Shown here: piece by piece, positions 1 through 64,000 of the stretch | Layout of the letters: each line of letters begins with the position of its first letter | Position numbering within the stretch: position 1 is the first letter of the stretch | Source: an uncultured bacterium | Lineage (GTDB): Bacteria; Sysuimicrobiota; Sysuimicrobiia; Sysuimicrobiales; Sysuimicrobiaceae | Assembly (NCBI GenBank): GCA_964437095.1 | Contig: CAYTFH010000001.1 | Coordinates: 119,072 to 183,071, forward strand | Direction: 5' to 3' | Length of the DNA: 64,000 nt | The notes under the pieces: model-generated | The model's database searches: none | Told to the model about the DNA's origin: nothing | Seen by the model: the letters and a program-made list of their open reading frames with translations, nothing else | Position numbers and translations under genes: made by a program

Positions 1-186
1 GCGGACCGGGAGGGGATTGTGGCGGAACTCGAGGCGGTGAGCAAGCGACTCCACCGTCCCAAGAACGAACTGGTCCTGGAGGCGCTGGAGCGGTTCCTGC
101 GGAAGCTGCGCCCGTCCCTCGGCCGCTACCACCTCGGTGCGGTCCGGGAGTGGAAGCGGGCCGACCTGTACGGGCGTCGGCGGTGA
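1..186 (+). CDS. RHH/CopG-like antitoxin (VapB-type), 5' partial at window edge
   Basis: Frame-1 ORF runs off the window start and reads ...KNELVLEALERFLRKL...; its TGA (184-186) overlaps the GTG of the downstream PIN toxin by 4 nt. Confidence 0.5.
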   Translation, partial: ADREGIVAELEAVSKRLHRPKNELVLEALERFLRKLRPSLGRYHLGAVREWKRADLYGRRR

Positions 187-629
187 TCCTCCTCGATACC
201 AACGTCCTCGTCTACGCGCTCAACGCCGACTCCCCGCATCACCCCCAAAGCCGCGCCGTTGTGGAGGTAGCCCTGGGAGGTCGCCTCCCGGGTGTGCTCG
301 TGCCCCAGGTGCTCCTGGAGGCGTTCGCGGTCCTCACGGACCGGCGTAGGGTCGAACGCCCGCTGACTCCGGAGGAGGCGTGGGACGCGCTTGAGCTGTT
401 GCGGGTCGGCTTGCGGGTGTTCCCGGCGGACCTCCAGGCCCTGGAGGCGCTCACGGAACTCGTCGCCCTCCACAAGCCCGTTGCCCAGGAAGTGTCCCAC
501 GTGTTCCTGGTGGCGCAAATGCGGGCCCACGGCATCGCAACGCTGTGCACGTACGATGTCGAGGACTTCCGAAGGTACCCTGGCCTGGCCGCGCTGACTC
601 CTCCGGAAGTCCTCAGACGCCTCCCTTGA
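183..629 (+). CDS. vapC: PIN-domain toxin VapC
   Basis: VILLDTNVLVYAL...TYDVEDF has the PIN acidic residues. GTG at 183 overlaps the antitoxin stop (GTGA). Confidence 0.6.
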   Translation: MILLDTNVLVYALNADSPHHPQSRAVVEVALGGRLPGVLVPQVLLEAFAVLTDRRRVERPLTPEEAWDALELLRVGLRVFPADLQALEALTELVALHKPVAQEVSHVFLVAQMRAHGIATLCTYDVEDFRRYPGLAALTPPEVLRRLP

Positions 630-648
630 GTTCAACCCCTTTTGGACG

Positions 649-1332
649 TCACTCCGCCTCCAGCAACCTCCGCGCCTGCTGCAGGTCCACCCACACCCGC
701 CGTCGGGCCGTCCGGACCACCCCCAGCCGCGCCAGCTCGCCGAGCGTCAGGGTCACCGTCTCCCGGCTGGCGCCCACCATGTCCGCCAGCTCCTGCTGGC
801 TCAGCCCCACGTCCAGCCGCCAGAACCGGCCGTCCGGTGTCCCGTAGCGCTCCGCCAGCTTGGCCAACAGGTGCACCAGCCGGGTCCGCACGGTGGACAG
901 CGCCAGCCGTTCCAGCAGGTCCTCCAGCTCCCGCAGCCGCGCGGACAGAACCCGCACCATGCGGAGCGCCACCTCGGGGTAGGCACGCATCAACCGCTCC
1001 AGGTCGGCCTCCCGCAGGGTGCACACCAGCACGTCCGTGAGGGCCTCCGCGAAGCTGTGCCGCGTTCCCGTGGACAACCCCTCCAGCTCCCCGAACACGT
1101 TCCCGGGCCCCAACAGGCTCACCGTCAGCTGCCGCCCTTCCGGGCTCACCCGGTAGAGCCGCACGTACCCCTGCTTCAGCAGGTACAGCACCGGCTCCCA
1201 GCGCGCGGGGTCCAGCAACACGCTTCCCCGCGGGAACGCGTTGAGGGCCGCTAGGCGGTCCACCGCCTGCAGCTCCTCCGCGGACAGCTGCCGGAACAGG
1301 TCGATCTGGTTCAGGTACGCGGTCTTGTCCAC
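649..1332 (-). CDS. Crp/Fnr-family transcriptional regulator
   Basis: N-terminal cNMP-binding region (IDLFRQLSAEELQAV...GELEGLSTG) and C-terminal HTH (SQQELADMVGASRETVTLTLGEL). Start is ambiguous: GTG at 1332 has an SD, GTG at 1362 is the alternative. Confidence 0.6.
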   Translation of the reverse strand: MDKTAYLNQIDLFRQLSAEELQAVDRLAALNAFPRGSVLLDPARWEPVLYLLKQGYVRLYRVSPEGRQLTVSLLGPGNVFGELEGLSTGTRHSFAEALTDVLVCTLREADLERLMRAYPEVALRMVRVLSARLRELEDLLERLALSTVRTRLVHLLAKLAERYGTPDGRFWRLDVGLSQQELADMVGASRETVTLTLGELARLGVVRTARRRVWVDLQQARRLLEAE

Positions 1333-1346
1333 GGCCTCCGGCCCGT

Positions 1347-2417
1347 TCAGCCTCCCCTCCACGTGGGCGGGGCGCTCACGGGCGCGGGGCAGTTCACCAC
1401 GAACAGCTCGCCCTTGGTGTCCGGCGTCCCCGGCCACCGCTTGAGCCGCCCCGCCTGCTCCTCCGCCACGATCTCCCGCTCGCTGCGCAGGACCCGGGGC
1501 CGGGCGCCGGCCTCCCACGTGAAGGTGTAGTGGTCCCAGAAGGGGCTCCAGATGGCGTCGCCGGGGTTGGAGTCGAACACGGACGGCTGGAAGCCCATGG
1601 GCCCCGGCCCCTTGATCCCGTTCCCGAACACCAGGATCTTCGCGGTCGCCCCTGCCTTGGTCAGGGCCGCCGTCTTGGGTGAGGCCGCGACCTTCATCAT
1701 GGGCGCCATGGGGGCCGCGGAGGTGTCCGTGACGATGTACCAGTGGTTGGGGAAGCACTGGTGCAGTTTGAACGTCACCTCGCGGCGGTCCACCTTGGGG
1801 TCCTCCAACAGCTGTCCGTCCCCCAGGTACTCGGTGCGCCGCCGGTCCACGGCCAACTGCCCGTCCGGCCACCGCACCATGGGGTAGTTCACCACCACCG
1901 GCGTGGACTCCACCTCCACCTGGCCCGCGCTCTGCGCGTCCCGTACCTGCTCCGCGGACCGGAGCAGCCGCGGGGAGGTCTTCCAGGTCACCCAGTGGAC
2001 CCGGTACGCGGGCGTGAAGTCGTCCCGCCCCGGGACGGTGCTGACCACCGGCAGCTGGCCCGGAGCGCCGCCTCGGAACAGATAGTAGTCCACGGTGGCG
2101 TCCTGGCGCACCGCCAAGGCCAGCTTCGGCACGAACACCAGCCCGCGCGCCTGGGCGAAGGCTTGGTCCGAGGCGTCGGTGCGGATGTGGTAGGCGAGCT
2201 TCCCGTCGAAGAAGACCGGGTGCAGGCGGAACGTCACGAAGCCGAACAGCCCCCTCCACCCCTGGGGCCGGGTGGAGAACCGCAACACGTCGCCCACGTT
2301 CTTGCGGGCTGCGGGTGCACCCCACGCCGCACCCCCTGGGAACCGGCCGCCCACGAGCGCAGCCCCGGCCAGGGCGGACCACCGCAGGAACTCCCGGCGG
2401 GTCATCCCGTACTCCAT
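1347..2417 (-). CDS. Tat-signal (twin-arginine) secreted hypothetical protein; alternative upstream in-frame GTG start at 2639
   Basis: MEYGMTRREFLRWSALAGAALVGG is a classic RR leader, preceded by a strong SD (GGGAGGAGGGGAG). The ORF continues in frame upstream to a second SD+GTG at 2639 (see finding). C-terminal domain not recognised. Confidence 0.5.
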   Translation of the reverse strand: MEYGMTRREFLRWSALAGAALVGGRFPGGAAWGAPAARKNVGDVLRFSTRPQGWRGLFGFVTFRLHPVFFDGKLAYHIRTDASDQAFAQARGLVFVPKLALAVRQDATVDYYLFRGGAPGQLPVVSTVPGRDDFTPAYRVHWVTWKTSPRLLRSAEQVRDAQSAGQVEVESTPVVVNYPMVRWPDGQLAVDRRRTEYLGDGQLLEDPKVDRREVTFKLHQCFPNHWYIVTDTSAAPMAPMMKVAASPKTAALTKAGATAKILVFGNGIKGPGPMGFQPSVFDSNPGDAIWSPFWDHYTFTWEAGARPRVLRSEREIVAEEQAGRLKRWPGTPDTKGELFVVNCPAPVSAPPTWRGG

Positions 2418-2792
2418 GGCTCCCCTCCTCCCTTCGCGCACTCGCCCGCGGTCACGCACCTTCGGTCGGTCCGCTCCGGCGTGCGCCTGCCGGTGCTCCT
2501 CGAGCCCTCGTGCGGTGAAAAACTGCACGCCGCAGCAGGACCCCACGGGTTCCCGCACGGCTCCGTGGGCTTCCACGTCGTGCCGGATCAGCTCCTCTTC
2601 GCTGGCGAACTCCCTGCCGCAGCACTGCCACTTGGCCACGTTCTCCCCTCCTTTCGGTCCACGGCTGCGCCACCCGCGTGTCGGGACGGAAGACCGCCCA
2701 CCAGGAGCCCCCAACACCACCACGGACAGCCAGAGAACCCGCATCCCCTCCTCCACCTTGCCCCGTCTCCCGCCACCGGTCCGTGAGGGACC

Positions 2793-3224
2793 TCACACAC
2801 CGGCCACCCACCCGTAGACCCAGGCCACCACCAACCCGTACACCGCGTGTCCCAGCACGATCCCCATGGCGGGGGCGGGGCCGGTGGGGAGTTCAGGGCG
2901 TCGCGGGTGCATGGCCCGCATGGCGGGCATGACGGCCGCCGCCAGGATCCCGTGCACCACGCCGAAGACCAAGCCCCAGCCCGGAGAGACCGTGCCGACG
3001 CCAGAGCGCCACAGCAACCCGTACACCGCCGTGAACACCACCCCCATCCCGAAGTGCAGCACCCCGCCCAGGGTCCTGGCCGCGGCGCCCTCGGGGACGA
3101 ACATGGTCCCCAGCGTCCCGAGCATGTCCATCCGCGGCATCCCCATGCTCGGTCCGAGGGCCATGAGGAGCGTCATGACCCCGGTCCCCACCAACCCGGC
3201 ACCCACCACCCCGCTCCAGGACAT
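2793..3224 (-). CDS. hypothetical integral membrane protein
   Basis: Strong SD (GGAGGTCGGGG) + ATG at 3224; about four predicted TM helices rich in G/A/V/L. Confidence 0.45.
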   Translation of the reverse strand: MSWSGVVGAGLVGTGVMTLLMALGPSMGMPRMDMLGTLGTMFVPEGAAARTLGGVLHFGMGVVFTAVYGLLWRSGVGTVSPGWGLVFGVVHGILAAAVMPAMRAMHPRRPELPTGPAPAMGIVLGHAVYGLVVAWVYGWVAGV

Positions 3225-3348
3225 CCCCGACCTCCGCGTACGTTGTCCAGGCCCCATGCTCGCCGCCCCGCTGTCCCGCGTCTGTAAGGTCCCTCACCGA
3301 AAGTCCCGGCGGCCCCCTCTAACCTCGGAGAGGAGGAGGTGATACGGG

Positions 3349-3708
3349 ATGCCGGATTCGAAGTACGTGGTGTTCGTGCACGCGGGGCCTCAGGAGCTGG
3401 CGCGGGCGCTCCACGCATTGCTGTACGCGCAGGAGCTGCAGCGGTCGGGAATCCCCGCCAAGGTGGTGTTCGACGGCGCCGGGACGGTGTGGTTGCGGGA
3501 GTTCAGCAACCCCGAGCACAAGTACCACGCCGTGTTCCGGCAGGTTCTGGACGCCGGACTCGTGGACGCCGCCTGCGCTTACTGCGCCAACGCCTTCGGC
3601 GTCGCGGAGGCGGTGCGGGCCGCAGGCGTCCCCCTGGTGGGCACCGCAGAAGGGCACCCGAGCCTCGCCGCGTACCTGCGGGACGGCTGGACGCCCATCA
3701 CGCTATAA
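3349..3708 (+). CDS. DsrE/DsrF(YchN)-like sulfur-relay family protein
   Basis: SD GAGGAGGAGGTGA + ATG. Sequence MPDSKYVVFVHAGP...DAACAYCANAF is typical of DsrE-like small proteins. Confidence 0.6.
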   Translation: MPDSKYVVFVHAGPQELARALHALLYAQELQRSGIPAKVVFDGAGTVWLREFSNPEHKYHAVFRQVLDAGLVDAACAYCANAFGVAEAVRAAGVPLVGTAEGHPSLAAYLRDGWTPITL

Positions 3709-3741
3709 TTCCCGCCAGCAGCGTTCGTGGGAGGTGAGGGA

Positions 3742-4239
3742 GTGCCCGGTCCGGGCGCGTACGAGGTTACCTTCGAAGCAGAGGCACACGCCCTTGAGGG
3801 GATGCGCAAGCTGGCGGTGGTCCGGGTCCGCCGGACCGGGGGCGCTGCGGAAGCGTACACCCTCGTCTGCGACGAGGGCGCGCACCTCGGGGGGGAAGGC
3901 AGCGCCCCCACCCCCCTCACCTACTTCGTGGCCGGCGTGGCCTTCTGAATCCTGACCCAGCTCTCGCGGTGCGCGAGAGACCTCAAGGTACCGCTGGAGG
4001 ACGCCCGGGCGCAGGTGGTGGCACGGTTCCGCCGCACCGGGTCCGTCCTGCAGGGCACCGCCCGGGGGGAGTGCGCGGGCTTCGAGATCCGGGTCCGGCT
4101 GCGGTCTGAGGCCAAGCCCGAGGCCGTGCGTCGGGTGCTGCAACTCGCCCACGCCACCTGCTACACGGAGGCGTGCCTGCGCTCGGAGGTCCCCTTGGCG
4201 GTCCACCACGAGCTCAACGGGGAACCCCTGGCCCTGTAG
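3742..4239 (+). CDS. OsmC/Ohr-family peroxiredoxin-like protein with in-frame TGA (3946-3948) at the peroxidatic-Cys position; candidate selenoprotein
   Basis: Two same-frame ORFs (3727-3948 and 4015-4239) form one OsmC-like protein: ...TYFVAGVAF[TGA]ILTQLSRCARD... and ...LAHATCYTEAC... SD GGAGGTGA + GTG at 3742. Confidence 0.5.
3961..3979 (+). promoter_or_regulatory. perfect 8-bp stem/3-nt loop hairpin 12 nt downstream of the in-frame TGA (bacterial SECIS-like)
   Basis: CTCTCGCG-GTG-CGCGAGAG, read directly from the sequence; the apical loop contains G and U. Confidence 0.4.
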
Positions 4240-4249
4240 CGCGCCCGCG

Positions 4250-5095
4250 TCACCACAGGGCTTCCACCGGGCCCCGCTCCGGGTCTCCGAGCCGGGGGTT
4301 GGCGCGGACCCACTGCTCCGCACAGCCCGCGCCGCAGAACAGGTTGTTCACCCCGCAGCCTCCGCCCCGCACGTGCCACACGCCGGTCGGTTCGGCGCCC
4401 ACCAGCCTCCCGTCCGTCACGATCAGGCGGATCCGCCGCATGCACTGGGCACAGGCGTCGTACAGGTGGACGGTTCCCCGGTCGTAGGTCCGCCGGAAGA
4501 GGTCTTCGGGCCGCAGGCTCGCCAGGAACGCGAGCATCTTCGGGGTCATGCCGGGCGCGTCCGGGGCACCGCGCGAAGGCCTCTGGAGGCGCCTGGCCCG
4601 GTAGGTGGGGCTTGTGAGCAGCGCGAAGTCGTGGAAGCAGTTCATGTTGAACCGCTCCTTTCCGGCTACCACCTCGTGGAAGTAGAACCCTACGCCCTCC
4701 AGGAACCGCGGCGCTTCCGGGCTTAGGTGCACGTGGCTCCTGTCCCGCTCCAGGAACCCGATCCAGATCAGGGCGTCGAGGGCGGCCCGGATCCCCGCTT
4801 CCGGGAGCAAGAGGGTCTCCGAGACCCCACGGGCGAGGCGATCCTCCTCCGCCGAGCCCTGCAGGGTTCGGAGCACCCCGCGGGCCACGAGGCGCTCGTC
4901 GTTGGTGAGGAAGTAGGCCGAGGGGTGCCACCGCAGGAGGTCCGCCAGGCGAGGGTCTTCCAGGATCGCCCGGGCGATCCGGCGACGGTCGGCGTCCCGG
5001 AACGGGAGCCCCGCACGGTCCATCGCCTGCTCGAGGTTCGTGCACCGGAAGGGCTCCTGCCAGTCCGCCTCCAGGATCCGCAGCACCGCCTCCAT
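4250..5095 (-). CDS. hypothetical protein; possibly organomercurial-lyase (MerB)-like plus a C-terminal Cys cluster
   Basis: NCFHD (Cys-x2-Asp) and DACAQC about 61 aa later mirror the MerB Cys96/Asp99/Cys159 spacing. C-terminal CGVNNLFCGAGC. Weak homology, start uncertain (ATG 5095 or GTG 5122). Confidence 0.35.
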   Translation of the reverse strand: MEAVLRILEADWQEPFRCTNLEQAMDRAGLPFRDADRRRIARAILEDPRLADLLRWHPSAYFLTNDERLVARGVLRTLQGSAEEDRLARGVSETLLLPEAGIRAALDALIWIGFLERDRSHVHLSPEAPRFLEGVGFYFHEVVAGKERFNMNCFHDFALLTSPTYRARRLQRPSRGAPDAPGMTPKMLAFLASLRPEDLFRRTYDRGTVHLYDACAQCMRRIRLIVTDGRLVGAEPTGVWHVRGGGCGVNNLFCGAGCAEQWVRANPRLGDPERGPVEALW

Positions 5096-5106
5096 ACCCA
5101 CGCCCC

Positions 5107-5295
5107 TTAGCAGAAGGGACACCCGCCCCGGCGGGCTACGGCGGTTCCTTCCTCGGTGCCCGCCTCGGGGACATCCGCTTCAGGGGTCGCAGGCTCGCTC
5201 GACCCCGCCCGGGCGGCGAGGAGGAGGGCCAGGAGCTTCCCCCCGCAGCACAGCGCGATCACCCCCACGATCCCCAAACTGGTAAGCCAGTCCAT
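5107..5295 (-). CDS. small membrane protein with vicinal Cys pair in its TM helix and C-terminal CPFC (MerT/MerF-like?)
   Basis: Strong SD GGAGGTGAGAACG + ATG. MDWLTSLGIVGVIALCCGGKLLALLL...GGCPFC. Confidence 0.4.
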   Translation of the reverse strand: MDWLTSLGIVGVIALCCGGKLLALLLAARAGSSEPATPEADVPEAGTEEGTAVARRGGCPFC

Positions 5296-5309
5296 CGTTC
5301 TCACCTCCC

Positions 5310-6410
<1,101 letters not shown>

Positions 6411-6466
6411 TTATGCGGGGGTTCCGGTGCCCGGTTGGACGGTGTATCCTCGAGGAGGGGTAAGTC

Positions 6467-7043
6467 ATGGAGTCTGGCACCGGGCCGCCTGCACCGGAAG
6501 GGTCCCGCCACACCCGAGAGTTCCTCCAGCGGATGATCGAAGAGCACAGCGCGGCCCTGTACCGGGCAGCCGACCACATGACCGGTCGGGCCGACGACGC
6601 CGAGGACCTCGTCCAGAAGACGTTCATCCGGGCCTGGCGCTTCCTCCACAGCTTCGATCCAGCCGGCAACGCCCGCCGTTGGCTCTTGAGGATCCTGCTG
6701 AACCTGTACGTCGACTCCCTGCGTCGCGGGAAGCGCCGGCCCGAGAGCCTCGACCTATCGGAGGGAAATCCGTAGATGACCTGTACCTTTACCGTCATAT
6801 CGTGAGCTCCCAGGACCTGGAGACCTCCGGCGATCCCGCTGTGGTGTTCTTCGACCGTCTGGTGGGCGATGAGATCCAGGCCGCCCTGCGCGGATTGCCC
6901 ACAGACTACCGGAAGGTGCTCCTCCTCTTTGCGAGGGGTTTTCCTACCACGAGATCGCCGAGATCCTGAACCTCCCCATCGGGACGGTGATAAGCCGCTC
7001 CCATCGGACCAGGACCCTCCTGCAGAAGAGCCTGTGGGAGTAC
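6467..7043 (+). CDS. ECF (sigma-70 family) sigma factor interrupted by two -1 frameshifts (near 6770 and 6940)
   Basis: Region 2 (DLVQKTFIRAWRF) in frame A; region 3/4.1 (LPTDYRKVLLLFA) in frame B; region 4.2 (EGFSYHEIAEILNLPIGTV) in frame C. Both shifts fall at short homopolymers. Good SD GGAGGAGGGG + ATG. Confidence 0.55.
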
Positions 7044-7088
7044 TGCGTCCGCACCGGCCGCTGCCGACCCCAGCCCACGCCTGCCGTC

Positions 7089-7307
7089 GTGCCCGCCCCG
7101 TGTGCGGAGGCGTGCCGACACCTGTACGGCTACCTGGACCCAGCCAGCCTCACCGCGGTCGAGCAACACCTCGCCGTGTGCCGCCGGTGCTGCGACCGGC
7201 TGGAGTTCTACCGGCGTCTGGAAGCCACCATCCGTGAAACCCTCCAGCGCACCCGCCTCCCCCGTTCCCTGCGGTCCCGCCTGAACCGCCTGGCCCAGCT
7301 CCTCTGA
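7089..7307 (+). CDS. anti-sigma factor, ZAS zinc-finger (HxxxCxxC) domain; reads in frame with sigma region 4.2
   Basis: CAEACRHLYGYLDPASLTAVEQHLAVCRRCCDRLEF is the zf-HC2 anti-sigma signature. No stop separates it from the sigma frame-C segment; GTG 7089 is a possible independent start. Confidence 0.45.
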   Translation: MPAPCAEACRHLYGYLDPASLTAVEQHLAVCRRCCDRLEFYRRLEATIRETLQRTRLPRSLRSRLNRLAQLL

Positions 7308-7421
7308 GGGGACGACCCTTGCCCCCCGGGAGTCGCGGAGTAGTTAACATACGGTTTTCCGTAATTTGACCTTGGAAACGGGTGCAGCCGGGGGTCCCGG
7401 GCGCCGGGCCGGGGGTGGACC

Positions 7422-8438
7422 GTGGAGTGGATCTGGTGGGCTGTCCTGCTCGTCCTCGCGAACCTCCCCATCGCCACGCTCCTCCTGGACCGCATCTTCG
7501 GCGTTCCTGCACCCCAGCTCATCCGGTTCGGCTGGCTGCCCGGCGCGTTCGTACTGGCTGGGGTTTTGGCTTGGTCCGCCGCCACACGTCAGCCGGTTCT
7601 CGACCTCGTGGTGTGGGGCGCGGTGGGCGGGTTCGTCGCCACGGTGGCTTTGGACGTCGTCCGGTTCACGGGGCTCCATGTCTTCCGCGCGTTTCCCGTG
7701 GACATGCCTCAGGTCTTCGGCGTGCTCGCCCTCGGTCTGGGTCCGCACCTGCAAAAGAACGTGATCGCCATGGTGCGCCACCTCGCCGGCCAGGACCCTG
7801 AAGCACAGCAGGAGCTCCTGGCAGAGCGCCTGGTGGGCCTTGGGCGGCTCCCTGAGCCCGTGCGGGTGGCCGTCATCCGTGCCATGCGCAAGGGCCTCGC
7901 ATCTTTCCCTGAACCCCAGCGCCACGAGCTCATGGCCACCCAGATGTCCCTCCTCACAACGCTCCCGTCGGAGGCCCGCCAGACGGTGATGCGGGTCATG
8001 GACCTGGCCATGGCCGACCGCGCCCAACCCGTGTACCAGCAGCCCCGCGGCATGCCCAAGGTCCCCATGTACACCGCGAGGGAGCTGCTGGCGGAGGCCC
8101 TGCCCCAGACTCTCGCCGAAGCGGGCGTCCCTCGCGCCGCCGTCCTGTTGGCGGGGTACGGCTGGCACCTCCTGAACGGCTTGGGGTTCGGGGTGACGTA
8201 CACCCTGCTCTTCGGGCATGGGACCTGGGCGCTGGCGCTGGCCTGGGGGCTATTTATCTGGGCGGGGATGATGGTCACCATGCCCATCATGATGCCCACC
8301 ATCCGGTTCCCCATGCCGCGCTTCCTGGTGGTCCTGTTTATCGCCCACGTGGTCATGGCCGGCCCCATCGGGTACTTCGCGTTCCTCGTATCGCGGGAGG
8401 CCCACCGCGCGAGCCTGGTGGGGAGGGTGCTCCCGTGA
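7422..8438 (+). CDS. membrane protein with internal ~19-aa PExxR..M repeats (repeat-family member A)
   Basis: N- and C-terminal TM helices; central LPEPVRVAVIRAMRKGLASF / PEPQRHELMATQMSLLTTL / PSEARQTVMRVMDLAMADRA repeats. Confidence 0.55.
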   Translation: MEWIWWAVLLVLANLPIATLLLDRIFGVPAPQLIRFGWLPGAFVLAGVLAWSAATRQPVLDLVVWGAVGGFVATVALDVVRFTGLHVFRAFPVDMPQVFGVLALGLGPHLQKNVIAMVRHLAGQDPEAQQELLAERLVGLGRLPEPVRVAVIRAMRKGLASFPEPQRHELMATQMSLLTTLPSEARQTVMRVMDLAMADRAQPVYQQPRGMPKVPMYTARELLAEALPQTLAEAGVPRAAVLLAGYGWHLLNGLGFGVTYTLLFGHGTWALALAWGLFIWAGMMVTMPIMMPTIRFPMPRFLVVLFIAHVVMAGPIGYFAFLVSREAHRASLVGRVLP

Positions 8439-8559
8439 AGCTCCTGCCCGGTCGGGGAGGCTCGTGCGCACGCGGGGCACAAGCCAAGCCGCCCCTGACG
8501 GCTTTGCCTCCCCGGCCGGCGCGTCTCGTGGAACGGGCCTGCGCTCGGAGGTGAGAACC

Positions 8560-9970
8560 ATGGCAACTGACCACGTTGTGCCAACGACCCGCGTGGGTCG
8601 GCCCCCGATCCTCCCGCCGGGTTTGTCGATCCTCGTGGGGTTCGCGGACGAGCTCCTGCTCGTGCTCGTGGCGTTGTGGCTGGCGCTCCTCGGCGCTTGG
8701 CTGGGGGCGGTCGTGAGTGGGGGTGGCGGTGGCCATCTGGGCCACGGTGACCACCATCATGCTCTGGCCGGTCGGCCGGCGGCTGGGTCGTCCTTACGTT
8801 TCGTACCGTACCGCCCTGTTCATCCTCGGGGTGCTCAGCATGGCCTACACCCCTGCCATCGGCTTCATCCTCCAGTCGGGTCTTCCGTACACCCCGAAGC
8901 TCATCCTGTGGCTGTTGCTCCCCCTGGACCTCACGGTGTTCGCCATCCTGCCGAGCCTGCGGGCGGCCATGGGCCGCCCCATCCGCATGTTCTTCCGGCC
9001 CGATCTCCTCTTCGGTGACGGCCGGGTCCTGTGCTGCGGGACCGTGGCGCTCCTGTTCGGGATCCGGTACCTCATCGGGCCGCACCCGCCCGAGGGTGTT
9101 CCCGTGGCCCCGCCCCGGTGGAACTGGTGGGGGATCGCCTTCGCCATGGCCTTCGGCTTCATCCCCCTGATCCCCCTCCGGGGGATGACCAAGCTCCTCA
9201 TGCGCACGGCGCGGCTCATCCGCGATGAGGGGTACGGCTGGTGGGGCGTCATCCTGAAGGAGACGTTCCTGGTGGTCACCATCCTGGGGATCGCCCTGGG
9301 GTTCCACCACGCGTTCAAGGGGTGGGTACCCTTCGATGCGCGGTTCTGGGAGGAAGCCCGCAAGGCCATCGAGCACCGCGGGGTGTGGCGGGGTCTCCTC
9401 CTCATGGCCTTCGGGTACGTCTGGCTCGTCTTCGTCCGGGGCGGCTACAAGATGCGCATCGGCGAGCCGTTCCTCCGCGAGACCGTCCTCCAGACGTGGA
9501 TCAAAGAACTGCTGTACGTGCCCGGCGTGGTCGCCCTCGTGCCCGGCGTGATGTTCCTCGTGGAGGAGCACTTCGGGCAGCTGAACCGTGGCGCCATGCT
9601 GGCGGTGGGTATCCCCTTCTTCCTGTGGGGTCTTGTCTGCGTCACCGCCTTCCGGGTCCTAGCCCAGGTCAACCAGCGCCGGGCCCTTGTCCAGCAGATG
9701 GCGGCGGTGGTCCTGCCGGCCCACAGCCCCGAGGTTCGGCGCAAGGTGCTCCGGAAGGTAATGGACGCCCTCGCCGGGATGCCCGGAGATCAGCGGCTGT
9801 TCTACATGCACGCCATGCAGGAGGCCATCGCCCAGTCGCCGGAGGAGGTGCGGGAGGTCATGACCGACGACCGGCTCGCGGTGCTCGCGGAGCTGCCGCC
9901 GGAGAAGCGGCAGGTGATCCTCGCGTCCATGGACCGGATCCTTCTGGATCCGGCTCCCTCGGGAGCTTGA
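8560..9970 (+). CDS. polytopic membrane protein with C-terminal ~19-aa repeats (repeat-family member B); apparent frameshift at the GGGGG run near 8717
   Basis: SD GGAGGTGA + ATG at 8560 gives a TM helix in frame 1. GC3 coding signal switches to frame 2 at about 8717. C-terminal repeats SPEVRRKVLRKVMDALAGM / PGDQRLFYMHAMQEAIAQS / PEEVREVMTDDRLAVLAEL / PPEKRQVILASMDRILLD. Confidence 0.5.
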
Positions 9971-9990
9971 TCACAAAAGAGGTGATCCAC

Positions 9991-10498
9991 ATGAAGGGAT
10001 GGGCATGGGTGAACGTAGTTCTGGGTGCGTGGCTCGTGGTGGCTCCCTGGATCCTCGGGTACGGGCGGGGGGGAGCCGTGGCCAACGACGTGGTCCTCGG
10101 CGTCGCGGTGGGTGTTGCGGCCATTGGCCGCGGCACTCGCCCGCATGCCGGACGCCCAGCGCAAGGTGATGATGGGCGAGCGGCTCCGGATGTTCGCCCG
10201 GATGCCGGAGGCGGAGCGCAAGCGGGCCATGGCCGCCATGATGGAGGGGGTCGCCGCTCTCCCGGACGACGACAGGAAGAAGCTCTTTCAGACCCGCTTC
10301 GAGGTCCTGGCGGAGCTCAGCGACTCGGAGCGCAAGAGCCTCATGAGCACCCACATGGCCATCGTGATGGAAAAAGGGATGGACATGATCCAGACGGAGA
10401 TGCGACTTACGGAGGCCGTTCTCCCTCAGCTGGCCCCGCCGGTCCGCCAGATGGTGCAGACGATGATGGAGAGCATGAGAACGGGCGGGATGCACTGA
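9991..10498 (+). CDS. SPW-repeat-like two-TM anchor fused (via apparent frameshift near 10125) to a Met-rich four-repeat domain (repeat-family member C)
   Basis: SD GAGGTGA + ATG. WVNVVLGAWLVVAPWILGY matches the SPW-repeat type. Downstream frame B encodes MPDAQRKVMMGERLRMFAR / MPEAERKRAMAAMMEGVAAL / PDDDRKKLFQTRFEVLAEL / SDSERKSLMSTHMAIVMEKGM ...MVQTMMESMRTGGMH, about 16% Met. Confidence 0.45.
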
Positions 10499-10541
10499 GC
10501 GCAGCCGGCGGGCGGGTCCCTGGCCGACGCTCCGAGGGGAA

Positions 10542-10952
10542 TCAGGAGCGGCGGCCGGCGCGCCGCCTGCCCTGCCGGGCGCCGCGGGCGCGCACCCTGC
10601 GGTCGATGATGGTGCAGCTGCGGATGCGGTCCGTGTGGTCCCGGAGCATGTCCGCGGCCATCTCCAGGATCCGGCGGACCCGCGGGTCGGTGACCCGGTA
10701 GTACACCCGCCGGCCCTCCCGACGGGCGGTGACGTACCCGCACCACCGTAGGCAGGCGAGGTGGCTCGACACGCGCCCCTGAGGGGAACCGGTGAGGGCC
10801 ACCAGCTCGCTCACGTTCTTCTCCTCGTCCAGCACCGCCTGCAGGATCCGCAGGCGCGTGGGATCCCCCAGCGCCCGGAAGAACTTGGCCATGAGGACCT
10901 CGTCCGACAGGTTCGGCAGCACGAAGGGCGGCGTCATCAGCTCGGCGCGCAT
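10542..10952 (-). CDS. ArsR/SmtB-family metalloregulator
   Basis: HTH KFFRALGDPTRLRILQAVL...VSELVALTGSPQGRVSSHLACLRWCGYV; SD GGAGGTG + ATG. Confidence 0.75.
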   Translation of the reverse strand: MRAELMTPPFVLPNLSDEVLMAKFFRALGDPTRLRILQAVLDEEKNVSELVALTGSPQGRVSSHLACLRWCGYVTARREGRRVYYRVTDPRVRRILEMAADMLRDHTDRIRSCTIIDRRVRARGARQGRRRAGRRS

Positions 10953-10970
10953 TCCTCACACCTCCAGGGT

Positions 10971-10984
10971 CGCACACGTGTTCA
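10971..10984 (-). promoter_or_regulatory. imperfect palindrome TGAACACGTGTGCG upstream of arsR (candidate operator)
   Basis: ACACGTGT core palindrome about 20 nt upstream of the arsR SD. Confidence 0.25.
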
Positions 10985-11031
10985 AGGATACGTGAGCATC
11001 TGGCGGCCCGCAAGCCCGCAGCGGCCGGGCT

Positions 11032-12762
11032 TCATCCGCCCTCCCGGGCGAGCCGGACCAAGCCGGCGGCCAGGCCGTCCAGCAAGGCCTCCCACGACGC
11101 CCGCGGCACCTCGTCCCACCCGGGGAGCTCACACCAGGCCCGCTCGCGGGACGGCTCCTTAGGCCTGCCCACCAGCACCGTGCGGTGCGCGGGGTGCTGG
11201 AAGCCTTCCACCACCACCACGTCCGGTGCGGCTACGCCGTCCGGCCGGCACAGGGCCACCGCCTCCTGCAACGTCAGCGGGTGGTCGGGGAAGGCCCGTA
11301 CCGCCGCCTCCGCGTCACCGGCCAGGACCACGGCGGCAGCACCCGCCCGAGCCGCCCGCTCGCTGTCGCTGCCCTCGCGGTCCAGCTGGAACCCGTGGGG
11401 GGCGTGCTTCACTACCCCCACCTTCAGGCCCAGATCCCTCAGCCTGCGCACCAGTCCCTCCACCACCGCGGTCTTGCCCGCCCCCGACTCTCCCACCACG
11501 CCCACCACCAGGGGTGCCGGACAGGCGTCCGGGATCTCCAGAGCGTCGCCGGTCTCTGGGTGGTCCAGCAGCAGCGCGGGGACCCCGGAACCGGCCCGCA
11601 GGTACGGCGTTTTCGACTTCAGCAACAGCAGGGCCTGCGCCCGCGCCAGGCTTTCCAGCACGGGGCCCGACAACGGCTGTACCGCCATCCGGGAGCCCGC
11701 GGGGGCCAACGCGGCCCACACGGCCCGCATGCGGTCCGTGGCCGGCAACTCCCCTTGCAGGGGAACGACCACCAGGGGCCGCACCACGTGCCGCCGCCCG
11801 CCCAAGCGCAGCAGCAGCGGCCGCACCAACAGGTGATAGGCCGCAAGACACGCGGCGGGGCTGCCGGACAGCGCCACCGCCCACCGCCTGCCTACCACAC
11901 CGGCGAAGAAGGGGCCGCCGGGCTTGAGGTCCACGCGCCCGGCCACCTTCTCCGCCCCCAGGTCCAGCCACACCCTGGGAACCCGGTCGTAACGTCCCAC
12001 GGAAACCGCCCCGGTGGTCAGCACCACGTCGTAAGGACCGGCCAGAGCCCTGTGAAAGGCGGCCCGCAAGGCCTCGGGACGGTCCGGCAGGGTGCCCCCG
12101 TAGTCCACCTCGCAGCCGGCCCGGGAAAGCTCCGCGGCCAACGCGAACGCGTTGGTGTTGAACACGCGGCCCGGCGCCGGCGGTCCAGGGGGCTCGGTGA
12201 GCTCGTCCCCCGTGCAGAACAGCACCATCCGCGGCCTGCGGTACACCCGGAACTCGGACACACCCCCTGCGATCAGGGCCGCCACCGCTCCGGGGCTGAC
12301 GGCCTCACCCTCGCGCACGATGATGGCGCCCTCGGGTAGCTCCTCGTCCGGGCGTACCACGTGCCGCTTTCGAGGCGGTGCCTCCGCCAGCACCACCGCC
12401 GCGCCCTCCCGCCGCACCAGCTCCAGCGGCAGGACGCGGTCTCCCCGGAGGGGCATGGCGGCACCCGTGCTGATGACCCACGCTTCGCCGCGGCCGGGCC
12501 CCGCAGCAGGCGGCTTGCCGGGCCGGCACTCCCCGGTGACCACCAGGCGCACCGGGTTTTCCGAGGACGCCTGCCGCACGTCCTCGTGGTGGCACACGTA
12601 GCCGTCCATGGCGGCCCGCGGGAACCCCGGGGCGTTGCGGGTACTACGCACTTCCTCCGCGCTCACCCGGCCGGCCGCCTGCGCGGAGGGGACCCACTCC
12701 ACACCCACCGGCCGCGCGCGCTCCAGCAGGCTCCTGAGGACCTGTTCCACCGGCTCCGCCAT
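11032..12762 (-). CDS. moeA: molybdopterin molybdotransferase MoeA fused to MobB
   Basis: MoeA N-terminal and central domains. C-terminus has the P-loop GVVGESGAGKT and VVKH of MobB. SD AAGGAGGG + ATG. Confidence 0.8.
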   Translation of the reverse strand: MAEPVEQVLRSLLERARPVGVEWVPSAQAAGRVSAEEVRSTRNAPGFPRAAMDGYVCHHEDVRQASSENPVRLVVTGECRPGKPPAAGPGRGEAWVISTGAAMPLRGDRVLPLELVRREGAAVVLAEAPPRKRHVVRPDEELPEGAIIVREGEAVSPGAVAALIAGGVSEFRVYRRPRMVLFCTGDELTEPPGPPAPGRVFNTNAFALAAELSRAGCEVDYGGTLPDRPEALRAAFHRALAGPYDVVLTTGAVSVGRYDRVPRVWLDLGAEKVAGRVDLKPGGPFFAGVVGRRWAVALSGSPAACLAAYHLLVRPLLLRLGGRRHVVRPLVVVPLQGELPATDRMRAVWAALAPAGSRMAVQPLSGPVLESLARAQALLLLKSKTPYLRAGSGVPALLLDHPETGDALEIPDACPAPLVVGVVGESGAGKTAVVEGLVRRLRDLGLKVGVVKHAPHGFQLDREGSDSERAARAGAAAVVLAGDAEAAVRAFPDHPLTLQEAVALCRPDGVAAPDVVVVEGFQHPAHRTVLVGRPKEPSRERAWCELPGWDEVPRASWEALLDGLAAGLVRLAREGG

Positions 12763-12842
12763 CCCTCCTTAGCATGGCGCAACCCGGCCCCGGTTGTCCC
12801 GGGTTGCTGCAGCGCCGAAGTCCAGCGCACCATGGGGGCAGG

Positions 12843-13451
12843 TTGCGGCTGGCTGGGGTGGTCCTGGCAGGGGGCAAGAGCCGGCGCATGGGCACGGACA
12901 AGGCGGCCCTGCGCCTCGGTAACGTTAGCCTGCTGGAATGGGTGGTGGAGCGGGTCCAGGCCTGCTGCGACCCGGTGTTCGTGGTCGCCTCCCGGCCCGA
13001 CGCTTATCCAGATCTAAGGGTCCCGGTGTTGGTGGACCGGTGGCCGGGGCTGGGGCCTCTGGCGGGCCTAGATGCAGGCCTGCGCGCGTGCCCCGGGGAG
13101 TACGCGGTGGTGGTGGCCTGCGACCTGCCGTTCGTCAGGCCGGAGCTATTGTGCGGGCTCGCACAGGAGGCGCAGGGCATCGACGCCGCGGTCCCCGTCA
13201 CCGACCGGCCCCACCCGCTGTGCGCGGTGTACCACCGCCGGGCGGCGGACGCGGCGGAGTTGCTCCTCCGCGCGGGCGGAGGGTCCTTGCGCGACCTGCT
13301 GGACCGTCTGCAGGTGCGCTACGTTCCGGAGGCCGTGCTCCGCCGGTGGGATCCCCACCTGGACAGCCTGGTGAACGTGAACACCCCGCAGGACTACGCC
13401 CGGGCCCTGGCCCGGCTTCGGGCCGCGGGCGAACACCGCCGTTCTCCGTAA
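12843..13451 (+). CDS. mobA: molybdenum cofactor guanylyltransferase MobA (start uncertain: ATG 12774, TTG 12843 or GTG 12858)
   Basis: GVVLAGGKSRRMGTDKAAL...VVACDLPFV motifs. Confidence 0.65.
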   Translation: MRLAGVVLAGGKSRRMGTDKAALRLGNVSLLEWVVERVQACCDPVFVVASRPDAYPDLRVPVLVDRWPGLGPLAGLDAGLRACPGEYAVVVACDLPFVRPELLCGLAQEAQGIDAAVPVTDRPHPLCAVYHRRAADAAELLLRAGGGSLRDLLDRLQVRYVPEAVLRRWDPHLDSLVNVNTPQDYARALARLRAAGEHRRSP

Positions 13452-13482
13452 CCGCACGCTCACCGCATGCCACGGTGGGTGT

Positions 13483-14187
13483 TCACCGGCCCGCCGCTGC
13501 TGCGTCCACCCACCACACCAGCACGCCGTCCCGCGGGCGGATCGCGCTGGCGGGACAGCTCAGGGCATCCACCGGCCCTTCCAGGGCCCGCCGCTTCTCC
13601 TCCCCAGCCACCAACACGTCTACCCGGCGCGCCCGGTTGAGCACGGGCAGGGTCAGGGTGAGGCGCACCGTGGGCGGGGTCCCGCCCCACACCGCCACCA
13701 CCCACCGCTCGGTCTCGAGGACCGCCGGCGAGCCGGGAAAGAGGGAGGCCACGTGCCCGTCCGCTCCCATCCCCAACAGGACCAGGTCGAAGGCGGGGTC
13801 GTCCGGCCCCAGCTCCGCCCGCAGGCGGTCTGCGTACGCGGCCGCCGCCTCATGGGGATCTGCCAGGTGAGTGGGCATGGGGTGGACGTTGTCCTGGGGG
13901 ATGGCGACCCGATCCAGGAGCGCGGTCCGCACCATGCGGTAGTTGCTGGCCGGGTGGTCCCGGTCCACGTACCGCTCGTCCCCCCACCACAGGCGGACCG
14001 CCCTCCACGGCACGTCCCGGTCTTGCGCCAGCAGTTCGTACATCCGCCTCGGCCTGCGGCCTCCGGCCAGGGCCACCACGCACCGGCCGGACCGCGCCAC
14101 GGCCTCCCGGATGCAGGCGGCGACGCTAGCCGCGGCGGCGGCGCTGAGGGTTTCCAGGTCCGGGTGGACCCGGACTTCCCCGGTCAC
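13483..14187 (-). CDS. pgl: 6-phosphogluconolactonase
   Basis: VALAGGRRP...WGDERYV...SNYRMVRTALLDRVAIP motifs; GTG overlaps the zwf stop (GTGA). Confidence 0.75.
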   Translation of the reverse strand: MTGEVRVHPDLETLSAAAAASVAACIREAVARSGRCVVALAGGRRPRRMYELLAQDRDVPWRAVRLWWGDERYVDRDHPASNYRMVRTALLDRVAIPQDNVHPMPTHLADPHEAAAAYADRLRAELGPDDPAFDLVLLGMGADGHVASLFPGSPAVLETERWVVAVWGGTPPTVRLTLTLPVLNRARRVDVLVAGEEKRRALEGPVDALSCPASAIRPRDGVLVWWVDAAAAGR

Positions 14188-15625
14188 GTGGTGAACCAGC
14201 TCCGGTGGTCGCGCCGCAGGAGCTCCCAGGCTTCTCCGGGACCCCAACTGCCCGCGGGGTACGGGTGGACCGGTGGTGGGTCCTCGAGCAGCCCAGCGTA
14301 CACGCGCCACGCCTCCTCCACCTCGTCCGCCCGCACGAACAAGGACGGGTCCCCCCACAGGACGTCCGGCAGAAGGGTGTCGTACGCGTCCGGGAGCACC
14401 CCGAAGGCCTGCCCATACCCGAAGTGCAGCCGCTCCGTGGTGAACCGAATCGGCTGACCGGGGTGCTTCACGGAGAAGTACAGGTCGAACCCCTCGTCCG
14501 GCTGGAGGGTTATGACCAGGGCGTTGGGGTCCAGAGAACAGCCGGGGCCGAAGAGGGCCACGGGCGCCGGCCGGAACACCACCACCACCTGGCTTCGCTG
14601 CTGCCCCATGCGCTTGCCCGTGCGCAGGTAGAAGGGCACCCCTTGCCACCTCCAGTTGGACACCTGCACCCGCAGGGCGACGAAGGTCTCGGTCTGGGAG
14701 CGGGCGCCGAGCTCCTCCGGGTACCCGGGGACGTCCCGCCCCTGGACCCGGCCGCGGCGGTACTGGCCGAACACCGCGTCCTCCCGCCGCACCGGGGCCA
14801 CGGACCGCAGCACCTTCACCTTCTCGTTCCGGATGGACTCGGCTTCGAAGCTCGCGGGCGGTTCCATGGCCACCAGGGTCAACAGCTGCGTCAGGTGGTT
14901 CTGCACCATGTCCCGGAGGGCGCCCACCTGGTCGTAGTACTCCAGCCGCCCTTCCACCCCGATGGTCTCCGCCACGGTGATCTGCACGTGGTCCACCCGG
15001 TCCCGGTTCCACAGGGACTCGAAGATGGGGTTGGCGAACCGGAAGGTGAGCAGGTTCTGCACCGTTTCCTTCCCGAGGTAGTGGTCGATGCGGTACACGT
15101 GTCCTTCGTCAAAGGAAGAGTGGACCAGGGCGTTCAGGTGGCGGGCGGAGGCGAGGTCCAGCCCGAAGGGCTTCTCCACCACGAGGCGGGTCCAGCCGGA
15201 ACTCCGGTTCAGGTCGCTGCGCCCCAACCCTTCCACTGCAGGGGCGACCGCGCGCGGGGGGGCGGCCAGGTAGAACACGCGGTGGGGCGGCAGGCCGAAC
15301 TGTTGCTCAGGCCTTCCACCCGGGCCCTCAGGGACTCGTAGTCCGCGGGGGTTCCTGGGCCGAGGGGGTGGAAGAACAGGCAGGCCTCACACCACGCCCG
15401 GAGCGCTTCGCAGGGGAGTCCAGCCTCCGCTAGGGCATCCCGCGCCCACGCCCGGAACCGTTCGTCGTCCCAGGGCGAGCGGGCGACCCCCACGACCACC
15501 TGGCGCCGCAGCGTCCCCTTGGCGCCCAGCCGCGCCAGAGCGGGGAGAAGCTTGCGGCGCATGAGGTCCCCGGTGGCCCCGAACACCACGAAGACGTGCG
15601 GCGGGATCTCAGCGCGCGTCGCCAC
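14184..15625 (-). CDS. zwf: glucose-6-phosphate 1-dehydrogenase, apparent frameshift near 15300-15340
   Basis: N-terminus VFVVFGATGDLMRRKLLPAL (15209-15625 frame). Remainder (FYLAAPP...RIDHYLGKE...) lies in the 14184-15278 frame. Confidence 0.7.
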
Positions 15626-16523
15626 GGCGCTTGAGGGGGTGCCCGCCGAACTGCGCCCGCATCACGGCCAGCAGCCGGTCCGCGTAGGACTCCAGGTCCC
15701 GGGAGCGGAGCCGCTGCAGCAGCGACAGGGTGATCACGGGCGCGGGCACGTCCAGATCCACGGCCTCCGCCACCGTCCACCGCCCCTCTCCGGAGTCCTC
15801 CACGTAGGGCGCCACGTCCGTCAAGTCCGGGTCCTGCTCCAACGCACGCGCGGTGAGGTCCAACAGCCAGGACCGGATGACGCTGCCGTGCCGCCACAGC
15901 TCTGCCACCTGGCGCAGGTCCAGACCGAACTCCCGCTTCCGCCGCAGGATGGCGAACCCCTCCGCGTACGCCTGCATGAGGCCGTACTCGACGCCGTTGT
16001 GCACCATCTTCACGAAGTGACCCGCGCCCACGGGCCCCACCCTCGCCCAGCCGCGGTCGGGCGCGGGGGCCAGGGCCTCCAACAGCGGCCTCAGGCGCTC
16101 CACCGCCGCGGGCGCACCCCCCACCATGAGGCAGTACCCGTTCTCCTCACCCCAGACCCCGCCGCTGGTGCCCACGTCCACCAGGTGGATGCCCTTCTCC
16201 CGCAGGGACTCGGCCCTGCGTAGTGTGTCCCGGTAGAAGGAGTTGCCGCCGTCCACCACCACGTCGCCCGGCGACAGGTGTGGCGCAAGCTCGTGGATGA
16301 CGCTGTCCACCGCTCCCGCGGGCACCATCAGCCACACCACCCGGGGGGCCGCCACACTCTTCGCCAGCTCTTCCAGAGAGGAGACCGCGCGCACCCCCGC
16401 CTGCTCCGCCCGACTCCGGGTCTCCTCCTGACGCGCGTACCCCAGCGCGCGGTGGCCGGCGCGCACCCAGCGCCGCGCCATCCCCCCTCCCATGCGGCCC
16501 AGTCCCACCAGCCCGACGTCCAC
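15609..16523 (-). CDS. gnd: 6-phosphogluconate dehydrogenase (short NAD-binding GndA/YqeC type)
   Basis: MDVGLVGLGRMGGGMARR Rossmann N-terminus; central ...MVHNGVEYGLMQAYAEGF... Confidence 0.75.
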   Translation of the reverse strand: MDVGLVGLGRMGGGMARRWVRAGHRALGYARQEETRSRAEQAGVRAVSSLEELAKSVAAPRVVWLMVPAGAVDSVIHELAPHLSPGDVVVDGGNSFYRDTLRRAESLREKGIHLVDVGTSGGVWGEENGYCLMVGGAPAAVERLRPLLEALAPAPDRGWARVGPVGAGHFVKMVHNGVEYGLMQAYAEGFAILRRKREFGLDLRQVAELWRHGSVIRSWLLDLTARALEQDPDLTDVAPYVEDSGEGRWTVAEAVDLDVPAPVITLSLLQRLRSRDLESYADRLLAVMRAQFGGHPLKRRGDAR

Positions 16524-16528
16524 GACGC

Positions 16529-17965
16529 TCAGTACGCCCGGGCGAAGTACACCAGGGCCACGGCGGGCTGACCGCACACCACACACGGTCCTGCGCCCTC
16601 CTCCTCCGGGATCACCCGGGGGGAGCCGCCCGTGTCCTCCCGCAGGCGGTCCTCGCAGGACGGGCTGCCGCACCAGGACACGCCCACGAAGCCCCGGCGC
16701 TGCCGGATGAGCTCCACCGCCTCCCCGTGGTCCCGGGCGCGCAGGGTGTGCTCTGTCAGGTAGGCCCGGGCGCGGTCCAGCATGCGGCGTTGGATGGCCT
16801 CCAGCTCCGCGCCCACCCGAGCCACGAGCCCGTCCAACGGCACGGCAAGCCGGCCACCCTCCGCGTCCCGAGGCACCAGCACGGCCTGGACCTGCTGCAG
16901 GTCCCGCGGCCCCAGCTCTACCCTCAGGGGAACCCCCCGCATCTCCCACTCGTTGAACTTCCAGCCTGGCGTGTACTCCTCGCGGTCGTCCAGCCTCACC
17001 CGGAAGTACTCCTCCAGCTGTGCGGTGATCAGGCGCGCCCGCTCCAGCACCGCGGGCTCCCGCTCCCCCCGCACGGGCACCACCACCACCTGCACGGGCG
17101 CCACCCGGGGTGGCAAGAACAGGCCGCGGTCGTCCCCGTGGGCCATCACCAGGGCCCCCACCAGGCGGGTGGTGACCGCCCACGAGGTGGTCCACACGTA
17201 CTTCTCCGTGTTGTCCCGGTCGAGGAACTTGACGTCGAAGGCGCGGGCGAAGTTCTGGCCGAGGAAGTGGGAGGTGCCCGCCTGGATGGCCTGGCCGTCC
17301 GGCATGAGGGCCTCCAACGTGTAGGTCCAGTCCGCGCCCGCGAACTTCTCGCTCTGGGGCTTGCGGCCCACCAGCACGGGCATAGCCAGCTGTTCTTCCA
17401 GCAGCCGCCGGTAGATATCCAGGATGAGACGGCACTCCTCGTCCGCCTCCTCCGCGGTGCGGTGCGCGGTGTGCCCCTCGTGCCAGAAGAACTCGGTGGT
17501 CCGCAAGAACGGCCGGGTGGCCTTCTCCCACCGGACCACGCTGCACCACTGCAGGATCTTCACCGGCAGGTCGCGGTAGGACCGGATCCACCGCGCGTAC
17601 ATGGGCATGATGATGGCTTCCGACGTGGGCCGCACCGCCAGGCGCTCGGCCAGTTCCTCGTCCCCGCCGTGGGTCACCCACGCCACCTGCGGGGCGAACC
17701 CCTGCACGTGCTCCGCTTCCTTCCGGAGCAGGGACTCGGGGACGAACAGGGGGAAGGCCGCGGTCTGGTGGCCGGTGCGGCGGAACTCCGCGTCCAGCCA
17801 CCGCTGGATGGCCTCCCACACCGCCCAGCCGTAGGGCCGGATCACCATGCAGCCGCGGACGGGGGAGTAGTCCACCATCTCCGCCTTCAGCAGGACCGCC
17901 GTGTACCAGTCGGACAGGCTGTCCTGCTTGCGGGGGATCTCCCGGACCCAGGTCTTGGCTCCCAT
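16529..17965 (-). CDS. proS: prolyl-tRNA synthetase (archaeal/eukaryotic-like class II type)
   Basis: 478 aa with class II motifs (...FLRTTEFFWHEGHT..., ...QAGTSHFLGQNF...) and a C-terminal zinc CxxC. Confidence 0.85.
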   Translation of the reverse strand: MGAKTWVREIPRKQDSLSDWYTAVLLKAEMVDYSPVRGCMVIRPYGWAVWEAIQRWLDAEFRRTGHQTAAFPLFVPESLLRKEAEHVQGFAPQVAWVTHGGDEELAERLAVRPTSEAIIMPMYARWIRSYRDLPVKILQWCSVVRWEKATRPFLRTTEFFWHEGHTAHRTAEEADEECRLILDIYRRLLEEQLAMPVLVGRKPQSEKFAGADWTYTLEALMPDGQAIQAGTSHFLGQNFARAFDVKFLDRDNTEKYVWTTSWAVTTRLVGALVMAHGDDRGLFLPPRVAPVQVVVVPVRGEREPAVLERARLITAQLEEYFRVRLDDREEYTPGWKFNEWEMRGVPLRVELGPRDLQQVQAVLVPRDAEGGRLAVPLDGLVARVGAELEAIQRRMLDRARAYLTEHTLRARDHGEAVELIRQRRGFVGVSWCGSPSCEDRLREDTGGSPRVIPEEEGAGPCVVCGQPAVALVYFARAY

Positions 17966-18110
17966 GTCCCCTCCGGAGGCGCCGCCGCCCCGGCGCTGCG
18001 TTCCGAGTTCGCCCGCATTCTACGACACGCTCCCCCGGCGCACAACGCGGCGAAGAGGGCCGGACAGCACCGGCAGCGAACCCACTCCCCGGAACCCTGA
18101 GGAGGTGGCC

Positions 18111-18515
18111 ATGGTCGGCTACTTGTACCACCCGCCCGTCACGGACTTCCCCATCGCCCTGTGGGTCACCGCCCTACTGTTCGACCTGCTGTACTGGCGC
18201 CGGCCCTCGGAGCTGTACCGGTCCATGGGGACGTGGCTGGTGGCCCTGGGGCTGGTGGCCGCGCCGGTGGCGGTGGCCACGGCCTTCTACGACTTCGTTC
18301 GGCTGCAGCGGGAGGGTGTGGGTGCCGCGTTCGTCGCGCGCCACACCGCCCACAGCCTCCTCGCGTACGCCGCCACAGGCACCTACGCGGCCAACCTACT
18401 CGTCCGCCTGAAAGCGCCCCGGGCCTGGGGCTGGGTTTTGGCCACGTCCGTGCTGGGAGCTGCCCTGGTGGCGGCGGTGGGCTACCTCGGAAACCAGGTC
18501 CGGCAGGTGATGTGA
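18111..18515 (+). CDS. DUF2231-like membrane protein
   Basis: SD GGAGGTGG + ATG; HPPVTDFPIALWVTALLFDLLY. Confidence 0.5.
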   Translation: MVGYLYHPPVTDFPIALWVTALLFDLLYWRRPSELYRSMGTWLVALGLVAAPVAVATAFYDFVRLQREGVGAAFVARHTAHSLLAYAATGTYAANLLVRLKAPRAWGWVLATSVLGAALVAAVGYLGNQVRQVM

Positions 18516-18527
18516 GGTCAGCCCGTG

Positions 18528-18932
18528 CTACGCTCCGGCCCGCGCCTGCGCGGCGTAAGCCCGGGCGCCCAGCTGCCGGAGGAGCTTGACCTCGTCCGCG
18601 AAGCCGTGGTTGAAGGCCACCACCCGCCCGTGGGGCCCCACCACCACCGTGGACGGGACGGTGAAGATCCCGAACCGCCGTGCCACGTGCGGCTGCTGCT
18701 CCACGTCCACCACCTCCACCCGCACCCCGGGGCCCGCCAGCTGGCGCAGCCGCTGGAGCGCGGGCAGCTGCTGGGTGCGGCAGGGCGCGCACAGCCGGTG
18801 GGTGAAGGCGATCACCGCGGGGCCTTCGGGAAGCCGCAGCCGCTGACGCAGCCGGCGGTCCCGCCACCGCACCCACCCCACGGCGGCCGCCACCGCCAAG
18901 GCCACCACCAGCAACGCCACCAGCCGGTCCAT
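18528..18932 (-). CDS. membrane-anchored thioredoxin-like protein (CAPC motif)
   Basis: N-terminal TM helix followed by AFTHRLCAPCRT; thioredoxin-fold length. Confidence 0.65.
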   Translation of the reverse strand: MDRLVALLVVALAVAAAVGWVRWRDRRLRQRLRLPEGPAVIAFTHRLCAPCRTQQLPALQRLRQLAGPGVRVEVVDVEQQPHVARRFGIFTVPSTVVVGPHGRVVAFNHGFADEVKLLRQLGARAYAAQARAGA

Positions 18933-18935
18933 TCG

Positions 18936-19382
18936 CTAGCCCCCGTGCGCGGATGGCCGGCGGATCAGGCCGCGGCGGGTGAGCTGGTAGAAGGCGAAGC
19001 AGCCCGCGCAGAAGCCGAACAGCAAGTTCACCGCGGCCAGCACCACCACCAGCCAGGCCAGCACCCAGCCGAGGACGGTGTACCCGCCCCACAGGCTCAC
19101 GGAGGCCAGCAGCAGGACGCTCCCCCCCAGGCCCTGGGCGAAGCGGTGCGGGGCCGGGTCGTCCTCGCGCTCATCGGGTTGCAACACCCGACCCTTGAGC
19201 CACCGGTGGTACACCTGCTGGAACAGGGCCAGGCGTGGGTCCGCGGTACCCGCCAGGAGCACCAGGGCCACCGCGGCCACCAGCCACCGCCAGTCCAGGA
19301 GGAAGGCCAGCACCGTGAACAGCACGATGCCCGCCTGGTTGGTCCGCAGGGCGTTGTGGTCTACCCGTCTCAAGCCCCTCAC
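18936..19382 (-). CDS. DUF4395 family membrane protein (C-terminal CxGC)
   Basis: Four TM helices, C-terminal FGFCAGCFAFY. Commonly paired with thioredoxin-like or rhodanese genes. Confidence 0.55.
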   Translation of the reverse strand: MRGLRRVDHNALRTNQAGIVLFTVLAFLLDWRWLVAAVALVLLAGTADPRLALFQQVYHRWLKGRVLQPDEREDDPAPHRFAQGLGGSVLLLASVSLWGGYTVLGWVLAWLVVVLAAVNLLFGFCAGCFAFYQLTRRGLIRRPSAHGG

Positions 19383-19386
19383 CCCC

Positions 19387-20250
19387 CTACGGCTTGGCGT
19401 CCACGGGTGCGGTGCGCTCGATGGGAGCCCCCACGAGGCTGCCCCACTCCGTCCAGCTGCCGTCGTAGTTCTTCACCTTCGGGTAGCCCAGCAGGTACCT
19501 CAGGGTGAACCACGTCAGGCTGCTGCGCTCCCCGATGCGGCAGTACGCGATCACGTCCTTGTCCGGCGTCACCCCATGCGACTCGTACAGCTGTCGCAGC
19601 TCCTCGGCAGGTTTGAACGTCCCGTCCTCCCGCACGTTCAACGTCCACGTGATGTTGCGGGCGCCCGGGATGTGCCCCGGCCGCTGGGCGCCTTCCTGAG
19701 GGTACGCGGGCGGGGCCAGGAGCTCGCCCGTGTACTCCTGCGGGGACCGCACGTCTACGAGAGCCAAGTTCGGGTCCTGCAGCCGCTGGAGGATCTCGTC
19801 CCGGAAGGCCCGCAGGGCGGGGTCAGGGTCCTTGGCCCGGAAGGTGGTGGGCGGGTACTGGGGTACGTCGGTGGCCAGGGGCCTTCCCTCCGCCACCCAC
19901 TTCTGCCGGCCGCCGTTCAGGATCTTCAGGTTCCCCACCCCGTAGTAGCTGAGCAGCCAGAAGGTGTACGTGGCGAACCAGTTGTTCTTATCCCCGTACA
20001 GGACGATGGTGTGCTCGTTGCCGATGCCCCGGGACCCCAGCAGGTGCTCCAGCTGCTCCCGGGAGATCCAGTCCCGCCGCACCGGGTCCTGCAGGTCCGT
20101 CTTCCAGCGGATGTGGATCGCACCCGGGATGTGTCCCTGGGCATACAGGTCCGGGTCCTCGTTGGACTCCACGATCCGCAGCCCCGGGTCCCCCAGGTGC
20201 TGCTCAAGCCACTGCGTCTCCACCAGCACGTCGGGGCGCGCGTAACCCAT
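19387..20250 (-). CDS. thiosulfate/3-mercaptopyruvate sulfurtransferase (tandem rhodanese)
   Basis: Two rhodanese domains; active-site [21 protein letters not shown] + ATG. Confidence 0.85.
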
Positions 20251-20450
20251 GCTCTCTCCCTCCTTCCGGTATGCGACTCACCGGTGCCGGGCCCTGGACA
20301 CACGGCACCCGGTGGCGACGGGGAGCGGAGACAGGGCTGGACTTCGCGGGCTAGCTAGCTCAAGGTGGGGCGCAGCGAAGGCAGACCCTGCCTCCGCCAC
20401 GGACAGATACAGCTGCGGGGTGCGTACCGGTAGCCTTTCATGCTGATCTG

Positions 20451-20479
20451 TTTGTACCACCTCACCTCCCCAGAGTCAA
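20451..20479 (-). promoter_or_regulatory. sigma-A-like promoter TTGACT-N17-TACAAA upstream of the rhodanese/thioredoxin block
   Basis: Read on the minus strand; leaves a ~180-nt leader before the rhodanese ATG. Confidence 0.35.
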
Positions 20480-20532
20480 CCAACCCCTGCCATGCGGCTT
20501 CCCGGGTCCCGCGCGGGTGGCCGGATTCAACG

Positions 20533-21282
20533 TCACCCGCCGCGGCCCGACACCAGCGCCACTAGCCCCAGGCACACGGTGGCGCCTGCCACCCAGCCCC
20601 GCAAGCGCGCGGAGCTCACCTCCCGTACGGTGCGGGTGCCCAGGGGGACTGCCAGCACCGCGCCGCCGGTCACCGCCAGCAACAGGTCCCACCTCCACGC
20701 ACCGGGGAACCACCACGCGTAGCTGGCCACGGCGGCTAGGGAAACCACGGCTTCCGCCAGGTTGGTGATGGCCACCGCGGCTTTGGGTTCAAGGCCCGAG
20801 ACGATCTGCCCGGCCGCGATGAGGGGGCCGTACCCGCCGCCCGTGAGTCCTTTGTTCACCGAGGCCAGGGCACCCAGGGCCACCAGCCGCCGCCACGAAA
20901 AGGCCCGGGCGGCGGGGCCCAGCAGCAGCCACACGCCCAGGGCCACGATCATGCCGGCCATGTAGGCCCGCACCGCACCTTCACCCACCTGCCGGGCCAG
21001 CCAGGGGCCGGCCAGGCCGCCCGCGAGGCCCGCGGCCACCAGCACCGCGGCGACCCGGCAGTGCGCGGAGTCCCGGCTGAAGGAGGCGTTGCCGTTCGCG
21101 TGGTGGAACCGGGCGCCCACCAGGCCCGCCATTACCTGGGAGAGGAGGAGGGCAGGGACCACCTCGGGGAGCCGGTAGCCCGCGGCCAGCAACAGCGGGC
21201 CCAGGACCGTGCCGTAGCCCATCCCCAGGGCCGTGTCCAGAAACCCCGCGGCGAACGCCAGGCCCACCAGCACCAACAGCAC
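20533..21282 (-). CDS. TauE/SafE-family sulfite/anion exporter
   Basis: Eight TM helices with the two-fold repeat typical of TauE; SD GGTGAGGGAGGAG + GTG. Confidence 0.7.
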   Translation of the reverse strand: MLLVLVGLAFAAGFLDTALGMGYGTVLGPLLLAAGYRLPEVVPALLLSQVMAGLVGARFHHANGNASFSRDSAHCRVAAVLVAAGLAGGLAGPWLARQVGEGAVRAYMAGMIVALGVWLLLGPAARAFSWRRLVALGALASVNKGLTGGGYGPLIAAGQIVSGLEPKAAVAITNLAEAVVSLAAVASYAWWFPGAWRWDLLLAVTGGAVLAVPLGTRTVREVSSARLRGWVAGATVCLGLVALVSGRGG

Positions 21283-21295
21283 GCAGGCTCCTCCC

Positions 21296-22048
21296 TCACC
21301 GCACGCCCTCCGCAGCGCGCACCGATGCCGTCTGGTCGCACAGGTCCACCACCCGTCCCACCACCAGCGTGGCGGGGGGTTCGAGCTGTGCTTCGGCCAC
21401 CCGGGGCGCGATGGTGCGCAGCGTCCCTACCACTACCCGCTGGTCCGGCAACGTCCCCCGGGAGATCACGGCCGCGGGCAGGTCCGGGTCGGCTCCTGCC
21501 TCCACCAGCTGCGCCACCACGTAGGCCAGCCGCCGCAGGCCCATGAGCACCACCAGGGTGGGCATGCGCGCCAGGACCGGCCAGTCCACCGCGGGGGAGA
21601 GGTCGCACGACTGGCCCGTGACCACCGCGAAGGCGGAGGCGTACGCCCGGTGGGTCACGGGGATCTCCGCGGACGCGGGGACCGCCACCGCCGCGGTGAC
21701 CCCGGGGATCACCTCGTACGGTACGCCCGCAGCCCGCAGGGCCTCCACCTCCTCACCACCACGGCCGAACACGAAGGGATCGCCTCCCTTCAGCCGCACC
21801 ACGCGGAGGCCGCGGCGGGCCCGGTCCACCAAGAGCCGCACGATCTCTTCCTGGGGAGTGCGGGGGCCGGAAGGGTGCTTGCCCGCGAAGATCCTCTCGG
21901 CCCGGACGGGTGCTTCTGCCACCAACGCAGGGTGCACGAGCCGGTCGTACACCACCACGTCGGCGGTCCGCACCGCCCGGAGTCCCCGCACGGTGATAAG
22001 CTCGGGGTCTCCGGGCCCCGCACCCACCAGGAACACCTTGCCCGTCAC
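21296..22048 (-). CDS. cobA: uroporphyrinogen-III C-methyltransferase (SUMT)
   Basis: GKVFLVGAGPGDPELIT...LKGGDPFVFGRGGEE; GTG overlaps the sirC stop. Confidence 0.85.
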   Translation of the reverse strand: MTGKVFLVGAGPGDPELITVRGLRAVRTADVVVYDRLVHPALVAEAPVRAERIFAGKHPSGPRTPQEEIVRLLVDRARRGLRVVRLKGGDPFVFGRGGEEVEALRAAGVPYEVIPGVTAAVAVPASAEIPVTHRAYASAFAVVTGQSCDLSPAVDWPVLARMPTLVVLMGLRRLAYVVAQLVEAGADPDLPAAVISRGTLPDQRVVVGTLRTIAPRVAEAQLEPPATLVVGRVVDLCDQTASVRAAEGVR

Positions 22049-22674
22049 GCCTCCTCCGCCAGCTCCGCGACCCGCTGCCGAGCCCGGTCCACGTGTCCCG
22101 CCCGCAGATCGTCCAGGACGCCGGAGTCCAAGATCCGGTACCACAGCGCCCGGCGGCGGTTGAAGTCCGGCACCCGGCGGGCCAGCTGCTCCCGGACCTC
22201 ACCCGCCAGCTCCAGGAAGGCCGCGTGCTCCGGGCCCAGCTGGGCCGCGAACCGGTCCCGGAGCCGCACCGCGAGAGCCGGCGCCTTGCCCGAGGTGCAC
22301 ACGGCCACCACGAGGTCCCCGTCCCGGTGCACCGCTGGCGCGATGAAGCTACAGTGCGCGGGGTCGTCCACGGCGTTGACCCAGATCCGCCGCTGCTGCG
22401 CTTCCTGCCACACCGCGTGGTTGGTCTTTCGGTCCTCGGGTGCGGAGATGACCAGCCACGCGCCCTCCAGGTCGCCTGGGCGGTACGGGCGGGACAGCCA
22501 CTGCAGCTTGCCCTCTGCGGCCCACGCCCGCAGCCGTTCGGTCACCTGACCGCTCACCACCACCACCTCCGCCCCGCACTCCAGCAGGGCTGCTACCTTG
22601 GCTTCCGCCACCGGGCCGCCGCCCACCACCACGCACCGCCGGACGCGCAGGTCCACGAACAGCGGGTAGTACAC
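22045..22674 (-). CDS. sirC: precorrin-2 dehydrogenase / sirohydrochlorin ferrochelatase
   Basis: YYPLFVDLRVRRCVVVGGGPVAEAKV Rossmann N-terminus typical of CysG-N/SirC. Confidence 0.75.
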   Translation of the reverse strand: MYYPLFVDLRVRRCVVVGGGPVAEAKVAALLECGAEVVVVSGQVTERLRAWAAEGKLQWLSRPYRPGDLEGAWLVISAPEDRKTNHAVWQEAQQRRIWVNAVDDPAHCSFIAPAVHRDGDLVVAVCTSGKAPALAVRLRDRFAAQLGPEHAAFLELAGEVREQLARRVPDFNRRRALWYRILDSGVLDDLRAGHVDRARQRVAELAEEA

Positions 22675-22684
22675 GGCTAGACCA

Positions 22685-22721
22685 CCCCAACAATCGCTCA
22701 AGCGATCTTTGGGGACCCCGG
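22685..22721. repeat. 37-nt palindromic repeat element, copy 2 (intergenic hemD-sirC)
   Basis: CCCCAACAATCGC-TCAA-GCGATCTTTGGGGACCCCGG; near-identical to the element inside the FMN reductase gene. Confidence 0.6.
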
Positions 22722-22756
22722 TCCCTTCAGCCGCCAGGGTCTTCCCGCACACGCTC

Positions 22757-23563
22757 CTACTCCCGGGCCCTGACCTGGTAGGCTCGCAGGGCATCCACCA
22801 GGGGAGCCATCTTCGGGTGGTCCGGGCTCACCGCCACCCGCACCCCACAGGCCTCCACGGCCGCGCGGCTTGTGGGCCCCACCGCGGCCACCACCACTCT
22901 CGTGTTGAGGGCCTCCCGCAGCGCTGCCGTGAGCCCCTCGTGTTCGGCCACCGCGAACAGGTGCAGGACCTGGGGCCGGCTGGTGACCAGCAGCGCGTCC
23001 ACTCGTCCTTCCACCACCGCGTGCGCGGCTCGCCCCAGGGGGCCGACGTCCTGGGGGAGCGCCCACCGGTACGGAAGCGCCTCCACCGCCTCGGCGCCGC
23101 GGCGGGCCAGGTAGTCCCGCAGGGCCGGGTTGGGCTCCCCGTAGTGCTGCACCAACACCCGCCGGCCCTCCAGCGGGACCGTGTCCAGGGCGCGGCACAG
23201 CTCCGCGGTGGTGTGGGGGCTGGGTGCCTGCACCTGCGGCCGCACGCCCCAGCGGCCCAGCACCGCCACCGGCTTGGGGCCCCGCACGGCCACGGGGATC
23301 TCCCGCAGAGCCTGGACGAAGGCTTCACCCAAGCCCAAGGTCACCGCGGCCTCGTACAGCCGCTGCACCCCCACGCCCGTGAGGAACACCGCCCAGTCCA
23401 CCTCCCGGGAGCACAGGCGCTGCAGGGGCTGAGCCACTTCGGACGCCGGCACCGCCACCTCCTCCACCGCGGGCGCGCACACGGGCTCCCAGCCCTGCTG
23501 CCGCACCAGGTCCGCCAGGACCTGCGGCCAGCGCGACTCCAGGACCAGCACCGTCCAGCTCAC
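22757..23563 (-). CDS. hemD: uroporphyrinogen-III synthase
   Basis: HemD-like two-lobe sequence; GTG overlaps the cysC stop (GTGA). Confidence 0.7.
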   Translation of the reverse strand: MSWTVLVLESRWPQVLADLVRQQGWEPVCAPAVEEVAVPASEVAQPLQRLCSREVDWAVFLTGVGVQRLYEAAVTLGLGEAFVQALREIPVAVRGPKPVAVLGRWGVRPQVQAPSPHTTAELCRALDTVPLEGRRVLVQHYGEPNPALRDYLARRGAEAVEALPYRWALPQDVGPLGRAAHAVVEGRVDALLVTSRPQVLHLFAVAEHEGLTAALREALNTRVVVAAVGPTSRAAVEACGVRVAVSPDHPKMAPLVDALRAYQVRARE

Positions 23564-24576
23564 GCCTCTCCCGAGCCCGCCTGCACGTACCCGCGCTCCG
23601 CGAGCAACCGGAGGACCTGCGCCGCACCCTCCTCGGGCGCGGTGCGGTGGGTGTCCACCACCAAGTCGGGGGACTCGGGCTCCTCGTACGGGTCGCTCAC
23701 CCCGGTGAAGTTGGGCACCTCGCCCCGCAGGGCGCGGGCGTACAGCCCCTTGGGGTCCCGCTGGACCAGGACCTCCAGGGGGCATCGCACGTACACCTCC
23801 AGGAAGTCGCCCACCAGCTCCCGCGCCTGCGCCCGTGCCTCCCGGTATGGGGAGATGAGGGCGACCAGGACCACCACGCCGTGGCGCACCAGCAGCCCCG
23901 CCACGTACGCCACCCGCCGCACGTTCTCCAGCCGGTCCTCCCGGGAGAACCCCAAGCCCTTCGAGAAGTGGCGGCGGACTTCGTCGCCGTCCAGCACCTC
24001 CACCGGCACGCCCTGGCCGCGGAGGGCCTCCGCCACCCGGTGCGCCAGGGTACTCTTGCCCGCTCCGGAAAGCCCCGTGAGCCACACGCACACCCCGCGC
24101 GCGGCCCGGGGACTCCCCTCCGTGGACAGGCTCTCCACCTCCACCCCGTCCGCCCGCGCCGCGAGGGTGACCACCAGGCCGTCTGCCCGCAGCGCCACGG
24201 TGTAGTCGCCGAGGGTGCGGGCAGCCACCCGCACTCCCTCCAGCCGGCGGCCGCGCAAGGCCTGCAGGGCGCGGTTGGTGGCTTCCAGCCTCGCCCGCAG
24301 CGCCTGGCCCCGCGGCGTGTGCCACAGCACCTCCGTGAGCAGCCGCTCACCCTCCGCCCGGTGCCGGCGCCGCGCGCGGCCGGTCTGCAGGGAAAGGGCC
24401 ACCGCGGACTCCACCACGTCCACGAACTCCGTCGCGAGCTCCCCGCGGCGGACGAGCTCCGCCGCTTGCACCGCGCGCTGCTGCTGTGGGTCGGGGAGGA
24501 CCTGGGCCAACGCCAGGACCTCCTCCGCCACCAGCGCCGCGGACTCCGGGTCCAGCTGCAAGGGCAACTCCGTCAC
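23560..24576 (-). CDS. cysC: adenylylsulfate kinase with ~150-aa N-terminal extension of unknown function
   Basis: C-terminal 190 aa: VWLTGLSGAGKST...DGDEVR...SPYREAR APS kinase. GTG at 24576 overlaps the cysH TGA (GTGA). Confidence 0.75.
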   Translation of the reverse strand: MTELPLQLDPESAALVAEEVLALAQVLPDPQQQRAVQAAELVRRGELATEFVDVVESAVALSLQTGRARRRHRAEGERLLTEVLWHTPRGQALRARLEATNRALQALRGRRLEGVRVAARTLGDYTVALRADGLVVTLAARADGVEVESLSTEGSPRAARGVCVWLTGLSGAGKSTLAHRVAEALRGQGVPVEVLDGDEVRRHFSKGLGFSREDRLENVRRVAYVAGLLVRHGVVVLVALISPYREARAQARELVGDFLEVYVRCPLEVLVQRDPKGLYARALRGEVPNFTGVSDPYEEPESPDLVVDTHRTAPEEGAAQVLRLLAERGYVQAGSGEA

Positions 24577-25370
24577 CGCCGGACCTCCTCCACGGCGTGC
24601 CCCAGGATGGCGTGCGCCTCGTGCTCGAACCCACCGGTCTCGATGGGGCAGTGGATGCCGCACTCCTTGGGCGCGCCCACCTCCCACCACCACCGGCCCG
24701 CGCGGTCGTCCTCGCCGGGCTGGATGGGGCGCGTGCACGGGTCGCACCCGATGCTGGTGTACCCGTGCTCGTACAGGGGGTGGGTGGGGACCCCGTGGGT
24801 GCGCAGGTACTCCCACACCTCCTCCTTGGTCCAGTCCGCCAAGGGGTTGGCCTTGACAATGCCGTCGTGGTCGTGGTCCAGCTCCACCTTGCGGATGTTG
24901 GCCCGCGACGCCCACTGCTCCCGGCGCAGGCCCGTGATCCACGCGTCCAGCTGTTCCAGGCCGCGCACCAGGGGCCGGACCTTCCGGACCTGGCAGCACA
25001 GCAGCCGCAGGGGCACGGACTTGTAGAACAGGTTCACCCCGTGCCGCTGGACCATGGCCTCCACCTCCCGGTGGTCCGGGAACAGCACCTGGAAGCGTGC
25101 GTGGGGGTAGTGCTCCCGCACCTGGTCCAGGAAGGCGTAGGTGGCCTGGGGCAGCCGTCCGGTGTCCACGGTGAGCACCCGGACGTCCGGGCGGATCCGG
25201 GTGGCCATGTCCAGGATGGCCATCCCTTCCGCCTGCAAGGCGGTCACCACCGCCACTCGGTCGCCGAAGGTGTCCAGGGCCCAGGCGATGACCTCCTGGG
25301 GCTCCCGGTCATCGAGCTCCACCGCGATCTCGCCGATCTCCAGGTCGTCGAACACCACCGTCCGCGCCAT
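24573..25370 (-). CDS. cysH: phosphoadenosine phosphosulfate / APS reductase (thioredoxin-dependent, C-terminal Cys cluster)
   Basis: PAPS_reduct fold, C-terminal CC...ECGIHC cluster; strong SD GGAGGAGGGAGG + ATG. Confidence 0.85.
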   Translation of the reverse strand: MARTVVFDDLEIGEIAVELDDREPQEVIAWALDTFGDRVAVVTALQAEGMAILDMATRIRPDVRVLTVDTGRLPQATYAFLDQVREHYPHARFQVLFPDHREVEAMVQRHGVNLFYKSVPLRLLCCQVRKVRPLVRGLEQLDAWITGLRREQWASRANIRKVELDHDHDGIVKANPLADWTKEEVWEYLRTHGVPTHPLYEHGYTSIGCDPCTRPIQPGEDDRAGRWWWEVGAPKECGIHCPIETGGFEHEAHAILGHAVEEVRR

Positions 25371-25435
25371 GCCTCCCTCCTCCGCCTTGGACCATCCCGG
25401 TCGTGGTGCTTTCGGGCGGTTCTTCGGACCCGCTC

Positions 25436-27358
25436 CTAGCCCGCGCCTCCCGACAGGGCGGGCAGGATGGTGAGTTCCTCGCCGGGCCGCAGGGGCGCGT
25501 CCAGGCCTCCTAGGCCCCGCACGTCCTCCTCGCCCACGAACAGGTTGATGCTGGGGTGCACGCCGCCGTCCGGCGCCAGCACGTGGGCCACCAGCTCCGG
25601 GTACTGTCGCCTGAGCGCCTCCAGAGCCTCCCGCACCGTGCGGGCGTCCACCTCCACCCGGTCCGCGCCCCCGCTGTAGGGCAGCAGCATGCCGGGGATT
25701 CGCACCACCGGGCGGCGCGGCGTCTCCTCTTCCCGTACCGCCTCGCCCAGGGCCAGGGCCCGCAGCTGGTCGTCCGTGCGGGCGTCCACGAAGTCCCGGA
25801 AGGTGCAGCCACCCTCCCGCTGCGCCCGCTCCCGCAGCCAGCCCTCCACCAGCCGGCAGACCACCTCCGTGATCCGGTCCTCCGGGATGCGGCGCAAAAG
25901 GGGCTTCCCGATGGCGGCCCGGGTGCCCAACCCGCCTCGCAGGCACACGTCGTAGGCCTCCACCCGCACGCCCTTCTCCGGGTGCACCACGGTGGTGCCC
26001 TGCAGGCCGATGTCCCCCACCCAGTGGTGGGCGCAGGCGTGGGGGCAGCCGTCGGTGTAGATCCGCAGGTCCGCCACCGCTTCCCCGAAGCGCCGCTCGA
26101 GCTCCTCCAGGATCTCCTTGAGCTTGCCCTTGGTCTCCGCCACGGAGTAGTTGCAGAACCGGTGGTCGGTGCACGCGGTGGATCGGCCGTACACCGGGTT
26201 GCGGGAGGGGTCCAGCCCCATGCGGGCGAGCTCCCGGCGCACCTCCTGCACCCGCTCCTCGGGAACCCCCGTGACGATGAGGTTCTGCATGCGGGTGAAC
26301 CGCACGTCCCCTCCGAAGGACCCCACCAGCTCCCCCAGGGCCACCAGCTGGCCACCCGTGATCCAGCCCATGGGCACGGGCACGCCCACGTACACCAGCC
26401 CCGGCTGCTTCTGCGGGTGCACGCCCAAATGGTCGGTGTCGTGGGTGGGCTCCGGCGCACGGCCATCCGCCAGCCGCCGGCCCAGGCGGGCTTCCACCCG
26501 AGCCCGTACGCCCTCGGGGCCGTAGTCGTCCACCATGAACTTGATGCGGGCCTTGGCGCGGCTGAGGCGGTAGCGCAGGTCGTCCTGCCACGTATCCGTC
26601 ACCGCCCGCAGCACCTCCACCACGCCCTCCACGGGCTCTGCGGGCACGAACACCCCCAGATCCCGGCTCAGGCGGGGCGTGGCGGAAAGCCCCCCGCCCA
26701 CCCGCACCGCGAACCCGGGGACCCCGTCCAGCACCACGCCCACCAGGGCCACGTCGTGGATCTCCGGAGCGTTGCACTGGGCGGGGCAGGCGCTGATGGT
26801 GTACTTGTGCTTGCGGGGGAGGTTGCTGTAGGCGCGGTTGCCGTAGAAGAACCGCGCCACCGCTTCTACCACGGGCCGCACGTCGAACAGCTCCGCCCGG
26901 TCCACGCCCGCCACCGGGCAGCTGGTCACGTTGCGTACCGTATCCCCTTCCCCGCCCACGGTGGTGAGTCCCGTGGCCTGCACCGCGGCCAGCACCTCCG
27001 GCAGCTGCTCCAGCCGGACCCAGTGGAGCTGAATCCCCTGGCGGGTGGTGAGCTCGCCGTAGTTGCGCCCGTACCGCCGGGCGATCTCGCCCACCCCTAC
27101 CAGCTGCGCCGGGGTAATGCGGCCTCCGGGCACCTTGATGCGCACCATGAAGGTCCCCACCTTGGGCTTGTCGTGGGTGAGGCCCCACCAGTTGAGGCGC
27201 ACGATGTCCTCCTCCGGGATGGCCTCATACCCCCGCGCGATGAGGCTTGGGAGCTCGTCCACGATGTCCAGGGGGAACTTCTCCTGCTTGAGCCGCTCGA
27301 TGGAGTTCCGCTTCAGCACCAACTCCCAGGTGGGCTCCAAGGTCACCGTCTGTGCCAT
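25436..27358 (-). CDS. sir: ferredoxin-dependent sulfite reductase (NirA/SirA type) fused to C-terminal CysO/MoaD-like sulfur-carrier domain (ends ...SGGAG)
   Basis: Two NIR_SIR ferredoxin-like and 4Fe-4S/siroheme domains (TDGCPHACAHH). Final ~88 aa RIPGMLLPYSGGADRVEV...SINLFVGEEDVRGLGGLDAPLRPGEELTILPALSGG+AG resemble M. tuberculosis CysO. Confidence 0.8.
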   Translation of the reverse strand: MAQTVTLEPTWELVLKRNSIERLKQEKFPLDIVDELPSLIARGYEAIPEEDIVRLNWWGLTHDKPKVGTFMVRIKVPGGRITPAQLVGVGEIARRYGRNYGELTTRQGIQLHWVRLEQLPEVLAAVQATGLTTVGGEGDTVRNVTSCPVAGVDRAELFDVRPVVEAVARFFYGNRAYSNLPRKHKYTISACPAQCNAPEIHDVALVGVVLDGVPGFAVRVGGGLSATPRLSRDLGVFVPAEPVEGVVEVLRAVTDTWQDDLRYRLSRAKARIKFMVDDYGPEGVRARVEARLGRRLADGRAPEPTHDTDHLGVHPQKQPGLVYVGVPVPMGWITGGQLVALGELVGSFGGDVRFTRMQNLIVTGVPEERVQEVRRELARMGLDPSRNPVYGRSTACTDHRFCNYSVAETKGKLKEILEELERRFGEAVADLRIYTDGCPHACAHHWVGDIGLQGTTVVHPEKGVRVEAYDVCLRGGLGTRAAIGKPLLRRIPEDRITEVVCRLVEGWLRERAQREGGCTFRDFVDARTDDQLRALALGEAVREEETPRRPVVRIPGMLLPYSGGADRVEVDARTVREALEALRRQYPELVAHVLAPDGGVHPSINLFVGEEDVRGLGGLDAPLRPGEELTILPALSGGAG

Positions 27359-27373
27359 CCCCCTCCCCTCCCT

Positions 27374-28534
27374 TCAGCCGGCCTGCTCCGCGGGCGGGGC
27401 CGCGAAGTACGTCCGCAACACCTCCGCCACCTCGGGCCGCATCACCTGTGGGGGCGGCAGCTGGCCGCTTCGCAGGAGCTTGCGCACCCAGGTCCCGCTG
27501 GGGTTCACCCGCGCGTCCGCGGGGTGAGGGCAGCTGCGCTCGGTGGCCATGCCGTCGCACCGGCGGCAGTAGAACGCCTCCCCGAAGAACACCGGGGTAA
27601 TCCCCAGTTCGGCCGCGTCGAAGCGGTCGAAGATGCGGTGCGCCGCGTACGGGTCGTAGAACCCGCCCACGCCCGCGTGGTCCCGCCCGATGAGGATGTG
27701 GGTGCACCCGTAGTTCTTGCGGACCACCGCGTGGAACACCGCCTCCCGCGGCCCCGCGTAGCGCATGGCGGCGGGGAACACCGCCAGGAGCACGCGGTCC
27801 TTGGGGTAGTACAGGTCCACCAACACCTCGTACGCCCGCATGCGCACGTCCGCGGGCACGTCGTCCTTTTTGGTCTCCCCCACCAGGGGGTGCAGGAACA
27901 GCCCGTCCGTGGTCTCCAGGGCGACCTTGTGCAGGTACTCGTGGGCGCGGTGGATGGGGTTACGGGTCTGGAAGGCCGTCACCGTCCGCCACCCGGCCCG
28001 CTGGAACCGCTCCCGGGTCTGGGCTGGGTCCAGCTCCCGGTCCGCCCACGGACCCCGGGGCCGGTCCACCAGCCACACCGGCCCCGCCACGGCCCACGGG
28101 GACTCCTGCAGGAGCCGCGCCACGCCCGGGTGCGCAGGGTCCGTGGTGCCGAACACCCATTGCGCTTCCTCTTCCAGGTCCCGCCGGTAGACCTCCGTGA
28201 CCTCCACCACCGCCAGAAGACCCTGCCCCCGCACGGCCAGCCGGTCCCCGCGGCCGAGCTGCCGCGCGCGGTCCGCGGGCAGCTGCAGGGTCACGGGGAT
28301 GGTCCACGGCAGGCCTCCAGGCAGCCGCAGGGTGTACAGCACCGACCGGTACGTCTCCCGGTCCATGAAGCCCTCGAGCGGACTGTACGCACCGGTGGCC
28401 AGCAGGACCGCGTCCGCGGCCTCCTTGGCGCTGGTCAGCACGCACGGCAGCCGTTGCGCTTCCGCTCTCCATGCGTCCGCTTGTTTGCCATCCACCACCC
28501 GGTGCACCAAGCGACCCCCGTGGGGTGCGACCAT
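27374..28534 (-). CDS. sat: sulfate adenylyltransferase (ATP sulfurylase)
   Basis: QTRNPIHRAHE and GRDHAGVG motifs; SD GGGAGGTG + ATG. Confidence 0.9.
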   Translation of the reverse strand: MVAPHGGRLVHRVVDGKQADAWRAEAQRLPCVLTSAKEAADAVLLATGAYSPLEGFMDRETYRSVLYTLRLPGGLPWTIPVTLQLPADRARQLGRGDRLAVRGQGLLAVVEVTEVYRRDLEEEAQWVFGTTDPAHPGVARLLQESPWAVAGPVWLVDRPRGPWADRELDPAQTRERFQRAGWRTVTAFQTRNPIHRAHEYLHKVALETTDGLFLHPLVGETKKDDVPADVRMRAYEVLVDLYYPKDRVLLAVFPAAMRYAGPREAVFHAVVRKNYGCTHILIGRDHAGVGGFYDPYAAHRIFDRFDAAELGITPVFFGEAFYCRRCDGMATERSCPHPADARVNPSGTWVRKLLRSGQLPPPQVMRPEVAEVLRTYFAAPPAEQAG

Positions 28535-28725
28535 AGCACACCTCCCACGCGCTCGCCCATGCGCTGCGCGGCGCGTCGTTCGTCTTGGAACCTTGGCTAG
28601 GGAAAAACCGGAAGCCGCGGAAGGAGCCCCGCCCGGTTCAGGCCAGGGCTACCTCCCGCCGAGGACAGATGCACTGCCGAGGGCGGGCCAGCAGGAGCGG
28701 ACGTACGACTCCGGACTCCATGGCT

Positions 28726-28754
28726 TCGCGTGACACTTTAGCCCCGCGGACGTG
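28726..28754 (-). promoter_or_regulatory. sigma-A-like promoter TTGACG-N17-TAAAGT upstream of the sat operon (~190-nt leader)
   Basis: Read on the minus strand. Leader 28535-28719 contains a GGTTTTTCC tract after GC-rich sequence. Confidence 0.4.
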
Positions 28755-29086
28755 GCGCGTCAAGAGGGGAGGCGTCGGTCCGCGAAAGCACTTCAGCCCG
28801 CGGACCGCACAGCCCGGGCCCAGTCCCGCAGCGCGGCCAGCAACTCCCGCACCCGGGCGCGGGTGGCCTCGTCCACCAGGCGCCCCTGCGCGTCGAACTT
28901 GTCCCGGGCGTGGGTAACCAGGACCTCCGGACGGTGCAGCTGCCGGGCCTCCAGCGACGCCAGCACCTGCCGCAGGTGCAGCTGCGCCCGCAGCGTGCCC
29001 CAGGCCCCCATCGTTCGGAGCACATCCGGCCATCCCCCGCGCCCACGGGGACCGGCGTCGGACGTCGTACGACTTCTCCCTGCAAA

Positions 29087-29136
29087 CCGGGGTCCCCAAA
29101 AATCGCGCCAGCGATTTTTGGGGCGCTCTAGCGCCC
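29087..29136. repeat. palindromic repeat element, copy 1 (inside the FMN reductase gene)
   Basis: CCGGGGTCCCCAAAAATCGC-GCCA-GCGATTTTTGGGG plus adjacent GGGCGCTCTAGCGCCC palindrome; AT-rich core. Confidence 0.6.
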
Positions 29137-29566
29137 ATCACCGCCACGGGCTTGCCCCGGAAGGGGTTGTCCCCCGCGGGGCGGGTGGCCCAGTCCAGCG
29201 CGTTCTTCAGCACCCCCGGGAAGGACCAGTTGTACTCCGGGGTGACCACCAGCACCGCGTCCGCGTCGCGGATTTCGCGCTTGAAGGCCACCACCGCCTC
29301 CGGGAGCCCTCGCTGCTCCACGTCCCCGTCGTACAGGGGGATGCCCCTCAGGTCGAAGGCCACCACCTCCACGTCTTCGGGGGCCACCTCCGCCGCCGCC
29401 CGCAGCAAGGCGCGGTTGTAGGATCCCTCCCGCAGGCTGCCCGCGAACCCCAAGATCTTCACTGATCCCTCACGCACGCGTGCCCCCTTCCGATTCGGGT
29501 TTACGGCGCAGCAGTGTACGCGGCTCCGCCGGGCGCGTCAAACCCTCTTGACAATTCCACGAGCTC

Positions 29567-29584
29567 TGCCGTAAACAAACGGCA
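29567..29584 (+). promoter_or_regulatory. inverted repeat TGCCGT-AAACAA-ACGGCA overlapping a putative TTGACA(29548)-N18-TAAACA promoter upstream of nirA
   Basis: Perfect 6-bp inverted repeat with 6-nt spacer, read from sequence. Confidence 0.3.
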
Positions 29585-29727
29585 AGACCACGCAGTCCGT
29601 CTGGGCCCCGCAGTTCCCTCTTCCCTGCCCCGCCGCAGTCCACCCAATAGCCGCGGAGCTCTTTCCGGCCGCGTCGCCGTGGGAACCCCGTCGTTCCCGG
29701 ACACCCCATCCGGGAAAGGAGGTCACC

Positions 29728-31608
29728 ATGGCCGAAAACAGCTCGGCGCCCAACTTCGTGGAAAGCCTCAAGGCCGCCCGGGACGGGCTGGACGTGGGCG
29801 AGGACATCCCCCGCTACGCGCGTCTGGGCTGGCAGGCCATCCCCAAGGACGACGTGGAGCGGCTCAAGTGGTGGGGGGTCTTCCTCCGCCGCCAGAGCGA
29901 GGGGGAACCCGGGTACTTCATGCTCCGGATCCGCATCCCCAACGGTATCGCCACCGCCGCCCAGGCCCGGGAGATGGGCCGCCTCAGCCGCGACCTGGGT
30001 CGCGGGGTGCTGGACGTCACCACCCGGCAGCAGGTGCAGATGCGGTGGATCCGTATGGAGAACGTCCCGGAGGTCCTGGACCGGCTGCGGGGGGCGGGTC
30101 TCACGACCCTTCAGACGGGCATGGACAACGTGCGCAACGTGGTGGGCTGCCCCCTCGCAGGGCTGCTGTCCACCGAGCTCCTGGACGCCTCCCCGGTGGT
30201 GCGGGAGCTCACCGCTCGCATCGTGGGGAACCGCGCCTACACCAACCTGCCCCGGAAGTTCAACGTGACCGTCACCGGCTGCGTGCAGAACTGCACCCAC
30301 GCGGAGACCCAGGACCTCGCCCTGGTGCCCGCCACGCGATCCCACCGCGGGTACCGTCAGGTGGGGTTCAACGTCCTCGTGGGCGGCAAGATGGGCTCCG
30401 GCGGATACCGCGTGGCCTCCCCCTTGGACGTCTTCGTCACCGAGGGAGAGGCCGTGGAGCTGTGCGTGGCCGTGGTGGAGGTCTTCCGGGACTGGGGGCC
30501 GAGGGAAGCTCGCGGCCGGGCCCGCTTGAGCTTCCTGCTGGACGCCTGGGGGGTCAACCGGTTCCGGGAAGCCGTCCAGAGGCGCCTGGGCCGTCCCCTG
30601 CTACCGGCCGGGGAAGACGCCCGTCGACCCGCTGCGTGCGACCACCTGGGCGTGATCCGGCAGAAGGAGCCCGGGCTGTACGCGGTGGGCCTGCTGGTCC
30701 CCGTGGGCCGGCTCAGGGCTGAGCAGCTGCTGGAGCTAGCGCGCCTGGCGGAGGTGTACGGAGCGGGAGAAGTCCGGTTCACCACAGGCCAGAACGTGGT
30801 GCTGCCCCACGTGCCCGAAAGCCAGCTGCAGCGGCTCTTGGAAGAACCCCTGCTGCGCGAGCTCCGGCCCGACCCTCCGCCCGCGCTGCGCGGGCTGGTG
30901 AGCTGCACCGGCACGGACTACTGCAACTTGGCCCTGATCGACACCAAACGGCGTGCCCTGGACTTGAGCCGGAAGCTGGAACCCCGAATCCACCGCCCCG
31001 TCACCGTGCACTGGTCGGGATGTCCCGCGGGCTGCGGCAACCACGGGGTGGCGGACGTGGGGCTGGTGGGCAAGAGGGTCCGGGTGGACGGCCGGGTGGT
31101 GGAGGCGGTGGACGTGTACGTGGGCGGCTGTTCTGGCCCCGAGCCGCTGCCTGCCTTGAAGCTCCTGGAGGACGTGCCGTGCGACGCCCTGGAGCCCATC
31201 CTGGAGGCCCTGATGCGGTACGGCGACTTCGAGGGGCTGCGCGCGCAGCTGCGGGCCTGGCTCCCGGGAAAACTTCTTCGATCAGGGCCCGCACCGCTTC
31301 GCGGCCCCACCGTCCCCGTATCGGAGCTCCCCGACGGGAAGGGAGTCCGGGTGCGCCTGGGGGGCGAGGAGGTGGCGGTGTTCCGATGCAACGGGACGGT
31401 GTACGCGGTGCAGGACCGTTGCCCCCACGCCGGAGCCTCCCTGGCCGAAGGCGTGGTGGACGGTACGGAGGTGATCTGTCCCGAGCACGGCTACCGCTTC
31501 TGTCTGCGCACCGGGCGCGGGCTCACGGACCCGAGCCTCTCCGTCCGGACCTTTTTCGTGCGACGGGAAGGGGAAGCCGTGGTGGTGGAAGAGTCGGAGG
31601 AGGGTTGA
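29728..31608 (+). CDS. nirA: ferredoxin-nitrite reductase fused to C-terminal Rieske-type NirD small-subunit domain
   Basis: NIR_SIR domains and siroheme/4Fe-4S Cys (SCTGTDYC, SGCPAGC). C-terminal CPHAGASLAEG...CPEHGYRF Rieske motif. SD GGAAAGGAGG + ATG. Confidence 0.85.
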   Translation: MAENSSAPNFVESLKAARDGLDVGEDIPRYARLGWQAIPKDDVERLKWWGVFLRRQSEGEPGYFMLRIRIPNGIATAAQAREMGRLSRDLGRGVLDVTTRQQVQMRWIRMENVPEVLDRLRGAGLTTLQTGMDNVRNVVGCPLAGLLSTELLDASPVVRELTARIVGNRAYTNLPRKFNVTVTGCVQNCTHAETQDLALVPATRSHRGYRQVGFNVLVGGKMGSGGYRVASPLDVFVTEGEAVELCVAVVEVFRDWGPREARGRARLSFLLDAWGVNRFREAVQRRLGRPLLPAGEDARRPAACDHLGVIRQKEPGLYAVGLLVPVGRLRAEQLLELARLAEVYGAGEVRFTTGQNVVLPHVPESQLQRLLEEPLLRELRPDPPPALRGLVSCTGTDYCNLALIDTKRRALDLSRKLEPRIHRPVTVHWSGCPAGCGNHGVADVGLVGKRVRVDGRVVEAVDVYVGGCSGPEPLPALKLLEDVPCDALEPILEALMRYGDFEGLRAQLRAWLPGKLLRSGPAPLRGPTVPVSELPDGKGVRVRLGGEEVAVFRCNGTVYAVQDRCPHAGASLAEGVVDGTEVICPEHGYRFCLRTGRGLTDPSLSVRTFFVRREGEAVVVEESEEG

Positions 31609-31609
31609 G

Positions 31610-32431
31610 ATGGCGTACGTGAAGCCGGACGAGGTGGTGCGGAGGCTGGTGGACGCAGGGGTGGCCAAGGCAGCCCTGGCAGACCGTGACCTGCTGGTGC
31701 GCGGCTTCTTCTCGGGCGCGCTGCTGGGGTTCGCCACCACCCTGGCCGCCAGTGCTTCCCTGCAGACCGGCTTCCCCCTGGTGGGAGCGGCCCTGTTCCC
31801 CGCGGGGTTCGTGATGGTGGTGCTCCTGGGCATGGAGCTGGTGACGGGGAACTTCGCCGTCCTGCCCCTGGCGGCGTGGGAACGGCGCATCGCACCCGCG
31901 CGGGTATGGAGGAACTGGGGCTGGGTCTACGCGGGGAACCTGCTGGGCGCGGCGACCTACGCCCTCCTGCTCACCGCGGCCGTGGCCCCGGACTCGGGGC
32001 TCGCGCGGCAGCTGGCCGCGGTGGCCGAGGCGAAGACGGCGGGCTACGCGAGCGTGGGAGTTGCGGGGCTGCGGGCGGCGTTCGTCAGGGCCGTGCTGGG
32101 CAACTGGATGGTGACCCTCGGTGTGGTGCTGTCCCAGAGCTCGGAGTCCACGGGCGGGAAGATGGCCGCCATGTGGCTGCCCATCCTGACCTTCTTCGCC
32201 CAGGGGTTCGAGCACGCAGTGGTCAACATGTTCGTGATCCCCGCGGGGATGTTGCTCGGCGCTCGCGTCACGGTGGCGGACTGGTGGCTGTGGAACCAGC
32301 TGCCCGTGACCCTGGGCAACCTGGTGGGCGGACTCGTGTTCACGGGGCTGGGCTTGTACGTGACCCACCGCCCCCGAGAGGCGGACGCGCGGGCACGGGC
32401 CGCGGGGCTGGGCCCCGTGGCGACCCCGTAG
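31610..32431 (+). CDS. formate/nitrite transporter (FNT) family channel
   Basis: FNT-like topology and motifs (GMELVTGNF, FEHAVVNMF); ATG immediately follows the nirA stop. Confidence 0.75.
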   Translation: MAYVKPDEVVRRLVDAGVAKAALADRDLLVRGFFSGALLGFATTLAASASLQTGFPLVGAALFPAGFVMVVLLGMELVTGNFAVLPLAAWERRIAPARVWRNWGWVYAGNLLGAATYALLLTAAVAPDSGLARQLAAVAEAKTAGYASVGVAGLRAAFVRAVLGNWMVTLGVVLSQSSESTGGKMAAMWLPILTFFAQGFEHAVVNMFVIPAGMLLGARVTVADWWLWNQLPVTLGNLVGGLVFTGLGLYVTHRPREADARARAAGLGPVATP

Positions 32432-32434
32432 TCC

Positions 32435-33109
32435 TCACGGGGGTCCTTGTTCCCGCAGGGCCAACAGGGCGGACCGCAGCCGGCTCAAGAGCTCCTCCTC
32501 GCTCTCCTGGCCCGGCCACACGGGCGGCCCGAAGCGCACCCCCACCCTTCGCGGCCGCGGTATGACCTTGCCCAGGGGCAGGGCGCGGTCGGTGCCGTAC
32601 AGCCAGGCGGGCAGGATGGGCGCGCCGCTGCGGAGGCTCAGGGCCGCCACGCCGCGGCGCAGGGGTGCCAGGGGGTGCTCGGTGCGGTTTACGCCGCCTT
32701 CCGGGAACAGCGCCAGCACCCCTCCCGCCCGCAGCACGTCCAGCGCCGCGCGGAACCCACCGCCGGTGTACGCGCCCGGGTCCAGCTCCGTGCGCCGCAC
32801 GGGCAAAAACCCGTACCACCGCACCACGGGGGCGATGACGCGGATGAGGGGCTCCCACGGCACGAACCCCGGGGTGAGGCGGCGGCCCAACAGCTCCTCC
32901 GCTCCCAGGAACACCGCCCGGCGGGGCAGGGCCGCGGCCAGCACCACGGGGTCCAGCCACGACCGGTGGTTGGCGGCCACCACCACGCGACCCGCCACCG
33001 GGCAGAACTCCTGGCCCGCGGTGCGGAATCCGAACACCCACCACAACAGGGCCCGCACCGCGTGCCGCACCGCCCGGTAGTCCCAGGCCTCGCCGGGCAG
33101 CTCCTTCAT
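32435..33109 (-). CDS. plsC: 1-acyl-sn-glycerol-3-phosphate acyltransferase
   Basis: AANHRSWLD (HX4D) and FPEGG motifs. Confidence 0.75.
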   Translation of the reverse strand: MKELPGEAWDYRAVRHAVRALLWWVFGFRTAGQEFCPVAGRVVVAANHRSWLDPVVLAAALPRRAVFLGAEELLGRRLTPGFVPWEPLIRVIAPVVRWYGFLPVRRTELDPGAYTGGGFRAALDVLRAGGVLALFPEGGVNRTEHPLAPLRRGVAALSLRSGAPILPAWLYGTDRALPLGKVIPRPRRVGVRFGPPVWPGQESEEELLSRLRSALLALREQGPP

Positions 33110-33131
33110 GCCGCCGAGCGCTGCTGCTGGC

Positions 33132-34406
33132 TCAGGGCCGGCGCGCCAGCTCCAGCACCAGGGGGAGGACGTCCACGCCCCGGAGCTTCCCGAGCCCGCC
33201 CGCGGTCGCCGCGGACTCCCCGAAGCCGCCCGCTCCGTCCGGGTCCAACCCGGGGCTCCACACCAGCAAGGGCACGGGGTCGTCGCTGTGGGCGTGCAGT
33301 TCGCACACGGTGGCGTGGTCCGCGGTCACGGCCACCACCACGTCCTGCCGTCCCGCCAGCCCCTGGCGCAGCGGCCCGAAGAAGTGCTGGTCGATGCCCT
33401 CCACCACCGCCCGCTTACCCTCCCAGTCGCCGTCGTGGCCGGGTTCGTCCGGGCCCTTCAGGTGCACGTACAGCCCGTCCCACCGGTCCAGTTGGCGCAG
33501 GGCCTCCTCCGCCCACGCCCCGTACACCTGAGGGTCGCGGCGGCTGGGCGGGACTTCCACCACGCCCATCCCCAAGAGCCGCGCGATGCCCCGCTCCACG
33601 GGCATCTCCACGAAGCACGCGAAACGCGCTCCGAACCGCTCCGAGAAGGACGGCAGGTGCGGGACGTGGTCGCTGGCGTCCCGGAGCAGGACCAGGTTGG
33701 CGGGAGGCTCGCCACGGCGGCGGCGGCCCTCGTTCACGGGATGGTCTTCCAGTACCCGCCGGCTGAGCTCCGTGAACTCGTTCACCAGCTCCGCGGCCCG
33801 CACCGCCCCGGGTTCGCCGTCCACGGGCACGCAGGGCTCCACCTCGTCCGTCACCACGGTTTTCGCCACGCCCAAGGCCCCCACGCGGCCGTAGGCGGGG
33901 TCGGTGTTGGAGATGCGGGCGGAAAGCCGGACTTGCGGGTCGTACAGCACCAGCACGCAGCGGTGCCCCACGCTGGCCTCGAACCGGAAGGTGGCACCCG
34001 AAAGCCGCACGTGCTCCTGCACCGCCCGGGCCAGCTCCCTGGCCTCCTCGCTGCGGAGGCTGCGTCCCACCCGCCGGTCCACGATGCGCCGGCCCTCCCC
34101 GGCCGTGGCGAAGTTCCCCCTCAGGGCCAGGTTGCCGTCCTGGAAGGGGATGTCCATGCCCAGGGCTTCCAGCAGGCCGCGACCCGCGTGGTACTGGAAG
34201 GGGTCGTAGCCCAGGATGGCGGTCACCGCCACGTCGGACTCCGGGGCGATGCCCGCACCCACCGTCACCACCAGCCCCTGCCGCCCTTCCGCCGCCAGGC
34301 TGTCCAGGTGCGGGGTGTGCGCCGCTTCCAAGGGTGTGCGCCCGCCGAGCGCCGCCACCGGCCGGTCCGCCAGGCCGTCCAGGATCAGGTACAGGACCTT
34401 CCGCAC
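33132..34406 (-). CDS. apgM: cofactor-independent phosphoglycerate mutase, archaeal type
   Basis: VLYLILDGLADRP...metalloenzyme/alkaline-phosphatase-like core; SD GAGGAGGTGG + GTG. Confidence 0.7.
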   Translation of the reverse strand: MRKVLYLILDGLADRPVAALGGRTPLEAAHTPHLDSLAAEGRQGLVVTVGAGIAPESDVAVTAILGYDPFQYHAGRGLLEALGMDIPFQDGNLALRGNFATAGEGRRIVDRRVGRSLRSEEARELARAVQEHVRLSGATFRFEASVGHRCVLVLYDPQVRLSARISNTDPAYGRVGALGVAKTVVTDEVEPCVPVDGEPGAVRAAELVNEFTELSRRVLEDHPVNEGRRRRGEPPANLVLLRDASDHVPHLPSFSERFGARFACFVEMPVERGIARLLGMGVVEVPPSRRDPQVYGAWAEEALRQLDRWDGLYVHLKGPDEPGHDGDWEGKRAVVEGIDQHFFGPLRQGLAGRQDVVVAVTADHATVCELHAHSDDPVPLLVWSPGLDPDGAGGFGESAATAGGLGKLRGVDVLPLVLELARRP

Positions 34407-34417
34407 CGTCCACCTCC

Positions 34418-35200
34418 TCAACCCGCCTGCAGGAGGCGCAGCAGCTCCCCCAGGTCCCGGGCCACCAGGTCCGGCCGCACGTCCCCGGCCCGGGCGTCCT
34501 CTTCGGAGGCCACCCCCGTGAGCACCAGGGCCGTGGGCATGCCCATCCTGCGGGCGCCCACTACGTCCGTGGCCATTTGGTCTCCCACCATGAGGGTCTC
34601 CTGCGGCCGCGTGCCCAGCCGCTCCAGGGCCATCTGGAAGGGGTAGGGTTCCGGCTTGCCCACGCAGACCGGGTCGCGGCCCGTGGCCGTGCGGATGGCC
34701 GCCACGATGGCCCCCGCGCCCGGCCACAGCTCCCCCTCCACGGGCAGGTTGGCGTCCAGGTTGGTGGCCACGAAACGCGCCCCGCGCCGGAGCGCCGAGC
34801 AGGCCGCGCGGAGCCGCGCGTACGTGAGTTGGGTGTCCAGCCCCACCACCACGGCCTCCGCCTCCCCTTCGTCCACGAGTGCGTAGCCCGCCTGCCGCAC
34901 CGCCTGCCGCAGGCCCTCCCCGCCCACCACCAGGACCCGCCCCCGCAGCTCCCACCGCCGCAGCAGGGCGGCGGCGCACAGGGCGGAGGTGATCACCTGC
35001 GCTTCCTCCGCGGCGATCCCCAACCTCCGCAGGTACTCCACGTACTGCCCGGGGGTGCGGGTGGAGTTGTTGGTGACGAAGGCGAACGGCAGCTCCCGCT
35101 GCCGAAGCCACGCGAGGAACTCCGCGGCCCCGGGCAACAGCTCCCTGCCCCGGTAGACCACACCATCCAGGTCCAAAACCACGCCGCGGAGTTGGATCAT
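34418..35200 (-). CDS. HAD-IIA family hydrolase (NagD-like)
   Basis: LDLDGVVY...FVTNNS...GKPEP...MVGDQMATDV HAD motifs I-IV. Confidence 0.75.
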   Translation of the reverse strand: MIQLRGVVLDLDGVVYRGRELLPGAAEFLAWLRQRELPFAFVTNNSTRTPGQYVEYLRRLGIAAEEAQVITSALCAAALLRRWELRGRVLVVGGEGLRQAVRQAGYALVDEGEAEAVVVGLDTQLTYARLRAACSALRRGARFVATNLDANLPVEGELWPGAGAIVAAIRTATGRDPVCVGKPEPYPFQMALERLGTRPQETLMVGDQMATDVVGARRMGMPTALVLTGVASEEDARAGDVRPDLVARDLGELLRLLQAG

Positions 35201-36066
35201 GCGGGGCTTTCCCACGGCAGCCGTTCCACGAACTCCAAGGCCAGCTGTCCCGCGTACACCTCCGAGGCGGGACCCGTCATCCGCAACCGGTACTGCCCGT
35301 CCACGGACACCCGCAGCACGCCGCCCTCCATCTCCACCCACAGACTCCGGCCCGTCACCCCCCGGCGGACGCACGCGGCGGCCACCGCGCACGCGCTGGA
35401 GCCCGACGCCAGGGTGTGCCCCGCCCCCCGCTCCCAGATCCGGATCCGCACCCGGTCCGGGCCGAGCACCTGCGCGAACTGCACGTTGGTGCGCTGGGGG
35501 AACAGGGAGTGCCGCTCCAAAGCCGGCCCCAGGCGCGGGAGGTCCACGCGTCCGAGGTCCTCCGTGAACACCACACAGTGGGGGTTGCCCACGTTCACCG
35601 CGGTGACGGCCAACCCGACCCCGTCCACCTCCACGGGCTCGTCCACCACCTCCCGCGGGGGTCCCGCCACCGGGATGCGATCGCTGCGGAAGGTGGCCTC
35701 CCCCATGTCCACCGTCACCTCCACCACCCGGCCGTCCCGCACCTCCAGGTCGCACCGCACCACTCCCCCCACCGTCTCCACGGTGAAGGTACGGCTGCGG
35801 GTGTACCCGTGCTCGTACAGGTACTTGGCGAAGATGCGCAGCCCGTTGCCGCTCTTCTCCGCTTCACTTCCGTCCGGGTTGTAGATCCGCACGCCGAAGT
35901 CCGCCCGCGCGGACCGCGCTCGGGCCAGCACCCCGTCGGAGCCGACCCCGAAGTGGCGGTCGCACAACCGCCGCACCACCTCCGGGGTCAGGGGGAAGTC
36001 CAGGTCCGCGGGGTCCACCACGATGTAGTCGTTGCCCAGGGCGTGGGACTTCACGAACCGGTTCAT
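35197..36066 (-). CDS. dapF: diaminopimelate epimerase
   Basis: FVKSHALGNDYIVVD...GNPHCVVF...SGSSACA catalytic Cys motifs; ATGA overlap with the HAD gene. Confidence 0.85.
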   Translation of the reverse strand: MNRFVKSHALGNDYIVVDPADLDFPLTPEVVRRLCDRHFGVGSDGVLARARSARADFGVRIYNPDGSEAEKSGNGLRIFAKYLYEHGYTRSRTFTVETVGGVVRCDLEVRDGRVVEVTVDMGEATFRSDRIPVAGPPREVVDEPVEVDGVGLAVTAVNVGNPHCVVFTEDLGRVDLPRLGPALERHSLFPQRTNVQFAQVLGPDRVRIRIWERGAGHTLASGSSACAVAAACVRRGVTGRSLWVEMEGGVLRVSVDGQYRLRMTGPASEVYAGQLALEFVERLPWESPA

Positions 36067-37142
36067 CCCTGCGCACCCTCCATGCGGATCCGGCGGCCGC
36101 CCTCGTACGTGGTGCACAGCGCGTTGCGCCGACGCCACCGTTCCAGGGCCAAGTCCACCAGCCGGCTCACCAGCTCCCGGTAGGGGATCCCGGAAGCCTC
36201 CCACAGTTTGGGGTACATGCTGATGGGGGTGAACCCCGGGATGGTGTTCACCTCGCTCACGTAGGTGGCCCCGTTCCTCTCCAGGAGGAAGTCCACCCGG
36301 GCCATCCCGCACAGCCGCAGGACCCGGTACGCTTGGAGAGCCAGGCGGCGGACCTGCTCCGCCCGTCCCGGGGGGATGTCCGCGGGGATCACGAGGTCCG
36401 CCCCATGCGGGTCCACGTACTTGGCCTCGTAGTCGTAGAACGCGCGCCTGGGCCGGATCTCGCCGGGCACGGAGGCGATGGGGTGGTCGTTGCCCAGCAC
36501 GCTCACCTCCACCTCCACGGGCTCGGGGACTGCCCGCTCCACGATCACCGCGAGGTCGTACCGCAAAGCGTCGGCCACCGCCCCCGCCAGCTCGGTGGGG
36601 CCGTCCACCCGGTGCACGCCCACGGAGGAGCCCAGGCGCGTGGGCTTGACGAAGCACGGGTAGCCCACGGAGGACGCCACCCGGGCCCCTACCGCCGCCG
36701 GGTCCCGTTCCCACTCAACTGCCTCCACCACCACGAAGGGCACCACGGGCAGCCCGCCGTCCCGCAACAGGGCCTTCTGCACCCCCTTGTCCATGCCCAC
36801 CGCGGAGCCCAGCACGTCCGCTCCCACGTACGGCACGTTCACCACCTCCAGCAAGCCCTGCACCGTGCCGTCCTCCCCATAGGTCCCGTGCAGCACGGGG
36901 AAGACCACGTCGCACACCACCTCGCGGCCGTCCACCACCAGGTTGGCTTTGCCCACGCGATCCAGGCGCAGCCACACGGGCTTGCCCTCCACCCACCAGC
37001 GGCCGTCCCGGTCGATGAACACCTCCACCACGGAGAACCGCTCGGGGTCCGCGGCGCGGATCACGTGGCGAGCCGAAACACAGGACACCTCGTGTTCGCC
37101 CGAACGGCCGCCGTACAACACCGCCAGAGTTAGCTGGGCCAC
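36063..37142 (-). CDS. ddl: D-alanine--D-alanine ligase
   Basis: LAVLYGGRSGEHEVS...ATP-grasp...EVNTIPGFT; SD GGAGG + GTG. Confidence 0.85.
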   Translation of the reverse strand: MAQLTLAVLYGGRSGEHEVSCVSARHVIRAADPERFSVVEVFIDRDGRWWVEGKPVWLRLDRVGKANLVVDGREVVCDVVFPVLHGTYGEDGTVQGLLEVVNVPYVGADVLGSAVGMDKGVQKALLRDGGLPVVPFVVVEAVEWERDPAAVGARVASSVGYPCFVKPTRLGSSVGVHRVDGPTELAGAVADALRYDLAVIVERAVPEPVEVEVSVLGNDHPIASVPGEIRPRRAFYDYEAKYVDPHGADLVIPADIPPGRAEQVRRLALQAYRVLRLCGMARVDFLLERNGATYVSEVNTIPGFTPISMYPKLWEASGIPYRELVSRLVDLALERWRRRNALCTTYEGGRRIRMEGAQG

Positions 37143-37203
37143 CCTGTCGCCTCCGGTCGCAGTGTGACCATAGGCGGAAGCGAAGACGGCGTCAAGGAGC
37201 CCG

Positions 37204-38115
37204 TCACGCTGCGAGGGGCGCGCGGCGGAGGGAGGCCCACACGCTGGCCGCCAGCAGCGCCGCGGAGGCCACGGCGAACAACCCTCCCACCTCCTGCTCC
37301 GTCCACCGCCACCCGCTGCGCCGGGCCAGGTGGCGGTAGGCGCGGCGCAGCTGCGCCGCGTTGGTGGTGCGGTAGTACCTGCCGCCGGTGCGCTCCGCGA
37401 TGCGCTGCAGGGTCGGTTCGTCCAACAGCCCCCAGGTGCCGCTGCGGAGCAGGTGCGCGGGCCGGGTGGTGGCGACGCCCACCGTGTACAGCCGCACCTT
37501 TGCCTGCACCGCCCGCTCCGTGGCCTCCTCCGGCGTGGGGCCGTCGCTGTAGCGGCCATCCGACAGCAGCACCGCCACCCCCCGCACCTCCCCGTGCAGC
37601 GGTTCCGCCTCCACCAGGCGGACCGCCTCCAGCAGCCCCGCCCCCAGTTGGGTGCGCAGCTGGGTGGTGAGCGCGGACACCGCCCGCGCTACCCTGTCCC
37701 GGTCCGCGGTGAGGGGGACCACCACGCTGGCGAAGTTGCCGAAGGTGACCAACCCCACCCGCACGCCGCGGGGCAAGCGCTGCAGGAACTCCACCGCCGC
37801 CCGCTTGGCGGCCTCTAGGCGGGAGGGCTCCACGTCCGTCTCCTCCATGCTCCGGCTCACGTCCACCACCAGGACCACGGGCCAGCCTGCGGGCGCGGGC
37901 CACGGGGAGGTGGGCCGCGCGGCACCCAGGGTGGCCAGGGCCAGGGCCGCCAGGAACGGGCCCATGGCGCCCCGCGGGGCTTCCCGCGGCAACCACGCCA
38001 CCTGCGGGAAGGTGAACGCCCGGGCGGCCCTGCGGCGCACCACGGCACGGACGCCTAGGGCCAAGAAGGGCCACAGGGCCAGAGCCCACAGCACCTCGGG
38101 CCACCGGAAGCTCAC
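37204..38115 (-). CDS. VWA-domain membrane protein (BatA-like)
   Basis: N-terminal TM helices, VLVVDVSRSM MIDAS motif; GTG overlaps the HK stop. Confidence 0.65.
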   Translation of the reverse strand: MSFRWPEVLWALALWPFLALGVRAVVRRRAARAFTFPQVAWLPREAPRGAMGPFLAALALATLGAARPTSPWPAPAGWPVVLVVDVSRSMEETDVEPSRLEAAKRAAVEFLQRLPRGVRVGLVTFGNFASVVVPLTADRDRVARAVSALTTQLRTQLGAGLLEAVRLVEAEPLHGEVRGVAVLLSDGRYSDGPTPEEATERAVQAKVRLYTVGVATTRPAHLLRSGTWGLLDEPTLQRIAERTGGRYYRTTNAAQLRRAYRHLARRSGWRWTEQEVGGLFAVASAALLAASVWASLRRAPLAA

Positions 38116-39359
38116 GGAGGGTCCGCTCCACGGCGTGGCGCGGGGAGGCGGACCACGAACCGGCTCCCGCCCTGCGGCCGGCGTTCCGCGCGCACCGTCC
38201 CGCCGTGGGCCAACACCAGGTGCTTCACCACCGCCAGCCCCAGGCCGCTTCCCCCGCTCTGCCGGCTGCGGGAAGGGTCCGCACGGTAGAAGGGCTCGAA
38301 GACCCGCTCCAGGTCCTCCGCGGGGATTCCGGGGCCCTGGTCCTCCACCGCCAGCTCCGCCCACTCACCCCGGGCGGCCACCACGAGCCGCACGGTGCCC
38401 GCGGGCGGGCTGAACCGCACCGCGTTGTGCACCAGGTTCTGCACCACCTGCCGCACCCGCTGGGGGTCCGCCCACGCCCACACCGGTCCTTCAGCCTCCA
38501 GCTGCGCCCGGAGCTGCCGCTCATCCAGCCACGGCTGCAGCGCCTCCACCACCTCCCGGCACACCGCGGCCAGGTCCACCCGCGACCGCTGCAGGGGCAA
38601 CGCTCCCGCTTGAGCGAGGGTGAGGTCCCGCAGGTCGCTCACGAGGCGGCTCAGCAGGACCGTCTGGGTGTGCAGAGCCGCCACCCGCTCCGGGGTCGGT
38701 TCCGCCACGCCGTCCAGGATGGCCTCCAGGTGGGCCTGCACGTTGGCGAGAGGCGTGCGCAGCTCGTGCGCCACCGCGGCCAAGAACTCCCGCCGCAGGC
38801 GCTCGTCCGCCTCCAAGCGGGCCGCCATGGAGTTGAACGCCTCCGCCACCTCCCCGATCTCCCCTCCCGAGACCCGCACGCGGTAGTCCAGCCGTCCGGA
38901 CGCGATGGCCCGGGCCGCGGCCTGCAGCTCCGCCAGGGGCCGCGCCATGCGGCCGGCCAGCCACAGACCGGCCAGCACCGCCACCCCGGCCGCGGTGAGG
39001 CCGCCCAACCACAGGGACTGGTTGAAGGCCGCGAGGAACTTCCGCTGGGAGGCGCGGAACAGGCGGGCGCTGGGCTTGAGGCTCTGCATCCACAGCTCCC
39101 GTACCTGCGGAGGCTGCTCGGACACCCACGGGACCTCGCCGCGCCGCACCCGCTCCATGTACGCGTGGAACCGTACCGCGGTCAGGTGCTGGGCCCACAG
39201 CCCCACCGCCGCCACCGCCAGCACCGCCACCACCGCAAAGGACAGGGCCAGCTGGGCGCGCAGTCCTTGCAAACGGCCCCACGGCCCGCGGCCCCTGGCG
39301 GTCCCCGCGCCGCCGGGCTGCCGTGCGGTGCCCGGGGGGCCTTCAGGGTTCGGGGCCAT
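38112..39359 (-). CDS. sensor histidine kinase (two TM, HAMP, HisKA, HATPase_c)
   Basis: AAVAHELRTPL H-box; N/G1/G2 boxes (LVHNAVRFS, DQGPGI, GGSGLGLAVV). Confidence 0.85.
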   Translation of the reverse strand: MAPNPEGPPGTARQPGGAGTARGRGPWGRLQGLRAQLALSFAVVAVLAVAAVGLWAQHLTAVRFHAYMERVRRGEVPWVSEQPPQVRELWMQSLKPSARLFRASQRKFLAAFNQSLWLGGLTAAGVAVLAGLWLAGRMARPLAELQAAARAIASGRLDYRVRVSGGEIGEVAEAFNSMAARLEADERLRREFLAAVAHELRTPLANVQAHLEAILDGVAEPTPERVAALHTQTVLLSRLVSDLRDLTLAQAGALPLQRSRVDLAAVCREVVEALQPWLDERQLRAQLEAEGPVWAWADPQRVRQVVQNLVHNAVRFSPPAGTVRLVVAARGEWAELAVEDQGPGIPAEDLERVFEPFYRADPSRSRQSGGSGLGLAVVKHLVLAHGGTVRAERRPQGGSRFVVRLPAPRRGADPP

Positions 39360-40050
39360 GGGTGGGCCTCGCGAACTTGTAGCCGACCCCGTGCACCGTG
39401 AGGATGTAGCGGGGCTGCTGGGGCTCCGGCTCCAGCTTCTGCCGCAGGTTCTTCACGTGCACGTCCACGGTGCGCTCGAACCCCTCGAAGGACTCCCCGT
39501 AGACCCGGTCGATGATCTGCCACCGGGTCAGCACGTGGCCGGGCTGGCTGGCCAGGGCCTCCAGCACCTTCCACTCCGTGGCCGTGAGCTGGACGGCCTT
39601 GCCACCCCTGCGGACCCTCCTGCGGCGGAAGTCCACCACCAGGTCGCCCACCCGCAGGGTCTCCCGCCCGCCCCAGCGCTGCCGCCTCAGCACCGCCCTC
39701 ACCCGCGCCACCAGCTCCCTGGGGCTGAAGGGCTTGGTGACGTAGTCGTCCGCGCCCAGCTCCAGGCCCGCCACCCGGTCCTCCACCGCGTCCCGGGCGG
39801 TGAGCATCACCACCGCGGTGGGTGGCCCTTCCCGGATCCTCCGGCAAACCTCCCAGCCGTCCAGGCCCGGCAGCATCAGGTCCAGGACCACCACGTCCGG
39901 CCGCAGCCGCCCGAACAGCTCCAGGGCCTGCGGGCCGTCGGACGCCAGGGCCACGTGGAAGCCGTCCCGCTCCAGGTACTGCTGCACCAGCCGCGCGATG
40001 TCGGGCTCGTCCTCCACCACCAGGGCGGTGGCCACAGGGGCCTTCTTCAC
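39343..40050 (-). CDS. OmpR/PhoB-family response regulator
   Basis: ALVVEDEPDIA...VVLDLMLPGLDG receiver; winged-helix C-terminus ...YILTVHGVGYKF. Confidence 0.85.
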   Translation of the reverse strand: MKKAPVATALVVEDEPDIARLVQQYLERDGFHVALASDGPQALELFGRLRPDVVVLDLMLPGLDGWEVCRRIREGPPTAVVMLTARDAVEDRVAGLELGADDYVTKPFSPRELVARVRAVLRRQRWGGRETLRVGDLVVDFRRRRVRRGGKAVQLTATEWKVLEALASQPGHVLTRWQIIDRVYGESFEGFERTVDVHVKNLRQKLEPEPQQPRYILTVHGVGYKFARPTHGPEP

Positions 40051-41018
40051 GGCCGGACTCCCAGGACCACGTCCACCTCCCACACCCCCCCGCCCCTCAC
40101 CACCCGCACCCGCACCCGGTCCCCGGGTTGGTGTTCTGCGAGGAGGGCCAGAAGATCCTCCATGGTGTCCACGGGCCGACCGTTCACGGCCACGATGACG
40201 TCCCCCGGGATGCCGTTGGCGGAGTCCGGCCGCAGCCCTGCCCGGTCCGCGGGCGCCTCCGGGACCACGTCCACCACCAGCACTCCCCGCTGCACCGAAA
40301 GTCCCCTTTCCCGCGCCAGCTCCGGGGTAACGGTGGTGCCGACGATGCCGAGCCACGCCCGCTCGATCCGCGCCCCCGCCATGAGGCTGGGGAGCGCCTG
40401 CGCCACCGCGGCGCTGCTCACCGCCAGCCCGCCCTCTGCGCCGGGACGGGCGGACACCGCCACCACCACGCCGATCACCTCGCCGCGGCTGTTCAGCACG
40501 GGCCCTCCCGAGCTGCCGGGGGCCACCAGGGCGCTCACGCGGATGAGGATGCCCGGCACCAGGCCCGGCAGGGTGAGCCCCACGTCCAGCAGGACGCCCG
40601 TGGTGAGCACCTTCGGTCGGCCCCGCGGGTTTCCGATCACCGCCACGGGCTCTCCCACCTGCAGGGCAACAGGCTCCGCCAACCGCAGGAAGGGCAGGTC
40701 TCGTGCGTCTACCCGCAGCAGGGCCACGTCGCGGCGGGCGTCGTAACCCACCACCCGGGCGGGGTGGCGCCTGCCGATCTCCAGCTCCACCGTCACCCGC
40801 TCCGCGCGCCGAACCACGTGGGCCGCGGTCACCAACAGACCGTCCCGCGCCACCGCGAAGGCGCTGCCCGTGCCCTGCCGGTCGTCCTGGACGGTGCGGA
40901 CCAGGCCCACCGCCGGCGCCGCCCGCTCGTACAGGGCCTGAGGGGAGAAGGCCTGGGAGGCCGCCGCAGAGGCGGCGGCCAGCACCGCCACCGCAGCGAG
41001 GAGCACCGCCCGCTTCAT
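40047..41018 (-). CDS. htrA: secreted trypsin-like serine protease with PDZ domain (HtrA/DegP family)
   Basis: Signal peptide, catalytic triad context (TAAHVV, DVALLRV, GSSGGPV), C-terminal PDZ. Confidence 0.8.
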   Translation of the reverse strand: MKRAVLLAAVAVLAAASAAASQAFSPQALYERAAPAVGLVRTVQDDRQGTGSAFAVARDGLLVTAAHVVRRAERVTVELEIGRRHPARVVGYDARRDVALLRVDARDLPFLRLAEPVALQVGEPVAVIGNPRGRPKVLTTGVLLDVGLTLPGLVPGILIRVSALVAPGSSGGPVLNSRGEVIGVVVAVSARPGAEGGLAVSSAAVAQALPSLMAGARIERAWLGIVGTTVTPELARERGLSVQRGVLVVDVVPEAPADRAGLRPDSANGIPGDVIVAVNGRPVDTMEDLLALLAEHQPGDRVRVRVVRGGGVWEVDVVLGVRP

Positions 41019-41500
41019 AGGTACGCCAGCAGCCGGCCGCACGCTACCGCGGCCACCCACACCACCAGAGATACCGCCCCCGCCAGGCGGGCCGCCAGGG
41101 GAGGCCGGCCCACGTCCCAGGAGTCCACGGACCGGTACACGCCGCGGTGGAAGGCCCACACGTTCAGCCCGCCCGCGGCCACCAAACTCATCTTCACGGG
41201 GAACAGGGGGTTCTCCCACCACTGCGACGCGTGGGCGACGAACATGGGGATCCCGGTGCCCACCACCAGGACGAACCCGCGCCACGCCCACGGGAGGAGG
41301 TGCACCGCCAGCTTCCGGACGGGCACGTGAGGGGAAAGCCCCAGCAGCCGCAGGTCGAAGGCCACCGCGGACCCCACGAGCAGAACCACGCCCACCACGT
41401 GGCCCACCTCCACCGCGGGGTATGCCCACAGGGCCTGCCGCATCCACACCGCGAAGGGCGTGCGCTCCAACTCCGCGGCCCAGCCGGTGCCGTGGCTCAC
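41015..41500 (-). CDS. hypothetical integral membrane protein
   Basis: Five hydrophobic helices; GTG overlaps the stop of the upstream small secreted protein. Confidence 0.4.
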   Translation of the reverse strand: MSHGTGWAAELERTPFAVWMRQALWAYPAVEVGHVVGVVLLVGSAVAFDLRLLGLSPHVPVRKLAVHLLPWAWRGFVLVVGTGIPMFVAHASQWWENPLFPVKMSLVAAGGLNVWAFHRGVYRSVDSWDVGRPPLAARLAGAVSLVVWVAAVACGRLLAYL

Positions 41501-41853
41501 CGCAGCCGGAAGGTACGCCCGCCCACGGTCAGCCGGACCGCCCGCAGCTCGCCGGCCTGCTGCCGGTGCGGGTGGCCCGTGGCCACCACCGCCAGTCCGG
41601 CCCGCAGCAGTTGAGGAGTGAGACCCATGCCCACCGCGCGGGTGGGTGGCGGCAGGACCACCAGCCACACGCGGTCCTCCCCCCGCACCCGCAGGGTGGC
41701 GTGGGGGTGCTCGAAACTCACCTCCTCTGCGGGCCCTGAGACGGTCACCGTCTGGTCCTCGTCGTACCAGGACCACCCGTGGTGGGCGTCCGCCAGGCCC
41801 GTAGAGACCAGCACCGCGAGCGCCAGCCAGCTGGCGACCACCGTTCCCCTCAT
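41497..41853 (-). CDS. small secreted hypothetical protein (signal peptide, His-rich N-terminus)
   Basis: Strong SD GGGGGAGGAG + ATG; MRGTVVASWLALAVLVSTGLADAHHGWSW. Confidence 0.5.
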   Translation of the reverse strand: MRGTVVASWLALAVLVSTGLADAHHGWSWYDEDQTVTVSGPAEEVSFEHPHATLRVRGEDRVWLVVLPPPTRAVGMGLTPQLLRAGLAVVATGHPHRQQAGELRAVRLTVGGRTFRLR

Positions 41854-41964
41854 TCCCTGCTCCTCCCCCCTCCGCCCCCAGCATCCGCGGGGCTCGTCAC
41901 CCGACTGTGAAGCCCAAGGAGCGTATCCGGGAACCCCTCCCGACTCTGGGAGAAACCGGGCTGC

Positions 41965-42660
41965 CTAGTGCAGGTCGTCCAGGCCGCTGCGCCGCATCAG
42001 CCTGCGGAACTCGCGCCGGCGCCGCCAGCGCCGGTAGGCGGCCCAAGGGTCGGGAAGGCGTACGGCGCGCGGACCGCGGAACCCGTAGCGGCCCCCGGAA
42101 GCGTACCACCAGGCCACCCCGCAGCCCGCCAGGGCGAAGACACCCAGGGGGAAGGGGAACGAGAAGAACACCAAAGCCGCGGCCAGCCAGCCCATCCACC
42201 GACCCTCCACGGGGACGGCGAAGTACACCAGGAGCCGCTGCCCCGGGTGGATCACCGACCACGCCACCGCGCACGCGGCCACGGGCAGCCACAGGCCCGA
42301 AAGTCCCGAGTCACGCCCCACCAGGCCCTGTGCCACCCACAGGCTCAAGGCCGGCGCGGGTGTGGTCAACAGCAGGAACCGGACGTAGTCGCGAACCAGC
42401 CAGGCTCGCTCCAGGCTCCCCCCGAACAGCCACAGGGCGTAGCTGGACAGGAGCAGGGACACCACCGAGCCGCTTCCGTCCAGGGCGTACGTGAGCACGG
42501 TCCACGGCCACCTGGGGAAGGCGTACGAGAAGAACGCGAGCGGCAGGGGAAACCCGAGGAAGGAGGCGAGGAAGGTCCCCGCGTTGGCCGCCATCAGCCC
42601 CCACGTCACCGGGCAATTGCCGGGCAAGGATGCCCACCCCCTCCAGGTGAAGCCCCTCAT
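41965..42660 (-). CDS. rhomboid-family intramembrane serine protease
   Basis: Six TM helices; GLSGL (GxSG) active-site Ser, downstream His in a TM segment. Confidence 0.65.
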   Translation of the reverse strand: MRGFTWRGWASLPGNCPVTWGLMAANAGTFLASFLGFPLPLAFFSYAFPRWPWTVLTYALDGSGSVVSLLLSSYALWLFGGSLERAWLVRDYVRFLLLTTPAPALSLWVAQGLVGRDSGLSGLWLPVAACAVAWSVIHPGQRLLVYFAVPVEGRWMGWLAAALVFFSFPFPLGVFALAGCGVAWWYASGGRYGFRGPRAVRLPDPWAAYRRWRRRREFRRLMRRSGLDDLH

Positions 42661-43091
42661 AGCTCTCCCCGGGCCCGGAGGAGGCGGTGCACCACCGCCA
42701 TGCAGGCGTCCATCACCACCCGCAGGCCCGCCTCCCGGGCCCGCCGGGCCGCCTCCTCGTGCCGCACGCCCAGCTGCATCCACACCGCCCGGGCCCCCAC
42801 GGCCAGGGCCTCCTCCACCACCGCGGGCACGTGCTCGCTCCTGCGGAACACCTGCACCACGTCCACGGGACCAGGGACGTCCCGGAGCCTCGGGTAGCTG
42901 CGCAGCCCCAGGACTTCCCGCACGTGGGGGTTCACGGGCACGATCTCGTAGCCTTGATCCCGCAGGTACCGCGCCACCCCGTGGCTGGGCCGGTGCGGCT
43001 TGTCCGAAAGGCCCACCACCGCGATCCTGCGCGCGGACCGCAGGATGGCCCTGGCTTCTTCCAACAGTACCACGTCCGCCTCCCGAGCCAT
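42657..43091 (-). CDS. CoA-binding domain protein (YccU-like)
   Basis: RRIAVVGLSDKPHRPSHGVARYLRDQGYEIVPVNP matches the CoA_binding_2 pattern. Confidence 0.65.
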   Translation of the reverse strand: MAREADVVLLEEARAILRSARRIAVVGLSDKPHRPSHGVARYLRDQGYEIVPVNPHVREVLGLRSYPRLRDVPGPVDVVQVFRRSEHVPAVVEEALAVGARAVWMQLGVRHEEAARRAREAGLRVVMDACMAVVHRLLRARGEL

Positions 43092-43099
43092 GGGTCTCC

Positions 43100-43582
43100 T
43101 CACCCGCGGTCTTCCGGCCGGTCCAACGGCCGGGGAACCACGGCCATTCCCTGCGCGCACTCCCGCACCAGGGTTTCCAGGACCTCGCGGGCCCGCTCCA
43201 CGTCCGACTCCCGGACCAGGAGGTGGTCGCGGTGGAAGGTGGAGATCACGGACACGGGAACGCCCGCCTCCGCCAGCCGCTGCGTCACTACCTTCAGGTA
43301 CCCCACCACCTCCAAGTCCAGCTCCACGTCCAGGGTGACCATGCGGTACCCGCGCTCCACCGCCCGCGCCCGCAGCCCTTTGCCCGCCCGGTCCCACTCC
43401 ACCTCCCGGCAGACCAGGGACACCTCCTGCGGGGTGAAGGTGAGGCAGAAGGGCGAGTGGAACTGGTCCGCCCGGCGCTGCAACCGCCCCCGCTCGGAGG
43501 GCGGCAGGCTCACCACCACCAGGGGCTCGGGCTGCAGCACCACCCGCATCCGGGCCAGGACTTCGGCCAGCTTGGGGTCCAT
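43100..43582 (-). CDS. ACT-domain-containing protein
   Basis: ~160 aa with ACT-like beta-alpha-beta-beta-alpha-beta pattern; overlaps the stop of the upstream PLP enzyme (TGATG). Confidence 0.45.
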   Translation of the reverse strand: MDPKLAEVLARMRVVLQPEPLVVVSLPPSERGRLQRRADQFHSPFCLTFTPQEVSLVCREVEWDRAGKGLRARAVERGYRMVTLDVELDLEVVGYLKVVTQRLAEAGVPVSVISTFHRDHLLVRESDVERAREVLETLVRECAQGMAVVPRPLDRPEDRG

Positions 43583-44748
43583 CACGCCAGAGCCTGCTGC
43601 AGGTCCTCCAACAGGTCCTCGGGGTCCTCGATGCCCACCGCGATGCGGATGAGGCCGTCGGAGATCCCCGCCCGAAGGCGTTCCTCCCGGGGCACGTGCA
43701 CGTGGGTGGTGCTGGCCGCGTGGGTCACCAGGGTGTGCACCCCGCCCAGGCTCACCGCCAGCTTCATCCACCGCAGGCGTTCCACCACCCGCCGGCCCGC
43801 CTCCAGCCCGCCGGCGACCTCGAAGCTCAGCACGCCGCCGAACCCCCGCATCTGCCGGCGCGCCACCTCGTGCCCCGGGTGGTCCGAAAGCCCCGGGTAG
43901 TACACCCGCTGCACCCCGGGATGGTCCCGTAGGAACTCCGCCAGCCGCTGGGCGGTGGCGTTCTGCCGCTCGACGCGGAGGCCCAGGGTCTGAACCCCCG
44001 TGAGGAGGAGCCACGCGGAGAAGGGGTCCGCACACCCGCCCACCACCCGAAGCTGCTCCCTCCACGCGGGCAACCACCGCTCGGAGCCCGCCACCGCTCC
44101 CAGGACGAGGTGGTGGTGGCCTCCCAGGTACTTGGTGGCGCTGTGCACCACCACGTCCACGCCCAGCTCCAGGGGCTGCGTGTTGTACGGCGTGGCGAAG
44201 GTGTTGTCCGCCACGCACACCGCCCCGGCCGCGTGGCTCACCTCCACCACCGCCCGGAGGTCGGTCACCGTGAGCACGGGGTTGGCGGGAGTCTCTACGT
44301 ACACCAGGCGGGTGTTGGGGCGCATGGCCCGCGCGAAGTTGTCGGGGGCCGTGGGGTCCACGAAGGTGGTCTGTACCCCGAACCGCGGTAAGGTCTTTTG
44401 GAACAGCTCGAAGGTGCCGGAGTACACGCAGTCCGCACACACCACGTGGTCCCCCGATCCCACCGCGGACAGCACCGCCACCGCCACCGCGGCCATGCCG
44501 GAGGAGGTGAGCACGCAGGCCTGTGCACCCTCCAGGGCCGCCACGCGCTGCTCCGCCAGCCGCACCGTGGGGTTCCCCCAGCGGGTGTAGAACGCCTCCG
44601 AGTAGGAGCTGGCCCTCCGGGCGCCCTCCTCCACGGTGGGAAAGGCAAAGGTAGACGTCTGGTAGATGGGCGGCGAGACGGCCCCGTACGGGTCCTGCAG
44701 TTCGCCGGCATGGGCCGCGAGCGTGTTGAATCCAGGCTTCCTGGACAC
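43582..44748 (-). CDS. Cys/Met-metabolism PLP-dependent enzyme (O-acetylhomoserine sulfhydrylase / cystathionine gamma-synthase family)
   Basis: SRKPGFNTLAAHAG...SATKYLGGHHHLV (PLP-Lys)...; SD GAGGAGGGG + GTG. Confidence 0.8.
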   Translation of the reverse strand: MSRKPGFNTLAAHAGELQDPYGAVSPPIYQTSTFAFPTVEEGARRASSYSEAFYTRWGNPTVRLAEQRVAALEGAQACVLTSSGMAAVAVAVLSAVGSGDHVVCADCVYSGTFELFQKTLPRFGVQTTFVDPTAPDNFARAMRPNTRLVYVETPANPVLTVTDLRAVVEVSHAAGAVCVADNTFATPYNTQPLELGVDVVVHSATKYLGGHHHLVLGAVAGSERWLPAWREQLRVVGGCADPFSAWLLLTGVQTLGLRVERQNATAQRLAEFLRDHPGVQRVYYPGLSDHPGHEVARRQMRGFGGVLSFEVAGGLEAGRRVVERLRWMKLAVSLGGVHTLVTHAASTTHVHVPREERLRAGISDGLIRIAVGIEDPEDLLEDLQQALA

Positions 44749-44797
44749 CACCTTCCCCTCCTCAACCACCCCGGTCTCCTCCTTCTCGGACACCCTC

Positions 44798-45676
44798 CTA
44801 CCGTCCGGCCACCTCCACCGCGGCGCGGGGGGAGCCCAACTGCGCCACGCTGATGCCCGCGAGGATGAGGACCGCGCCGGCCGCCTGCGCCGGCGTGAGC
44901 ACTTCTCCCAGCCACCAACGGGCCACCAACGCCGCGGCCACAGGCTCCGCGGTGAACACCAAGCCCACGTGGGTGGGCGGGGTGAACCGCTGCGCCCACG
45001 ACTGCACGGAGAACGCGACCGCGCTCGCCACCAGCCCCATGGCGGCCACCGCGCCCCACACCGTCCACCCCACCCCCGCGGGGGGTGTCTCCGCCGCCGC
45101 CAACCCGCCCAGCACCGCGGTGACCGTGGCCATCTGGAGGGCCCCCAGGGCCAAGGGCGGGAGGTGGGAGGTGGCCACGTCCACGAGGAGGATGTGCAGG
45201 GCGAAGCTGGCCGCACACCCCACCAGCAGTACCTCAGCCCTCCCCATCCCGGCGACCCCGCCCGTCAGCAGGGCTAGGCCCGCGGTACCCGAAGCCACCC
45301 CCAACCACTCCCACCGCGTGGGCCTCCGGCCTGCCAGGGATGCCAGCACGGGAGTCAGGACCACGAACAGGCCAGTGATGAAGGCGGCGTTGGTGGCGGG
45401 CGAGGTCAGCAGGGCTAGGGTCTGGAGGCCGTACCCCGCGGCGAGGGCCAGCCCCGCCAGGCCGCCCCACACCCAGACCCGGGCACGCAACCGCGACAGC
45501 TCCGTCCAGGCGAAGGGGGCGAGCGCGCAGGAAGCCACCGCGAACCGGACCGCCAGGTACCAGAAGGGCGGTACCTCTTCCAGGATCCGCTTAGCCAGGG
45601 GGAAGGTGGTCCCCCAAACCGCGGCCACCCCGATCAGGGCCAGGTCCGCCAGGAGTCTGCGTAGGGCTGCGGGCAC
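44798..45676 (-). CDS. EamA/DMT-family transporter
   Basis: Ten TM helices, two EamA repeats. Confidence 0.65.
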   Translation of the reverse strand: MPAALRRLLADLALIGVAAVWGTTFPLAKRILEEVPPFWYLAVRFAVASCALAPFAWTELSRLRARVWVWGGLAGLALAAGYGLQTLALLTSPATNAAFITGLFVVLTPVLASLAGRRPTRWEWLGVASGTAGLALLTGGVAGMGRAEVLLVGCAASFALHILLVDVATSHLPPLALGALQMATVTAVLGGLAAAETPPAGVGWTVWGAVAAMGLVASAVAFSVQSWAQRFTPPTHVGLVFTAEPVAAALVARWWLGEVLTPAQAAGAVLILAGISVAQLGSPRAAVEVAGR

Positions 45677-45717
45677 GGCACCAGGATACCGCGCCCCGGG
45701 TCGAGTACAGTAGGACC

Positions 45718-46560
45718 GTGCGGTTCGGCGCCCACGTGTCCATCCGCGGACACATCTACGAGGCCGCGGACCGGGCGGCCCGGCTGGGGTGCGAGTGCCT
45801 GCAGATCTTCGTGGGCAGCCCCCGCACCTGGCGTGCGGTCCCATACGCCGCGGACGATCTCCGGGAGCTGCGGCGGCGGTGCCGCGCCTACGGACTTCGG
45901 CCCCTGGTGGCCCACGCCGCCTACCTGGTGAATTTGGCCGCGGAGGGCGACGTCTACGAGAAGTCCGTCGTCCACCTGGCCCACGCCCTTCGGACCGTGG
46001 AAGAAGCCGGCGGGTTGGGGGTGGTCACTCACCTGGGGAGCCGCGGGCACCTGCCTTTGCCGCAGGCCGTGCAGCGGGTGGCGCGGGCGGTGCGGCGCTC
46101 CCTGGAGGCGTGCCAGCGCGCGTGGGTGTTGCTGGAGGGGAGTGCGGGCCGAACCCTGGGAGGGACGTTCGAGGAGCTGCGCATGGTCCTGGACGCCATG
46201 GACGGACACCCTCGGGTGGGGGTCTGTCTGGATACCGCGCACCTGTTCGCCACGGGTTGGGACCTCCGGACTCCGGAAGGTGTGGACGTCACCCTGTCCG
46301 CGTTCGACGAGTGCGTGGGGCTCAGCCGGCTGAAGCTGGTGCACCTGAACGACTCCCGGGCGGAGCTGGGGAGTGGGGTGGACCGGCACGAGAACATCGG
46401 CCAGGGACGCATCGGCCTCGAGGGATTCGCCGCGTGGGTCCAGCACCCCAGGCTCCGCAGGCTGGCGGGGGTCATCGAGACCCCGGGGTTCGACCGCCGG
46501 GGCCCGGACAGGGCCAACCTGCGGCGGCTGTTCGCCCTGCGGGACGGAGGATCCAGGTGA
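45718..46560 (+). CDS. nfo: endonuclease IV (AP endonuclease family 2)
   Basis: Endonuclease IV metal-ligand context: HAAYLVNLA...VVTHLGS...LDTAHLFATG...VHLNDS. Confidence 0.85.
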   Translation: MRFGAHVSIRGHIYEAADRAARLGCECLQIFVGSPRTWRAVPYAADDLRELRRRCRAYGLRPLVAHAAYLVNLAAEGDVYEKSVVHLAHALRTVEEAGGLGVVTHLGSRGHLPLPQAVQRVARAVRRSLEACQRAWVLLEGSAGRTLGGTFEELRMVLDAMDGHPRVGVCLDTAHLFATGWDLRTPEGVDVTLSAFDECVGLSRLKLVHLNDSRAELGSGVDRHENIGQGRIGLEGFAAWVQHPRLRRLAGVIETPGFDRRGPDRANLRRLFALRDGGSR

Positions 46561-46793
46561 GCCCCATCCGCTGTGCGTACCACCCGGACCGGGACGCCCT
46601 CCACTACTGCAACCGGTGCGGCAAGCCCGTGTGCAGCGGGTGCGTGGTGCGGGCCGCGGCGGGGAACCTGTGCCGGTCCTGCGCGGAAGGAGCGTCCCGC
46701 CCTGCCCGAGGGCGGTCGGTGCAGACCTGGATGTGGGTGGCCGCGGGCGCCGTCCTCCTGCTGCTGTGGCTGCTGCCGCGGCTGGCGCGCTGA
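46557..46793 (+). CDS. small zinc-ribbon protein with C-terminal TM helix
   Basis: GTG overlaps the nfo TGA. CAYHPDRDALHYCNRCGKPVCSGC...CRSC, then WMWVAAGAVLLLLWLL. Confidence 0.45.
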   Translation: MSPIRCAYHPDRDALHYCNRCGKPVCSGCVVRAAAGNLCRSCAEGASRPARGRSVQTWMWVAAGAVLLLLWLLPRLAR

Positions 46794-46808
46794 ATTCCCG
46801 GTGGCACC

Positions 46809-47897
46809 TCAGTCGCGATCCACGAGCCAGGCCGCCACGGCCATCAGGCCGCACGCAGCCAGAGCGGAGGACACCACCGTGGTGAAGCCGTCCCAGAGCT
46901 CCGGTGGGCCGTGGACCGCCTGCTGGGCCAACAGGAAGGCGTTGAGGACGGGGACGTACGGTGCCGGAACCCAGCCTCGTGCTGCGTCCGCCCCGGAGGC
47001 CGTGGCCAGCGCCGCCAGATACAGGGGCAGAGACCACTGGTTGGCCTCCCGGGCGCTGCGGCTCGCGAGCCCCACCACCAGCGCCGCCGCGGCGGCCACC
47101 GCGCTGGCGCTCGCCGCGGACGCCATTAGACCCGCCCCCTGCGCCCATCCCAACGACAGATTCCTGGAAAACGCCAACTGCGCCGCCATCCCCAAGGAAG
47201 CGAGGGCAACACCCGCGGCCCAGCACGCCACCCACTTCCCCCCCACCAGCTGCAGCCTGGCTACGGGCGCGGAGCGCAGGACGTCCCACGTGCCCCGCTC
47301 CTTCTCGCCCGCGGTGAGGTCCGCGGCTACCAGGGCGGCACCCGCGAAGCTCCACACCACCGCGAACAGCGGGATGGCCATGCCCGCCCACCCGCCATCC
47401 CCCGGTACCGTTTCTTCCCGAAGCCGCACGGGAGTCAGCGCCTCGCGGTCCAGCCCGCGCGCGTGCAGGGTGCGGTCCACCAGGGGCAGGGTGTACCGCG
47501 CCACCAGCTGCACCACCTTCTGCCGGGCCAACAGCCCCTCGGGGTCGTCGCTGCGGTACCGCAGCACCACCTCCGCACCGCCACGCTCCGCTCGCCGGTC
47601 CAAATCCTCCGGCACTTCCAGGATCGCAGCCACCCGCCCGGTCCTGAGGGCCCCGCCGGGGTCGGGAACCCGCACGGGATCCAGGAGGCCTTCCGCGTGG
47701 CGCAACAGGGAGTGCGCGTCCCGGCCCACCACGGCTACCCGGGCGGGAGCGTGGAGCCGGCGGGTGGTGTTGGCCTCCAGCAAAAGCGAAATGGCGGGTA
47801 CGGCCAGGACGGGCAGCAAGAACCCCAGCACCAGAGCCCGGCGGTCCCGCGCTAGGTCCACGAGTTCTTTGGTCGCCACCGCCCAAAGGGGTCTCAA
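46809..47897 (-). CDS. ABC-2 type transporter permease
   Basis: Six TM ABC-2 permease topology; TTG overlaps the ATPase stop (TTGA). Confidence 0.6.
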   Translation of the reverse strand: MRPLWAVATKELVDLARDRRALVLGFLLPVLAVPAISLLLEANTTRRLHAPARVAVVGRDAHSLLRHAEGLLDPVRVPDPGGALRTGRVAAILEVPEDLDRRAERGGAEVVLRYRSDDPEGLLARQKVVQLVARYTLPLVDRTLHARGLDREALTPVRLREETVPGDGGWAGMAIPLFAVVWSFAGAALVAADLTAGEKERGTWDVLRSAPVARLQLVGGKWVACWAAGVALASLGMAAQLAFSRNLSLGWAQGAGLMASAASASAVAAAAALVVGLASRSAREANQWSLPLYLAALATASGADAARGWVPAPYVPVLNAFLLAQQAVHGPPELWDGFTTVVSSALAACGLMAVAAWLVDRD

Positions 47898-48577
47898 CCC
47901 CTCGTTCCCTCCGCCGCCAGTTCCTCCGCGGCAGCCTCCGCCCAAACCCTCCCGTCCCGCAGGAGCACCACCCGGTCGCAGAGTTGGCGGGCCTCGGAGG
48001 GGGAGCAGGTAGCCACCAGCACGCAGCGGCCGTCCTTCGCCAGGGAGCGCACCACATCCCGCACCGCTCGCACGGTGGGCGCGTCCAGACCGGAGGTGGG
48101 CTCGTCCAACAGGAGGACCGCGGGGTCGTGCAACAGCGCCCGGGCCAGGTGCAGCCGCTGCCGCATCCCCCTGGAGTACGTGGAGGTGGGTTTGCGGCAG
48201 AAGCTCTCCATGCCGAGCCACCGCACCAGCTCGTCGGTGCGGCGCTCCACCTCCTCGGGGTCCAGGCCGTACAGCGCGCCGAAGTACCGCAAGGTCTCCA
48301 CCGCGGAAAGCCGTCCGTACGTGCCGGCCTGCTCCAACACCACGCCCACGCACCTGCGGACCCGCTGCGGGTGCGCGGCCACGTCCCACCCGCACACCCG
48401 GACCTGCCCGCCCGTGGGGCGGGTCAGCCCCGCGGCCACCCGCAGGGTGGTGGTCTTCCCGGCGCCGTTGGGGCCCAGCAGGCCCACCACCTCTCCCGCC
48501 CGGGCGTGGAAGCTGACCCCCCGGAGCACCTCCGCGGCGCCGTAGCGCTTGCGGACCTGCACCAGCTCCACGCTCAC
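47894..48577 (-). CDS. ABC transporter ATP-binding protein
   Basis: Walker A GPNGAGKTT, signature YSRGMRQR, Walker B LLLDEPTSGLD. Confidence 0.85.
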   Translation of the reverse strand: MSVELVQVRKRYGAAEVLRGVSFHARAGEVVGLLGPNGAGKTTTLRVAAGLTRPTGGQVRVCGWDVAAHPQRVRRCVGVVLEQAGTYGRLSAVETLRYFGALYGLDPEEVERRTDELVRWLGMESFCRKPTSTYSRGMRQRLHLARALLHDPAVLLLDEPTSGLDAPTVRAVRDVVRSLAKDGRCVLVATCSPSEARQLCDRVVLLRDGRVWAEAAAEELAAEGTRG

Positions 48578-49755
48578 CACAGTTGGCCGAACAGCTCCGT
48601 GAGGACCCGCACCAGCAGGAGGAAGTTGCTCCAGGGCAAGGACAGGAGGAACACGCCCGCCAGCGCCACGCCGGCCCACCGTCGGACGGTAGAAGGCGGG
48701 GTGACGTCGTCCATGGGGCCGGGGTGGCCGCGGGACAGGAGGAACAGGAGCAGCACCGCCATCAGCCACAACCCCATGAGGAACAGCAACACCACCGCCA
48801 GGTAGGAGCCCCACCGGTGCCAGCGCTCGCCCAGCAGGGCGCGGGTGACGTGGCCGCCGTCCAGGGAGCTGGCGGGCAACAGGTTCACCGCGGTGACGAA
48901 CACGCCGATGACCGCGGCGTCCAGCAGCGGGTCCAGGTACGCCACCACCTCCGGGGACGCGCCGAACCGCCAGCTCACCACGCGGTCCACCACCCAGGGG
49001 AGCCCGAAGGGGAAGCGCGGAAGGGCCAACAGCGGCTCGCAGCTCTCCGGCCTCAGGCCCGGGCAGAGGGCGTGCAGGTCCAGCAGCACGGTGCGCTCCA
49101 GCCCCAGCCACAGCACCGCCGCGGCCACCAGCAGTCCCGCGATGGGCCCTGAAGCCCCCAGGTCGAACAGCCCGTCCCGGTCCGGGGCAGGTTCCCTGGA
49201 GAAGATGACCGCGCCCATGGTCCCCAGGGACATCTCGCCACCCACCAGCAGGGGAGGGAACGGGATGAAGTAGGGCCCGCTGGCCTCGATGCCGTGGACC
49301 TGCGCCGCCAGCTTGTGCCCCAACTCGTGCACCAGCAGGATGGCCATGAGGGCCGCGCTGAAGGTCAGGCCGTCCAGCCACGGGTTGGGCCAGTAGCCCG
49401 CCCGCAGCACCGCGTGGGGCACCTCCCGCAGGACCTGGCTGAACCGCTGCGAGGCCAGGTAGCCCGTGGCGAAGGTGGTGGCCACGGTGGCCAAGAACAG
49501 CGCGGCCACCAGCCACCGGTGGTCCCCGCCCGCCCGGGGCCGGGGAACCAGGTGCAACCACAGCCGCCCCTGGCGGCGGCGCAACAGGGGCGAGTAGCCG
49601 AGGGTCCCCAGCTCCCGGCGCAGGGCCCTGAAACTGGCGCTCACGTGGGGCCCGTCGGAGACCACGAAGCCCACCGCCCCGTCCGCGCGGTGCACTTCCC
49701 GGACGGGGAAGTGGCGCCGCACCACCAGCTCCAGGGGGTCGTCCGCGTACGTCAC
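48574..49755 (-). CDS. site-2 protease family (M50) membrane metalloprotease
   Basis: HELGHKLAA HExxH motif in a TM helix and downstream LDGG motif. Confidence 0.75.
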   Translation of the reverse strand: MTYADDPLELVVRRHFPVREVHRADGAVGFVVSDGPHVSASFRALRRELGTLGYSPLLRRRQGRLWLHLVPRPRAGGDHRWLVAALFLATVATTFATGYLASQRFSQVLREVPHAVLRAGYWPNPWLDGLTFSAALMAILLVHELGHKLAAQVHGIEASGPYFIPFPPLLVGGEMSLGTMGAVIFSREPAPDRDGLFDLGASGPIAGLLVAAAVLWLGLERTVLLDLHALCPGLRPESCEPLLALPRFPFGLPWVVDRVVSWRFGASPEVVAYLDPLLDAAVIGVFVTAVNLLPASSLDGGHVTRALLGERWHRWGSYLAVVLLFLMGLWLMAVLLLFLLSRGHPGPMDDVTPPSTVRRWAGVALAGVFLLSLPWSNFLLLVRVLTELFGQLW

Positions 49756-49807
49756 GTTGCCTCCCGCGGCGCGCGGGTCCGCGCCGCCGGTCCCGTGGTG
49801 CGCCGGC

Positions 49808-50883
49808 TCAGCGCTTGCGCAGGAAGGCCGGCACGTCCAGGTCGTCGATGAACATCTTCACGGGCACCTCCGCGGCCTGGGAAGGCCCGCTGACCGCCCG
49901 TTCGGGGGCCTCCGGGGCGCGCTTGGGCCGGGCCGCGTCGAAGCCCGTGGCGATGACGGTGATCCGCACCTCGTCCCGCAGGCCCTCGTCGATGACCGCG
50001 CCGAAGATGATGTTGGCGTCGGGGTCCGCGGCCTCCGCGATGATCTGAGCCGCTTCGTTCACTTCCACCAGGCCCAGGTCCAGCCCGCCCGTGACGTTCA
50101 GCAGGACGCCCCGGGCGCCGTCCATGGACGTCTCCAGCAACGGGCTGCTGATGGCGGTCCGGGCCGCCCGCACCGCGCGGTCCTCCCCGGAGGCCACGCC
50201 GATGCCGATGAGGGCGGAGCCCGCCTCCGCCATGACCGTGCGCACGTCCGCGAAGTCCAGGTTGATGAGCCCGGGGACGGTGATGAGGTCCGCGATGCCC
50301 TGGACCCCCTGCCGGAGCACGTCGTCGGCCACCCGGAAGGCCTCGATCATGCTCACGCTGCGGTCCACCAGCTGCAGCAACCGGTCGTTGGGGATGGTGA
50401 TGAGGGTGTTGACCTGCTCTTTTAGGTTGCGGATGCCCTCCTCCGCCGCCGCCGCCCGGCGACGCCCCTCGAAGGAGAAGGGCTTGGTCACCACCCCGAT
50501 GGTGAGGGCGCCCTGCTCCCGGGCGATGCGGGCCACCACGGGCGCTCCCCCCGTGCCCGTGCCCCCGCCCATCCCGGCGGTGACGAACACCATGTCCGCG
50601 CCTTCCAGGGCGTCGTAGAGCTCGTCCTTGGTCTCCTCCGCCGCCTGGCGTCCCACCTCGGGGTTCCCTCCGGCCCCGAGGCCGCGGGTGAGCTTGGCCC
50701 CGATGTGGATCTTGCGCTCGGCCTGGGACAGGGCCAGGGCCTGCACGTCGGTGTTGATGGCGATGAACTCCACCCCGCGCAGGCCCGCGGCGATCATGCG
50801 GTTCACCGCGTTGCTCCCGGCCCCGCCCACCCCCACCACCTTGATGGAGGCGAACCGCCGCAGGTCTCGGTCCAAGTGCGCCA
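49808..50883 (-). CDS. ftsZ: cell division GTPase FtsZ
   Basis: [17 protein letters not shown] tubulin signature; SD GGAGGGGGTC + ATG. Confidence 0.95.
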
Positions 50884-50945
50884 TGACCCCCTCCTCGCCT
50901 GCCGTGTTCACCACCCCTCCTTCGGAGGCGTCGCCCTGCCCTCCT

Positions 50946-52181
50946 TCACTCCCCGTGCAACACGCCGCGCACCCACGCCCGCAGCCGGCCCCACAGGGCG
51001 CCGTTCCGCTCCGGCCGCGTGCTCCCGCGCCGGTCCTGGCGGGCGCCGTACAGCACCAGCCCCACCGCGGTGGCGAAGGCGGGGCTGGCCACCGCGTCCG
51101 CCAGGCCCACCACACCCGCGGGGTAGCCCACCCGGGCGGGCAGCCCCAGCCGCTCGCTGGCCAGCTCGGGGAAGCCCCGCAGCAGCGCGGTCCCGCCCGT
51201 GAGCACCACCCCCGCGGGCACCCGCCGTGCCAGCTCGGGACGTCCCAGCTGCGCGGCCACCAGGCTCAGGATCTCCTCCACCCGGGGCTGGATGATCTCG
51301 CACAGGTGGCGGCGGGGCAGCACCCGCGGCTCCCGCTCGCCCACCCCCAGGACCTCCACCAGCTCACCCTCGCTGGCGGCGTGCACGGAAGCGGCTCCGT
51401 GCCGCACCTTCAGCTTCTCCGCCTCGGGCAGGGGGGTGCGCAGGCCGAAGGCGATGTCGTGGGTGATGTGGTTTCCGCCCACCGGCAGCACCACCGTGTG
51501 GACCAGACCGCCCGCGTGGAACACCCCCAGGCTGGTGGTCCCCCCTCCCACGTCACACACCACCACTCCCAGCTCGCGTTCCGCGGGGGACAGCACCGCC
51601 TCCGCGGACGCCAGGGGTTCCAGCACCATCTCCTCCACTTCCAGCCCTGCCCGGTGCACGCACTTCACCAGGTTGGCGAGGAAGGTGCTGGTGCCCGTGA
51701 CGATGTGCGCCTCCACCTCCAGGCGCGTGCCGTACATGCCCACGGGGTTGCGCACCCCGTCCTGGCCGTCCACCACGAAGCCCCGGGGCAACAGGTGGAT
51801 GATCTCCCGGTCGGGCGCGGGAATGGCGGCCATCCGCGCGGCTTCCACCACCCGCTCCACGTCCTGCGGGCTGATCTCCCGGTCGCTGCGGGAGACCGCC
51901 ACCACCCCGCGGCTGTTCTGGGAAGCGATGTGCTCCCCCGAGACCGACAGGTAGACGGACCGGATCGTCTGGCCCGACATGCGCTCCGCGCGCTCCACCG
52001 CTTCCGTCAGGGCGCGGGTGGTGGCGTCCAGGTCCGTCACCACCCCGCGGCGCACGCCCGCGCACGGCACGGTGCCCACGCCCGCCACGTGCACCTCGCC
52101 ATCCTCGTCCACCTCACCCACCAGGGCGCACACCTTCGTGGTGCCGATGTCCAGCCCCACCAGGGAACCCTTCTTCGGCAC
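50946..52181 (-). CDS. ftsA: cell division protein FtsA
   Basis: Actin-like ATPase: [26 protein letters not shown] + GTG. Confidence 0.9.
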
Positions 52182-52299
52182 CTCCGACCTCCCGTCCCCG
52201 CGCAACTTCGTGCAAGGAAATGGCCGTTTGCTTCTCCAAGGTCTTCTGCGGTGGGCTGCCGACTCCTGCCGGGAACGTGCGGAGTCCCCGGACTTCCCT

Positions 52300-53070
52300 T
52301 CACGGTGCCGGGTGCACCACCGCCCGGTCCCGGAACCGCACGTCCACCACCGCCGCCCGTACCCCCCGGACGTGCAGGGCGCGGGCCACCTCCCGCGCCG
52401 CGGGCAGGCCCCACGCCAGGTCGCCCGCCAAGACCCGCACCACCAGCCCCTGCTGGGTCCCCACCGCGTAGTCCCCGCCCGGGAGCCACCGCGCCCACCG
52501 GATCTGGGCCCGTTCTCCTTCCGGGAGGGCTGCGAGTTCCGCCACCAGCTGCACCACCCCGGCCGAGGGAACCGCTTCCCCGGGCAGCACCCACGGCAGT
52601 GGAGGGGCGAAGACCACGGGCAGGTTCCACGGGCGGGAAGTCCTCTCCAGGACCACGCCCCTGCCGTCCACCAGGACCTGGGTGTGGTCCTGCAGGCGCA
52701 GCACCGCCCGAGGTGTCCGCTCCCAGACCCGCACCACCACCCGGGACGGCCACCGCACCTCCACCTGAGCTTCCTCCACCCACGGCCAGCGCAGCAGCCG
52801 CCTTCGGGCGTGTTCCGGATCCACCGACGCCAGGGGCACGCCCGGCGCGAGCCCTGCGGAGGCCAGCAGCCTCTGCGGGTCCAACGCGCGCGCGCCGTGC
52901 ACCTCCAGCTCCCGCACGGAGAGGGCGGAGGAGGCCGGCAGGCTCGCCACGGCGCACAGGGCGCTGGTGAGGGTCCAAAGCCGCAGCACCCGCACCCACG
53001 GCAGGACCCCGTCCTCCCGCGGGCCTCCGCCGGCGCCCCCGCGTGTGGGCAGGTTCCGCTCGGTACCCAC
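52300..53070 (-). CDS. ftsQ: cell division protein FtsQ/DivIB (POTRA)
   Basis: N-terminal TM helix then POTRA-like region; sits between murB and ftsA as in conserved dcw clusters. Confidence 0.7.
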   Translation of the reverse strand: MGTERNLPTRGGAGGGPREDGVLPWVRVLRLWTLTSALCAVASLPASSALSVRELEVHGARALDPQRLLASAGLAPGVPLASVDPEHARRRLLRWPWVEEAQVEVRWPSRVVVRVWERTPRAVLRLQDHTQVLVDGRGVVLERTSRPWNLPVVFAPPLPWVLPGEAVPSAGVVQLVAELAALPEGERAQIRWARWLPGGDYAVGTQQGLVVRVLAGDLAWGLPAAREVARALHVRGVRAAVVDVRFRDRAVVHPAP

Positions 53071-53994
53071 TCAGAACTCCCCCACCAGCTGCACTTCCAA
53101 CTCCAGCTCCACCTGGAAGGTCCGCCGCACCCGCTCCCGGATCCGTTCCACCAGGCGCAGCACGTCCTCCGCCCGCCCATCCCCCGTGTTCACCACGTAG
53201 TTGGCGTGCAGGGTGGACACCTCCACCCCGCCCTCCCGCATGCCCTTGGCCCCGCACAGCTCGATCAGCCGCCCCGCCGCGTCCCCCGGCGGGTTTCGGA
53301 ACACGCACCCGGAGGACGGGAGCTTTACGGGCTGCGTGGCGCCCCGCTGCTCCAGCCAGCGCTGGGTGCGCTCCAGGACCTCCTGCGCCGAAGCCGCCCC
53401 CAGCTCCAGCTCCACCTCCACCACCACGCCCGCTTCCCGCTGCAGCCTGCTGGTCCGGTACCCGAACCCCAGCGCCTCCGCGGGCCATCGCTCTTCTCCC
53501 CGGGGCCGCACCACCCGCACCGCCCGCACCACCTCCGCCAGGCTGTGGCCGTGGGCGCCCGCGTTCATCACCACGCCGCCGCCCACCGAGCCCGGAATCC
53601 CCGCGGCGAACTCCAACCCGGCGAGGCCCCGGCTGGCGGCCCGCAGGCTCAGCCTCGGCAGGCCCGCGCCCGCCTCCGCCACCACGCGGCTTCCGTCCCA
53701 CCGGACGCGGTCCAGCCCTCCCGCCACCTTCACCACCACCCCGCGCACGCCCCGGTCGGACACCAACACGTTGGAGCCGCGTCCCAGCACCACGAAGGGT
53801 TCTGCGCGCTCGTACAGCCACGCCGCCACCGCTCGCAGCTCGTCCCCGCTGCGCGGGACCACCAACACGTCCGCGGGGCCGCCGATGCGGAAGGTGGTGT
53901 GGCGGCGCAGGGGCTCACCGCACCGCACGTCGCGGCAGAGTCTACGCAGGGCCTGGGCCAAGCGTTCCACGGACGCGGACGCCGCGGCCTTCAC
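53071..53994 (-). CDS. murB: UDP-N-acetylenolpyruvoylglucosamine reductase
   Basis: FAD-binding TTFRIGGPAD...GRGSNVL...; C-terminal ...SGCVFRNP. Confidence 0.9.
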   Translation of the reverse strand: MKAAASASVERLAQALRRLCRDVRCGEPLRRHTTFRIGGPADVLVVPRSGDELRAVAAWLYERAEPFVVLGRGSNVLVSDRGVRGVVVKVAGGLDRVRWDGSRVVAEAGAGLPRLSLRAASRGLAGLEFAAGIPGSVGGGVVMNAGAHGHSLAEVVRAVRVVRPRGEERWPAEALGFGYRTSRLQREAGVVVEVELELGAASAQEVLERTQRWLEQRGATQPVKLPSSGCVFRNPPGDAAGRLIELCGAKGMREGGVEVSTLHANYVVNTGDGRAEDVLRLVERIRERVRRTFQVELELEVQLVGEF

Positions 53995-55337
53995 CCGCCC
54001 ACCTCCTCCGCCAGCCGCCGGGCCACCCGCCACACGTCGCCCGCACCCAAGGTGGCCACCACGTCCTCCGGCCCCACGGACCGCAGCAGCAGGGGGACCA
54101 CGTCGTCCAGCTCCGGGACCCACCGCACCCGGGGGTGGCGCAGGCAGTCCGCGATGAGTTTGCCCGTAACCCCTGGCTCCGGCGGCTCGTCCGCGGGGTA
54201 CAGCTCCGTCACCACCACCTCGTCCGCGTCCGCGAAGGCGTCCGCGTACTGGCGGTACGTGGTCCGGGTCCGGGAGTACCGGTGCGGCTGGAACACCGCC
54301 ACGATGCGCCGGCCCGGCCACGCCTCCCGCAGCGCCCGCAGAAGGGCGCGGATTTTCACGGGGTTGTGGGCGTAGTCGTCCACCACCAGGGGCGCGTGGC
54401 AGACGACCTCGAACCTCCGCCGCACCCCCAAAAACCGCTCCAGGGCTTTCGCCATGGCCTCGAAGGGCGCGCCCAGCTCCAGCCCCACGGCCACCGCGGC
54501 GGTGGCGTTGGCCACGTTGTGCCGGCCCGGCAGCTGCAACCGCACTTCGCCCACGGGGCGGCCGAAGCGTTCCAACACGAACGTGCAACCGGCACCGTGC
54601 ACCCGGACATCTCGGCCTCGGTAGTCCCCCGCCTCCAGCCCGTAGGTGAGGACCTTGCCGGGAGCGCAGCCGCGCAGGCGGCGGGCGTTGGGGCAGTCCG
54701 CGCACAGCAGCACCACACCCTGCGGGTGGGTCCGGGACAGGAAGCGGCCGAAGGTCACCAGCAAGGAGTCCAGGTCCGCGTAGTGGTCCGCGTGGTCGGT
54801 GAGGTCCAGGCTGGTGACCACCGCGGAGCGTACCTGGACGTGCACCAGGGACCCGTCGCTTTCGTCCACCTCCGCCACCGCCACCCCGCGGCCCACCCGC
54901 GCACCTCCTCCGAACTCCCTCACCTCCCCACCCACCACCGCGGTGGGATCCAACCCCGCGGCCTCCAGGGCCACGGCCAGCAGGGCGGTGGTGGTGGTCT
55001 TGCCGTGGGTGCCGGCCACGCCCACGGAGTCCCGCTCACCCGCCAACAGCTCCGACAGCACCTCCGCCCTGTGGGACACGGGGATCCCGCGGCCCCGCGC
55101 GGCTGTCAGTTCCTCGGTGGTGGGCGGCACCGCGCGGGAGACCACCAGCCGCCGCACCCCGGCCAGGTGGTCGGGGGAGTGCCCCAACGCCACTTCCACG
55201 CCCAACCATCTCAGCCGCCGCACTCCGCCGCCGTCCCTCCGGTCGCAGCCGGACACCCGCGCCCCGCGCCGCGCGTACACCTCCGCCAGGGGAGCCATGC
55301 CTGAGCCGCCCGCGCCCACGAAGTGCAGGTCAGCCAC
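53991..55337 (-). CDS. murC: UDP-N-acetylmuramate--L-alanine ligase
   Basis: HFVGAGGSGM, GTHGKTTTT Mur ligase motifs; SD AGGAGG + GTG. Confidence 0.9.
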   Translation of the reverse strand: MADLHFVGAGGSGMAPLAEVYARRGARVSGCDRRDGGGVRRLRWLGVEVALGHSPDHLAGVRRLVVSRAVPPTTEELTAARGRGIPVSHRAEVLSELLAGERDSVGVAGTHGKTTTTALLAVALEAAGLDPTAVVGGEVREFGGGARVGRGVAVAEVDESDGSLVHVQVRSAVVTSLDLTDHADHYADLDSLLVTFGRFLSRTHPQGVVLLCADCPNARRLRGCAPGKVLTYGLEAGDYRGRDVRVHGAGCTFVLERFGRPVGEVRLQLPGRHNVANATAAVAVGLELGAPFEAMAKALERFLGVRRRFEVVCHAPLVVDDYAHNPVKIRALLRALREAWPGRRIVAVFQPHRYSRTRTTYRQYADAFADADEVVVTELYPADEPPEPGVTGKLIADCLRHPRVRWVPELDDVVPLLLRSVGPEDVVATLGAGDVWRVARRLAEEVGG

Positions 55338-56415
55338 GGGTGCCCTCCTGGGCCGCCTCCAGGACGTGCCCCCACACCGCCCGGGCCGCGTCCGGACGGC
55401 CCAGGAACCGGGCCGCCTCGGCCATGCGAAGCAGGCGCGGCCGGTTGTCCAACAGCTGTTCCAGCACATCCGCCAGACGTTCTCCCGTGAGCTGCTCCTC
55501 TTCCAGCACCACCGCGGCACCGGCTTCCTGCAGGGCCTGAGCGTTGTGGCGCTGGTGGCCGGACGCCAACCGGAGGGGGACCAACACCGAGGGCAGCCCG
55601 TTGGCCAACAGCTCGGCGCAGGTGGAAGCGCCGGCCCGCGCCACCACCAGGTGCGCCGCGGCGTACGCGTCCCCCACGGGGTCCAGGTAGTCCACCGCGC
55701 GGTACAGCACGGATCCCGAGGGCGCGGTGCCGTTCAACCCCGCCCGCGCCCGGCCGGTGGCGTGGAGCACCTGCAGGTCCTGGCGGTGCGCCAGGCGCGC
55801 CACGGCCTCCTGCACCGCGCGGTTCAGGGCCCGCGCGCCCTGGCTTCCGCCCACCACCAGCACCGTGGTACGTTCTGCCTCCAGCCCGTAGGCCTTCCGG
55901 GCCCGCTGGGGGTCTCCTCCCAGGGCTGCGCGGCGCACCGGGGCTCCGGTCCACACCGCCTTGCTCCCCAGGAGGTCCACCGTTTTGGAGAAGGCCACGC
56001 ACACCAGCCGGGCCCGGTGCGCCAGAGCGCGGGTGGCCAGACCCGGAACCAGGTTCGGCTCCACCAGCACCACGGGCACTCCGAGGCTCTGGGCCGCCCG
56101 GGCCGCGGGGTAACCCGCGTACCCGCCCGTGGACAGCACCGCGTGGGGCCGCAGAGCGCAGAGCAGGCGGCGCGCCCGCACCACGCCCGCCGCCACCCGG
56201 AGCAGGTTGCGGGCACCCCCCAAGGGCCCCTTGCCCACCACCCCCCCTGCGGGGACGCGGTGGAAGGCGATCCCACACCGAGGCACCAGTTCCCGTTCGA
56301 GACCATCCGAACCGATGAACACGAACTCCGCCTCCCCGCCGGCCACCTCCGCCACCGCCAGCAGCGGGTACACGTGGCCGCCCGTGCCGCCTCCCGCCAG
56401 CACCACCCGCGGCAT
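55330..56415 (-). CDS. murG: undecaprenyldiphospho-muramoylpentapeptide beta-N-acetylglucosaminyltransferase
   Basis: GGTGGHVYP N-terminus; GT-B C-terminus ...GGSQGA... Confidence 0.9.
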   Translation of the reverse strand: MPRVVLAGGGTGGHVYPLLAVAEVAGGEAEFVFIGSDGLERELVPRCGIAFHRVPAGGVVGKGPLGGARNLLRVAAGVVRARRLLCALRPHAVLSTGGYAGYPAARAAQSLGVPVVLVEPNLVPGLATRALAHRARLVCVAFSKTVDLLGSKAVWTGAPVRRAALGGDPQRARKAYGLEAERTTVLVVGGSQGARALNRAVQEAVARLAHRQDLQVLHATGRARAGLNGTAPSGSVLYRAVDYLDPVGDAYAAAHLVVARAGASTCAELLANGLPSVLVPLRLASGHQRHNAQALQEAGAAVVLEEEQLTGERLADVLEQLLDNRPRLLRMAEAARFLGRPDAARAVWGHVLEAAQEGTRG

Positions 56416-57596
56416 CACCCTGCCCCCCGGGGCGCGGGGGAAGCGGGCCAGCGGGCGTACACGTCCGCCGGACGCACCGCCCGCGCGTACTGGGACAGGT
56501 TCAGGCAAACGCCCGAGGCGGCCATGAGGACCACCAGGGAAGAACCGCCGAAGCTCACGAAGGGGAGCGGCACCCCCGTGACGGGCAGGAGGCCCGTGGC
56601 CACGCCCATGTTCAACACCGCCTGCCCCGCCACCCAAGACCCCACACCCGTGGCCAGGAGGGCGCCGTACCGATCCGGAGCCCGCAGGGCGGCACGGAAG
56701 GTGCGCGCCACGAACACGCCATACAGGGCCAGCACCACGGCCACGCCCACCAGGCCCAGCTCCTCCGCGAGGATGGCGAAGATGAAGTCCGTGTGCCGCT
56801 CGGGCAGGTAGAAGAACTTCTGCCGGCTCTGGCCCAAGCCCACGCCCACCACACCCCCGGAGGCCACGGCCACCAAGGACTGGATGATGTGGAAGCCGCT
56901 GCCCAGGGCGTCCCGCCAGGGGTCCAGGAAGGCCAACAGCCGCTGGCGCCGGTACGCCTCCCCCAGGGCCACCCACAGGGCCACGGGCGCGGCGGCCGCC
57001 GCCACGGCCACCAGGTGCAGCAGCCGAGCCCCCGCACCGAACAGCACGGCTCCGGTGACGCCCGCCAGCACCACGGCGCTGCCCATGTCCGGTTGCCGCA
57101 GCGCCAGGGCGGAAAACCCCGCGGTGACCAGCAAGGGCGGGCCGAGCCCCTGCAGGAACCGGCCCACGCGCTCGCCGCGGTTGGCCAGGAAGTGCGCCAG
57201 GTACAGGACCAGGCTGAACTTGGCCAGCTCCACGGGCTGCACGCTCAACGGACCCACCACGATCCACCGCCGCGCGCCCCCCGCCACGTCCCCCACCCCG
57301 GGGACCAGCACCGCCGCCATGAGCACCAGGGCGGTGCCCAAAAGAGGCAGGGCCAAGGTTCGCCAGGCGGTGTAGTGGATGCGGGAGGCCACGGTCATGG
57401 CGCCGCAGCCCAACACGAACCACACCAGCTGCCTCTTCAGGAAGTACGCGGCGTCGCCGAACCGCTCGAAGGCCACCACGGAACTGGAGCTGTACACCAT
57501 CACCAACCCCACACCGCACAGACCCAGCACACTGGCCACCAGCCAGCCGTCCGGCCATCCCCGGTGGATCTCGTGGGGAGGAGCCTGCCGCGTCAA
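56415..57596 (-). CDS. ftsW: SEDS-family lipid II flippase / peptidoglycan polymerase FtsW
   Basis: Ten TM SEDS topology; TTG overlaps the murD TGA. Confidence 0.85.
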   Translation of the reverse strand: MTRQAPPHEIHRGWPDGWLVASVLGLCGVGLVMVYSSSSVVAFERFGDAAYFLKRQLVWFVLGCGAMTVASRIHYTAWRTLALPLLGTALVLMAAVLVPGVGDVAGGARRWIVVGPLSVQPVELAKFSLVLYLAHFLANRGERVGRFLQGLGPPLLVTAGFSALALRQPDMGSAVVLAGVTGAVLFGAGARLLHLVAVAAAAAPVALWVALGEAYRRQRLLAFLDPWRDALGSGFHIIQSLVAVASGGVVGVGLGQSRQKFFYLPERHTDFIFAILAEELGLVGVAVVLALYGVFVARTFRAALRAPDRYGALLATGVGSWVAGQAVLNMGVATGLLPVTGVPLPFVSFGGSSLVVLMAASGVCLNLSQYARAVRPADVYARWPASPAPRGAG

Positions 57597-59059
57597 CGCC
57601 TCCGCCTCCCGTGCTGGGCCACCAGCGCCGCGAACACCTCCGCGCGCTCCCGGTAGTCCGCGAACTGGTCGAAGGACTCGCAGCCCGGGGACAGGAGCAC
57701 CGCCTCCCCGGGCCGGGCCAGCTGGACCGCGCGCCGGAAGGCCTGGGTCAGGGTCTTGGTCTCCAGGACTTCCGCGGGGATGCCCCGCAGGGCTTCCCGC
57801 AGGAGGGGGGCGCACTCTCCGATGAGGTACACGGCCCGCACGGGGCTCGCGGCCAGCGCCTCCCGCATGGGCGAGAAGTCGTCGGTTGTGGCCCGGGGCC
57901 TGCGCCCGCCCGCGATGAGCACGAAGGGTCGGTCCATGGCCCGCACCGCGGCTGCGGCGGCCGCGGGGTTGGTGGCCAGGGAGTCCTCGTAGAAGCGCAC
58001 GCCCGCCACCTGGTCCACCAGCCACAGCCGGTGCGGAAGGCCCCGGAACTCCCTCAGCACCCGCGCCATGGCCTCCACCGTGGCACCCGCCACGCCCGCG
58101 GCCGTACACGCCGCCAGGGCGTTGGCGACCGTGTGGGGCCCGGGGACTTGCAGCTCGCCCACGTTCACCACGGTCTGGTCCCGCCAGCGGATCCACCCCC
58201 CGTCCAGCCACGCGCCCTCCCGGGCCGCGCGGCCGAAGGGCACCACCCGGGAGGGCGCCTGCCGCGCCAGCGCCCACACCACGGGGTCATCCGCGTTGGC
58301 CACCAGCACGTCCTGCGGCCTTTGGTGGCGGAACACGTTGGCCTTACAGGACACGTACGCTTCGAAGCTGCCGTGGTCGTCCAGGTGGTGGGGGCTGAGG
58401 TTGGTGATCACCGCCACGTGAGGGCTGCGCCAGACGCCCAGCAGCTGCCGGTTGCTGAGCTCCAGGACCAGCCGGTCTTCCGGGGTGAGGTGGTGCAGGA
58501 AGTACACCGCGGGGACGTGGCTGCGGTCGTTGCCGCTGGCGTACGCCCGCAGTCCTGAGGCGGCCAGCATGCGGTGCACCAACGTCACCACGGTGAACTT
58601 GCCGTTGGTGCCGGTGACCCCCACCACGGGGCACGGGGCCAACTCCAGGACCAGCTGGGTGAGGCTGTGGCCGCGGACCCCTCGGCCCAGGACGTCCTTT
58701 ACGGCTGCGTTCTCCGGCCTGCGGAACCACGCCTGGGGGAGGAACACCACCTGGGCGTCCCCGATCCCCTCCAGGTACCGGTCCCGCCACCGCACGGGCT
58801 GTTGGAGCCACCACCGGATCCGTTCGGCCTGCTGGGAGGGCTCCATCCACGGGTGCGTGCGGCGGAAGGTCTCCGGGAACGACTCGGGGGTCTGCAGGTC
58901 GTGGCAGGCGGGCTGCATTCCCTGAGCCACCAAGAACTCCGCCACCGCGGACCCCTCGGTGCCGCTGATCCCCAGCACGTGCACCGCTCGACCCCGCAGC
59001 GCCTCCACGGCGGGGTGGTGGATCCGGGCCGGCCAGAGCGTTCCGTCCGCCACCTTCAC
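57593..59059 (-). CDS. murD: UDP-N-acetylmuramoylalanine--D-glutamate ligase
   Basis: GVTGTNGKFT P-loop, Mur ligase middle and C-terminal domains; GTG overlaps the mraY TGA. Confidence 0.9.
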   Translation of the reverse strand: MKVADGTLWPARIHHPAVEALRGRAVHVLGISGTEGSAVAEFLVAQGMQPACHDLQTPESFPETFRRTHPWMEPSQQAERIRWWLQQPVRWRDRYLEGIGDAQVVFLPQAWFRRPENAAVKDVLGRGVRGHSLTQLVLELAPCPVVGVTGTNGKFTVVTLVHRMLAASGLRAYASGNDRSHVPAVYFLHHLTPEDRLVLELSNRQLLGVWRSPHVAVITNLSPHHLDDHGSFEAYVSCKANVFRHQRPQDVLVANADDPVVWALARQAPSRVVPFGRAAREGAWLDGGWIRWRDQTVVNVGELQVPGPHTVANALAACTAAGVAGATVEAMARVLREFRGLPHRLWLVDQVAGVRFYEDSLATNPAAAAAAVRAMDRPFVLIAGGRRPRATTDDFSPMREALAASPVRAVYLIGECAPLLREALRGIPAEVLETKTLTQAFRRAVQLARPGEAVLLSPGCESFDQFADYRERAEVFAALVAQHGRRRR

Positions 59060-60000
59060 CACCACACTCCCAACCCGGCTAGGGCGGCCAGGCACGCCAC
59101 CAGCCACGACCGGGTCACGATCTTCGGCTCCTCCCAGCCCACCAGCTCGAAGTGGTGGTGGAGGGGCGAGCTGCGGAACACCCTGCGACCGCCCGTGGCA
59201 TTGAAGTACGCCACCTGCACTACCACGGAGGCCGCCTCCACCACGAACACCACACCCACCAGCACCAGCAGCAGCTCCGTGCGGGTGAGCACGGCCAGGG
59301 TGGCCACCGCGGCGCCCAGGGCCTGAGAGCCCACGTCGCCCATGATCACCTGGGCCGGGTGGGCGTTGAACCACAGAAAGCCCAGGCAGCTGCCCGCCAG
59401 GGCCGCGGCCAACGCGGCCAGCTCCGGCCGTCCGCTCCGGAGGGCTACCACCGTGTACGTCCCGAACGCCACCGCCCCGCAGCCCGCGGCCAGGCCGTCC
59501 AGGCCGTCGGTGAGGTTGACGCCGTTGGCGAAGCCCACCACGAACACCGCGGCGAAGGCCACGTACAGCCAGCCCAGCTCCCAGCTGCCACCCCACGGCA
59601 GCGCCAGGGCGGTCCCCTGCGGCGTGGTGCGGGCCGCGTACCAGCCCACGCCCAAGGCCACGGGCACCTGCAGGGCCAGCTTCTCTCGGGCGCGCAGGCC
59701 AAGGTTGCGGCCGCGGCGCAGGCTCAGCCAGTCGTCCACGAGGCCGATGGCCCCGTACGCCACGGTGGCGGCCACCGCCACCGCCAGGGCCGGCTCCCGG
59801 GAGGTCACCACCGCCGGCAACACCCCCCCGGCCAGGATGGCGAGCCCTCCCAGGGTGGGCGTGCCGGCCTTCTGCCTGTGCCGCGGTGGAGCGTCCTCCC
59901 GGATGGGTTGCCGGGCCGCCCGCCGCAGCCAGGGCAGCAGCAACCTCACCGACCCCGCGCACACCGCCGCACCCGCCAGCGCGTTCCACACCACGCTCAC
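59056..60000 (-). CDS. mraY: phospho-N-acetylmuramoyl-pentapeptide transferase
   Basis: GTPTLGG, DDWLSL, NGVNLTDGLDGLA motifs; GTG overlaps the murF TGA. Confidence 0.9.
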   Translation of the reverse strand: MSVVWNALAGAAVCAGSVRLLLPWLRRAARQPIREDAPPRHRQKAGTPTLGGLAILAGGVLPAVVTSREPALAVAVAATVAYGAIGLVDDWLSLRRGRNLGLRAREKLALQVPVALGVGWYAARTTPQGTALALPWGGSWELGWLYVAFAAVFVVGFANGVNLTDGLDGLAAGCGAVAFGTYTVVALRSGRPELAALAAALAGSCLGFLWFNAHPAQVIMGDVGSQALGAAVATLAVLTRTELLLVLVGVVFVVEAASVVVQVAYFNATGGRRVFRSSPLHHHFELVGWEEPKIVTRSWLVACLAALAGLGVWW

Positions 60001-61361
60001 CGCCGCGCCACCGCCTCCGCCACGCGCTCCAGCTGCAGAGCCCGGGAGCCTTTGACCAGCACCAGGTCGCCCGGGCGGACCCGGCCCGCCACCCAGCGGG
60101 CGGCGGCCTCCGCGTCCGGGCACCACACCACGGAGGATTCCGGCAGGCCCGCCTGCTGCGCGGCTTCCGCCAGCTCCCGCGCCCCTTCCCCCACCGCCAC
60201 CAGCACGTCCACGCCCTGCTCCGCGCACCTCCGCCCCACCAGCTGGTGCGCCTCGTGGTGCAGGGGGCCCAGCTCCCGCATCTCCCCCAACACGGCCACC
60301 ACCCGGCGGCTTGCCCGCAAGGCCCGCACGGCCTCCAGCGCCGCCTCCACGGACAGGGGGCTGGCGTTGTACGCGTCGTTGAGCAGCAGCACGTCACCCG
60401 CGAGATACACCACCTGCAACCGCATGGGCGGAGGGGTGAAGCCCTCCAGGGCTTCCACCGCGTCCTGCAAGGGGACCCCTTCCGCCAGCCCCACGGCCAA
60501 CGCCGCCAGGGCGTTGAGCACCAGGGACGCGGACGGCACCCGCAACAAGACCGGGGCGGAGCCTGCGGGCGTGCAGACCCGGAACCGTACTCCCTCGGCG
60601 CTCGCGGCCACGTCCTCGGCGCGCACGTGGGCGTCCCCACAGGTCCCGTAATACACCACCCGCGCCACGGTCAGGCTGGCCATGGCGCGTACCCTGGGGT
60701 CGTCCGCGTTCAGCACCGCCACCCCATCCCGGGGCAAAGCGGCCACCAGCTCGGCCTTCGCCCGCGCCACCTGGTCGAGGGATCCCAGCTGCTCCGTGTG
60801 GGCCGCGCCCACGCGGGTCACCACGCCCACCGCGGGCCGGGCCACCTCGCACAGGGAGGCGATCTGGCCCAGCCCCCGCATGGCCATCTCCAGCACCGCG
60901 TAGCGGTGCTCACCTCCCAGACTGAACACCGCCAGGGGGACGCCCAGTTCCGCGTTCCACTCGGGCCGGGAAGCGGCGGTGGGGTAGCGGGTCTTCAGGA
61001 CCGCGGCCACCATCTGCACGGTGGTGGACTTGCCCACGCTGCCCGTCACGCCCACCACCCTCACCGGGAGTTTCCGGCGCCACGCCGCGGCCAGGGGCAG
61101 CAGCGCCCTCCGGGTCGCCGGGACCTGCACTTGGGCGGCCGCGCAGTCCACGGGACGCTCCACCAGCACCGCGGAAGCCCCACGCCGGGCGGCGTCCGCG
61201 GCGAAGTCGTGCCCGTCGTGCCGGGGACCCCGTAAGGCCACGAACAGGGCGTCCGGGCCACACCGCCGGCTGTCGGTACACACGTGGGTCACCACCGCGT
61301 GCGGCTCGCCCGCCACCACCCGGCCTCCCACCGCCTGGGCCACCTCGGCCACGGTCAGCAC
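59997..61361 (-). CDS. murF: UDP-N-acetylmuramoyl-tripeptide--D-alanyl-D-alanine ligase
   Basis: GVTGSVGKSTT P-loop. Start ambiguous among three in-frame GTGs at 61361, 61376 and 61388. Confidence 0.85.
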   Translation of the reverse strand: MLTVAEVAQAVGGRVVAGEPHAVVTHVCTDSRRCGPDALFVALRGPRHDGHDFAADAARRGASAVLVERPVDCAAAQVQVPATRRALLPLAAAWRRKLPVRVVGVTGSVGKSTTVQMVAAVLKTRYPTAASRPEWNAELGVPLAVFSLGGEHRYAVLEMAMRGLGQIASLCEVARPAVGVVTRVGAAHTEQLGSLDQVARAKAELVAALPRDGVAVLNADDPRVRAMASLTVARVVYYGTCGDAHVRAEDVAASAEGVRFRVCTPAGSAPVLLRVPSASLVLNALAALAVGLAEGVPLQDAVEALEGFTPPPMRLQVVYLAGDVLLLNDAYNASPLSVEAALEAVRALRASRRVVAVLGEMRELGPLHHEAHQLVGRRCAEQGVDVLVAVGEGARELAEAAQQAGLPESSVVWCPDAEAAARWVAGRVRPGDLVLVKGSRALQLERVAEAVARR

Positions 61362-62842
61362 GGGCGCCCGCTGCACGGGGCCTCCCACCCCAGCTCCCGC
61401 AGCGCCTCCCGCGCCACCTCCCGGTCGTCGAAGGGGACGCTGCGGTCCGCGAAGATCTGGACGGTCTCGTGTCCCTTGCCGCAGATGAGCACCGCGTCCC
61501 CGGCTTTCGCCAGGCTCACGGCCCGGCGGATGGCCGCGGCCCGGTCCGGCTCCACCTCGTAGGTGGCGTGCGCGCCCGGCGCGCGCACGCCCTCCACGAT
61601 CTCCTGCACGATGCGCAGGGGGTCCTCACTGCGGGGGTTGTCGGAGGTGACCACCACGTGGTCGGCCAGCTGCGCGGCGACCCGGCCCATCAACGGCCGC
61701 TTGCCCCGGTCGCGGTCCCCGCCGCACCCGAACACCGCGATCACCCGGCCGCGGCTGATCTCCCGAGCCGTGCCGAGCACGTGCGCCAGACCGTCCGGGG
61801 TGTGGGCGTAGTCCACCACCACCAGGAAGGGCTGCCCTGCGTCCACCCGCTCGAACCGGCCAGGGATGGCGGAAACCTGCGCCAACGCCTCCGCCGCCTG
61901 CTCCGGAGGGATCCCCCAGTGCAGGCCTACGGCCATGGCGCACAGGGCGTTGTACACGTTGAACCTGCCCGAAAGCCGCAGTCGCACCGTGGCCCGCCCG
62001 GCGGGGGTGATGGCCTGGAACCGGCACCCCTCAGGGTCCACCCTCACGTCCTCGGCCCGGACCGCGGCTTGCGGCCGCAGGCCGTAGGTCACCACGGGAG
62101 CCCTGCTGCGGGACGCCATGTACGCGCCGTGGGGGTCGTCCCGGTTCACCACCGTGAGCCCCCCGGGATCTACACGCTCGAACAGCTTGGCCTTGGCGTC
62201 CCGGTACGCCTCCCACGTCCCGTGGAAGTCCAGGTGGTCCTGGGTGAGGTTGGTGAACGCCGCCACCCGGAAGTGCACCCCGCCCACCCGTTCCTGCGCG
62301 AGGGCGTGGGACGCCACCTCCACCGCTGCGGCCCGCCGGCCGGAGCGCACCATGCGGGCCAGGAGGGCGTGCAGGTCGGGGGCCTCCGGGGTGGTGCGCT
62401 CCAGTGGCTGCCAGCCGTCCCCGGTCCACGCGCCCAGGGTGCCCACCAGTCCGCACCGCACCCCCGCGGCTTCCAGGACCGCCCGCACCAGAAAGGTCAC
62501 CGTACCCTTGCCGTTGGTGCCCGTGACCCCCACCACCTCCAGCTTCCGGGAAGGGTGGCCCCAAAAGGCGGAGGCCACGGGCCCCATGGCCCCGCGCACG
62601 GACGGGACCACCACCTGCGGGACCGGGACGTCCACCGCCCGTTCCACCAACACCGCGCTCGCTCCCCGCTCACACGCCTCGCCCACAAACGCGTGGCCGT
62701 CGTGCTTGCCGCCCGGTACCGCGCAGAACAGGTCCTGCGGCCGCACCCGGCGGGAGTCGTAGGCGATGCCGCACACCTCCACGTCGTCTCGGCCGCGCAC
62801 CTGGTAAGCGGAGAGGTGGGACAGAAGCTCCCGAAGACGCAA
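61355..62842 (-). CDS. murE: UDP-N-acetylmuramoyl-L-alanyl-D-glutamate--2,6-diaminopimelate ligase
   Basis: GVTGTNGKGT, DNPR (meso-DAP type); SD GGGAGG + TTG. Confidence 0.9.
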   Translation of the reverse strand: MRLRELLSHLSAYQVRGRDDVEVCGIAYDSRRVRPQDLFCAVPGGKHDGHAFVGEACERGASAVLVERAVDVPVPQVVVPSVRGAMGPVASAFWGHPSRKLEVVGVTGTNGKGTVTFLVRAVLEAAGVRCGLVGTLGAWTGDGWQPLERTTPEAPDLHALLARMVRSGRRAAAVEVASHALAQERVGGVHFRVAAFTNLTQDHLDFHGTWEAYRDAKAKLFERVDPGGLTVVNRDDPHGAYMASRSRAPVVTYGLRPQAAVRAEDVRVDPEGCRFQAITPAGRATVRLRLSGRFNVYNALCAMAVGLHWGIPPEQAAEALAQVSAIPGRFERVDAGQPFLVVVDYAHTPDGLAHVLGTAREISRGRVIAVFGCGGDRDRGKRPLMGRVAAQLADHVVVTSDNPRSEDPLRIVQEIVEGVRAPGAHATYEVEPDRAAAIRRAVSLAKAGDAVLICGKGHETVQIFADRSVPFDDREVAREALRELGWEAPCSGRPC

Positions 62843-62891
62843 CGCGGCCTCCCAGCGCGTGACAGACCGTTCCCATTATAGGCGTCCGTCT

Positions 62892-64000
62892 TCAGTCCCC
62901 GCCCCGGTGCCGGACGACCTGGGGGCCGGACTCCGTGGGCGGGATCCCCAGGACCCACAGGGCCTGGGAAGCGATGCGGCTGAAGACGGGTGCGGCCACC
63001 ACACCTCCGTAGTACGCACCCTGAGCTTCGTCCACCACCACCAGGATCGCCAGCCTGGGTCGATCCGAGGGGACCACGCCCACGAAGGACGCCACGTACC
63101 GGCCGGACTGGTAGCCGCCCGACGGCGACGGTTTCTGCGCGGTGCCCGTCTTGCCGGCCACCCGGTAGCCCTGGACCGCGGCCGCGGTGCCCGTGCCGTC
63201 GGTGACCACGCCCTCCATCATGCGCAGCATGGCCACGGCCACGGAACCCGACAACACCCGCACCCCAGCCTCCTGGCCCAGCTGGCGGACGGTCCCGTCC
63301 GGCTGGCGTAACGCCGCGGCCACGTGGGGCCGCACCAGGAACCCTCCGTTGGCCACCGCCGCCGCGAACCGCACCAGCTGCAGGGGTGTCACGGCCACGC
63401 CCTGGCCGATGGCCACCACGTACGGGTCCGTGAGGGACCACTCGGGGGTTGGCCGGAGGATCCCCGGGGACTCCCCCGGCAGGTCCACCCCGGTGGGGCG
63501 GCCGAACCCGAACCGCACCAACGCCCGGTACAGCCGCTGCGGCCCCAGGGCCGCGCCCACCTGCGCGGAGGCCACGTTGCACGACAGCCGGACCACGTCG
63601 GCCACGCCCACGCGGCCGTGGGCCTGCCCGTGTGCGTCCCGGATAGTGTAACCACCCGGGATCGAAAGGGTACCCTGGCACAGGAAGCGCGAACGCTCGT
63701 GCACCACGCCCTCTTCCAGCGCCGCGGCCAGCACCGCCAGCTTCAGGGTGGACCCCGGCTCGTAGGCTTCCAGGACACGGTTGCGCCACGCCTGGGGCGC
63801 CTCCGCGAAGCGGTTGGGGTCGAAGCCCGGCACGCTGGCTGCGGCCAACAGCTCCCCGGTGTGGACGTCCATGACCACCGCCGCGCCGCCCTTCGCTCGG
63901 TGCTCCTGGACCGCGCGCGCCAGCTCCCGCTCCGCCACGTACTGCACCACGCTGTCCAGGGTCAGAACCAGGTCCGCCCCCGGCCGCGCAGGGGAGAGGA
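62892..64000 (-). CDS. ftsI: penicillin-binding protein 2/FtsI transpeptidase, 5' partial (continues beyond window)
   Basis: STLK, SCN, KTGT transpeptidase motifs; reading frame stays open to the window end. Confidence 0.85.
   Translation of the reverse strand, partial: LSPARPGADLVLTLDSVVQYVAERELARAVQEHRAKGGAAVVMDVHTGELLAAASVPGFDPNRFAEAPQAWRNRVLEAYEPGSTLKLAVLAAALEEGVVHERSRFLCQGTLSIPGGYTIRDAHGQAHGRVGVADVVRLSCNVASAQVGAALGPQRLYRALVRFGFGRPTGVDLPGESPGILRPTPEWSLTDPYVVAIGQGVAVTPLQLVRFAAAVANGGFLVRPHVAAALRQPDGTVRQLGQEAGVRVLSGSVAVAMLRMMEGVVTDGTGTAAAVQGYRVAGKTGTAQKPSPSGGYQSGRYVASFVGVVPSDRPRLAILVVVDEAQGAYYGGVVAAPVFSRIASQALWVLGIPPTESGPQVVRHRGGD

Follow-up and report, generated by a model that had tools for sequence, protein, structure and literature searches.

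A predicted OsmC-related selenoprotein gene with a conserved in-frame UGA codon and a putative SECIS hairpin

The stretch of DNA analysed here (64 kb, called the window) contains on its forward strand two open reading frames, 3742-3948 and 3949-4239, which lie in one frame and have a TGA codon at 3946-3948 as their sole interruption. The locus thus raises the question of whether this TGA is a true stop, the result of damage or sequencing error, or a codon for selenocysteine (Sec). Based on comparison with homologous genes, we consider with a probability of roughly 0.88 that positions 3742-4239 form a single gene for an OsmC-related selenoprotein of 165 amino acids, in which the UGA encodes Sec69, within the motif U-I-L-T, and translation ends at the TAG at 4237-4239.

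In contig L004, which is identical, the gene was independently called from the same GTG start codon at 3742, and direct reading of the sequence reveals a Shine-Dalgarno-like GGAGG at 3730-3734, 7 nt ahead of it. The read-through translation is ...PTPLTYFVAGVAF*ILTQLSRCARDLKVP...AHATCYTEAC..., and with Sec written in the product reads ...GEGSAPTPLTYFVAGVAF-U-ILTQLSRCARDLKVP...AHATCYTEAC.... When a 170-amino acid translation beginning at 3727 was compared with Pfam, the OsmC domain (PF02566) matched across the stop codon, at residues 56-158, with an E value of 2.7e-12. The preliminary description of this DNA had proposed that the adjacent same-frame reading frames make up one OsmC gene, and the domain match spanning the TGA confirms it. 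The G+C content of third codon positions (GC3) is 0.94 on either side of the TGA. In a GC3 screen, no other in-frame TGA truly broke a gene whose coding signature was strong both before and after it. Of the three others listed by the screen, the one at 27376 on the reverse strand was interpreted as the regular end of a gene, with the next gene starting in the same frame, and the remaining two had a weaker coding signal on one side. The ratio of non-synonymous to synonymous substitutions between the window and the related contig L001 was ~0.11, both before and after the TGA. Contig L004, which was assembled independently, is 100 % identical to the window across 2002 nt.

The first protein search returned few matches, since gene prediction programs split such genes at their TGA; among them were full-length relatives with cysteine at the corresponding column (VAGVAFCVLTQ). 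Two annotated "proteins" start exactly one codon past the TGA column, and their contigs have a TGA at the matching place, with coding sequence conserved before and after it. A species-level scan, with one genome per species and two search patterns, returned 80 loci. As one of the two patterns demanded cysteine at the column, the sampling of homologs was not biased towards TGA. Most of these loci are in metagenome-assembled genomes of Chloroflexota/Anaerolineae, and others are in the cultured Bellilinea caldifistulae GOMI-1, in Deltaproteobacteria, Binatia, Syntrophomonadaceae and Actinomycetota. The best match among the species representatives was Ca. Thermoflexus japonica, with 70 % identity.

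The codon at the Sec column was mapped by tblastn in all 90 homologous gene copies first collected. It is TGA in 80 of them, TGC in eight and TGT in two, which is also the outcome of the alignment with Sec-containing OsmC homologs that had been suggested as a check. The residue three positions after the Sec column is serine in 73 and threonine in 17 of the 90 copies, the window having threonine. In each of the 87 intact copies the reading frame extends 90 codons or more beyond the column, and each has the partner cysteine in the motif T-C-Y/F. In the window this partner is Cys140 (TGC at 4159-4161), which, based on the homologs and on alignment with Ohr proteins, is the predicted "resolving" cysteine. 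The preliminary description had pointed to a second conserved cysteine in ATCYTEAC; this is correct for the first cysteine of the motif, that at 4159-4161, whereas the second occurs in two copies only. The homolog codons and the structure alignment together place the UGA at the column of the peroxidatic cysteine, and the column is indeed cysteine in the solved Ohr structures and in PDB 3CJE, as expected from the earlier assignment of the TGA to the catalytic cysteine position.

Downstream of the TGA, after a spacer of 12 nt (3949-3960), there is a perfect 8-bp hairpin, CTCTCGCG-GTG-CGCGAGAG, at 3961-3979. In RNA form this putative bacterial SECIS-type stem-loop has the stem CUCUCGCG/CGCGAGAG and the loop GUG (3969-3971). 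Both the hairpin and its SECIS-like distance from the TGA had been noted before, and the element was now found to be kept in Sec-containing homologs. The core stem common to the family consists of 3963-3968 paired with 3972-3977, and the invariant G of the loop is at 3969. Perfect 8-bp hairpins with loops of 3-8 nt occur only 23 times on the forward strand of the 64 kb, so that the probability of one starting 8-20 nt past a given site is ~0.005. The folding energy of the 71-nt surroundings (3940-4010) is unremarkable for DNA of 72 % G+C (z = -0.86), and the case for the hairpin therefore rests on the comparison of homologs and not on energy. Reading the hairpin as a transcription terminator was rejected, as no T-run follows it.

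For this comparison, the 45 nt starting from the TGA were aligned without gaps in 77 Sec forms. RNAalifold paired columns 18-23 with columns 27-32, which are the columns of the stem in the window, and found compensatory changes in four of the six pairs, although most of the 77 sequences belong to one class, Anaerolineae, and the changes thus represent a few lineages or events and not 77 independent ones. The covariation score was 0.275, compared to 0.094 for shuffled columns and at most 0.086 for slid pairings, and none of 500 shuffles reached the observed value. Three distinct stems were recognized, CUCUCGCG/CGCGAGAG, GUCGCA/UGCGAC and UUUCCCG/CGGGAAA, which encode different amino acids (SRCAR, SQVA and SRFG, respectively). 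The hairpin is at the same offset in every Sec form, with five or six of the six pairs formed (80/80). All 80 have G as the first base of the loop, which corresponds to column 24 and to a third codon position. In the seven distant Cys forms zero to two of the six pairs can form, i.e. the hairpin is absent.

Two further observations concern the hairpin in the window itself. The arginine codon AGA at 3976-3978 provides three pairs of the 3' arm, and AGA is used for only one of the 821 arginines in the confident open reading frames of the window; selection on RNA pairing is the best explanation for the choice of this codon. When the window sequence was left out of a covariance model, the model gave a single significant match in the window. 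This match covers 3946-3990, with 31.4 bits and an E value of 5e-8, a score to which conservation of the coding sequence contributes in addition to structure. A scan of the window against Rfam at gathering thresholds gave no matches. To our knowledge Rfam has no bacterial SECIS family, and this result is thus uninformative either way.

With cysteine written in place of Sec, the protein matched the NCBIfam model NF041052 (OsmC_like_Se, "OsmC-related (seleno)protein") with 166.1 bits against a cutoff of 95 (E value 4.6e-49), over positions 1-144 of the 144 in the model. The domain carries both catalytic positions of the OsmC/Ohr superfamily, occupied here by the predicted Sec69 and by Cys140, and the Pfam, NCBIfam and PDB profile matches fix the fold family. 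Judged from these matches, the gene is a genuine member of an already described and curated selenoprotein family. The earlier proposal of a candidate selenoprotein is thus upheld by the family model, by the TGA in 80 of the 90 homologs and by the hairpin in all 80 TGA forms.

Close relatives were obtained from a metagenome scan in which the DsrE-like neighbour of the gene was used as the query. The scan gave eight further relatives (L092-L099) of ~80 % identity with a DsrE-like gene followed by the OsmC-like gene. All eight have the TGA, an intact downstream reading frame and identical hairpin nucleotides, and the flanking synonymous sites outside the stem vary while the hairpin stays identical. 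Three Cys forms were found in the same metagenomes: L005/L088, L006/L007 (refetched as L090/L089). In these closest Cys forms, L005-L007, most of the hairpin is kept, and the downstream reading frame is disrupted by either an in-frame TAG or a deletion of 8 nt. This looks like a recent replacement of Sec by cysteine, followed by decay of the gene.

Such instability of Sec use in the clade, where sister lineages have apparently exchanged Sec for cysteine and then lost the gene, leads to the explanation that the gene is a selenoprotein gene by descent only. The UGA would then no longer be decoded as Sec, either following loss of the machinery, which would make the gene a recent fossil, or with cysteine inserted by a tRNA(Sec)-like tRNA. 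It is consistent with this that selA, selB, selD and tRNA(Sec) were not found within the 64-kb window or the fetched OsmC loci. With ARAGORN, the window gave no tRNA of any kind and the 117 loci searched gave no tRNA-Sec, and no component of the Sec machinery was among the approximately 35 open reading frames of the window scanned with Pfam. Exploratory searches by tblastn with E. coli SelD and SelA gave no match in the window or the OsmC loci, the sole match being a selD-like gene in locus L113. However, the putative SECIS is perfect and the downstream reading frame intact, and eight relatives that have diverged by ~20 % keep the TGA, the hairpin and the reading frame, which implies that read-through is still being selected for. 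If the machinery were lost, the protein would end short of its second catalytic cysteine, and the downstream half would then decay. We thus regard this explanation as improbable, including recoding of the UGA to cysteine in this lineage, to which we assign a low probability. A tRNA(Sec) with an 8/4 acceptor/T-stem form is reported for Chloroflexi. Among Chloroflexi, tRNA(Sec), SelB and selenoproteins have been reported (PMC5389517, PMC4959059).

It was also considered whether the TGA results from an inactivating mutation or from wrong base calling in a Cys-type OsmC gene, which would then be a pseudogene, the hairpin being a by-product of the encoded peptide S-R-C-A-R. Gene decay or sequence errors do occur in the window. 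A MerA remnant on the reverse strand (5310-6410) lacks its N-terminus through 5' truncation and has an in-frame TAG at 5562-5564, an ECF sigma factor gene is spread over three frames and the G6PD gene is frameshifted. In addition, the Cys forms L005-L007 still have the hairpin, part of which could be dictated by the protein. The MerA gene, however, serves as an internal control: where its TAG stands, the eight relatives compared all have CAG or CGG, and the TAG is therefore an ordinary nonsense mutation. Being unshared, it shows a pattern opposite to that of the OsmC TGA, which is at the same column in the great majority of the homologs and in all eight close relatives. The 96 codons downstream of the TGA are intact and under purifying selection, the hairpin requires a very rare AGA codon, and other lineages hold the pairing with different stems and amino acids. 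The independent assembly L004 also has the same sequence. With these observations the explanation by mutation or error is largely refuted, and we consider it very improbable. A reassigned genetic code, with TGA as a sense codon, was rejected as well, as TGA ends 23 of the 27 long open reading frames in the window.

That the TGA is a true stop and the halves are made as two separate small proteins has a negligible probability: automatic gene callers do annotate two reading frames (68 and 74 amino acids in L004, 61 and 99 in L001), but the window sequence has no start codon or ribosome-binding site directly past the TGA, the first in-frame start being GTG 4015, 22 codons into a conserved helix, the break would fall exactly on the catalytic residue of a single OsmC domain, and the Cys forms are single open reading frames.

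The predicted selenoprotein gene is preceded, at a distance of 33 nt, by a DsrE-like gene on the same strand (3349-3708; Pfam PF02635, 25.6 bits compared to a cutoff of 22.7), and the DsrE-like neighbour named in the preliminary description was thus correctly recognized. It is a Cys form with the motif C-A-Y-C. No UGA was found at the first position of its xxC motif and its reading frame is uninterrupted, i.e. it is not a selenoprotein gene. The two genes are probably co-transcribed. This gene order is shared by L004-L007 and L092-L099. Homologs from Anaerolineae and Deltaproteobacteria do not have it, and the neighbours of distant DsrE-like homologs vary. The pairing as a feature of the whole family was therefore rejected; it is confined to the clade of the window. 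Throughout this Thermoflexus-like clade the pair is flanked by DUF7482/zinc-finger genes on one side and by genes for a Cys-rich MerB-like protein and MerA on the other, and in one relative the region also has genes for MerR and a heavy-metal P-type ATPase. A distant DsrE-like homolog in L113, which has the same motif CAYCANAFG, is two genes away from the selD-like gene mentioned above, whose identity was confirmed by Pfam AIRS/AIRS_C. According to the Pfam scan of the window, the wider surroundings are a chromosomal region, with a cluster for cell division and cell wall synthesis, sulfate assimilation genes, ProRS, G6PD and MoeA/MobB.

Because of the mer-type context in the clade and the DsrE-like gene near selD in L113, it can be speculated that the DsrE-like (CxxC) and OsmC-like (Sec) proteins form a dedicated two-protein module for a soft electrophile, such as Hg(II), a persulfide or a selenium species, and not a peroxidase. 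We consider such a role in metal or sulfur handling unlikely.

The most likely mechanism is the following. During translation the UGA at 3946-3948 would not be read as a stop, and the mRNA hairpin at 3961-3979, with G in its apical loop, would act as a bacterial SECIS element. It would recruit SelB-GTP with Sec-tRNA(Sec), and Sec would be inserted as residue 69. In the folded protein, Sec69 would take the place of the peroxidatic cysteine and Cys140 that of the resolving cysteine of OsmC/Ohr proteins. The selenol of Sec69 may be oxidised by a hydroperoxide or another electrophile, after which a Se-S bond would form with Cys140, and this bond would then be reduced by a thiol donor. By analogy with related proteins, a selenol/thiol redox cycle between Sec69 and Cys140, acting on a hydroperoxide-like or other electrophile, is the most likely chemistry. 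The analysis shows the structure of the gene, the conservation of the UGA and of the hairpin, and the membership of the family, and we infer from these that decoding here depends on SelB and that the enzymatic reaction is of this kind.

For annotation, the locus should be recorded as one gene for a selenoprotein, and the codon at 3946-3948 as a translation exception. At present, automatic gene callers split such genes into two hypothetical reading frames, in this window as well as in dozens of Chloroflexota genomes. Decoding of the UGA as Sec would imply that the organism possesses the Sec-decoding trait and depends on selenium. The locus adds a well-controlled example to the family, with its pairs of Sec and Cys forms, the covariation of the putative SECIS and the apparent replacement of Sec by cysteine with subsequent decay in sister lineages. 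The example opens no new question.

The SECIS of E. coli fdhF is a stem-loop within the coding sequence, at a short fixed distance past the UGA and with G and U in the apical loop. The hairpin described here has the same features. The fdhF element is longer; here the conserved stem comprises 6-8 bp and the loop 3 nt (GUG, GGU or GUU), and no bulged U is evident. Binding of SelB to the hairpin is putative.

The Ohr/OsmC thiol hydroperoxide reductases (PF02566; PDB 3EER, 6MJN and 1N2F) share the fold family with the window protein, as judged by sequence. Sec69 aligns with the peroxidatic Cys60 and Cys140 with the resolving cysteine ("AHQVCPYSNA"). The window protein differs from them by the predicted Sec in place of the peroxidatic cysteine, and the similarity is low (profile E value 1e-7). 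The catalytic Glu50 of Ohr (N-P-E-Q-L-F) aligns with the leucine of T-P-L-T-Y-F (3EER, 6MJN), and the NCBIfam Ohr model gave 23.8 bits, far under its cutoff of 240. Identity as an Ohr enzyme was thus rejected, and as Glu50 is not conserved, peroxidase chemistry is suggested by analogy only. In a profile search of solved structures, the closest was PDB 3CJE, an "OsmC-like protein" (E value 5e-22 over 151 residues). It has the motif C-V-M-T at the Sec column and shares DEG and PPL motifs with the window protein. 3CJE, a structural-genomics entry, is a Cys form, whereas the window protein is the predicted Sec form.

The OsmC-like selenoprotein family (COG1765, YhfA type, motif UxxT) was described from the Sargasso Sea by Zhang, Fomenko and Gladyshev in 2005, alongside a DsrE-like family with the motif UxxC (PMC1088965). 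Both are listed as selenoprotein families in reviews of 2022 and 2026 (among them PMC13188914), in agreement with the preliminary description, in which both had been named as known selenoprotein families. The gene in the window has the same domain, the same Sec position and the same UxxT motif as the OsmC-like family, and similarly a downstream SECIS-type hairpin with G in the loop and Cys-containing homologs. Nothing essential is different. The family was first found in marine metagenomes, whereas the copy described here comes from a Thermoflexus-related organism of the Chloroflexota with 72 % G+C, where it is paired with a DsrE-like gene and located beside mer-type genes.

The nearest forms of the OsmC-like gene that carry cysteine in place of selenocysteine were all found to be disrupted. 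Their loci, L005/L088 (1816-2056), L006 (5782-6075) and L007, belong to two metagenome assemblies, GCA_900175155.1 and GCA_900175145.1. An in-frame TAG after ...GFEI interrupts one of the three forms, and in the other two an 8-nt deletion shifts the reading frame. As the broken cysteine forms retain most of the SECIS hairpin, comparison of the sequences suggests that selenocysteine was replaced by cysteine recently and that the genes then decayed.

Two deltaproteobacterial metagenome-assembled contigs each carry two OsmC-related gene copies close to each other, at 1359 and 1993 in L012 and at 901 and 2453 in L035, and in both contigs both copies possess the TGA and the hairpin. At a further homologous locus, L111 (8001-8628), a DsrE-like gene with 87 % identity to that of the window is directly followed by an OsmC-like match, which is limited to residues 75-168, i.e. 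the part past the selenocysteine codon. It may be that the N-terminal half of the OsmC-like gene has been deleted in L111, or that the arrangement represents a fusion.

The surroundings of the DsrE-OsmC pair are shared with its relatives. On one side, a TAT-signal DUF7482 protein with a zinc-finger-like segment upstream is encoded on the minus strand (1347-2792), with a Crp-type regulator further along, both in the window and in the relatives; each is conserved beside the pair in the close clade, at 76-82 % identity. On the other side, a gene for a 290-aa cysteine-rich protein (4250-5122, minus strand) is convergent on the OsmC-like gene. The sole domain signal of this protein is a weak match to MerB, alkylmercury lyase (E 0.021), and it is kept at 59-74 % identity in eight homologous loci (L092-L097, L099 and L100), where it adjoins the DsrE-OsmC pair and the mercuric reductase gene merA.

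In the window, MerA is represented by a remnant on the minus strand (5310-6410) matching TIGR02053. Positions 97-381 of the model are covered, followed by an in-frame TAG (5562-5564) and then a C-terminal ...SCCAG tail; the N-terminal approximately 96 residues, the redox-active disulfide among them, are missing. Because the codon at the TAG site is CAG or CGG in eight relatives, the TAG represents an ordinary nonsense mutation, and the merA gene of the window is a pseudogene.

Two further genes of the window are disrupted in frame. An ECF-type sigma factor fused to an anti-sigma-like cysteine-rich tail (6467 to approximately 7330, plus strand) is readable only by using all three frames, with switches at approximately 6775 and 6930, implying two frameshifts or sequence errors. 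The glucose-6-phosphate dehydrogenase gene (14184 to approximately 15700, minus strand) is frameshifted near 15390, and its N-terminal approximately 100 residues are encoded in another frame. Taken together, the two cases point either to assembly errors of the indel type or to genuine decay of the genes.

The window also contains a sulfur-assimilation gene cluster (19387-32431), encoding a tandem rhodanese, a TauE/SafE exporter, siroheme synthase, ATP sulfurylase, a formate/nitrite transporter and two sulfite/nitrite reductase-type proteins, one with a ThiS fusion and the other with a Rieske domain fusion.

The distant homologues of the DsrE-like gene have unrelated neighbours, with the single exception of L113 (1-1869). 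The DsrE-like homologue of this locus has 45 % identity to that of the window and shares its CAYCANAFG motif, and two genes upstream of it lies a selD-like gene with AIRS and AIRS_C domains, a HAD hydrolase gene being located between the two.

Follow-up and report, generated by a model that had tools for sequence, protein, structure and literature searches.

A probable pseudogene of a SigH-like ECF sigma factor with a fused C-terminal ZAS domain, set among damaged neighbouring genes

The SigR-RsrA system of Streptomyces coelicolor and the SigH-RshA systems of Mycobacterium and Corynebacterium each consist of an ECF12-type sigma factor and a soluble, redox-sensitive anti-sigma factor of the ZAS (zinc-binding anti-sigma) type. 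To our knowledge, discussion of ZAS extensions fused to the sigma factor itself has centred on membrane-anchored actinobacterial groups and has drawn on sequence alone. Among the described ECF groups, ECF48, ECF52 (SCO4117), ECF53 and some ECF270 carry a fused ZAS-type zinc finger that is predicted to serve as a built-in anti-sigma domain (PMC8999054, PMC7826278). In ECF48, ECF52 and ECF53 the extensions reach up to 400 residues and include one or two transmembrane helices and extracytoplasmic domains, with release predicted to occur by proteolysis (PMC8999054, PMC7826278). In a further set, made up of the CorE-type and other sigma factors with short Cys-rich extensions (ECF238, ECF287, ECF288), the C-terminal part is a presumed sensor of metal or redox state (PMC7826278).

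We describe here a locus at positions 6467-7307 of a 64,000-nt stretch of DNA from an uncultured bacterium (hereafter the window). The locus is probably a true pseudogene, derived from an ECF sigma factor that carries a ZAS domain at the C-terminus of the same polypeptide. The family to which it belongs resembles SigR-RsrA and SigH-RshA in its SigH-like sigma part, its RsrA-homologous C-terminus and its Cys...His-x3-Cys-x2-Cys pattern, and from sequence and model it appears to be likewise soluble, the polypeptide having no transmembrane segment beyond its ZAS part. The actinobacterial systems comprise two genes and two polypeptides, whereas in the fusion family a single ORF encodes both parts, joined by a Cys-containing linker of about 20 residues; moreover, the present host, represented by a metagenome-assembled genome, is probably one of the Armatimonadota rather than an actinobacterium, and its copy of the gene appears to be dead. 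With ECF48, ECF52, ECF53 and some ECF270 the family shares the order of a sigma core followed by a ZAS-type zinc finger in the same polypeptide, but unlike the first three groups, as these have been described, it stops right after a ZAS domain of about 75 residues and has no membrane segment. The lack of a separate anti-sigma gene and the Cys-rich C-terminal part recall the CorE-type, ECF238, ECF287 and ECF288 proteins, although the tails of the latter are Cys-rich stretches of about 20 amino acids that activate on metal binding and are not RsrA-homologous anti-sigma domains.

Reading frames and domain content

An earlier note on this DNA had described an ECF sigma factor split across three frames, the third of which runs without a stop from region 4.2 into an HxxxCxxC ZAS motif. 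Three-frame translation agrees with both statements, and tblastn with an intact relative returned three collinear pieces in three frames (Table 1). Segment 1 matches residues 1-101 of the intact protein P0123 at 93% identity and, if read on, ends at a TAG codon (6773-6775) to give an ORF of 102 aa. Segment 2 is the tblastn piece for P0123 residues 98-159 and translates as SVDDLYLY...RKVLLLFA through the linker and region 4.1, while region 4.2 and the ZAS domain in segment 3 read EGFSYHEIAEIL...HLAVCRRCC..., with no stop between them.

Table 1. Coordinates of the sigma-ZAS locus, its lesions and the neighbouring genes in the window.
Feature	Position	Strand	Description
merA-like pyridine-nucleotide disulfide oxidoreductase remnant	5310..6404	-	N-terminus deleted; in-frame stop at 5559-5561 in the dimerisation domain
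Junction of ~1.78-kb deletion	6404..6406	.	blastn of L061 against the window and breakpoint sequences; L061 ~551-2326 missing
Pseudogene segment 1	6467..6766	+	N-terminus plus sigma region 2; reading frame set by ATG 6467
Frameshift 1	6766..6767	+	One G missing; relatives GGGA[G]AATCC, window GGGAAATCC
Pseudogene segment 2	6767..6933	+	sigma2-sigma4 linker and region 4.1; frame of 6469, codons in phase with 6769
Frameshift 2	6933..6934	+	One G missing; relatives TTTGC[G]GAGGGG, window TTTGCGAGGGG
Pseudogene segment 3	6934..7307	+	Region 4.2 helix-turn-helix, Cys-containing linker and ZAS; frame of 6468; TGA at 7305-7307
ZAS metal-ligand motif	7101..7193	+	Sequence and alignments A1 and A5
12-nt in-frame deletion	7131..7132	+	Slippage at the direct repeat ACCTGGACC(GCG)ACCTGGACC removed a single unit, inside the ZAS domain
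338-aa membrane protein gene	7422..8438	+	Intact; lacks 3 nt at 7766, in frame, compared with L062; dN/dS 0.33
Membrane protein gene (469 aa in L062, 465 aa in L056)	8560..9970	+	Two single-base deletions, of T at 8704 and of G at 8719, break the frame
SPW/DUF3106-type gene (253 aa in L062)	9988..10498	+	Out-of-frame loss of 251 nt at 10124/10125 breaks the gene

When the segments are stitched, Pfam finds Sigma70_r2 at residues 23-91 (E 1e-16, 60.6 bits against a cut-off of 24) and Sigma70_r4_2 (E 5e-12, 45.6 bits against 25.7), and the NCBIfam model sigma70-ECF (TIGR02937) scores 77.8 bits against a cut-off of 42.9. Only with the three frames joined does the locus have the make-up of an ECF (group 4) sigma factor, in which regions 2 and 4 are present and region 1.1 and the region 3 domain are absent. 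The uninterrupted frame of a functional ECF gene is found in the relatives; in the window copy it is broken by the two 1-nt deletions. SigH_actino (TIGR02947) is the best NCBIfam model, yet its score of 117.3 bits is far under the cut-off of 251.55, and judged by this score the fusion protein is not a SigH equivalog.

Intact relatives and the fused ZAS domain

The ligand codons of the ZAS domain in the window copy are those for Cys at 7101-7103 and 7113-7115, His at 7167-7169, and Cys at 7179-7181, 7188-7190 and 7191-7193. The H-x3-C-x2-C motif thus spans 7167-7190 and is accompanied by the upstream Cys ligands of a ZAS domain; all of these columns are invariant or nearly so in alignments A1 and A5. 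The zf-HC2 profile (PF13490) gives the window C-terminus only 17.0 bits against a cut-off of 22.2 and covers profile positions 16-34 alone, which is due to the 12-nt deletion; the four residues that it drops (YLD[RDLD]P) are present in 17 of 17 aligned homologs. In intact relatives the same cut-off is passed, with 33.2 bits for the C-terminus of P0123 and 27.0, 28.5 and 32.5 bits for others. A profile of the family searched against the PDB matched RsrA (5frf_A, E 1.8e-8; profile positions 208-279 aligned to RsrA residues 9-80) and SigH of M. tuberculosis (5zx2, E 1e-52). By these profile alignments, the last ~75 residues of the intact family are homologous to the redox-sensing anti-sigma factor RsrA, and the sigma2-sigma4 part is most like M. 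tuberculosis SigH.

The combination of sigma core and zinc finger in one polypeptide was found in P0001-P0017, in P0123 and in at least 13 representative clusters. P0001 to P0017 are single ORFs with Sigma70_r2, Sigma70_r4_2 and zf-HC2 that cover 87-99% of the stitched query, and the intact relatives are mostly 262-333 aa long. Among the 150 best clusters (50% identity), at least 13 matched from end to end. The closest of the intact proteins, P0123, is a 284-aa fusion from a strain that is ~95% identical in DNA; it falls into the same 90% cluster as the window fragments, and its sequence is identical in two sequencing runs. A scan of genome contigs with the stitched protein returned only distant relatives, at 45% identity or less. 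By this comparison of proteins the sigma-ZAS fusion, one intact ORF of ~280 aa in relatives, is ancestral and conserved.

Most aligned members, including the window copy and its closest relatives, end 40-45 residues past the CxxC motif. Two proteins are longer: P0012 has an extra hydrophobic, Cys-rich C-terminal tail of ~45 residues, and P0273 has 556 aa. Judged from the alignment ends and from a structural model that contains only the helices of the four-helix ZAS domain, the family has no long transmembrane or extracytoplasmic extension of the kind described elsewhere (PMC8999054).

The earlier note had left three readings of the locus side by side, namely a sigma/anti-sigma pair laden with sequencing errors, a decaying regulator, and a sigma factor that after correction carries a fused anti-sigma-like domain. 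The orthologs speak for the last of these: in them a single ORF runs from the sigma part into the ZAS part with no intervening stop. A sigma ORF with its own stop codon followed by a separate anti-sigma gene is absent in every ortholog examined. The two-gene pair is thus found in none of the relatives, and sequencing error is further made unlikely by the recurrence of the lesions in an independent assembly, by their clustering and by the substitutions and large deletions that accompany them. The decaying regulator is borne out by the two frameshifts, the 12-nt deletion, an excess of nonsynonymous change, the 1.8-kb deletion upstream and the damage to neighbouring genes, which are set out below.

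Lesions in the sigma gene and its neighbours

Lesions were placed by DNA alignment to the close intact relatives L061, L062 and L055, of which L061 and L062 are ~95% identical to the window. The earlier note had located two -1 switches of frame at homopolymers. Each switch does correspond to a missing base that a -1 shift would correct, but the homopolymer placement is loosely right at best. The first lies where it had been put (about 6765-6772), although the DNA alignment shows that the lost G did not stand in a homopolymer in the ancestor. At the second the change of frame is confirmed and the place is not: the G was lost at 6933/6934, some 5 nt upstream of the proposed 6938-6946 and outside the GGGG and TTTT runs. 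The second frameshift also abolishes the otherwise invariant Glu of LLFAEGFSY. The two losses are independent of each other. The earlier note does not mention the 12-nt deletion in the ZAS domain.

Relative to the ~95%-identical strain, the window copy has 16 lineage-specific substitutions, and 14.5 of the 15 counted over aligned codons are nonsynonymous. The ratio of nonsynonymous to synonymous changes is 14.5:0.5 on the window lineage and 4:3 on the L061 lineage. Pairwise dN/dS is 1.52 for the sigma-ZAS gene, compared with 0.16-0.33 for its neighbours and 0.03-0.32 for controls from the dcw cluster. Replacements at otherwise conserved positions include E51K in LVQETF, Y36D, and L179S in the region 4.2 helix. 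All 16 substitutions fall within 6510-7047, and the last 260 nt have none. These comparisons indicate a relaxation of constraint that is specific to the sigma-ZAS gene and to the window lineage.

Damage extends to both sides of the gene. Upstream, a deletion of about 1.8 kb ends 61 nt from the sigma ATG and has removed the 5' part of a merA-like gene, a GH130 gene and a 79-aa ORF. In the merA-like remnant, Pfam matches Pyr_redox_2 from profile position 77 onward, and Pyr_redox_dim at positions 2-41 before the in-frame stop and 40-109 after it. Downstream, the first gene, in the window as in L062, is the intact 338-aa membrane protein gene. In the next, the N-terminal ~50 codons are shifted to another frame; once repaired, the gene has a dN/dS of 0.33. 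The SPW/DUF3106-type gene, apart from its 251-nt deletion, has lost one G in its Shine-Dalgarno region, at 9979. A sigma-70-type promoter scan of 6250-7450 found none, and a search by eye and by regular expression upstream of the sigma gene gave nothing convincing for the SigR-type motif GGAAT-N18-GTT. Pfam searches of all coding segments of the window showed only two broken genes outside 5.3-10.5 kb. One is zwf, which is frameshifted by an inferred single-G deletion, and the other is an FMN reductase gene, split by a 127-nt insertion with a target-duplication-like repeat, the excision of which restores the ORF. The genes between 29.7 and 64 kb all give full-length Pfam matches, and ~30 kb of essential genes are unbroken. 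Indel noise across the assembly as a whole was rejected on the same survey, in which zwf and the FMN reductase gene, the latter broken by an insertion, were the only breaks beyond the damaged stretch.

The strongest competitor to decay holds that the frameshifts and the nearby single-base deletions are consensus errors of the assembly and that the real gene is an intact, rather divergent sigma-ZAS allele. We regard this as unlikely, though it is the alternative that fares best. The six single-base events are all deletions, five at the sigma locus (four of them of G) and the inferred loss of G in zwf; most lie in G-rich context, and a sequencing technology biased towards deletions could yield such a pattern. 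The downstream genes, moreover, still show a dN/dS of 0.33 despite their frameshifts, which must then be either very recent or errors. The sites themselves do not fit this account well, since the first was not a homopolymer in the ancestor (GGGAGAAT) and the second was merely a GG dinucleotide. A 9.85-kb Logan contig from run SRR11582147, a k-mer assembly built from raw reads, begins at 6418 and is 100% identical to the window over 6418-11438, with 0 mismatches in the 5,021 nt compared and all lesions included, although it may share the reads of the window. The indels are also unevenly spread: five single-base events are confined to one 3-kb stretch between 6767 and 9979, the ~30 kb of essential genes have none, and the dcw cluster differs from that of a relative by one gap in 7,269 nt. 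The same sigma gene bears the 16 substitutions and the 12-nt repeat deletion that takes zf-HC2 under its threshold. Other disruptions in the window are not attributable to indel error at all, namely the nonsense codon and truncation of the merA-like gene, the 251-nt and 1.8-kb deletions and the 127-nt insertion. Sequencing error is therefore unlikely, because an independent assembly reproduces the lesions, because they are clustered, and because substitutions and large deletions lie beyond what indel-prone sequencing produces. Two sequence-pattern searches among metagenome contigs, covering the frameshifted and the intact form of both sites, gave no match; since they missed even the JGI contig L055, in which site 2 is intact, they carry no weight either way.

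A genuine pseudogene remains our preferred reading, and simple decay does not fully explain the 14.5:0.5 excess, which exceeds the neutral expectation of ~3:1 (binomial P 0.012-0.075). Adaptive inactivation or remodelling, in which selection favoured loss of the regulator, its alteration or a reversible phase-variable state over passive decay, would account for this excess, for the several replacements at functionally central positions and for the redundant inactivation by a promoter-proximal deletion and two frameshifts. We give it less credence still than consensus error. The counts are small, and the differences are spread evenly over codon positions (11/6/7), as they would be without selection. 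Neither frameshift site is a long repeat tract able to support reversible switching, and redundant lesions are equally expected of passive decay after a first inactivating hit. Expression through two successive programmed -1 ribosomal frameshifts at X_XXY_YYZ heptamers is so improbable that we rejected it: the heptamers G_GGA_AAU (6763-6769) and G_GGU_UUU (6936-6942) are in the correct phase and slipping back by one base at each would bring the downstream frame into register, but they were created by the deletions and are not conserved in relatives, one of them ~95% identical, that have an uninterrupted ORF, the 80 nt 3' of each site are no more structured than shuffled controls (z 0.01 and -0.78), slippage at site 2 would insert Arg where the invariant Glu belongs, and two unstimulated slips in series would have a negligible yield.

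Possible function and course of decay

The intact protein would act as a one-component switch. Its ZAS domain would hold sigma2 and sigma4 in cis in a closed form that cannot engage RNA polymerase, and oxidation of thiols or loss of zinc would free them. In an AlphaFold model of P0001 (pLDDT 72.8, pTM 0.52), sigma2 and sigma4 are compact as in sigma/anti-sigma complexes (5wuq, TM 0.78-0.80) and unlike the extended RNA polymerase-bound form (SigH, TM 0.36-0.42). The model lends weak support to inhibition in cis in the intact family. We tentatively propose, as one possibility, that the intact relatives may form an uncharacterised, soluble and self-contained class of redox or thiol-stress sigma factors, in which a SigH/SigR-type ECF part is cis-inhibited by an RsrA-type ZAS part and switched by zinc loss or disulfide formation, with neither a partner nor proteolysis. 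The conserved neighbours, two unannotated membrane proteins and the SPW/DUF3106 protein, may then be its regulon, and the window may represent the collapse of the module after loss of its regulator. The gene in the window lineage would no longer be expressed as a functional regulator, and the frame-disrupting lesions of the two downstream genes, which retain the signature of past purifying selection, would be later results of that disuse.

While the fused family is genuine, the copy in the window looks like an ordinary pseudogene. Annotation should accordingly treat the fragments at 6467-7307, three ORFs in all, as a single pseudogene and not as a sigma gene next to a gene for its anti-sigma factor; any "repair" of supposed sequencing errors in them would need support from reads. 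The locus offers a clean natural case of a regulator and adjacent genes decaying together while the essential genes of the same contig stay intact. Joined in one protein, a SigH-like ECF sigma factor and an RsrA-like ZAS domain would make a redox switch of minimal design that could easily be tested in vitro, and the intact fusion is potentially useful as an orthogonal, self-regulated sigma part.

Reading frames and the fused sigma-ZAS gene

Translation of 6467-7310 in three frames shows an ECF sigma factor that is split over all three, the third of which is open into a ZAS (zinc-binding anti-sigma) domain, just as the earlier note had described; in this translation, all frames are free of stops from region 4.2 through to the zinc motif. 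Once joined across both switches, the stitched protein matches Pfam Sigma70_r2 and Sigma70_r4_2 and the general ECF model of NCBIfam, while its best specific NCBIfam model, SigH_actino, scores far under the cut-off.

Features of the sigma-ZAS locus and of other broken or associated genes (window coordinates)
Feature	Position	Strand	Basis
N-terminus and sigma region 2	Frame of ATG 6467, stop TAG 6773-6775	+	Three-frame translation
SVDDLYLYRH...AALRGLPTDYRKVLLLFA	Frame of 6469	+	Three-frame translation
EGFSYHEIAEILNLPIGTV...., short Cys-containing linker, CAEACRHLYGYLD...HLAVCRRCC...	Frame of 6468, TGA 7305-7307	+	Three-frame translation
Lesion (a): G gone from GGGA[G]AATCC	6766/6767	+	DNA alignment to relatives
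Lesion (b): G gone from TTTGC[G]GAGGGG	6933/6934	+	DNA alignment to relatives
Lesion (c): 12-nt unit gone from direct repeat ACCTGGACC(GCG)ACCTGGACC	7131/7132	+	DNA alignment
Lesion (d): 16 window-lineage-specific substitutions	6510-7047	+	DNA alignment
338-aa membrane protein gene, intact	7422-8438	+	
Membrane protein gene (469 aa in L062, 465 aa in L056), single-base deletions at 8704 and 8719	8560-9970	+	
SPW/DUF3106 gene (253 aa in L062), 251-nt out-of-frame deletion at 10124/10125	9988-10498	+	
merA-like oxidoreductase remnant, N-terminus deleted, ends ...KLSCCAG	5310-6404	-	
Glucose-6-phosphate dehydrogenase gene (zwf), two frames	14184-15649, break near 15296-15308	-	Pfam
Interruption of an NADPH-dependent FMN reductase gene (127 nt, 29004-29130)	29004-29138	-	

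Using the stitched protein as query, single ORFs of 246-333 aa were retrieved from a large protein collection, most of them with Sigma70_r2, Sigma70_r4_2 and zf-HC2, covering 87-99% of the query. These homologs can be aligned end to end, and their Cys/His ligands are invariant or nearly so. By exact-sequence look-up, the window's 102-aa and 106-aa fragments share a 90% cluster with an intact 284-aa protein (P0123), encoded on contigs of two sequencing runs that are 100% identical across an 813-nt overlap. In 1.8 billion cluster representatives searched by profile, the best 150 include at least 13 full-length sigma+ZAS matches. Against solved structures, the family profile matched Mycobacterium tuberculosis SigH with its sigma part (E 1e-52) and the Streptomyces coelicolor anti-sigma factor RsrA with positions 208-279 (E 1.8e-8). 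The single ORFs of the relatives, together with these profile matches, show that the ancestral gene encodes an ECF sigma factor of SigH/SigR-like type with a fused RsrA-like ZAS domain. None of the relatives compared has the two-gene layout, in which sigma would end at a stop of its own and the anti-sigma factor would be encoded separately behind it; of the arrangements previously proposed, the corrected fusion with a C-terminal zinc domain is borne out by the single end-to-end ORFs of relatives, and the separate gene pair is not.

If the intact protein works like its homologs SigR-RsrA and SigH-RshA, its ZAS domain would, when loaded with zinc, bind sigma2 and sigma4 and block RNA polymerase binding, and oxidation of the ligand cysteines would free them (PMC8999054). 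The switch would be intramolecular, because the inhibitor is tethered to the sigma factor. In the AlphaFold model of one homolog, P0001 (moderate confidence; pLDDT 72.8, pTM 0.52), the sigma part matches compact anti-sigma-bound forms (SigW-RsiW, TM 0.78-0.80) but does not match SigH in its RNAP-bound form (TM 0.36-0.42), which is consistent, though weakly, with intramolecular inhibition. Among the modes of ECF regulation, C-terminal extensions rank second in frequency, and fused zinc-finger/ZAS extensions have been predicted in ECF48, ECF52, ECF53 and some ECF270 members, followed in the first three by transmembrane helices (PMC7826278, PMC8999054). The sigma-ZAS family is distinct in that it is short and soluble and combines a SigH-like core with an RsrA-like domain. 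Its copy in the window is dead.

Lesions and loss of constraint

The window was aligned to its closest relative DNA (L061/L062, ~95% identical) and to a more distant contig, L055 (~83% identity over the blastn-aligned stretch; 89% mean column identity in the MAFFT alignment). Neither single-base loss in the sigma-ZAS gene is explained by contraction of a long homopolymer, and the second breaks the frame at the invariant Glu of LLFAEGFSY. The 12-nt loss takes out four residues kept in 17/17 homologs and brings the zf-HC2 match down from 33.2 bits to 17.0, under the cut-off of 22.2. Among the replacements are E51K, within the conserved LVQETF, Y36D, M176I and, in the region 4.2 helix, L179S. All 16 window-specific substitutions lie in the initial 580 nt; the final 260 nt (7048-7307, the ZAS domain) have the 12-nt deletion and no window-specific substitution.

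When changes in the gene are polarised with L055 as outgroup, the nonsynonymous and synonymous counts are 14.5 and 0.5 on the window lineage, and 4 and 3 on the L061 lineage. Its pairwise dN/dS is 1.52 (differences 11/6/7 by codon position), that of the three genes downstream 0.16-0.33, that of the merA-like fragment 0.20, and that of five dcw-cluster genes, against another relative, 0.03-0.32. Substitution density on the window branch (15 per 819 sites, or 0.018) is near the sister-branch synonymous divergence of 0.014, as expected of a gene that has been free of constraint since the split. Nonsynonymous changes are in somewhat greater excess than neutrality predicts (binomial P 0.012-0.075), a mild discrepancy that simple decay does not fully explain.

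Neighbouring and other broken genes

Positions 1-550 and 2327-3329 of L061 correspond to window 5855-6404 and 6406-7394, and the 1.78 kb between them is missing in the window; 61 nt separate the resulting junction from the sigma ATG downstream. What lies there in L061 is the 5' portion of a pyridine-nucleotide disulfide oxidoreductase gene, together with a GH130 gene and a 79-aa ORF. In the merA-like gene, an in-frame stop (5559-5561) divides the dimerisation domain. A different history for this remnant, such as horizontal transfer, is suggested because its dS against the relative (0.27) is far above that of neighbouring genes (0.02-0.09). A small ORF after it, 5107-5331 (-), encodes a membrane peptide that carries a CC pair and, at its C-terminus, CPFC.

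The SPW/DUF3106 gene is also short of one G at 9979, in its ribosome-binding site. Because L056, a more distant contig, also has these downstream genes close to its sigma-ZAS gene, a functional module is suggested, and because the three travel with it in distant relatives, they are a candidate regulon. No Pfam family was found for the three except SPW/DUF3106 on the third; they have in common a repeated helical motif, (L/M)P-x-x-x-R-x(6-8)-M (e.g. LPEPVRVAVIRAM, MPDAQRKVMMGERLRMF).

Pfam was run on all coding segments of the window, and beyond the sigma-ZAS surroundings only zwf and the FMN reductase gene are broken. In zwf, G6PD_N positions 1-98 fall in one ORF and positions 104-183 with G6PD_C in the next; the gene appears to be short of one base in GGCCTG[G]AGCAA, near 15300. 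Its 6PGD-like and pgl neighbours look intact. Excising the 127 nt from the FMN reductase gene restores a complete ORF. The insert (element ~119 nt) has a perfect hairpin, CCCCAAAAATCGC..GCGATTTTTGGGG (29094-29123), is flanked by an 8-bp near-duplicate (ATGGGCGC / ATGGGGGC) and looks like a small MITE/REP-like mobile repeat. A 47-nt piece, 85% identical to it, is intergenic at 22676-22722. Three consecutive same-frame stop-to-stop ORFs with coding-like composition occupy 3343-3708, 3709-3948 and 3949-4239 (+), and an OsmC-like match covers the second and third (Pfam residues 185-288 of a concatenated test protein); 3343-4239 may be another gene with an in-frame stop interruption.

Real lesions or errors

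The main rival, sequencing error, applies to the single-base events alone, and we consider it rather unlikely. It cannot account for the nonsense codon, the insertion, the deletions of 12 nt, 251 nt and 1.8 kb, or the substitutions. In 29.7-64 kb every gene has full-length or nearly full-length Pfam matches with 0 split between frames, including the entire dcw cluster (PBP gene to ftsZ). Against a relative, 7,269 nt of that cluster show 130 mismatches and one gap, where random consensus errors at the single-base indel density of 6767-9979 (5 in 3.2 kb) would be expected to give about ten indels. The breaks therefore fall in dispensable, not essential, genes, as real mutations filtered by selection would. 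In the Logan assembly of SRR11582147, the 5,021 nt compared of a 9,850-nt contig match window 6418-11438 at 100% identity and carry every lesion; this agreement is supportive rather than decisive, because the window's assembly was possibly built on the same reads.

Programmed frameshifting could draw on the slippery sites that the deletions happen to yield, G_GGA_AAU and G_GGU_UUU, both in correct phase, but these are missing from all relatives, and the RNA downstream has no more structure than shuffled sequence. Phase variation would need repeat tracts of a kind that the locus lacks. The fused sigma/ZAS regulator gene at 6467-7307 is a real pseudogene amid a small stretch of decaying accessory genes; of the earlier interpretation, the decaying regulator and the fused ZAS domain are supported, and the sequencing-error-laden pair is not. 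The Logan contig begins at window 6418, 13 nt from the deletion junction at 6405, and this break could reflect deleted and undeleted alleles, or a repeat, coexisting in the SRR11582147 sample.

Follow-up and report, generated by a model that had tools for sequence, protein, structure and literature searches.

The window, a stretch of 64,000 nucleotides analyzed as a whole, carries three consecutive forward-strand genes, here called A, B and C, downstream of a gene for an ECF sigma factor. Gene A (7422..8438, +) encodes a membrane protein of 338 aa and is the only intact member of the trio in the window. Gene B (8557..9970, +), whose relatives encode 469-470 aa, lacks one nucleotide each at 8703 and 8718 when compared with its counterparts in two related loci, L006 and L008; this splits its first 49 codons from the remainder and leaves a longest ORF of 8717-9970. 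Gene C has lost 251 nt at 10124/10125 relative to L008 and L006, a deletion that takes out its second SPW repeat together with the linker and shifts the frame. Its 5′ part (9991..10124, +), preceded by a strong Shine-Dalgarno sequence, holds the first SPW repeat and stops at the deletion junction, and its 3′ part (10125..10498, +), a Met-rich repeat domain, lies in another frame, so that the SPW anchor is out of frame with the domain. The Pfam SPW family (PF03779), a two-helix membrane hairpin, matches 9991-10140 at 1.8e-9 (38.4 bits, cut-off 31.5), and intact relatives of C place either two SPW repeats (proteins of 253 aa) or a single one (199 aa) ahead of the domain. An earlier note on this DNA had modeled each gene as a single ORF, which is correct for A but not for B and C, both broken by deletions.

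The sigma gene (6467..7307, +) encodes an ECF sigma factor of the sigmaH/R-like type and a ZAS domain in one fused polypeptide; the loss of 1 nt at 6766 and again at 6932 disrupts its frame. Searching Pfam with its three frame pieces returned Sigma70_r2 (1.9e-17) and Sigma70_r4_2 (E 0.0033 and 1e-5), and the closest NCBIfam neighbors are SigM/SigH/SigE. The zf-HC2 family matches the ZAS of the window weakly (E 0.016), and the motif H-x3-C-x2-C with an upstream Cys is present (CAEAC...EQHLAVCRRCC). No stop separates region 4 from the ZAS in frame 0 of the window, and sigma and ZAS form a single continuous ORF in L008, L006 and L002, the last of 288 aa with r2, r4_2 and zf-HC2 matches. What had been read as a sigma/anti-sigma pair is thus one gene in the relatives, frameshifted twice in the window.

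On the other strand lies a merA remnant (5313..6410, −) with the Pfam domains Pyr_redox_2 and Pyr_redox_dim. It is 5′-truncated, lacking approximately the first 187 codons (NmerA, FAD site and redox Cys pair), and carries an in-frame TAG near 5529-5561; of the two marks of MerA identity, the N-terminal GMTCxxC and the C-terminal LSCCAG, it keeps the latter. In tblastn, the intact MerA of locus L030 aligns to the window with 82% identity over residues 188-553 only. Just 3′ of merA, a 62-aa membrane protein (5110..5295, −) has CPFC at its C terminus and, within its helix, a vicinal CC. It has no match in Pfam or NCBIfam, and a homologue stands just 3′ of MerA in L030 (44% identity, weak E of 0.002); it is a candidate small Hg(II) carrier in the style of MerE/MerF. 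Convergent with C is a gene for an ArsR/SmtB-family metalloregulator (CmtR-like; 10542..10952, −; Pfam HTH_5 4e-14, NCBIfam HTH_metalloreg 1e-25). The window also holds DsrE and OsmC genes and, at 2793-3293, a DUF6789/DUF1440-like protein.

With four of its genes damaged (sigma-ZAS, B, C and merA), the system has probably lost its function in the window; intact versions of the broken genes exist in close relatives. Since all four 1-nt lesions are deletions, most of them in or beside G-runs, assembly error has to be considered. It is the less likely explanation, as an independent Logan contig reads identically, gene calling on 4 contigs gave the same truncated C product of 117 aa, the stop in merA is of the substitution type and comes on top of a 5′ truncation, and many ORFs of 500-800 codons elsewhere in the window are intact.

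A repeat domain common to the three proteins

A, B and C, in other respects unrelated, each contain one homologous domain of ~80 residues, made of four tandem 19-residue helix units of the P-[DE]-x-x-R type that the earlier note had described. In A, the domain (7794..8021, +; residues 125-200, four predicted helices) is inserted into a six-helix membrane core; in B, it forms the C terminus (9728..9952, +; four units, weak Pfam MgtE_N match with E 0.0042) after ~10 TM helices; in C, the units at 10148-10375 are followed by a degenerate fifth at 10433-10489. Comparison of the family profiles by hhalign gave 99.3% (E 2e-20) for A-B, 99.1% (E 1.4e-18) for A-C and 98.2% (E 3.6e-14) for B-C, with the alignments in register over 78-80 columns, while reversed or column-shuffled profiles gave E >= 0.066. 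At the level of single 19-residue units, 62 of 78 profile pairs match at E <= 1e-3, compared with 0 of 156 column-shuffled ones (minimum E 0.0033). A chance or compositional likeness of amphipathic helices without common origin, conceivable for such short helical units with their abundance of Arg, Glu, Leu and Met, is refuted by these in-register alignments (E 2e-20 to 4e-14) and by the reversed, shuffled and unit-level controls. The repeat is therefore real, and the three proteins form a paralogous module, as had been proposed.

The repeat had also been put forward as not being a described domain. The reading frame of C at 10025-10498, however, matches DUF3106 (PF11304) with 30.4 bits (E 5.6e-7), above the Pfam gathering cut-off of 24.3 bits, as do the domain carriers P0190, P0194, P0265, P0278 and P0295. 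Window A and window B have no DUF3106 match at E <= 0.1, yet their domains are homologous to that of C by hhalign, and 21 of the 53 aligned A-family members do match at E <= 0.1 (best 6e-6). Judged from these profile matches, the repeat domain is a distant form of DUF3106, and hence not wholly undescribed. Its family is small, with 217 cluster representatives among 1.84 billion proteins; in some members the domain is fused to a PP2C phosphatase, and a few show weak Sigma70_r4_2-like matches. The conserved Met residues of the repeat may be mere helix-packing residues.

The side of the membrane on which the domain lies is suggested by B and by soluble relatives of C. Among 63 small C-like proteins (100-170 aa), 59 have no hydrophobic stretch; signal peptides are missing as well, and the domain usually begins no later than residue ~10. 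In B, where K/R-rich loops alternate, the domain comes after a loop of "inside" parity. The domain is thus most likely cytoplasmic, at odds with the "envelope module" that had been suggested. In the C-like proteins, the median content is 11% for Met and 0% for Cys, and the tails are rich in Met and His; within the trio, high Met content is confined to C (6.5% in A, 4.7% in B).

For A, 57 homologues were found, 53 of which were aligned. Cys is absent from 49 of these 53, and D78, M95, H249, M283, M284, M287, M290, M291 and H309 are invariant, including a Met/His cluster composed of MMxxMPxMM, H249 and H309. The conservation of Met, His and Asp inside the membrane core would suggest a site for ligand binding or transport. 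Sequence alone leaves the topology of A ambiguous. DUF6789 is matched by 3 of the 53 members (best E 1.1e-4) and DUF1440 by 2, and hhalign of A with the DUF6789-like protein of the window gave a weak score (E 0.002, probability 13%). In the B family, the motif FRPD..FGDGR.L is invariant, and a vicinal CC occurs in 47 of 76 members (62%), with both residues or neither; the window copy has it. AF2 models reached pLDDT 91.3 and pTM 0.86 for A, and pLDDT 93.2 and pTM 0.91 for P0058, which is 96% identical to B. No solved structural relative was found for A or B; in the PDB, the best sequence-profile hits for the two, designed armadillo proteins (E 0.09) and AurF (E 0.003), were not meaningful, and the AurF match spans a TM-plus-helix stretch. 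None of A, B and C is covered by an NCBIfam model, and A and B found no match among PLSDB plasmids by tblastn.

Recurrence in mercury-resistance islands and control sequences

We took a synteny census of 27 distinct related loci with A, which range over Chloroflexota (including a Thermoflexus hugenholtzii assembly), Armatimonadota (a MAG), Actinomycetota and Thaumarchaeota. The results show that the repeat-protein trio recurs as a co-located set: B accompanies A in 16 loci and a separate C does so in 18. MerA is encoded with A in 13 of the 27 and was not seen in the other 14 within the stretch examined. ArsR-family regulator homologues occur in 11 loci, CcdA in 9, MerE in 5, redoxin in 4 and an HMA P-type ATPase in 4 (L002, L012, L020 and L030), the last of which also has CsoR. 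A directly adjoins merA in L014, in the order A then merA, and in L021, and the Thermoflexus hugenholtzii assembly reads merA-merB-...-MerE-...-B-x-A-C. Canonical MerT/MerC/MerF, searched for with hand-written query sequences, are absent from all but one of the 27 loci, several of which have a MerE-like or small CC protein. No methionine sulfoxide reductase was found in the 27 loci. These genes are not described in the literature that we consulted on DUF3106, SPW repeats and mer neighborhoods, including a 2021 paper on mer diversity, and two DUF3106 papers proved unrelated; for A, B, C or DUF3106, we found no characterized homologue. Judged from gene neighborhoods, many heat-loving bacteria and archaea keep the trio together with genes for mercury resistance, so that it looks like an undescribed part of mercury defense.

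A sigma factor match is present in 11 of the 27 loci, and ~10 of these sigmas carry Cys motifs: sigma-ZAS fusions adjoin A in the clade of the window and in L002, and in six MAG loci of Actinomycetota/Acidimicrobiia, the ECF sigma found near A has a CPxC tail at its C terminus. The link to ECF sigmas noted earlier thus recurs, but the sigma is absent from most loci. As merA (13/27) and ArsR (11/27) are at least as frequent, we regard the module as part of mercury-resistance islands and not as the regulon of one sigma factor.

Upstream of A, a candidate control region (7337..7366, +) that is kept in L006 and L008 shows an ECF-like GGAGT-N18-CGTAA. The ECF promoter that the earlier note proposed to look for has a candidate here, but the putative −10 overlaps a perfect palindrome, TACGG-TTTT-CCGTA (7350-7363), which is shared with the sigma-less L030. 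There, it stands 5′ of A directly after TTGACA-N17-TAATAT and again in a second intergenic region. The window has 1 perfect copy of the palindrome; allowing one mismatch, 3 were found, a number that 6 of 100 shuffles reach, and enrichment was rejected. A sigma-70 promoter scan of 6200-11100 returned none. A GAAC...CGTC considered as an ECF-type promoter 5′ of A in Actinomycetota loci was discarded, as it overlaps the ribosome-binding site and start codon. In addition, the A-B spacer contains a conserved hairpin with a 13-bp stem (8449..8518, +), for which RNAalifold on the window, L008 and L006 predicts that the 13 outer pairs are kept, one via a compensatory change; Rfam gave no match across the whole window.

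A putative role in Hg(II) handling

Based on these observations, we propose that mer islands contain a conserved accessory module of three genes, of which the window holds a partly decayed copy, and that the products of this module form a domain-docked complex that handles Hg(II) on the cytoplasmic face of the membrane, a reading to which we give a probability of about one half. In this model, the shared domain would act at the cytoplasmic face as a common docking or assembly module. Through it, A, B and the Met-rich C would join in a single complex at the membrane, whose task at the inner face would be to handle Hg(II) or a different thiol-seeking metal. Metal crossing via A/B might pass to C, and from C to MerA. 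In the lineage of the window, the sigma-ZAS protein would be a sensor within one polypeptide that switches the operon on, its zinc-thiolate site being open to attack by Hg(II) or thiol oxidants, and an ArsR-type repressor probably binds the TACGG-N4-CCGTA palindrome. Established Hg(II) carriers use Cys pairs; against a role with mercury, A is without Cys, 38% of B members do without the CC, some loci carry the copper-type genes (HMA ATPase in 4/27, CsoR in L030) instead of merA, and in several loci the MerE-like or small CC protein could already take care of uptake.

A more specific form of this proposal, which we regard as possible though doubtful, is that A, B and C replace MerT/MerP in deep-branching thermophilic bacteria and archaea as a machine for Hg(II) uptake and hand-off, in which the metal would move from Met/His in A and Cys-Cys in B to the Met-rich solenoid of C and on to MerA, with the DUF3106-like domain docking the parts. 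Many mer operons outside Proteobacteria and Firmicutes have no recognized Hg(II) transporter. If true, this uptake and hand-off would give DUF3106 its first function and explain substrate supply in mer systems without known transporters.

Met motifs serve as Cu(I)/Ag(I) ligands in Ctr1, CusF and SilE/PcoE, and the 11% Met, the Met/His tails and the MMxxMPxMM motif are typical of such ligand sets. The trio might then be a copper/silver module, with Cu(I)/Ag(I) bound by C as well as by the Met/His cluster in A, and with merA only a frequent neighbor in mixed metal islands; the HMA ATPases and the CsoR of L030 agree with this. We nevertheless consider it rather unlikely, as MerA is three times as frequent as HMA ATPases (13 versus 4 of 27), A can directly adjoin merA, and Met-rich copper sites are typical of the periplasm, whereas the repeat domain appears cytoplasmic.

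The Cys-bearing ECF sigmas beside A in ~10 of the 27 loci, the signaling context of the PP2C fusion and the weak Sigma70_r4_2-like matches are what one would expect if the shared domain bound the sigma-ZAS, a CPxC-tailed ECF or another regulator, and A, B and C were membrane modulators. Such a regulatory tether is unlikely: most loci have no sigma, the sigmas come with an inhibitory or sensor domain already, a tether would not need as many as three large membrane proteins of different kinds, and the conserved Met/His/Asp of the core of A would point elsewhere. A reading that extends the earlier note, a general envelope-stress module forming the regulon of the upstream ECF sigma with no link to metals, draws on the position of A directly 3′ of the sigma-ZAS gene and on the GGAGT-N18-CGT kept in L006 and L008. 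It now appears improbable, since in the majority of loci the trio is without sigma and with merA/ArsR instead, the domain is likely cytoplasmic, and the palindrome overlapped by the putative −10 lies behind a sigma-70-type promoter in a locus without sigma.

Finally, the Met-rich cytoplasmic domains could be a buffer against thiol or oxidative damage, sacrificial or partnered with nearby CcdA-redoxin, protecting membrane proteins during metal stress; CcdA and redoxin in 9 and 4 loci, DsrE and OsmC in the window and the high Met content are compatible with this. It is very unlikely, given that no methionine sulfoxide reductase was found in the loci, that high Met is found in C only, and that the conserved membrane cores would be left unexplained.

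With Hg(II) handling as the preferred reading, a trio that stands beside merA across domains of life can be tested as a candidate for the membrane step that is missing, or for a protective role that would be new. The trio combines two membrane folds without solved relative, A and B, with an interaction-type domain common to all three, provides a genomic context for DUF3106, a Pfam family without known role, and points to self-contained Cys-bearing ECF sigmas (sigma-ZAS fusion, CPxC tail) as possible sensors of mercury or thiol stress. The Thermoflexus hugenholtzii assembly has an intact set and may offer a cultured organism.

Relation to known systems

The N terminus of C is a bona fide SPW hairpin as in SPW repeat proteins, and the C-terminal core of A shows the pattern GMPxxxM...G..H...G..F...Y.LL.G, also present in the DUF6789/DUF1440-like protein of the window, although this link is weak. 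Both SPW and DUF6789/DUF1440 are families without assigned function. With DUF3106, the C domain shares a match above cut-off and the P-E-x-x-R helical repeat character, and many A-family members and other carriers give sub-threshold to significant matches; the family here differs in being tied to SPW, A-type and B-type membrane anchors and to mer genes. As DUF3106 has no assigned function, membership explains nothing about mechanism. HEAT/ARM-like alpha-solenoids (MIF4G and Rrp1, and the MgtE N-domain/FliG type) scored low and have no sequence relationship to the domain, and their units are longer than its 19-residue one-helix unit or 38-residue two-helix super-unit.

The sigma-ZAS protein resembles SigR-RsrA and SigH-RshA in its order of sigma2 and sigma4 followed by C...HxxxCxxC, but differs in that sigma and ZAS are one soluble polypeptide of ~280 aa without TM segment, and in that its targets would be a mer-island module. 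Further relatives in kind are the Cys-tailed ECFs (CorE-type ECF238, ECF287/288, and ECF52 with a fused zinc finger), groups in which Cys-based sensing of thiol-reactive stress or metals is an established mode (PMC7826278).

Like MerT, MerC, MerF and MerE, the proteins of the trio that are membrane-bound are encoded beside merA, and the vicinal Cys pair that 62% of B members carry lies, as in those carriers, where a TM helix ends on the cytoplasmic side. However, A, B and C have neither sequence or fold similarity to these carriers nor a Pfam/NCBIfam match to them; A (338 aa, Cys-free) and B (470 aa) are far larger than their 80-140 aa, and both additionally carry the probably cytoplasmic, solenoid-like domain.

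The repeat domain and its anchors

The repeat regions of A, B and C, the three neighboring genes that the earlier note had placed at 7422-8438, 8560-9970 and 9991-10498, were excised from alignments of their families, with 55 sequences for A, 115 for B and 18 for C, and compared profile against profile. All three alignments were in register over 78-80 columns, with probabilities of 99.3% for A-B (E = 2.2e-20), 99.1% for A-C (E = 1.4e-18) and 98.2% for B-C (E = 3.6e-14), while reversed or column-shuffled partner profiles gave E values of at least 0.066. This comparison, which the earlier note had proposed as a check, is thus significant and excludes chance similarity. Of 78 pairs of single 19-residue unit profiles, 62 matched at E ≤ 1e-3, versus 0 of 156 shuffled controls, the strongest matches being between equivalent units (A2-B2-C2, A4-B4, A1-C1 and A3-C3/C4). 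Odd and even units fall into two classes, which makes the domain a duplicated two-helix super-unit of 38 residues. AlphaFold2 predicted four consecutive helices for the repeat region, both in A (pLDDT 91.3) and in P0058, a 96%-identical homologue of B (pLDDT 93.2). The repeat is real and forms one domain common to A, B and C, which is probably an alpha-solenoid and probably cytoplasmic.

The repeat had seemed to match no described domain, a view that does not hold for C, whose frame scores 30.4 bits against Pfam DUF3106, above the cut-off of 24.3. DUF3106 also matches 21 of 53 members of the A family at E ≤ 0.1 (best 6e-6); A and B of the window gave no match to it. By sequence comparison, the shared domain is a distant DUF3106, a family for which our literature search found no paper that gives a function. 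Searching with a profile of the A, B and C copies of the window retrieved only 217 cluster representatives among 1.84 billion proteins. The carriers are soluble C-like proteins (100-170 aa), SPW fusions, and A-like and B-like proteins, with a few further architectures, such as a PP2C phosphatase fusion. Four of the soluble C-like proteins (P0196, P0201, P0217 and P0244) end in WWKFW, WWRFWG or WWEFWK after a Met-rich tail, and these ends might dip into the membrane.

In protein A, six long hydrophobic helices surround the inserted domain; cysteine is absent from 49 of the 53 aligned members, and D78, M95, H249, M283, M284, M287, M290, M291 and H309 are invariant, with the motif MMxxMPxMM. Its C-terminal core weakly resembles DUF6789/DUF1440 proteins, and the pattern GMPxxxM...G..H..G..F..Y.LL.G of this core recurs in a 166-aa DUF6789/DUF1440-like membrane protein at 2793-3293 (minus strand; hhalign E = 0.002, probability 13%). 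Protein B has about ten helices, an invariant FRPD..FGDGR.L motif and a vicinal Cys pair in 47 of 76 members, always with both residues or neither. Protein C is anchored by one SPW hairpin, by two, or by none. Of 63 small C-like proteins (100-170 aa), 59 lack any hydrophobic stretch and should therefore be cytoplasmic; since the soluble forms typically enter the domain within ~10 residues of their start, there is no room for a signal peptide. K/R-rich loops alternate regularly in B, whose C-terminal domain lies on the K/R-rich side; loop parity in A is ambiguous by sequence alone. We infer that the repeat domain is cytoplasmic in all three proteins, which, together with the soluble C-like forms, argues against the envelope module first proposed.

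State of the module in the window

In three-frame translation of 6400-10720 and in the ORF list of the window (G+C ~70%), gene A (7422-8438, 338 aa) is the only one-ORF gene matching the limits of the earlier note; reading-frame changes interrupt B, C and the supposed sigma/anti-sigma pair as the note had drawn them. Three genes with a common repeat are thus present, of which only A is intact here. Close relatives from other metagenomes (L006/L007 and L008, with A 87-94% identical) carry the row unbroken: a sigma-ZAS gene encoding an ECF sigma and a ZAS anti-sigma domain as one polypeptide, rather than a pair, followed by A (339 aa), B (469-470 aa) and C (253 aa), the last with two SPW repeats, a linker and the repeat domain. 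DNA alignment with these relatives located 1-nt deletions at 6766 and 6932 in sigma-ZAS and at 8703 and 8718 in B, cutting off its first 49 codons. In C, 251 nt are missing at 10124/10125; the second SPW repeat and the linker are lost with them, and the reading frame shifts. The merA remnant at 5313-6410 (minus strand), transcribed divergently, has lost roughly 187 codons from its start and carries a TAG in frame near 5529-5561, yet its C terminus still reads LSCCAG; a frameshift near 15290-15308 likewise splits G6PD.

Each of the four small lesions is the loss of a single base, mostly within or next to a G-run, making assembly error a possible source. Against this, window 6418-16267 is matched at 100% identity by a Logan contig from run SRR11582147, so that the frame changes do not come from one assembler only. 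Given that long ORFs are unbroken in the rest of the window, that the shortened C product was called on four contigs and that pairwise dN/dS versus L008 and L006 is 0.09-0.38, we read the lesions as recent decay of one island. The same run contains a second set (L002/L003), paralogous and intact, in which an A with 62% identity is accompanied by a sigma-ZAS fusion, B, C and a stand-alone SPW gene of 57 aa; should this set belong to the same genome, redundancy could account for the decay of the window copy.

Association with mercury resistance genes

We surveyed 27 distinct loci with an A homologue, many on short contigs, from Chloroflexota/Anaerolineae, a Thermoflexus hugenholtzii assembly, Armatimonadota, Actinomycetota/Acidimicrobiia, Acidobacteria, Thaumarchaeota and a Methanobacteriota MAG. 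The same stretch carries B in 16 loci, a separate C-like gene in 18, MerA in 13, an ArsR-family regulator and an ECF sigma in 11 each, CcdA in nine, MerE in five and an HMA ATPase in four. The sigma link proposed at first is therefore upheld in part, as mer genes define the module at least as much. Both the NmerA motif GMTCxxC and a C-terminal CCAG are found in the MerA proteins; in T. hugenholtzii the order is merA-merB-...-MerE-...-redoxin-...-B-x-A-C, and in L014 merA directly follows A. These results show that A, B and C form a conserved trio linked to mer islands and to regulators that sense thiols or metals.

Searches for MerT, MerC and MerF, with approximate query sequences, gave a match in one locus only. 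Just downstream of merA, both the window (5110-5295, minus strand) and L030 (14392-14577), a related locus with no sigma gene, encode a membrane protein of 62 aa whose helix contains CC and whose C terminus carries CPFC (44% identity, a weak match at E = 0.002); it falls into none of the Pfam or NCBIfam families and could be a small Hg(II) carrier. The pentose-phosphate genes 6PGL, G6PD and 6PGD flank the trio in the window (13483-16523, minus strand) and in L030 (4703-7802), which would fit NADPH supply to MerA. A 290-aa protein at 4250-5122 (minus strand), with a Cys-rich C terminus and only a weak MerB match (E = 0.021), might be a divergent organomercurial lyase or another kind of protein. 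DUF7482 proteins recur in these islands (window 1347-2792, minus strand; L002 5895-6431; L030 15942-17012), the window copy having a weak TAT-signal match.

The Met/His cluster of A, the Cys pair of B, the 11% Met of C and the fact that known Mer carriers are scarce at these loci point to handling of Hg(II) or a similar soft metal. We infer that the shared domain would act as a common docking module, through which A, B and C would assemble at the inner membrane face into the metal-handling complex. Alternatively, the trio could serve copper or silver, tether the sigma factor for regulation, or buffer redox damage; a general envelope regulon, as in the earlier note, fits poorly with a probably cytoplasmic domain. 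The module appears undescribed and merits experimental follow-up.

Regulation of the trio

The sigma part of sigma-ZAS is nearest to SigM/SigH/SigE models. Upstream of A, GGAGT-N18-CGTAA is overlapped by TACGG-TTTT-CCGTA (7350-7363), a perfect palindrome. In sigma-less L030, TACGG-N4-CCGTA again precedes A, directly behind TTGACA-N17-TAATAT, and recurs between redox genes (copies at 7846 and 18289), so that two distant lineages have it in front of A. Given its presence in L030, we rate a putative repressor operator, probably that of ArsR, as no less likely than an ECF promoter. The A-B spacer contains a hairpin with a 13-bp stem (8449-8518, plus strand), which L006 and L008 conserve, one pair being compensatory.

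Six Actinomycetota/Acidimicrobiia loci have a different ECF sigma nearby, adjoining A or merA and always on the minus strand (L011 8875-9555, L013 8826-9485, L014 6254-6706, L021 13350-13979, L024 6388-6981 and L025 11446-12045); its C-terminal CPxC tail is conserved, as are additional cysteines. These sigmas, possibly metal- or thiol-sensing in the style of CorE, recall the Cys-rich groups ECF238, ECF287 and ECF288 (PMC7826278).

Follow-up and report, generated by a model that had tools for sequence, protein, structure and literature searches.

The gene at positions 9991–10498 of the window (the whole 64,000-nucleotide stretch of DNA analyzed here) is very probably a pseudogene; judging from its sequence, it arose by an internal deletion of 251 nt within a block of genes that is decaying locally. 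We are fairly confident that the intact protein is a small inner-membrane protein in which an N-terminal SPW anchor, with either two or four helices, is followed by a short linker and a seven-helix α-solenoid of ~125 residues that faces the cytoplasm. We strongly infer from gene order that the small Met-rich gene is the last member of a conserved cassette, g339-g470-small protein, that often follows the gene for an ECF sigma-ZAS fusion. The explanation as a whole, that is, the pseudogene, the architecture and the mechanism that is proposed below, stands at slightly better than even. As a dead copy, the window locus is itself of little importance; greater interest attaches to the gene family to which it belongs. 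The features of the window are the following.

5313–6410, minus strand: merA remnant that encodes residues 188–553 only (tblastn; Pfam Pyr_redox_2 and Pyr_redox_dim)
6464–7307, plus strand: broken gene for an ECF sigma factor to which a ZAS-like domain (H-x3-C-x2-C) is fused at the C-terminus (tblastn in three frames, DNA alignment)
7349–7364, plus strand: palindrome ATACGGTTTTCCGTAA upstream of g339, a copy of the recurrent ATACGG-N4-CCGTAT element
7422–8438, plus strand: g339, an intact membrane protein of 338 aa, 87.6% identical over its full length to the 339-aa protein of locus L001
8560–9970, plus strand: g470, a polytopic membrane protein that carries the helical domain of the small Met-rich protein at its C-terminus (tblastn in two frames, DNA alignments)
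9979–9985, plus strand: Shine-Dalgarno-like GAGGTGA, 5 nt before ATG 9991 (read from the sequence; kept in L001/L002)
9991–10125, plus strand: remnant of SPW repeat 1 (Pfam SPW, PF03779), 45 codons in frame 1 with two predicted transmembrane helices
10125–10126, plus strand: deletion junction (DNA alignments with L021 and L001)
10126–10701, plus strand: out-of-frame read-through tail of 192 nonsense codons, predicted from ATG 9991 (frame 1 translation)
10127–10498, plus strand: frame 2 remnant of the seven-helix domain rich in Met and Arg, with helix 1 truncated (stop TGA 10496–10498)
10542–10952, minus strand: ArsR/SmtB regulator, convergent (NF033788, 89 bits versus a cut-off of 55, E 1.3e-25; Pfam HTH_5, E 4e-14)

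The preliminary description of this DNA recognized an SPW-type anchor, a Met-rich C-terminal part, and a convergent ArsR/SmtB neighbor, and each of these is borne out. The ATG at 9991 starts MKGWAWVNVVLGAWLVVAPWILGYGRGGAVANDVVLGVAVGVAAIG; in the reconstructed protein, residues 5–44 match PF03779 with 39.7 bits (gathering score 31.5; E 7e-10), and the same Pfam family is assigned to the intact relatives. The SPW remnant, in which the SPW-like motif reads APWILGY, is 79–85% identical to residues 1–33 of intact homologues; the Met-rich remnant is 87% identical to residues 127–253 of the L001 protein, and the database call for it covers 10146–10498 only (117 aa, P0003). Its 117 codons (10146–10495) include 19 for Met (16.2%), compared with a mean of 1.5% in 20 confident genes of the window (binomial P~2e-14). 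The NF033788 match (E 1.3e-25) places the regulator on the minus strand at 10542–10952, and its 3′ end is overlapped on the opposite strand by the read-through tail.

A frame problem near 10125 had also been suspected, correctly: relative to the intact 252-aa allele in L021 (92% nucleotide identity), the window shows a clean deletion of 251 nt (3n+2); the gap relative to L001 is 254 nt. The missing DNA codes for the second SPW repeat, the linker, and the opening turns of helix 1 of the domain, and it is because the window lacks these 251 nt that the SPW and Met-rich halves are in different frames. An intact 252-aa protein (P0153) belongs to the same 90% cluster as P0003 and has the same synteny, including the convergent ArsR. 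Programmed frameshifting at 10125 is rejected: no slippery motif is present, the deletion is the real cause of the frame change, and the product of such a shift would still be incomplete, without the second SPW repeat, the linker and some of helix 1. The two SPW repeats share only 75% identity as DNA, and the endpoints of the deletion do not correspond between them, so the deletion is not a repeat collapse. Because neither GTG 10025 nor ATG 10146 is preceded by a Shine-Dalgarno sequence on inspection, we judge independent translation of the Met-rich part to be unlikely. The fusion of anchor and Met-rich part that the preliminary description had proposed holds in at least 11 intact relatives (homologues of 198–253 aa) but not in the window, where the first is in frame 1 and the second in frame 2; as the two are not fused in frame and ATG 10146 lacks a Shine-Dalgarno sequence, the Met-rich part appears to be essentially untranslated here.

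The genes around the locus are damaged as well, that is, those for sigma-ZAS, g470, merA and G6PD. The sigma-ZAS gene carries two disruptive 1-nt deletions, one near 6763 and the other near 6933 (its orthologue in L017 has Sigma70_r2, r4_2 and zf-HC2 domains); two further deletions of 1 nt, near 8703 and 8718, put the first ~48 codons of g470 out of frame; and the merA remnant has an in-frame stop near 5562–5564 and has lost its N-terminus, with the C-terminal CCAG kept. A codon-usage scan of all 64 kb finds frame-break signatures at about 5.1–15.6 kb, and among ~45 coding segments between 20 and 64 kb no comparable lesion is found except one candidate at 29133–29462; a global sequencing error is rejected on this distribution. 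The genes for ProRS and MoeA are intact in the window. In a sister strain (L008), window position 4304 is joined to 10233, that is, most of the decaying block has been deleted outright.

The 251-nt deletion, the damaged neighbors and the loss in the sister strain together point to the window copy as a probable pseudogene. An alternative, which we consider unlikely, is that the frame break is an artefact of assembly or sequencing and that the organism carries an intact, expressed gene. The source contig is probably metagenome-assembled, and G homopolymers, where sequencing errors are typical, are the sites of the 1-nt deletions in g470 and the sigma gene, so some of the damage may be an artefact. 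Against this alternative, the endpoints of the 251-nt deletion are not repeat-equivalent, the nonsense codon and the missing N-terminus of merA are not indel errors, the lesions cluster at 5.3–15.6 kb (the other 44 kb show no clear one), three contigs (NCBI and Logan) record the truncated 117-aa product, and the block is absent from the sister strain. With a pseudogene as the preferred reading, the decay of the block here and its loss in sister strains suggest that the module is dispensable and environment-dependent.

The family to which the intact gene belongs comprises ~130 representative clusters in a profile search; a scan of genome contigs gave one locus only, and a metagenome scan with a narrower alignment gave seven loci, mostly short. 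In the closest intact relatives (252–253 aa) the anchor contains two SPW repeats and four helices; the two-helix anchor that had been described from the window is found only in the relatives of ~200 aa. Each repeat is a transmembrane helix pair with an SPW-like motif; in the AlphaFold2 model of P0002, the helices of the SPW anchor are at 2–21, 29–73 and 79–102, and hydrophobic segments are also detected. Other lineages tether the domain by a C-terminal SPW repeat, a two-helix hairpin or a C-terminal WWKFW tail, and in some the domain is untethered. The N-terminal 45 residues are shared with SPW repeat proteins (PF03779), in which each repeat is a helix pair with the motif (S/A)PW(I/L)LG(Y/F). 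Typical SPW proteins, which have no assigned function, are small membrane proteins of repeats alone (e.g., P0013); here, in contrast, the repeat anchors a soluble domain, the motif is APW instead of SPW, and one of the two repeats survives in the window.

The AlphaFold2 model of the domain has seven helices (pLDDT 94.3, pTM 0.87), and it points strongly to an α-solenoid built from LP(E/D)xxR repeats and rich in Met and Arg. The domain has no solved structural relative: Foldseek searches of the PDB with full-length and domain-only models gave nothing below E 0.3 (the best match, E 0.33 and TM<=0.43, is to generic helical repeats), and in a profile search of PDB sequences the best match, at E 0.19, is to designed repeats. 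The nearest resemblance in fold is to generic ARM/HEAT/PCI-type repeats. In Pfam, the domain gives a weak, repeated match to DUF3106 (PF11304; 25.3–27.8 bits versus a gathering score of 24.3) that is borderline and partial: 29 of 52 family members match at E<=0.01, over ~70 of the 104 model positions (30–103). The description of DUF3106, a family whose own function is unknown, includes neither Met-richness nor the g470, g339 and SPW architectures. A full-text literature search gave nothing on function for either the SPW repeat or DUF3106, the latter being named in only two papers, both on unrelated subjects.

The orientation of the domain bears directly on the proposal of the preliminary description, that is, that the Met-rich segment binds Cu(I)/Ag(I). 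The K+R counts favor the domain-bearing side of the anchor in 22 of 23 proteins that have one; the domain is N-terminal to the anchor in nine architectures; and no signal peptide is found in the free-standing members, the sequences of which begin directly in helix 1. The domain almost certainly faces the cytoplasm, as judged from these sequence features. By analogy with known Met-rich binders, the proposal would have a functional SPW-anchored protein present an extracytoplasmic Met-rich domain to Cu(I)/Ag(I), as do CusF, CopC/PcoC, CopM and the Met-rich inserts of multicopper oxidases (PMC7558416, PMC4335983, PMC11840665). The likeness to CusF, CopC/PcoC and CopM is real in composition and context, that is, high Met (16%) in MxxM/MM-type clusters, accompanying His, AMxxM, THM and MMxMMPMPAM-type tails that are conserved in relatives, and copper/mercury resistance neighborhoods (copA, csoR, merA and ArsR genes close by). 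It fails in location and fold: those proteins act outside the cytoplasm, whereas the positive-inside rule places this domain within it, the free-standing relatives have no export signal, the domain is often N-terminal to its anchor, and the predicted all-α solenoid has no match in sequence or fold to them and none below E 0.3 in Foldseek to any solved structure, metal-binding proteins included. Proteins of the CusF/CopC/PcoC/CopM type are mostly β-folds or helical bundles unlike this domain, and a Pfam search of the domain proteins gave no match to CopC, CusF or DUF305. As the window gene is also out of frame, we regard this reading as very unlikely.

The Met-richness itself is a conserved trait of the family: in an alignment of 161 domain instances, eleven columns are at least 50% Met, and at ten columns Met is present in 60–85% of the sequences. 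The AMxxM and THM motifs are conserved (AMxxM, 72–82% Met; THM, 59% His), some relatives carry MMxMMPMPAM-type tails, and no Cys column is conserved in the alignment. The strictly conserved residues are five Arg of the repeat motif. Leu, Ile and Val are the substitutes at the Met columns; Met-poor members (1.5–2.4% Met; e.g., P0047 and P0103) have Leu/Ile at the Met positions and keep the fold, so Met is not essential to the family. These substitutions, the structural appearance of the five Arg, and the likeness to ARM/HEAT/PCI-type repeats would also fit a plain protein-protein scaffold in which Met is a hydrophobic filler, with no metal or oxidant chemistry, and the cassette would then have an unrelated job at the membrane. 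We consider such a scaffold possible but doubtful: hydrophobicity alone hardly explains Met in 60–85% of the sequences at ten columns when the genes of the window average 1.5%, the Met-rich C-terminal tails and the Met motif of g339 point to selection for thioethers, and the linkage with mer and cop genes is persistent.

That Met motif, W-x2-MM-x2-MP-x-MMP, is conserved in the hydrophobic C-terminal block of g339, and domain similarity identifies in g339, inserted between its transmembrane blocks, the helical domain of the small protein. For g470, at least 162 homologues are found, and the gene for the domain nearly always adjoins a g470 homologue, as in eleven loci (L001, L003, L009, L012, L013, L015, L017, L021, L022, L023 and L029). 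The three cassette proteins are without functional annotation: none matches NCBIfam, g470 belongs to no Pfam family (its C-terminus gives a faint match to MgtE_N, E 0.004, below threshold), and g339 and g470 have no match in the PDB. A soluble domain that is fused to membrane proteins and also occurs in a separate small protein nearby recalls the RCK/KTN rings of K+ channels and the N-domain of MgtE; this parallel is one of organization only, with no relationship in sequence or fold, and it carries no implication that g470 or g339 are transporters.

The ArsR neighbor scores 70.4 bits against the CmtR model, below its cut-off of 150, so an equivalog-level match is not reached. It has the Cys residues of LACLRWCG and one C-terminal Cys, a pattern that we take to resemble the site of CmtR (a Cd/Pb-sensing ArsR subgroup). 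An orthologue with 84% identity adjoins the cassette in L003 in a different arrangement, and ArsR genes are also next to the cassette in L019 and L021.

The metal-related company of the window recurs around family members in independent lineages. A gene for MerA or an HMA-domain protein is located near family members in the window and in L003, L015, L019, L012, L024, L025 and L029, the last of which (in an assembly labelled Thermoflexus hugenholtzii) has a mer cluster, merA-merB...merE; next to it, the cassette spans 8822–12061 of L029 and includes a free domain of 130 aa (11669–12061). Genes for CsoR and/or CopA are found in L003, L015 and L023, with two csoR genes directly upstream in L023. 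ArsR occurs in six contexts, an ECF sigma factor in five and G6PD in six; the sigma gene, often with a fused zf-HC2 domain, adjoins the cassette in the window, L001, L009, L013 and L017, and AhpC/peroxiredoxin, thioredoxin and OsmC genes are also nearby. About a dozen contigs supply these neighborhoods, and since most belong to a few thermophilic lineages, the evidence is partly non-independent.

From these contexts, our best guess is a soft-metal or thiol-stress role at the membrane. We tentatively suggest, at a confidence well short of even, a mechanism built on analogy, in which the free or tethered copy of the domain would dock onto its paralogues in g470 and g339, the three making up the cytoplasmic part of a membrane complex; that the three domain copies heteromerize is something we only infer. 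Expression of the complex would belong to a soft-metal/thiol-stress regulon that also includes merA, copA/csoR, ArsR, G6PD and peroxiredoxins, a view to which the palindrome shared by the upstream regions of g339, g470, merA, arsR and sigma lends support. The selectively retained Met residues (and one His) might then offer thioethers that bind Cu(I), Ag(I) or Hg(II); another possibility is that they make a flexible hydrophobic surface, sensitive to oxidation, by which the complex is gated or regulated. In the cytoplasm, Cu(I)/Hg(II) are buffered by thiols and Cys-based sensors to levels far below the reach of Met-only sites, and this counts against the metal-ligand version of the mechanism.

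The sigma factor invites a different reading, that is, that the domain is a sacrificial Met sink or sensor for HOCl or peroxides, a cytoplasmic counterpart of MrpX. MrpX, part of a hypochlorite-scavenging system, is a periplasmic peptide that is controlled by the ECF sigma/anti-sigma pair SigF/NrsF and is recycled by a dedicated methionine sulfoxide reductase, MsrP (PMC4436054). In both cases a stress locus combines the gene for a Met-rich protein with an adjacent ECF sigma/anti-sigma module; oxidative or thiol stress is what ZAS domains usually sense (PMC8999054), the cassette adjoins an ECF sigma factor with a fused ZAS, and genes for G6PD (NADPH supply), AhpC/peroxiredoxin, thioredoxin and OsmC are close. 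The domain, however, is a well-ordered and highly conserved fold instead of a disordered Met-rich peptide; it is predicted to be cytoplasmic and, unlike MrpX, is built into membrane proteins, being common to two further ones. Also, the Pfam annotation of the contigs that were inspected includes no methionine sulfoxide reductase (no PMSR, SelR or MsrP-type family). We consider this reading quite unlikely.

The sigma factor also resembles CorE/CorE2, ECF sigma factors that respond to Cu or Cd/Zn (PMC3107203, PMC4937300, PMC8999054), in that a Cys-bearing C-terminal extension, here with the ZAS motif H-x3-C-x2-C, is part of one polypeptide. CorE-like factors require a CXC motif in the sigma2-sigma4 linker (PMC8999054); in contrast, no CXC is visible in this linker of the cassette sigma, and the extension looks like a fused anti-sigma ZAS and not like the Cys-rich domain of CorE.

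A bolder version of the soft-metal reading, which we offer as rather improbable, is that g339, g470 and the small protein constitute an unrecognized thioether system for handling soft metals (Hg/Cu/Ag) at the cytoplasmic membrane, in which g339 would provide a methionine-lined path and the three solenoids a cytoplasmic relay or gate; in thermophilic Chloroflexota, Armatimonadota and Actinomycetota, this system would share its regulation with merA, copA and NADPH supply. Should the family indeed handle soft metals, mer/cop systems would have in it a new accessory, one with a rare use of thioether chemistry on the cytoplasmic side; if the soft-metal role is dispensed with, what is left would still be a conserved, stress-linked membrane complex that can be tested in cultured Thermoflexus hugenholtzii.

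The palindromic element upstream of g339 is itself enriched: ATACGG-N4-CCGTAT occurs at 19 sites in 227 kb (the window and the loci) compared with 2.8 ± 1.6 in shuffled sequences, and most of the sites are upstream of g339, g470, merA, arsR, sigma and AhpC-region genes.

The preliminary description placed a Met-rich domain on an SPW-type membrane anchor at 9991-10498; the observation is real, but the gene described is broken, and the locus itself is a relic. The frame that opens at ATG 9991, preceded by GAGGTGA at 9979-9985, begins MKGWAWVNVVLGAWLVVAPWILGYGRGGAVANDVVLGVAVGVAAIG and then continues as low-complexity nonsense in the same frame until a stop at 10701; long spurious ORFs are common in the window because its G+C content is 72%. 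The Met-rich part is in the adjacent frame and terminates with TGA 10496-10498. Its ORF from ATG 10146 (117 codons; no Shine-Dalgarno sequence is read upstream) contains 19 Met, that is, 16.2% (binomial P~2e-14 against the mean of 1.5% in 20 confident window genes). A reconstructed fusion matches Pfam SPW (PF03779; 39.7 bits, threshold 31.5), and the anchor genuinely belongs to the SPW-repeat family; the match to DUF3106 is marginal (25.3 bits, threshold 24.3). Anchor and Met-rich segment are, then, each present as described, but they are not joined in one frame: they occupy two frames across a 251-nt gap. A family match confirms the convergent ArsR/SmtB neighbor.

Features of the window around the gene
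5313-6410 (-): merA pseudogene, residues 188-553 only, with an in-frame stop near 5562-5564
6464-7307 (+): ECF sigma factor with a fused C-terminal soluble ZAS-like anti-sigma domain, one polypeptide; broken by two 1-nt deletions
7422-8438: g339, membrane protein
8560-9970: g470, membrane protein
9991-10498: SPW anchor and Met-rich domain, in two frames
10542-10952: ArsR/SmtB regulator, convergent to 9991-10498
14190-15607 (-): G6PD in two frames, break near 15290-15308

Intact relatives found by protein search (198-253 aa) consist of one or more SPW repeats, a linker of ~25-30 residues, and then the Met-rich domain. The sole database protein identical to the window sequence is P0003, a 117-aa piece of the C-terminus, which shares its 90% cluster with an intact 252-aa protein, P0153; the contig of P0153 (L021) has the gene order of the window (339 aa, 470 aa, 252 aa, convergent ArsR). 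The reading frame near 10125, flagged earlier for resolution, was examined by DNA alignment with L021: the two are 92% identical, and 251 nt (3n+2) are absent from the window exactly at 10124/10125 (254 nt when the contigs L001/L002 are the reference). The missing DNA codes for SPW repeat 2 and the linker and for the first turns of domain helix 1. Repeat collapse is unlikely because the two SPW repeats are only 75% identical to each other and the deletion does not start and end at matching positions in them.

The surrounding block is also damaged. The ECF sigma gene upstream is spread over three frames by two 1-nt deletions; g470 has two, near 8703 and 8718; and the merA remnant has lost 187 residues at its N-terminus, which cover the HMA domain and the region of the redox-active site, and keeps the C-terminal CCAG, with 82% identity to Armatimonadota merA. 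Sequencing error could account for the 1-nt deletions, which fall in G-runs; however, the loss of 251 nt, the nonsense codon, the missing merA N-terminus, and the clustering of the lesions make real, local gene decay in the block very probable. In the 97% identical sister contig L008, window position 4304 is joined to 10233 via ~100 unrelated bases (L008 1-471 versus window 3934-4304 and 10233 onward); the replacement takes out g339 and g470 together with the sigma gene, the remnant of merA, and most of the SPW gene, and the final 265 nt are all that L008 keeps of the Met-rich gene. The module is in the course of loss in the window/L008 lineage. The ProRS and MoeA-MobB genes of the window are intact, and a codon-usage scan of ~45 coding segments in 20-64 kb found no comparable break except a candidate at 29133-29462. 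This coding-like segment (-) stops 164 codons short of the ORF stop and is the sole possible frame-break signature outside 5-16 kb. The 6PGL (13489-14187) and 6PGD (15627-16523) genes on either side of G6PD look intact.

A profile of the Met-rich domain matched 130 clusters among 1.84 billion representative proteins (E<=1e-3).

Architectures of the Met-rich domain
Free-standing, ~125-160 aa: starts directly in helix 1, no signal peptide
Domain, then two C-terminal SPW repeats: nine representatives
Two-helix hairpin, then domain
Domain C-terminal in polytopic proteins of 420-560 aa: g470 family
Domain inserted between transmembrane blocks of ~340-370-aa proteins: g339 family

By K+R counts, 22 of 23 anchored proteins have the domain on the positive membrane side; with the N-terminal signal-less versions, this suggests a cytoplasmic location. 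Several tethers seem interchangeable, any one of which would hold the domain at the membrane. Six free-standing proteins have a PWWKFW-type C-terminal tail. A conserved (K/R)(P/S)WW(K/E/R)(F/L)W tail follows a low-complexity spacer in the free-standing domain proteins P0024, P0028, P0031, P0032, P0033, P0037, and L023 7992-8480; it may serve for peripheral membrane binding or as a docking tag for a partner, in place of the SPW anchor.

The AlphaFold2 model of the domain has seven helices (pLDDT 94.3, pTM 0.87; a full-length model was also made), with h-P-(E/D)-x-x-R plus the helix after it as the repeat unit and five near-invariant Arg residues. In each of eleven columns Met makes up at least 50%, with Leu, Ile, and Val as substitutes; the THM His is conserved in 59%, and the domain alignment has no Cys column. 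Foldseek against the PDB gave generic ARM/HEAT/PCI or designed repeats (best E 0.33), and a PDB sequence search found nothing; DUF3106 is weakly touched by 29 of 52 members, and the domain is a distant DUF3106 relative at best.

The small protein is linked to two membrane proteins that also carry the domain. A g470 homologue nearly always adjoins it (L001, L003, L009, L012, L013, L015, L017, L021, L022, L023, and L029), and g339 is often adjacent as well. Pfam and NCBIfam assign neither to a family, and neither has a sequence relative in the PDB; the g470 homologues (at least 162, in Armatimonadota, Chloroflexota [Thermoflexus], and Actinomycetota) are named only as hypothetical proteins. The g339 family conserves W-x2-MM-x2-MP-x-MMP in a hydrophobic C-terminal block, followed by an (F/L/Y)P motif (window 7422-8438; L003 5469-6497; L029 10594-11616; P0088; P0107); the Met-rich motif is reminiscent of thioether-lined copper pathways. 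A natural 185-aa variant (L019 3946-4503) lacks the entire internal helical domain, with residues 1-57 fused to 225-339, so this domain is separable from the g339 membrane core; the variant adjoins an intact SPW/Met-rich gene and merA.

Genes near the cassette (g339, g470, and the small protein)
merA or HMA-domain gene: window, L003, L015, L019, L012, L024, L025, L029
csoR and/or copA: L003, L015; in L023, two csoR directly upstream, C-H-C fingerprint
ArsR: window, L003, L015, L019, L021, L027
ECF sigma, often with fused zf-HC2: window, L001, L009, L013, L017
G6PD: window, L003, L007, L009, L015, L017

Peroxiredoxin and thioredoxin genes are also common. The ZAS-like domain of the sigma factor (orthologues at L001 1-645 and L017 5422-6300 [-]) has the signature C-x3-C ... 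H-x3-C-x2-C, and the protein has neither a transmembrane segment nor a CorE-type CXC linker motif; it resembles CorE-type and ZAS-regulated factors (PMC3107203, PMC4937300, PMC8999054).

Across 227 kb (the window and non-redundant loci) there are 19 copies of the 16-bp palindrome ATACGG-N4-CCGTAT, versus 2.8 ± 1.6 in shuffles; most lie 18-57 nt upstream of g339, g470, merA, arsR/6PGD, a sigma gene, and AhpC-region (peroxiredoxin) genes.

Palindrome sites
Window: 7349-7364, and 3342-3357 at the start of a DsrE-like gene
L003: 5435, 6555, 10270, 15878, 15971
L015: 4171, 7445, 8567, 12023
Elsewhere: L017 4064, 7051, 13534; L019 3875; L013 2012

This placement suggests that these genes are co-regulated, with the palindrome a candidate repressor operator or 5'-UTR hairpin defining a regulon. 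Lineages farther away (L009, L012, L023, and L029) lack the palindrome. A DUF7482 protein with a Tat-like signal (1350-2792 [-]) and a DsrE-like/small ORF/OsmC-like trio (3343-4239 [+]) are in synteny with 12234-14602 of L003, an Armatimonadota locus.

Because g339 and g470 both carry this domain and a separate gene beside them encodes it as well, the copies probably associate in a cytoplasmic assembly of one membrane complex; we propose an organization like that of transporters whose regulatory domains exist in both fused and free forms. The regulon context suggests soft-metal or thiol stress. The domain Met residues might be ligands for Cu(I), Ag(I), or Hg(II), sensors of oxidation, or no more than the lining of a flexible hydrophobic surface. 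Against cytoplasmic metal binding by these residues, thioether sites are outcompeted by thiol-based buffers, and the family has Met-poor members; in favor of it, 60-85% of sequences keep Met over Leu at ten columns, against 1.5% Met in the window's own genes, and the Met-rich tails and the g339 motif argue likewise. The domain belongs to none of the known Met-rich copper-protein families: in the comparison, neither its predicted location nor its fold agrees with theirs. The analogy with MrpX/MsrP (PMC4436054) fails because the location differs and the reductase is missing here; the Pfam annotation returned for the cassette contigs includes no methionine sulfoxide reductase gene. The fusion and metal-flavored context first described hold for the family, but the kind of Met-rich protein and its functionality in this genome do not.

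The family and its three-gene cassette are uncharacterized and moderately interesting; the most practical place for testing the cassette is L029 1278-12061 (assembly labeled Thermoflexus hugenholtzii, GCA_053493115.1), where one strand encodes merA-merB-(359 aa)-(Cys-rich 73 aa)-merE-(141 aa)-thioredoxin-like-(222-aa membrane protein with Cys motifs)...zf_CopZ-Crp-g470-(131-aa membrane protein)-g339-free Met-rich domain.
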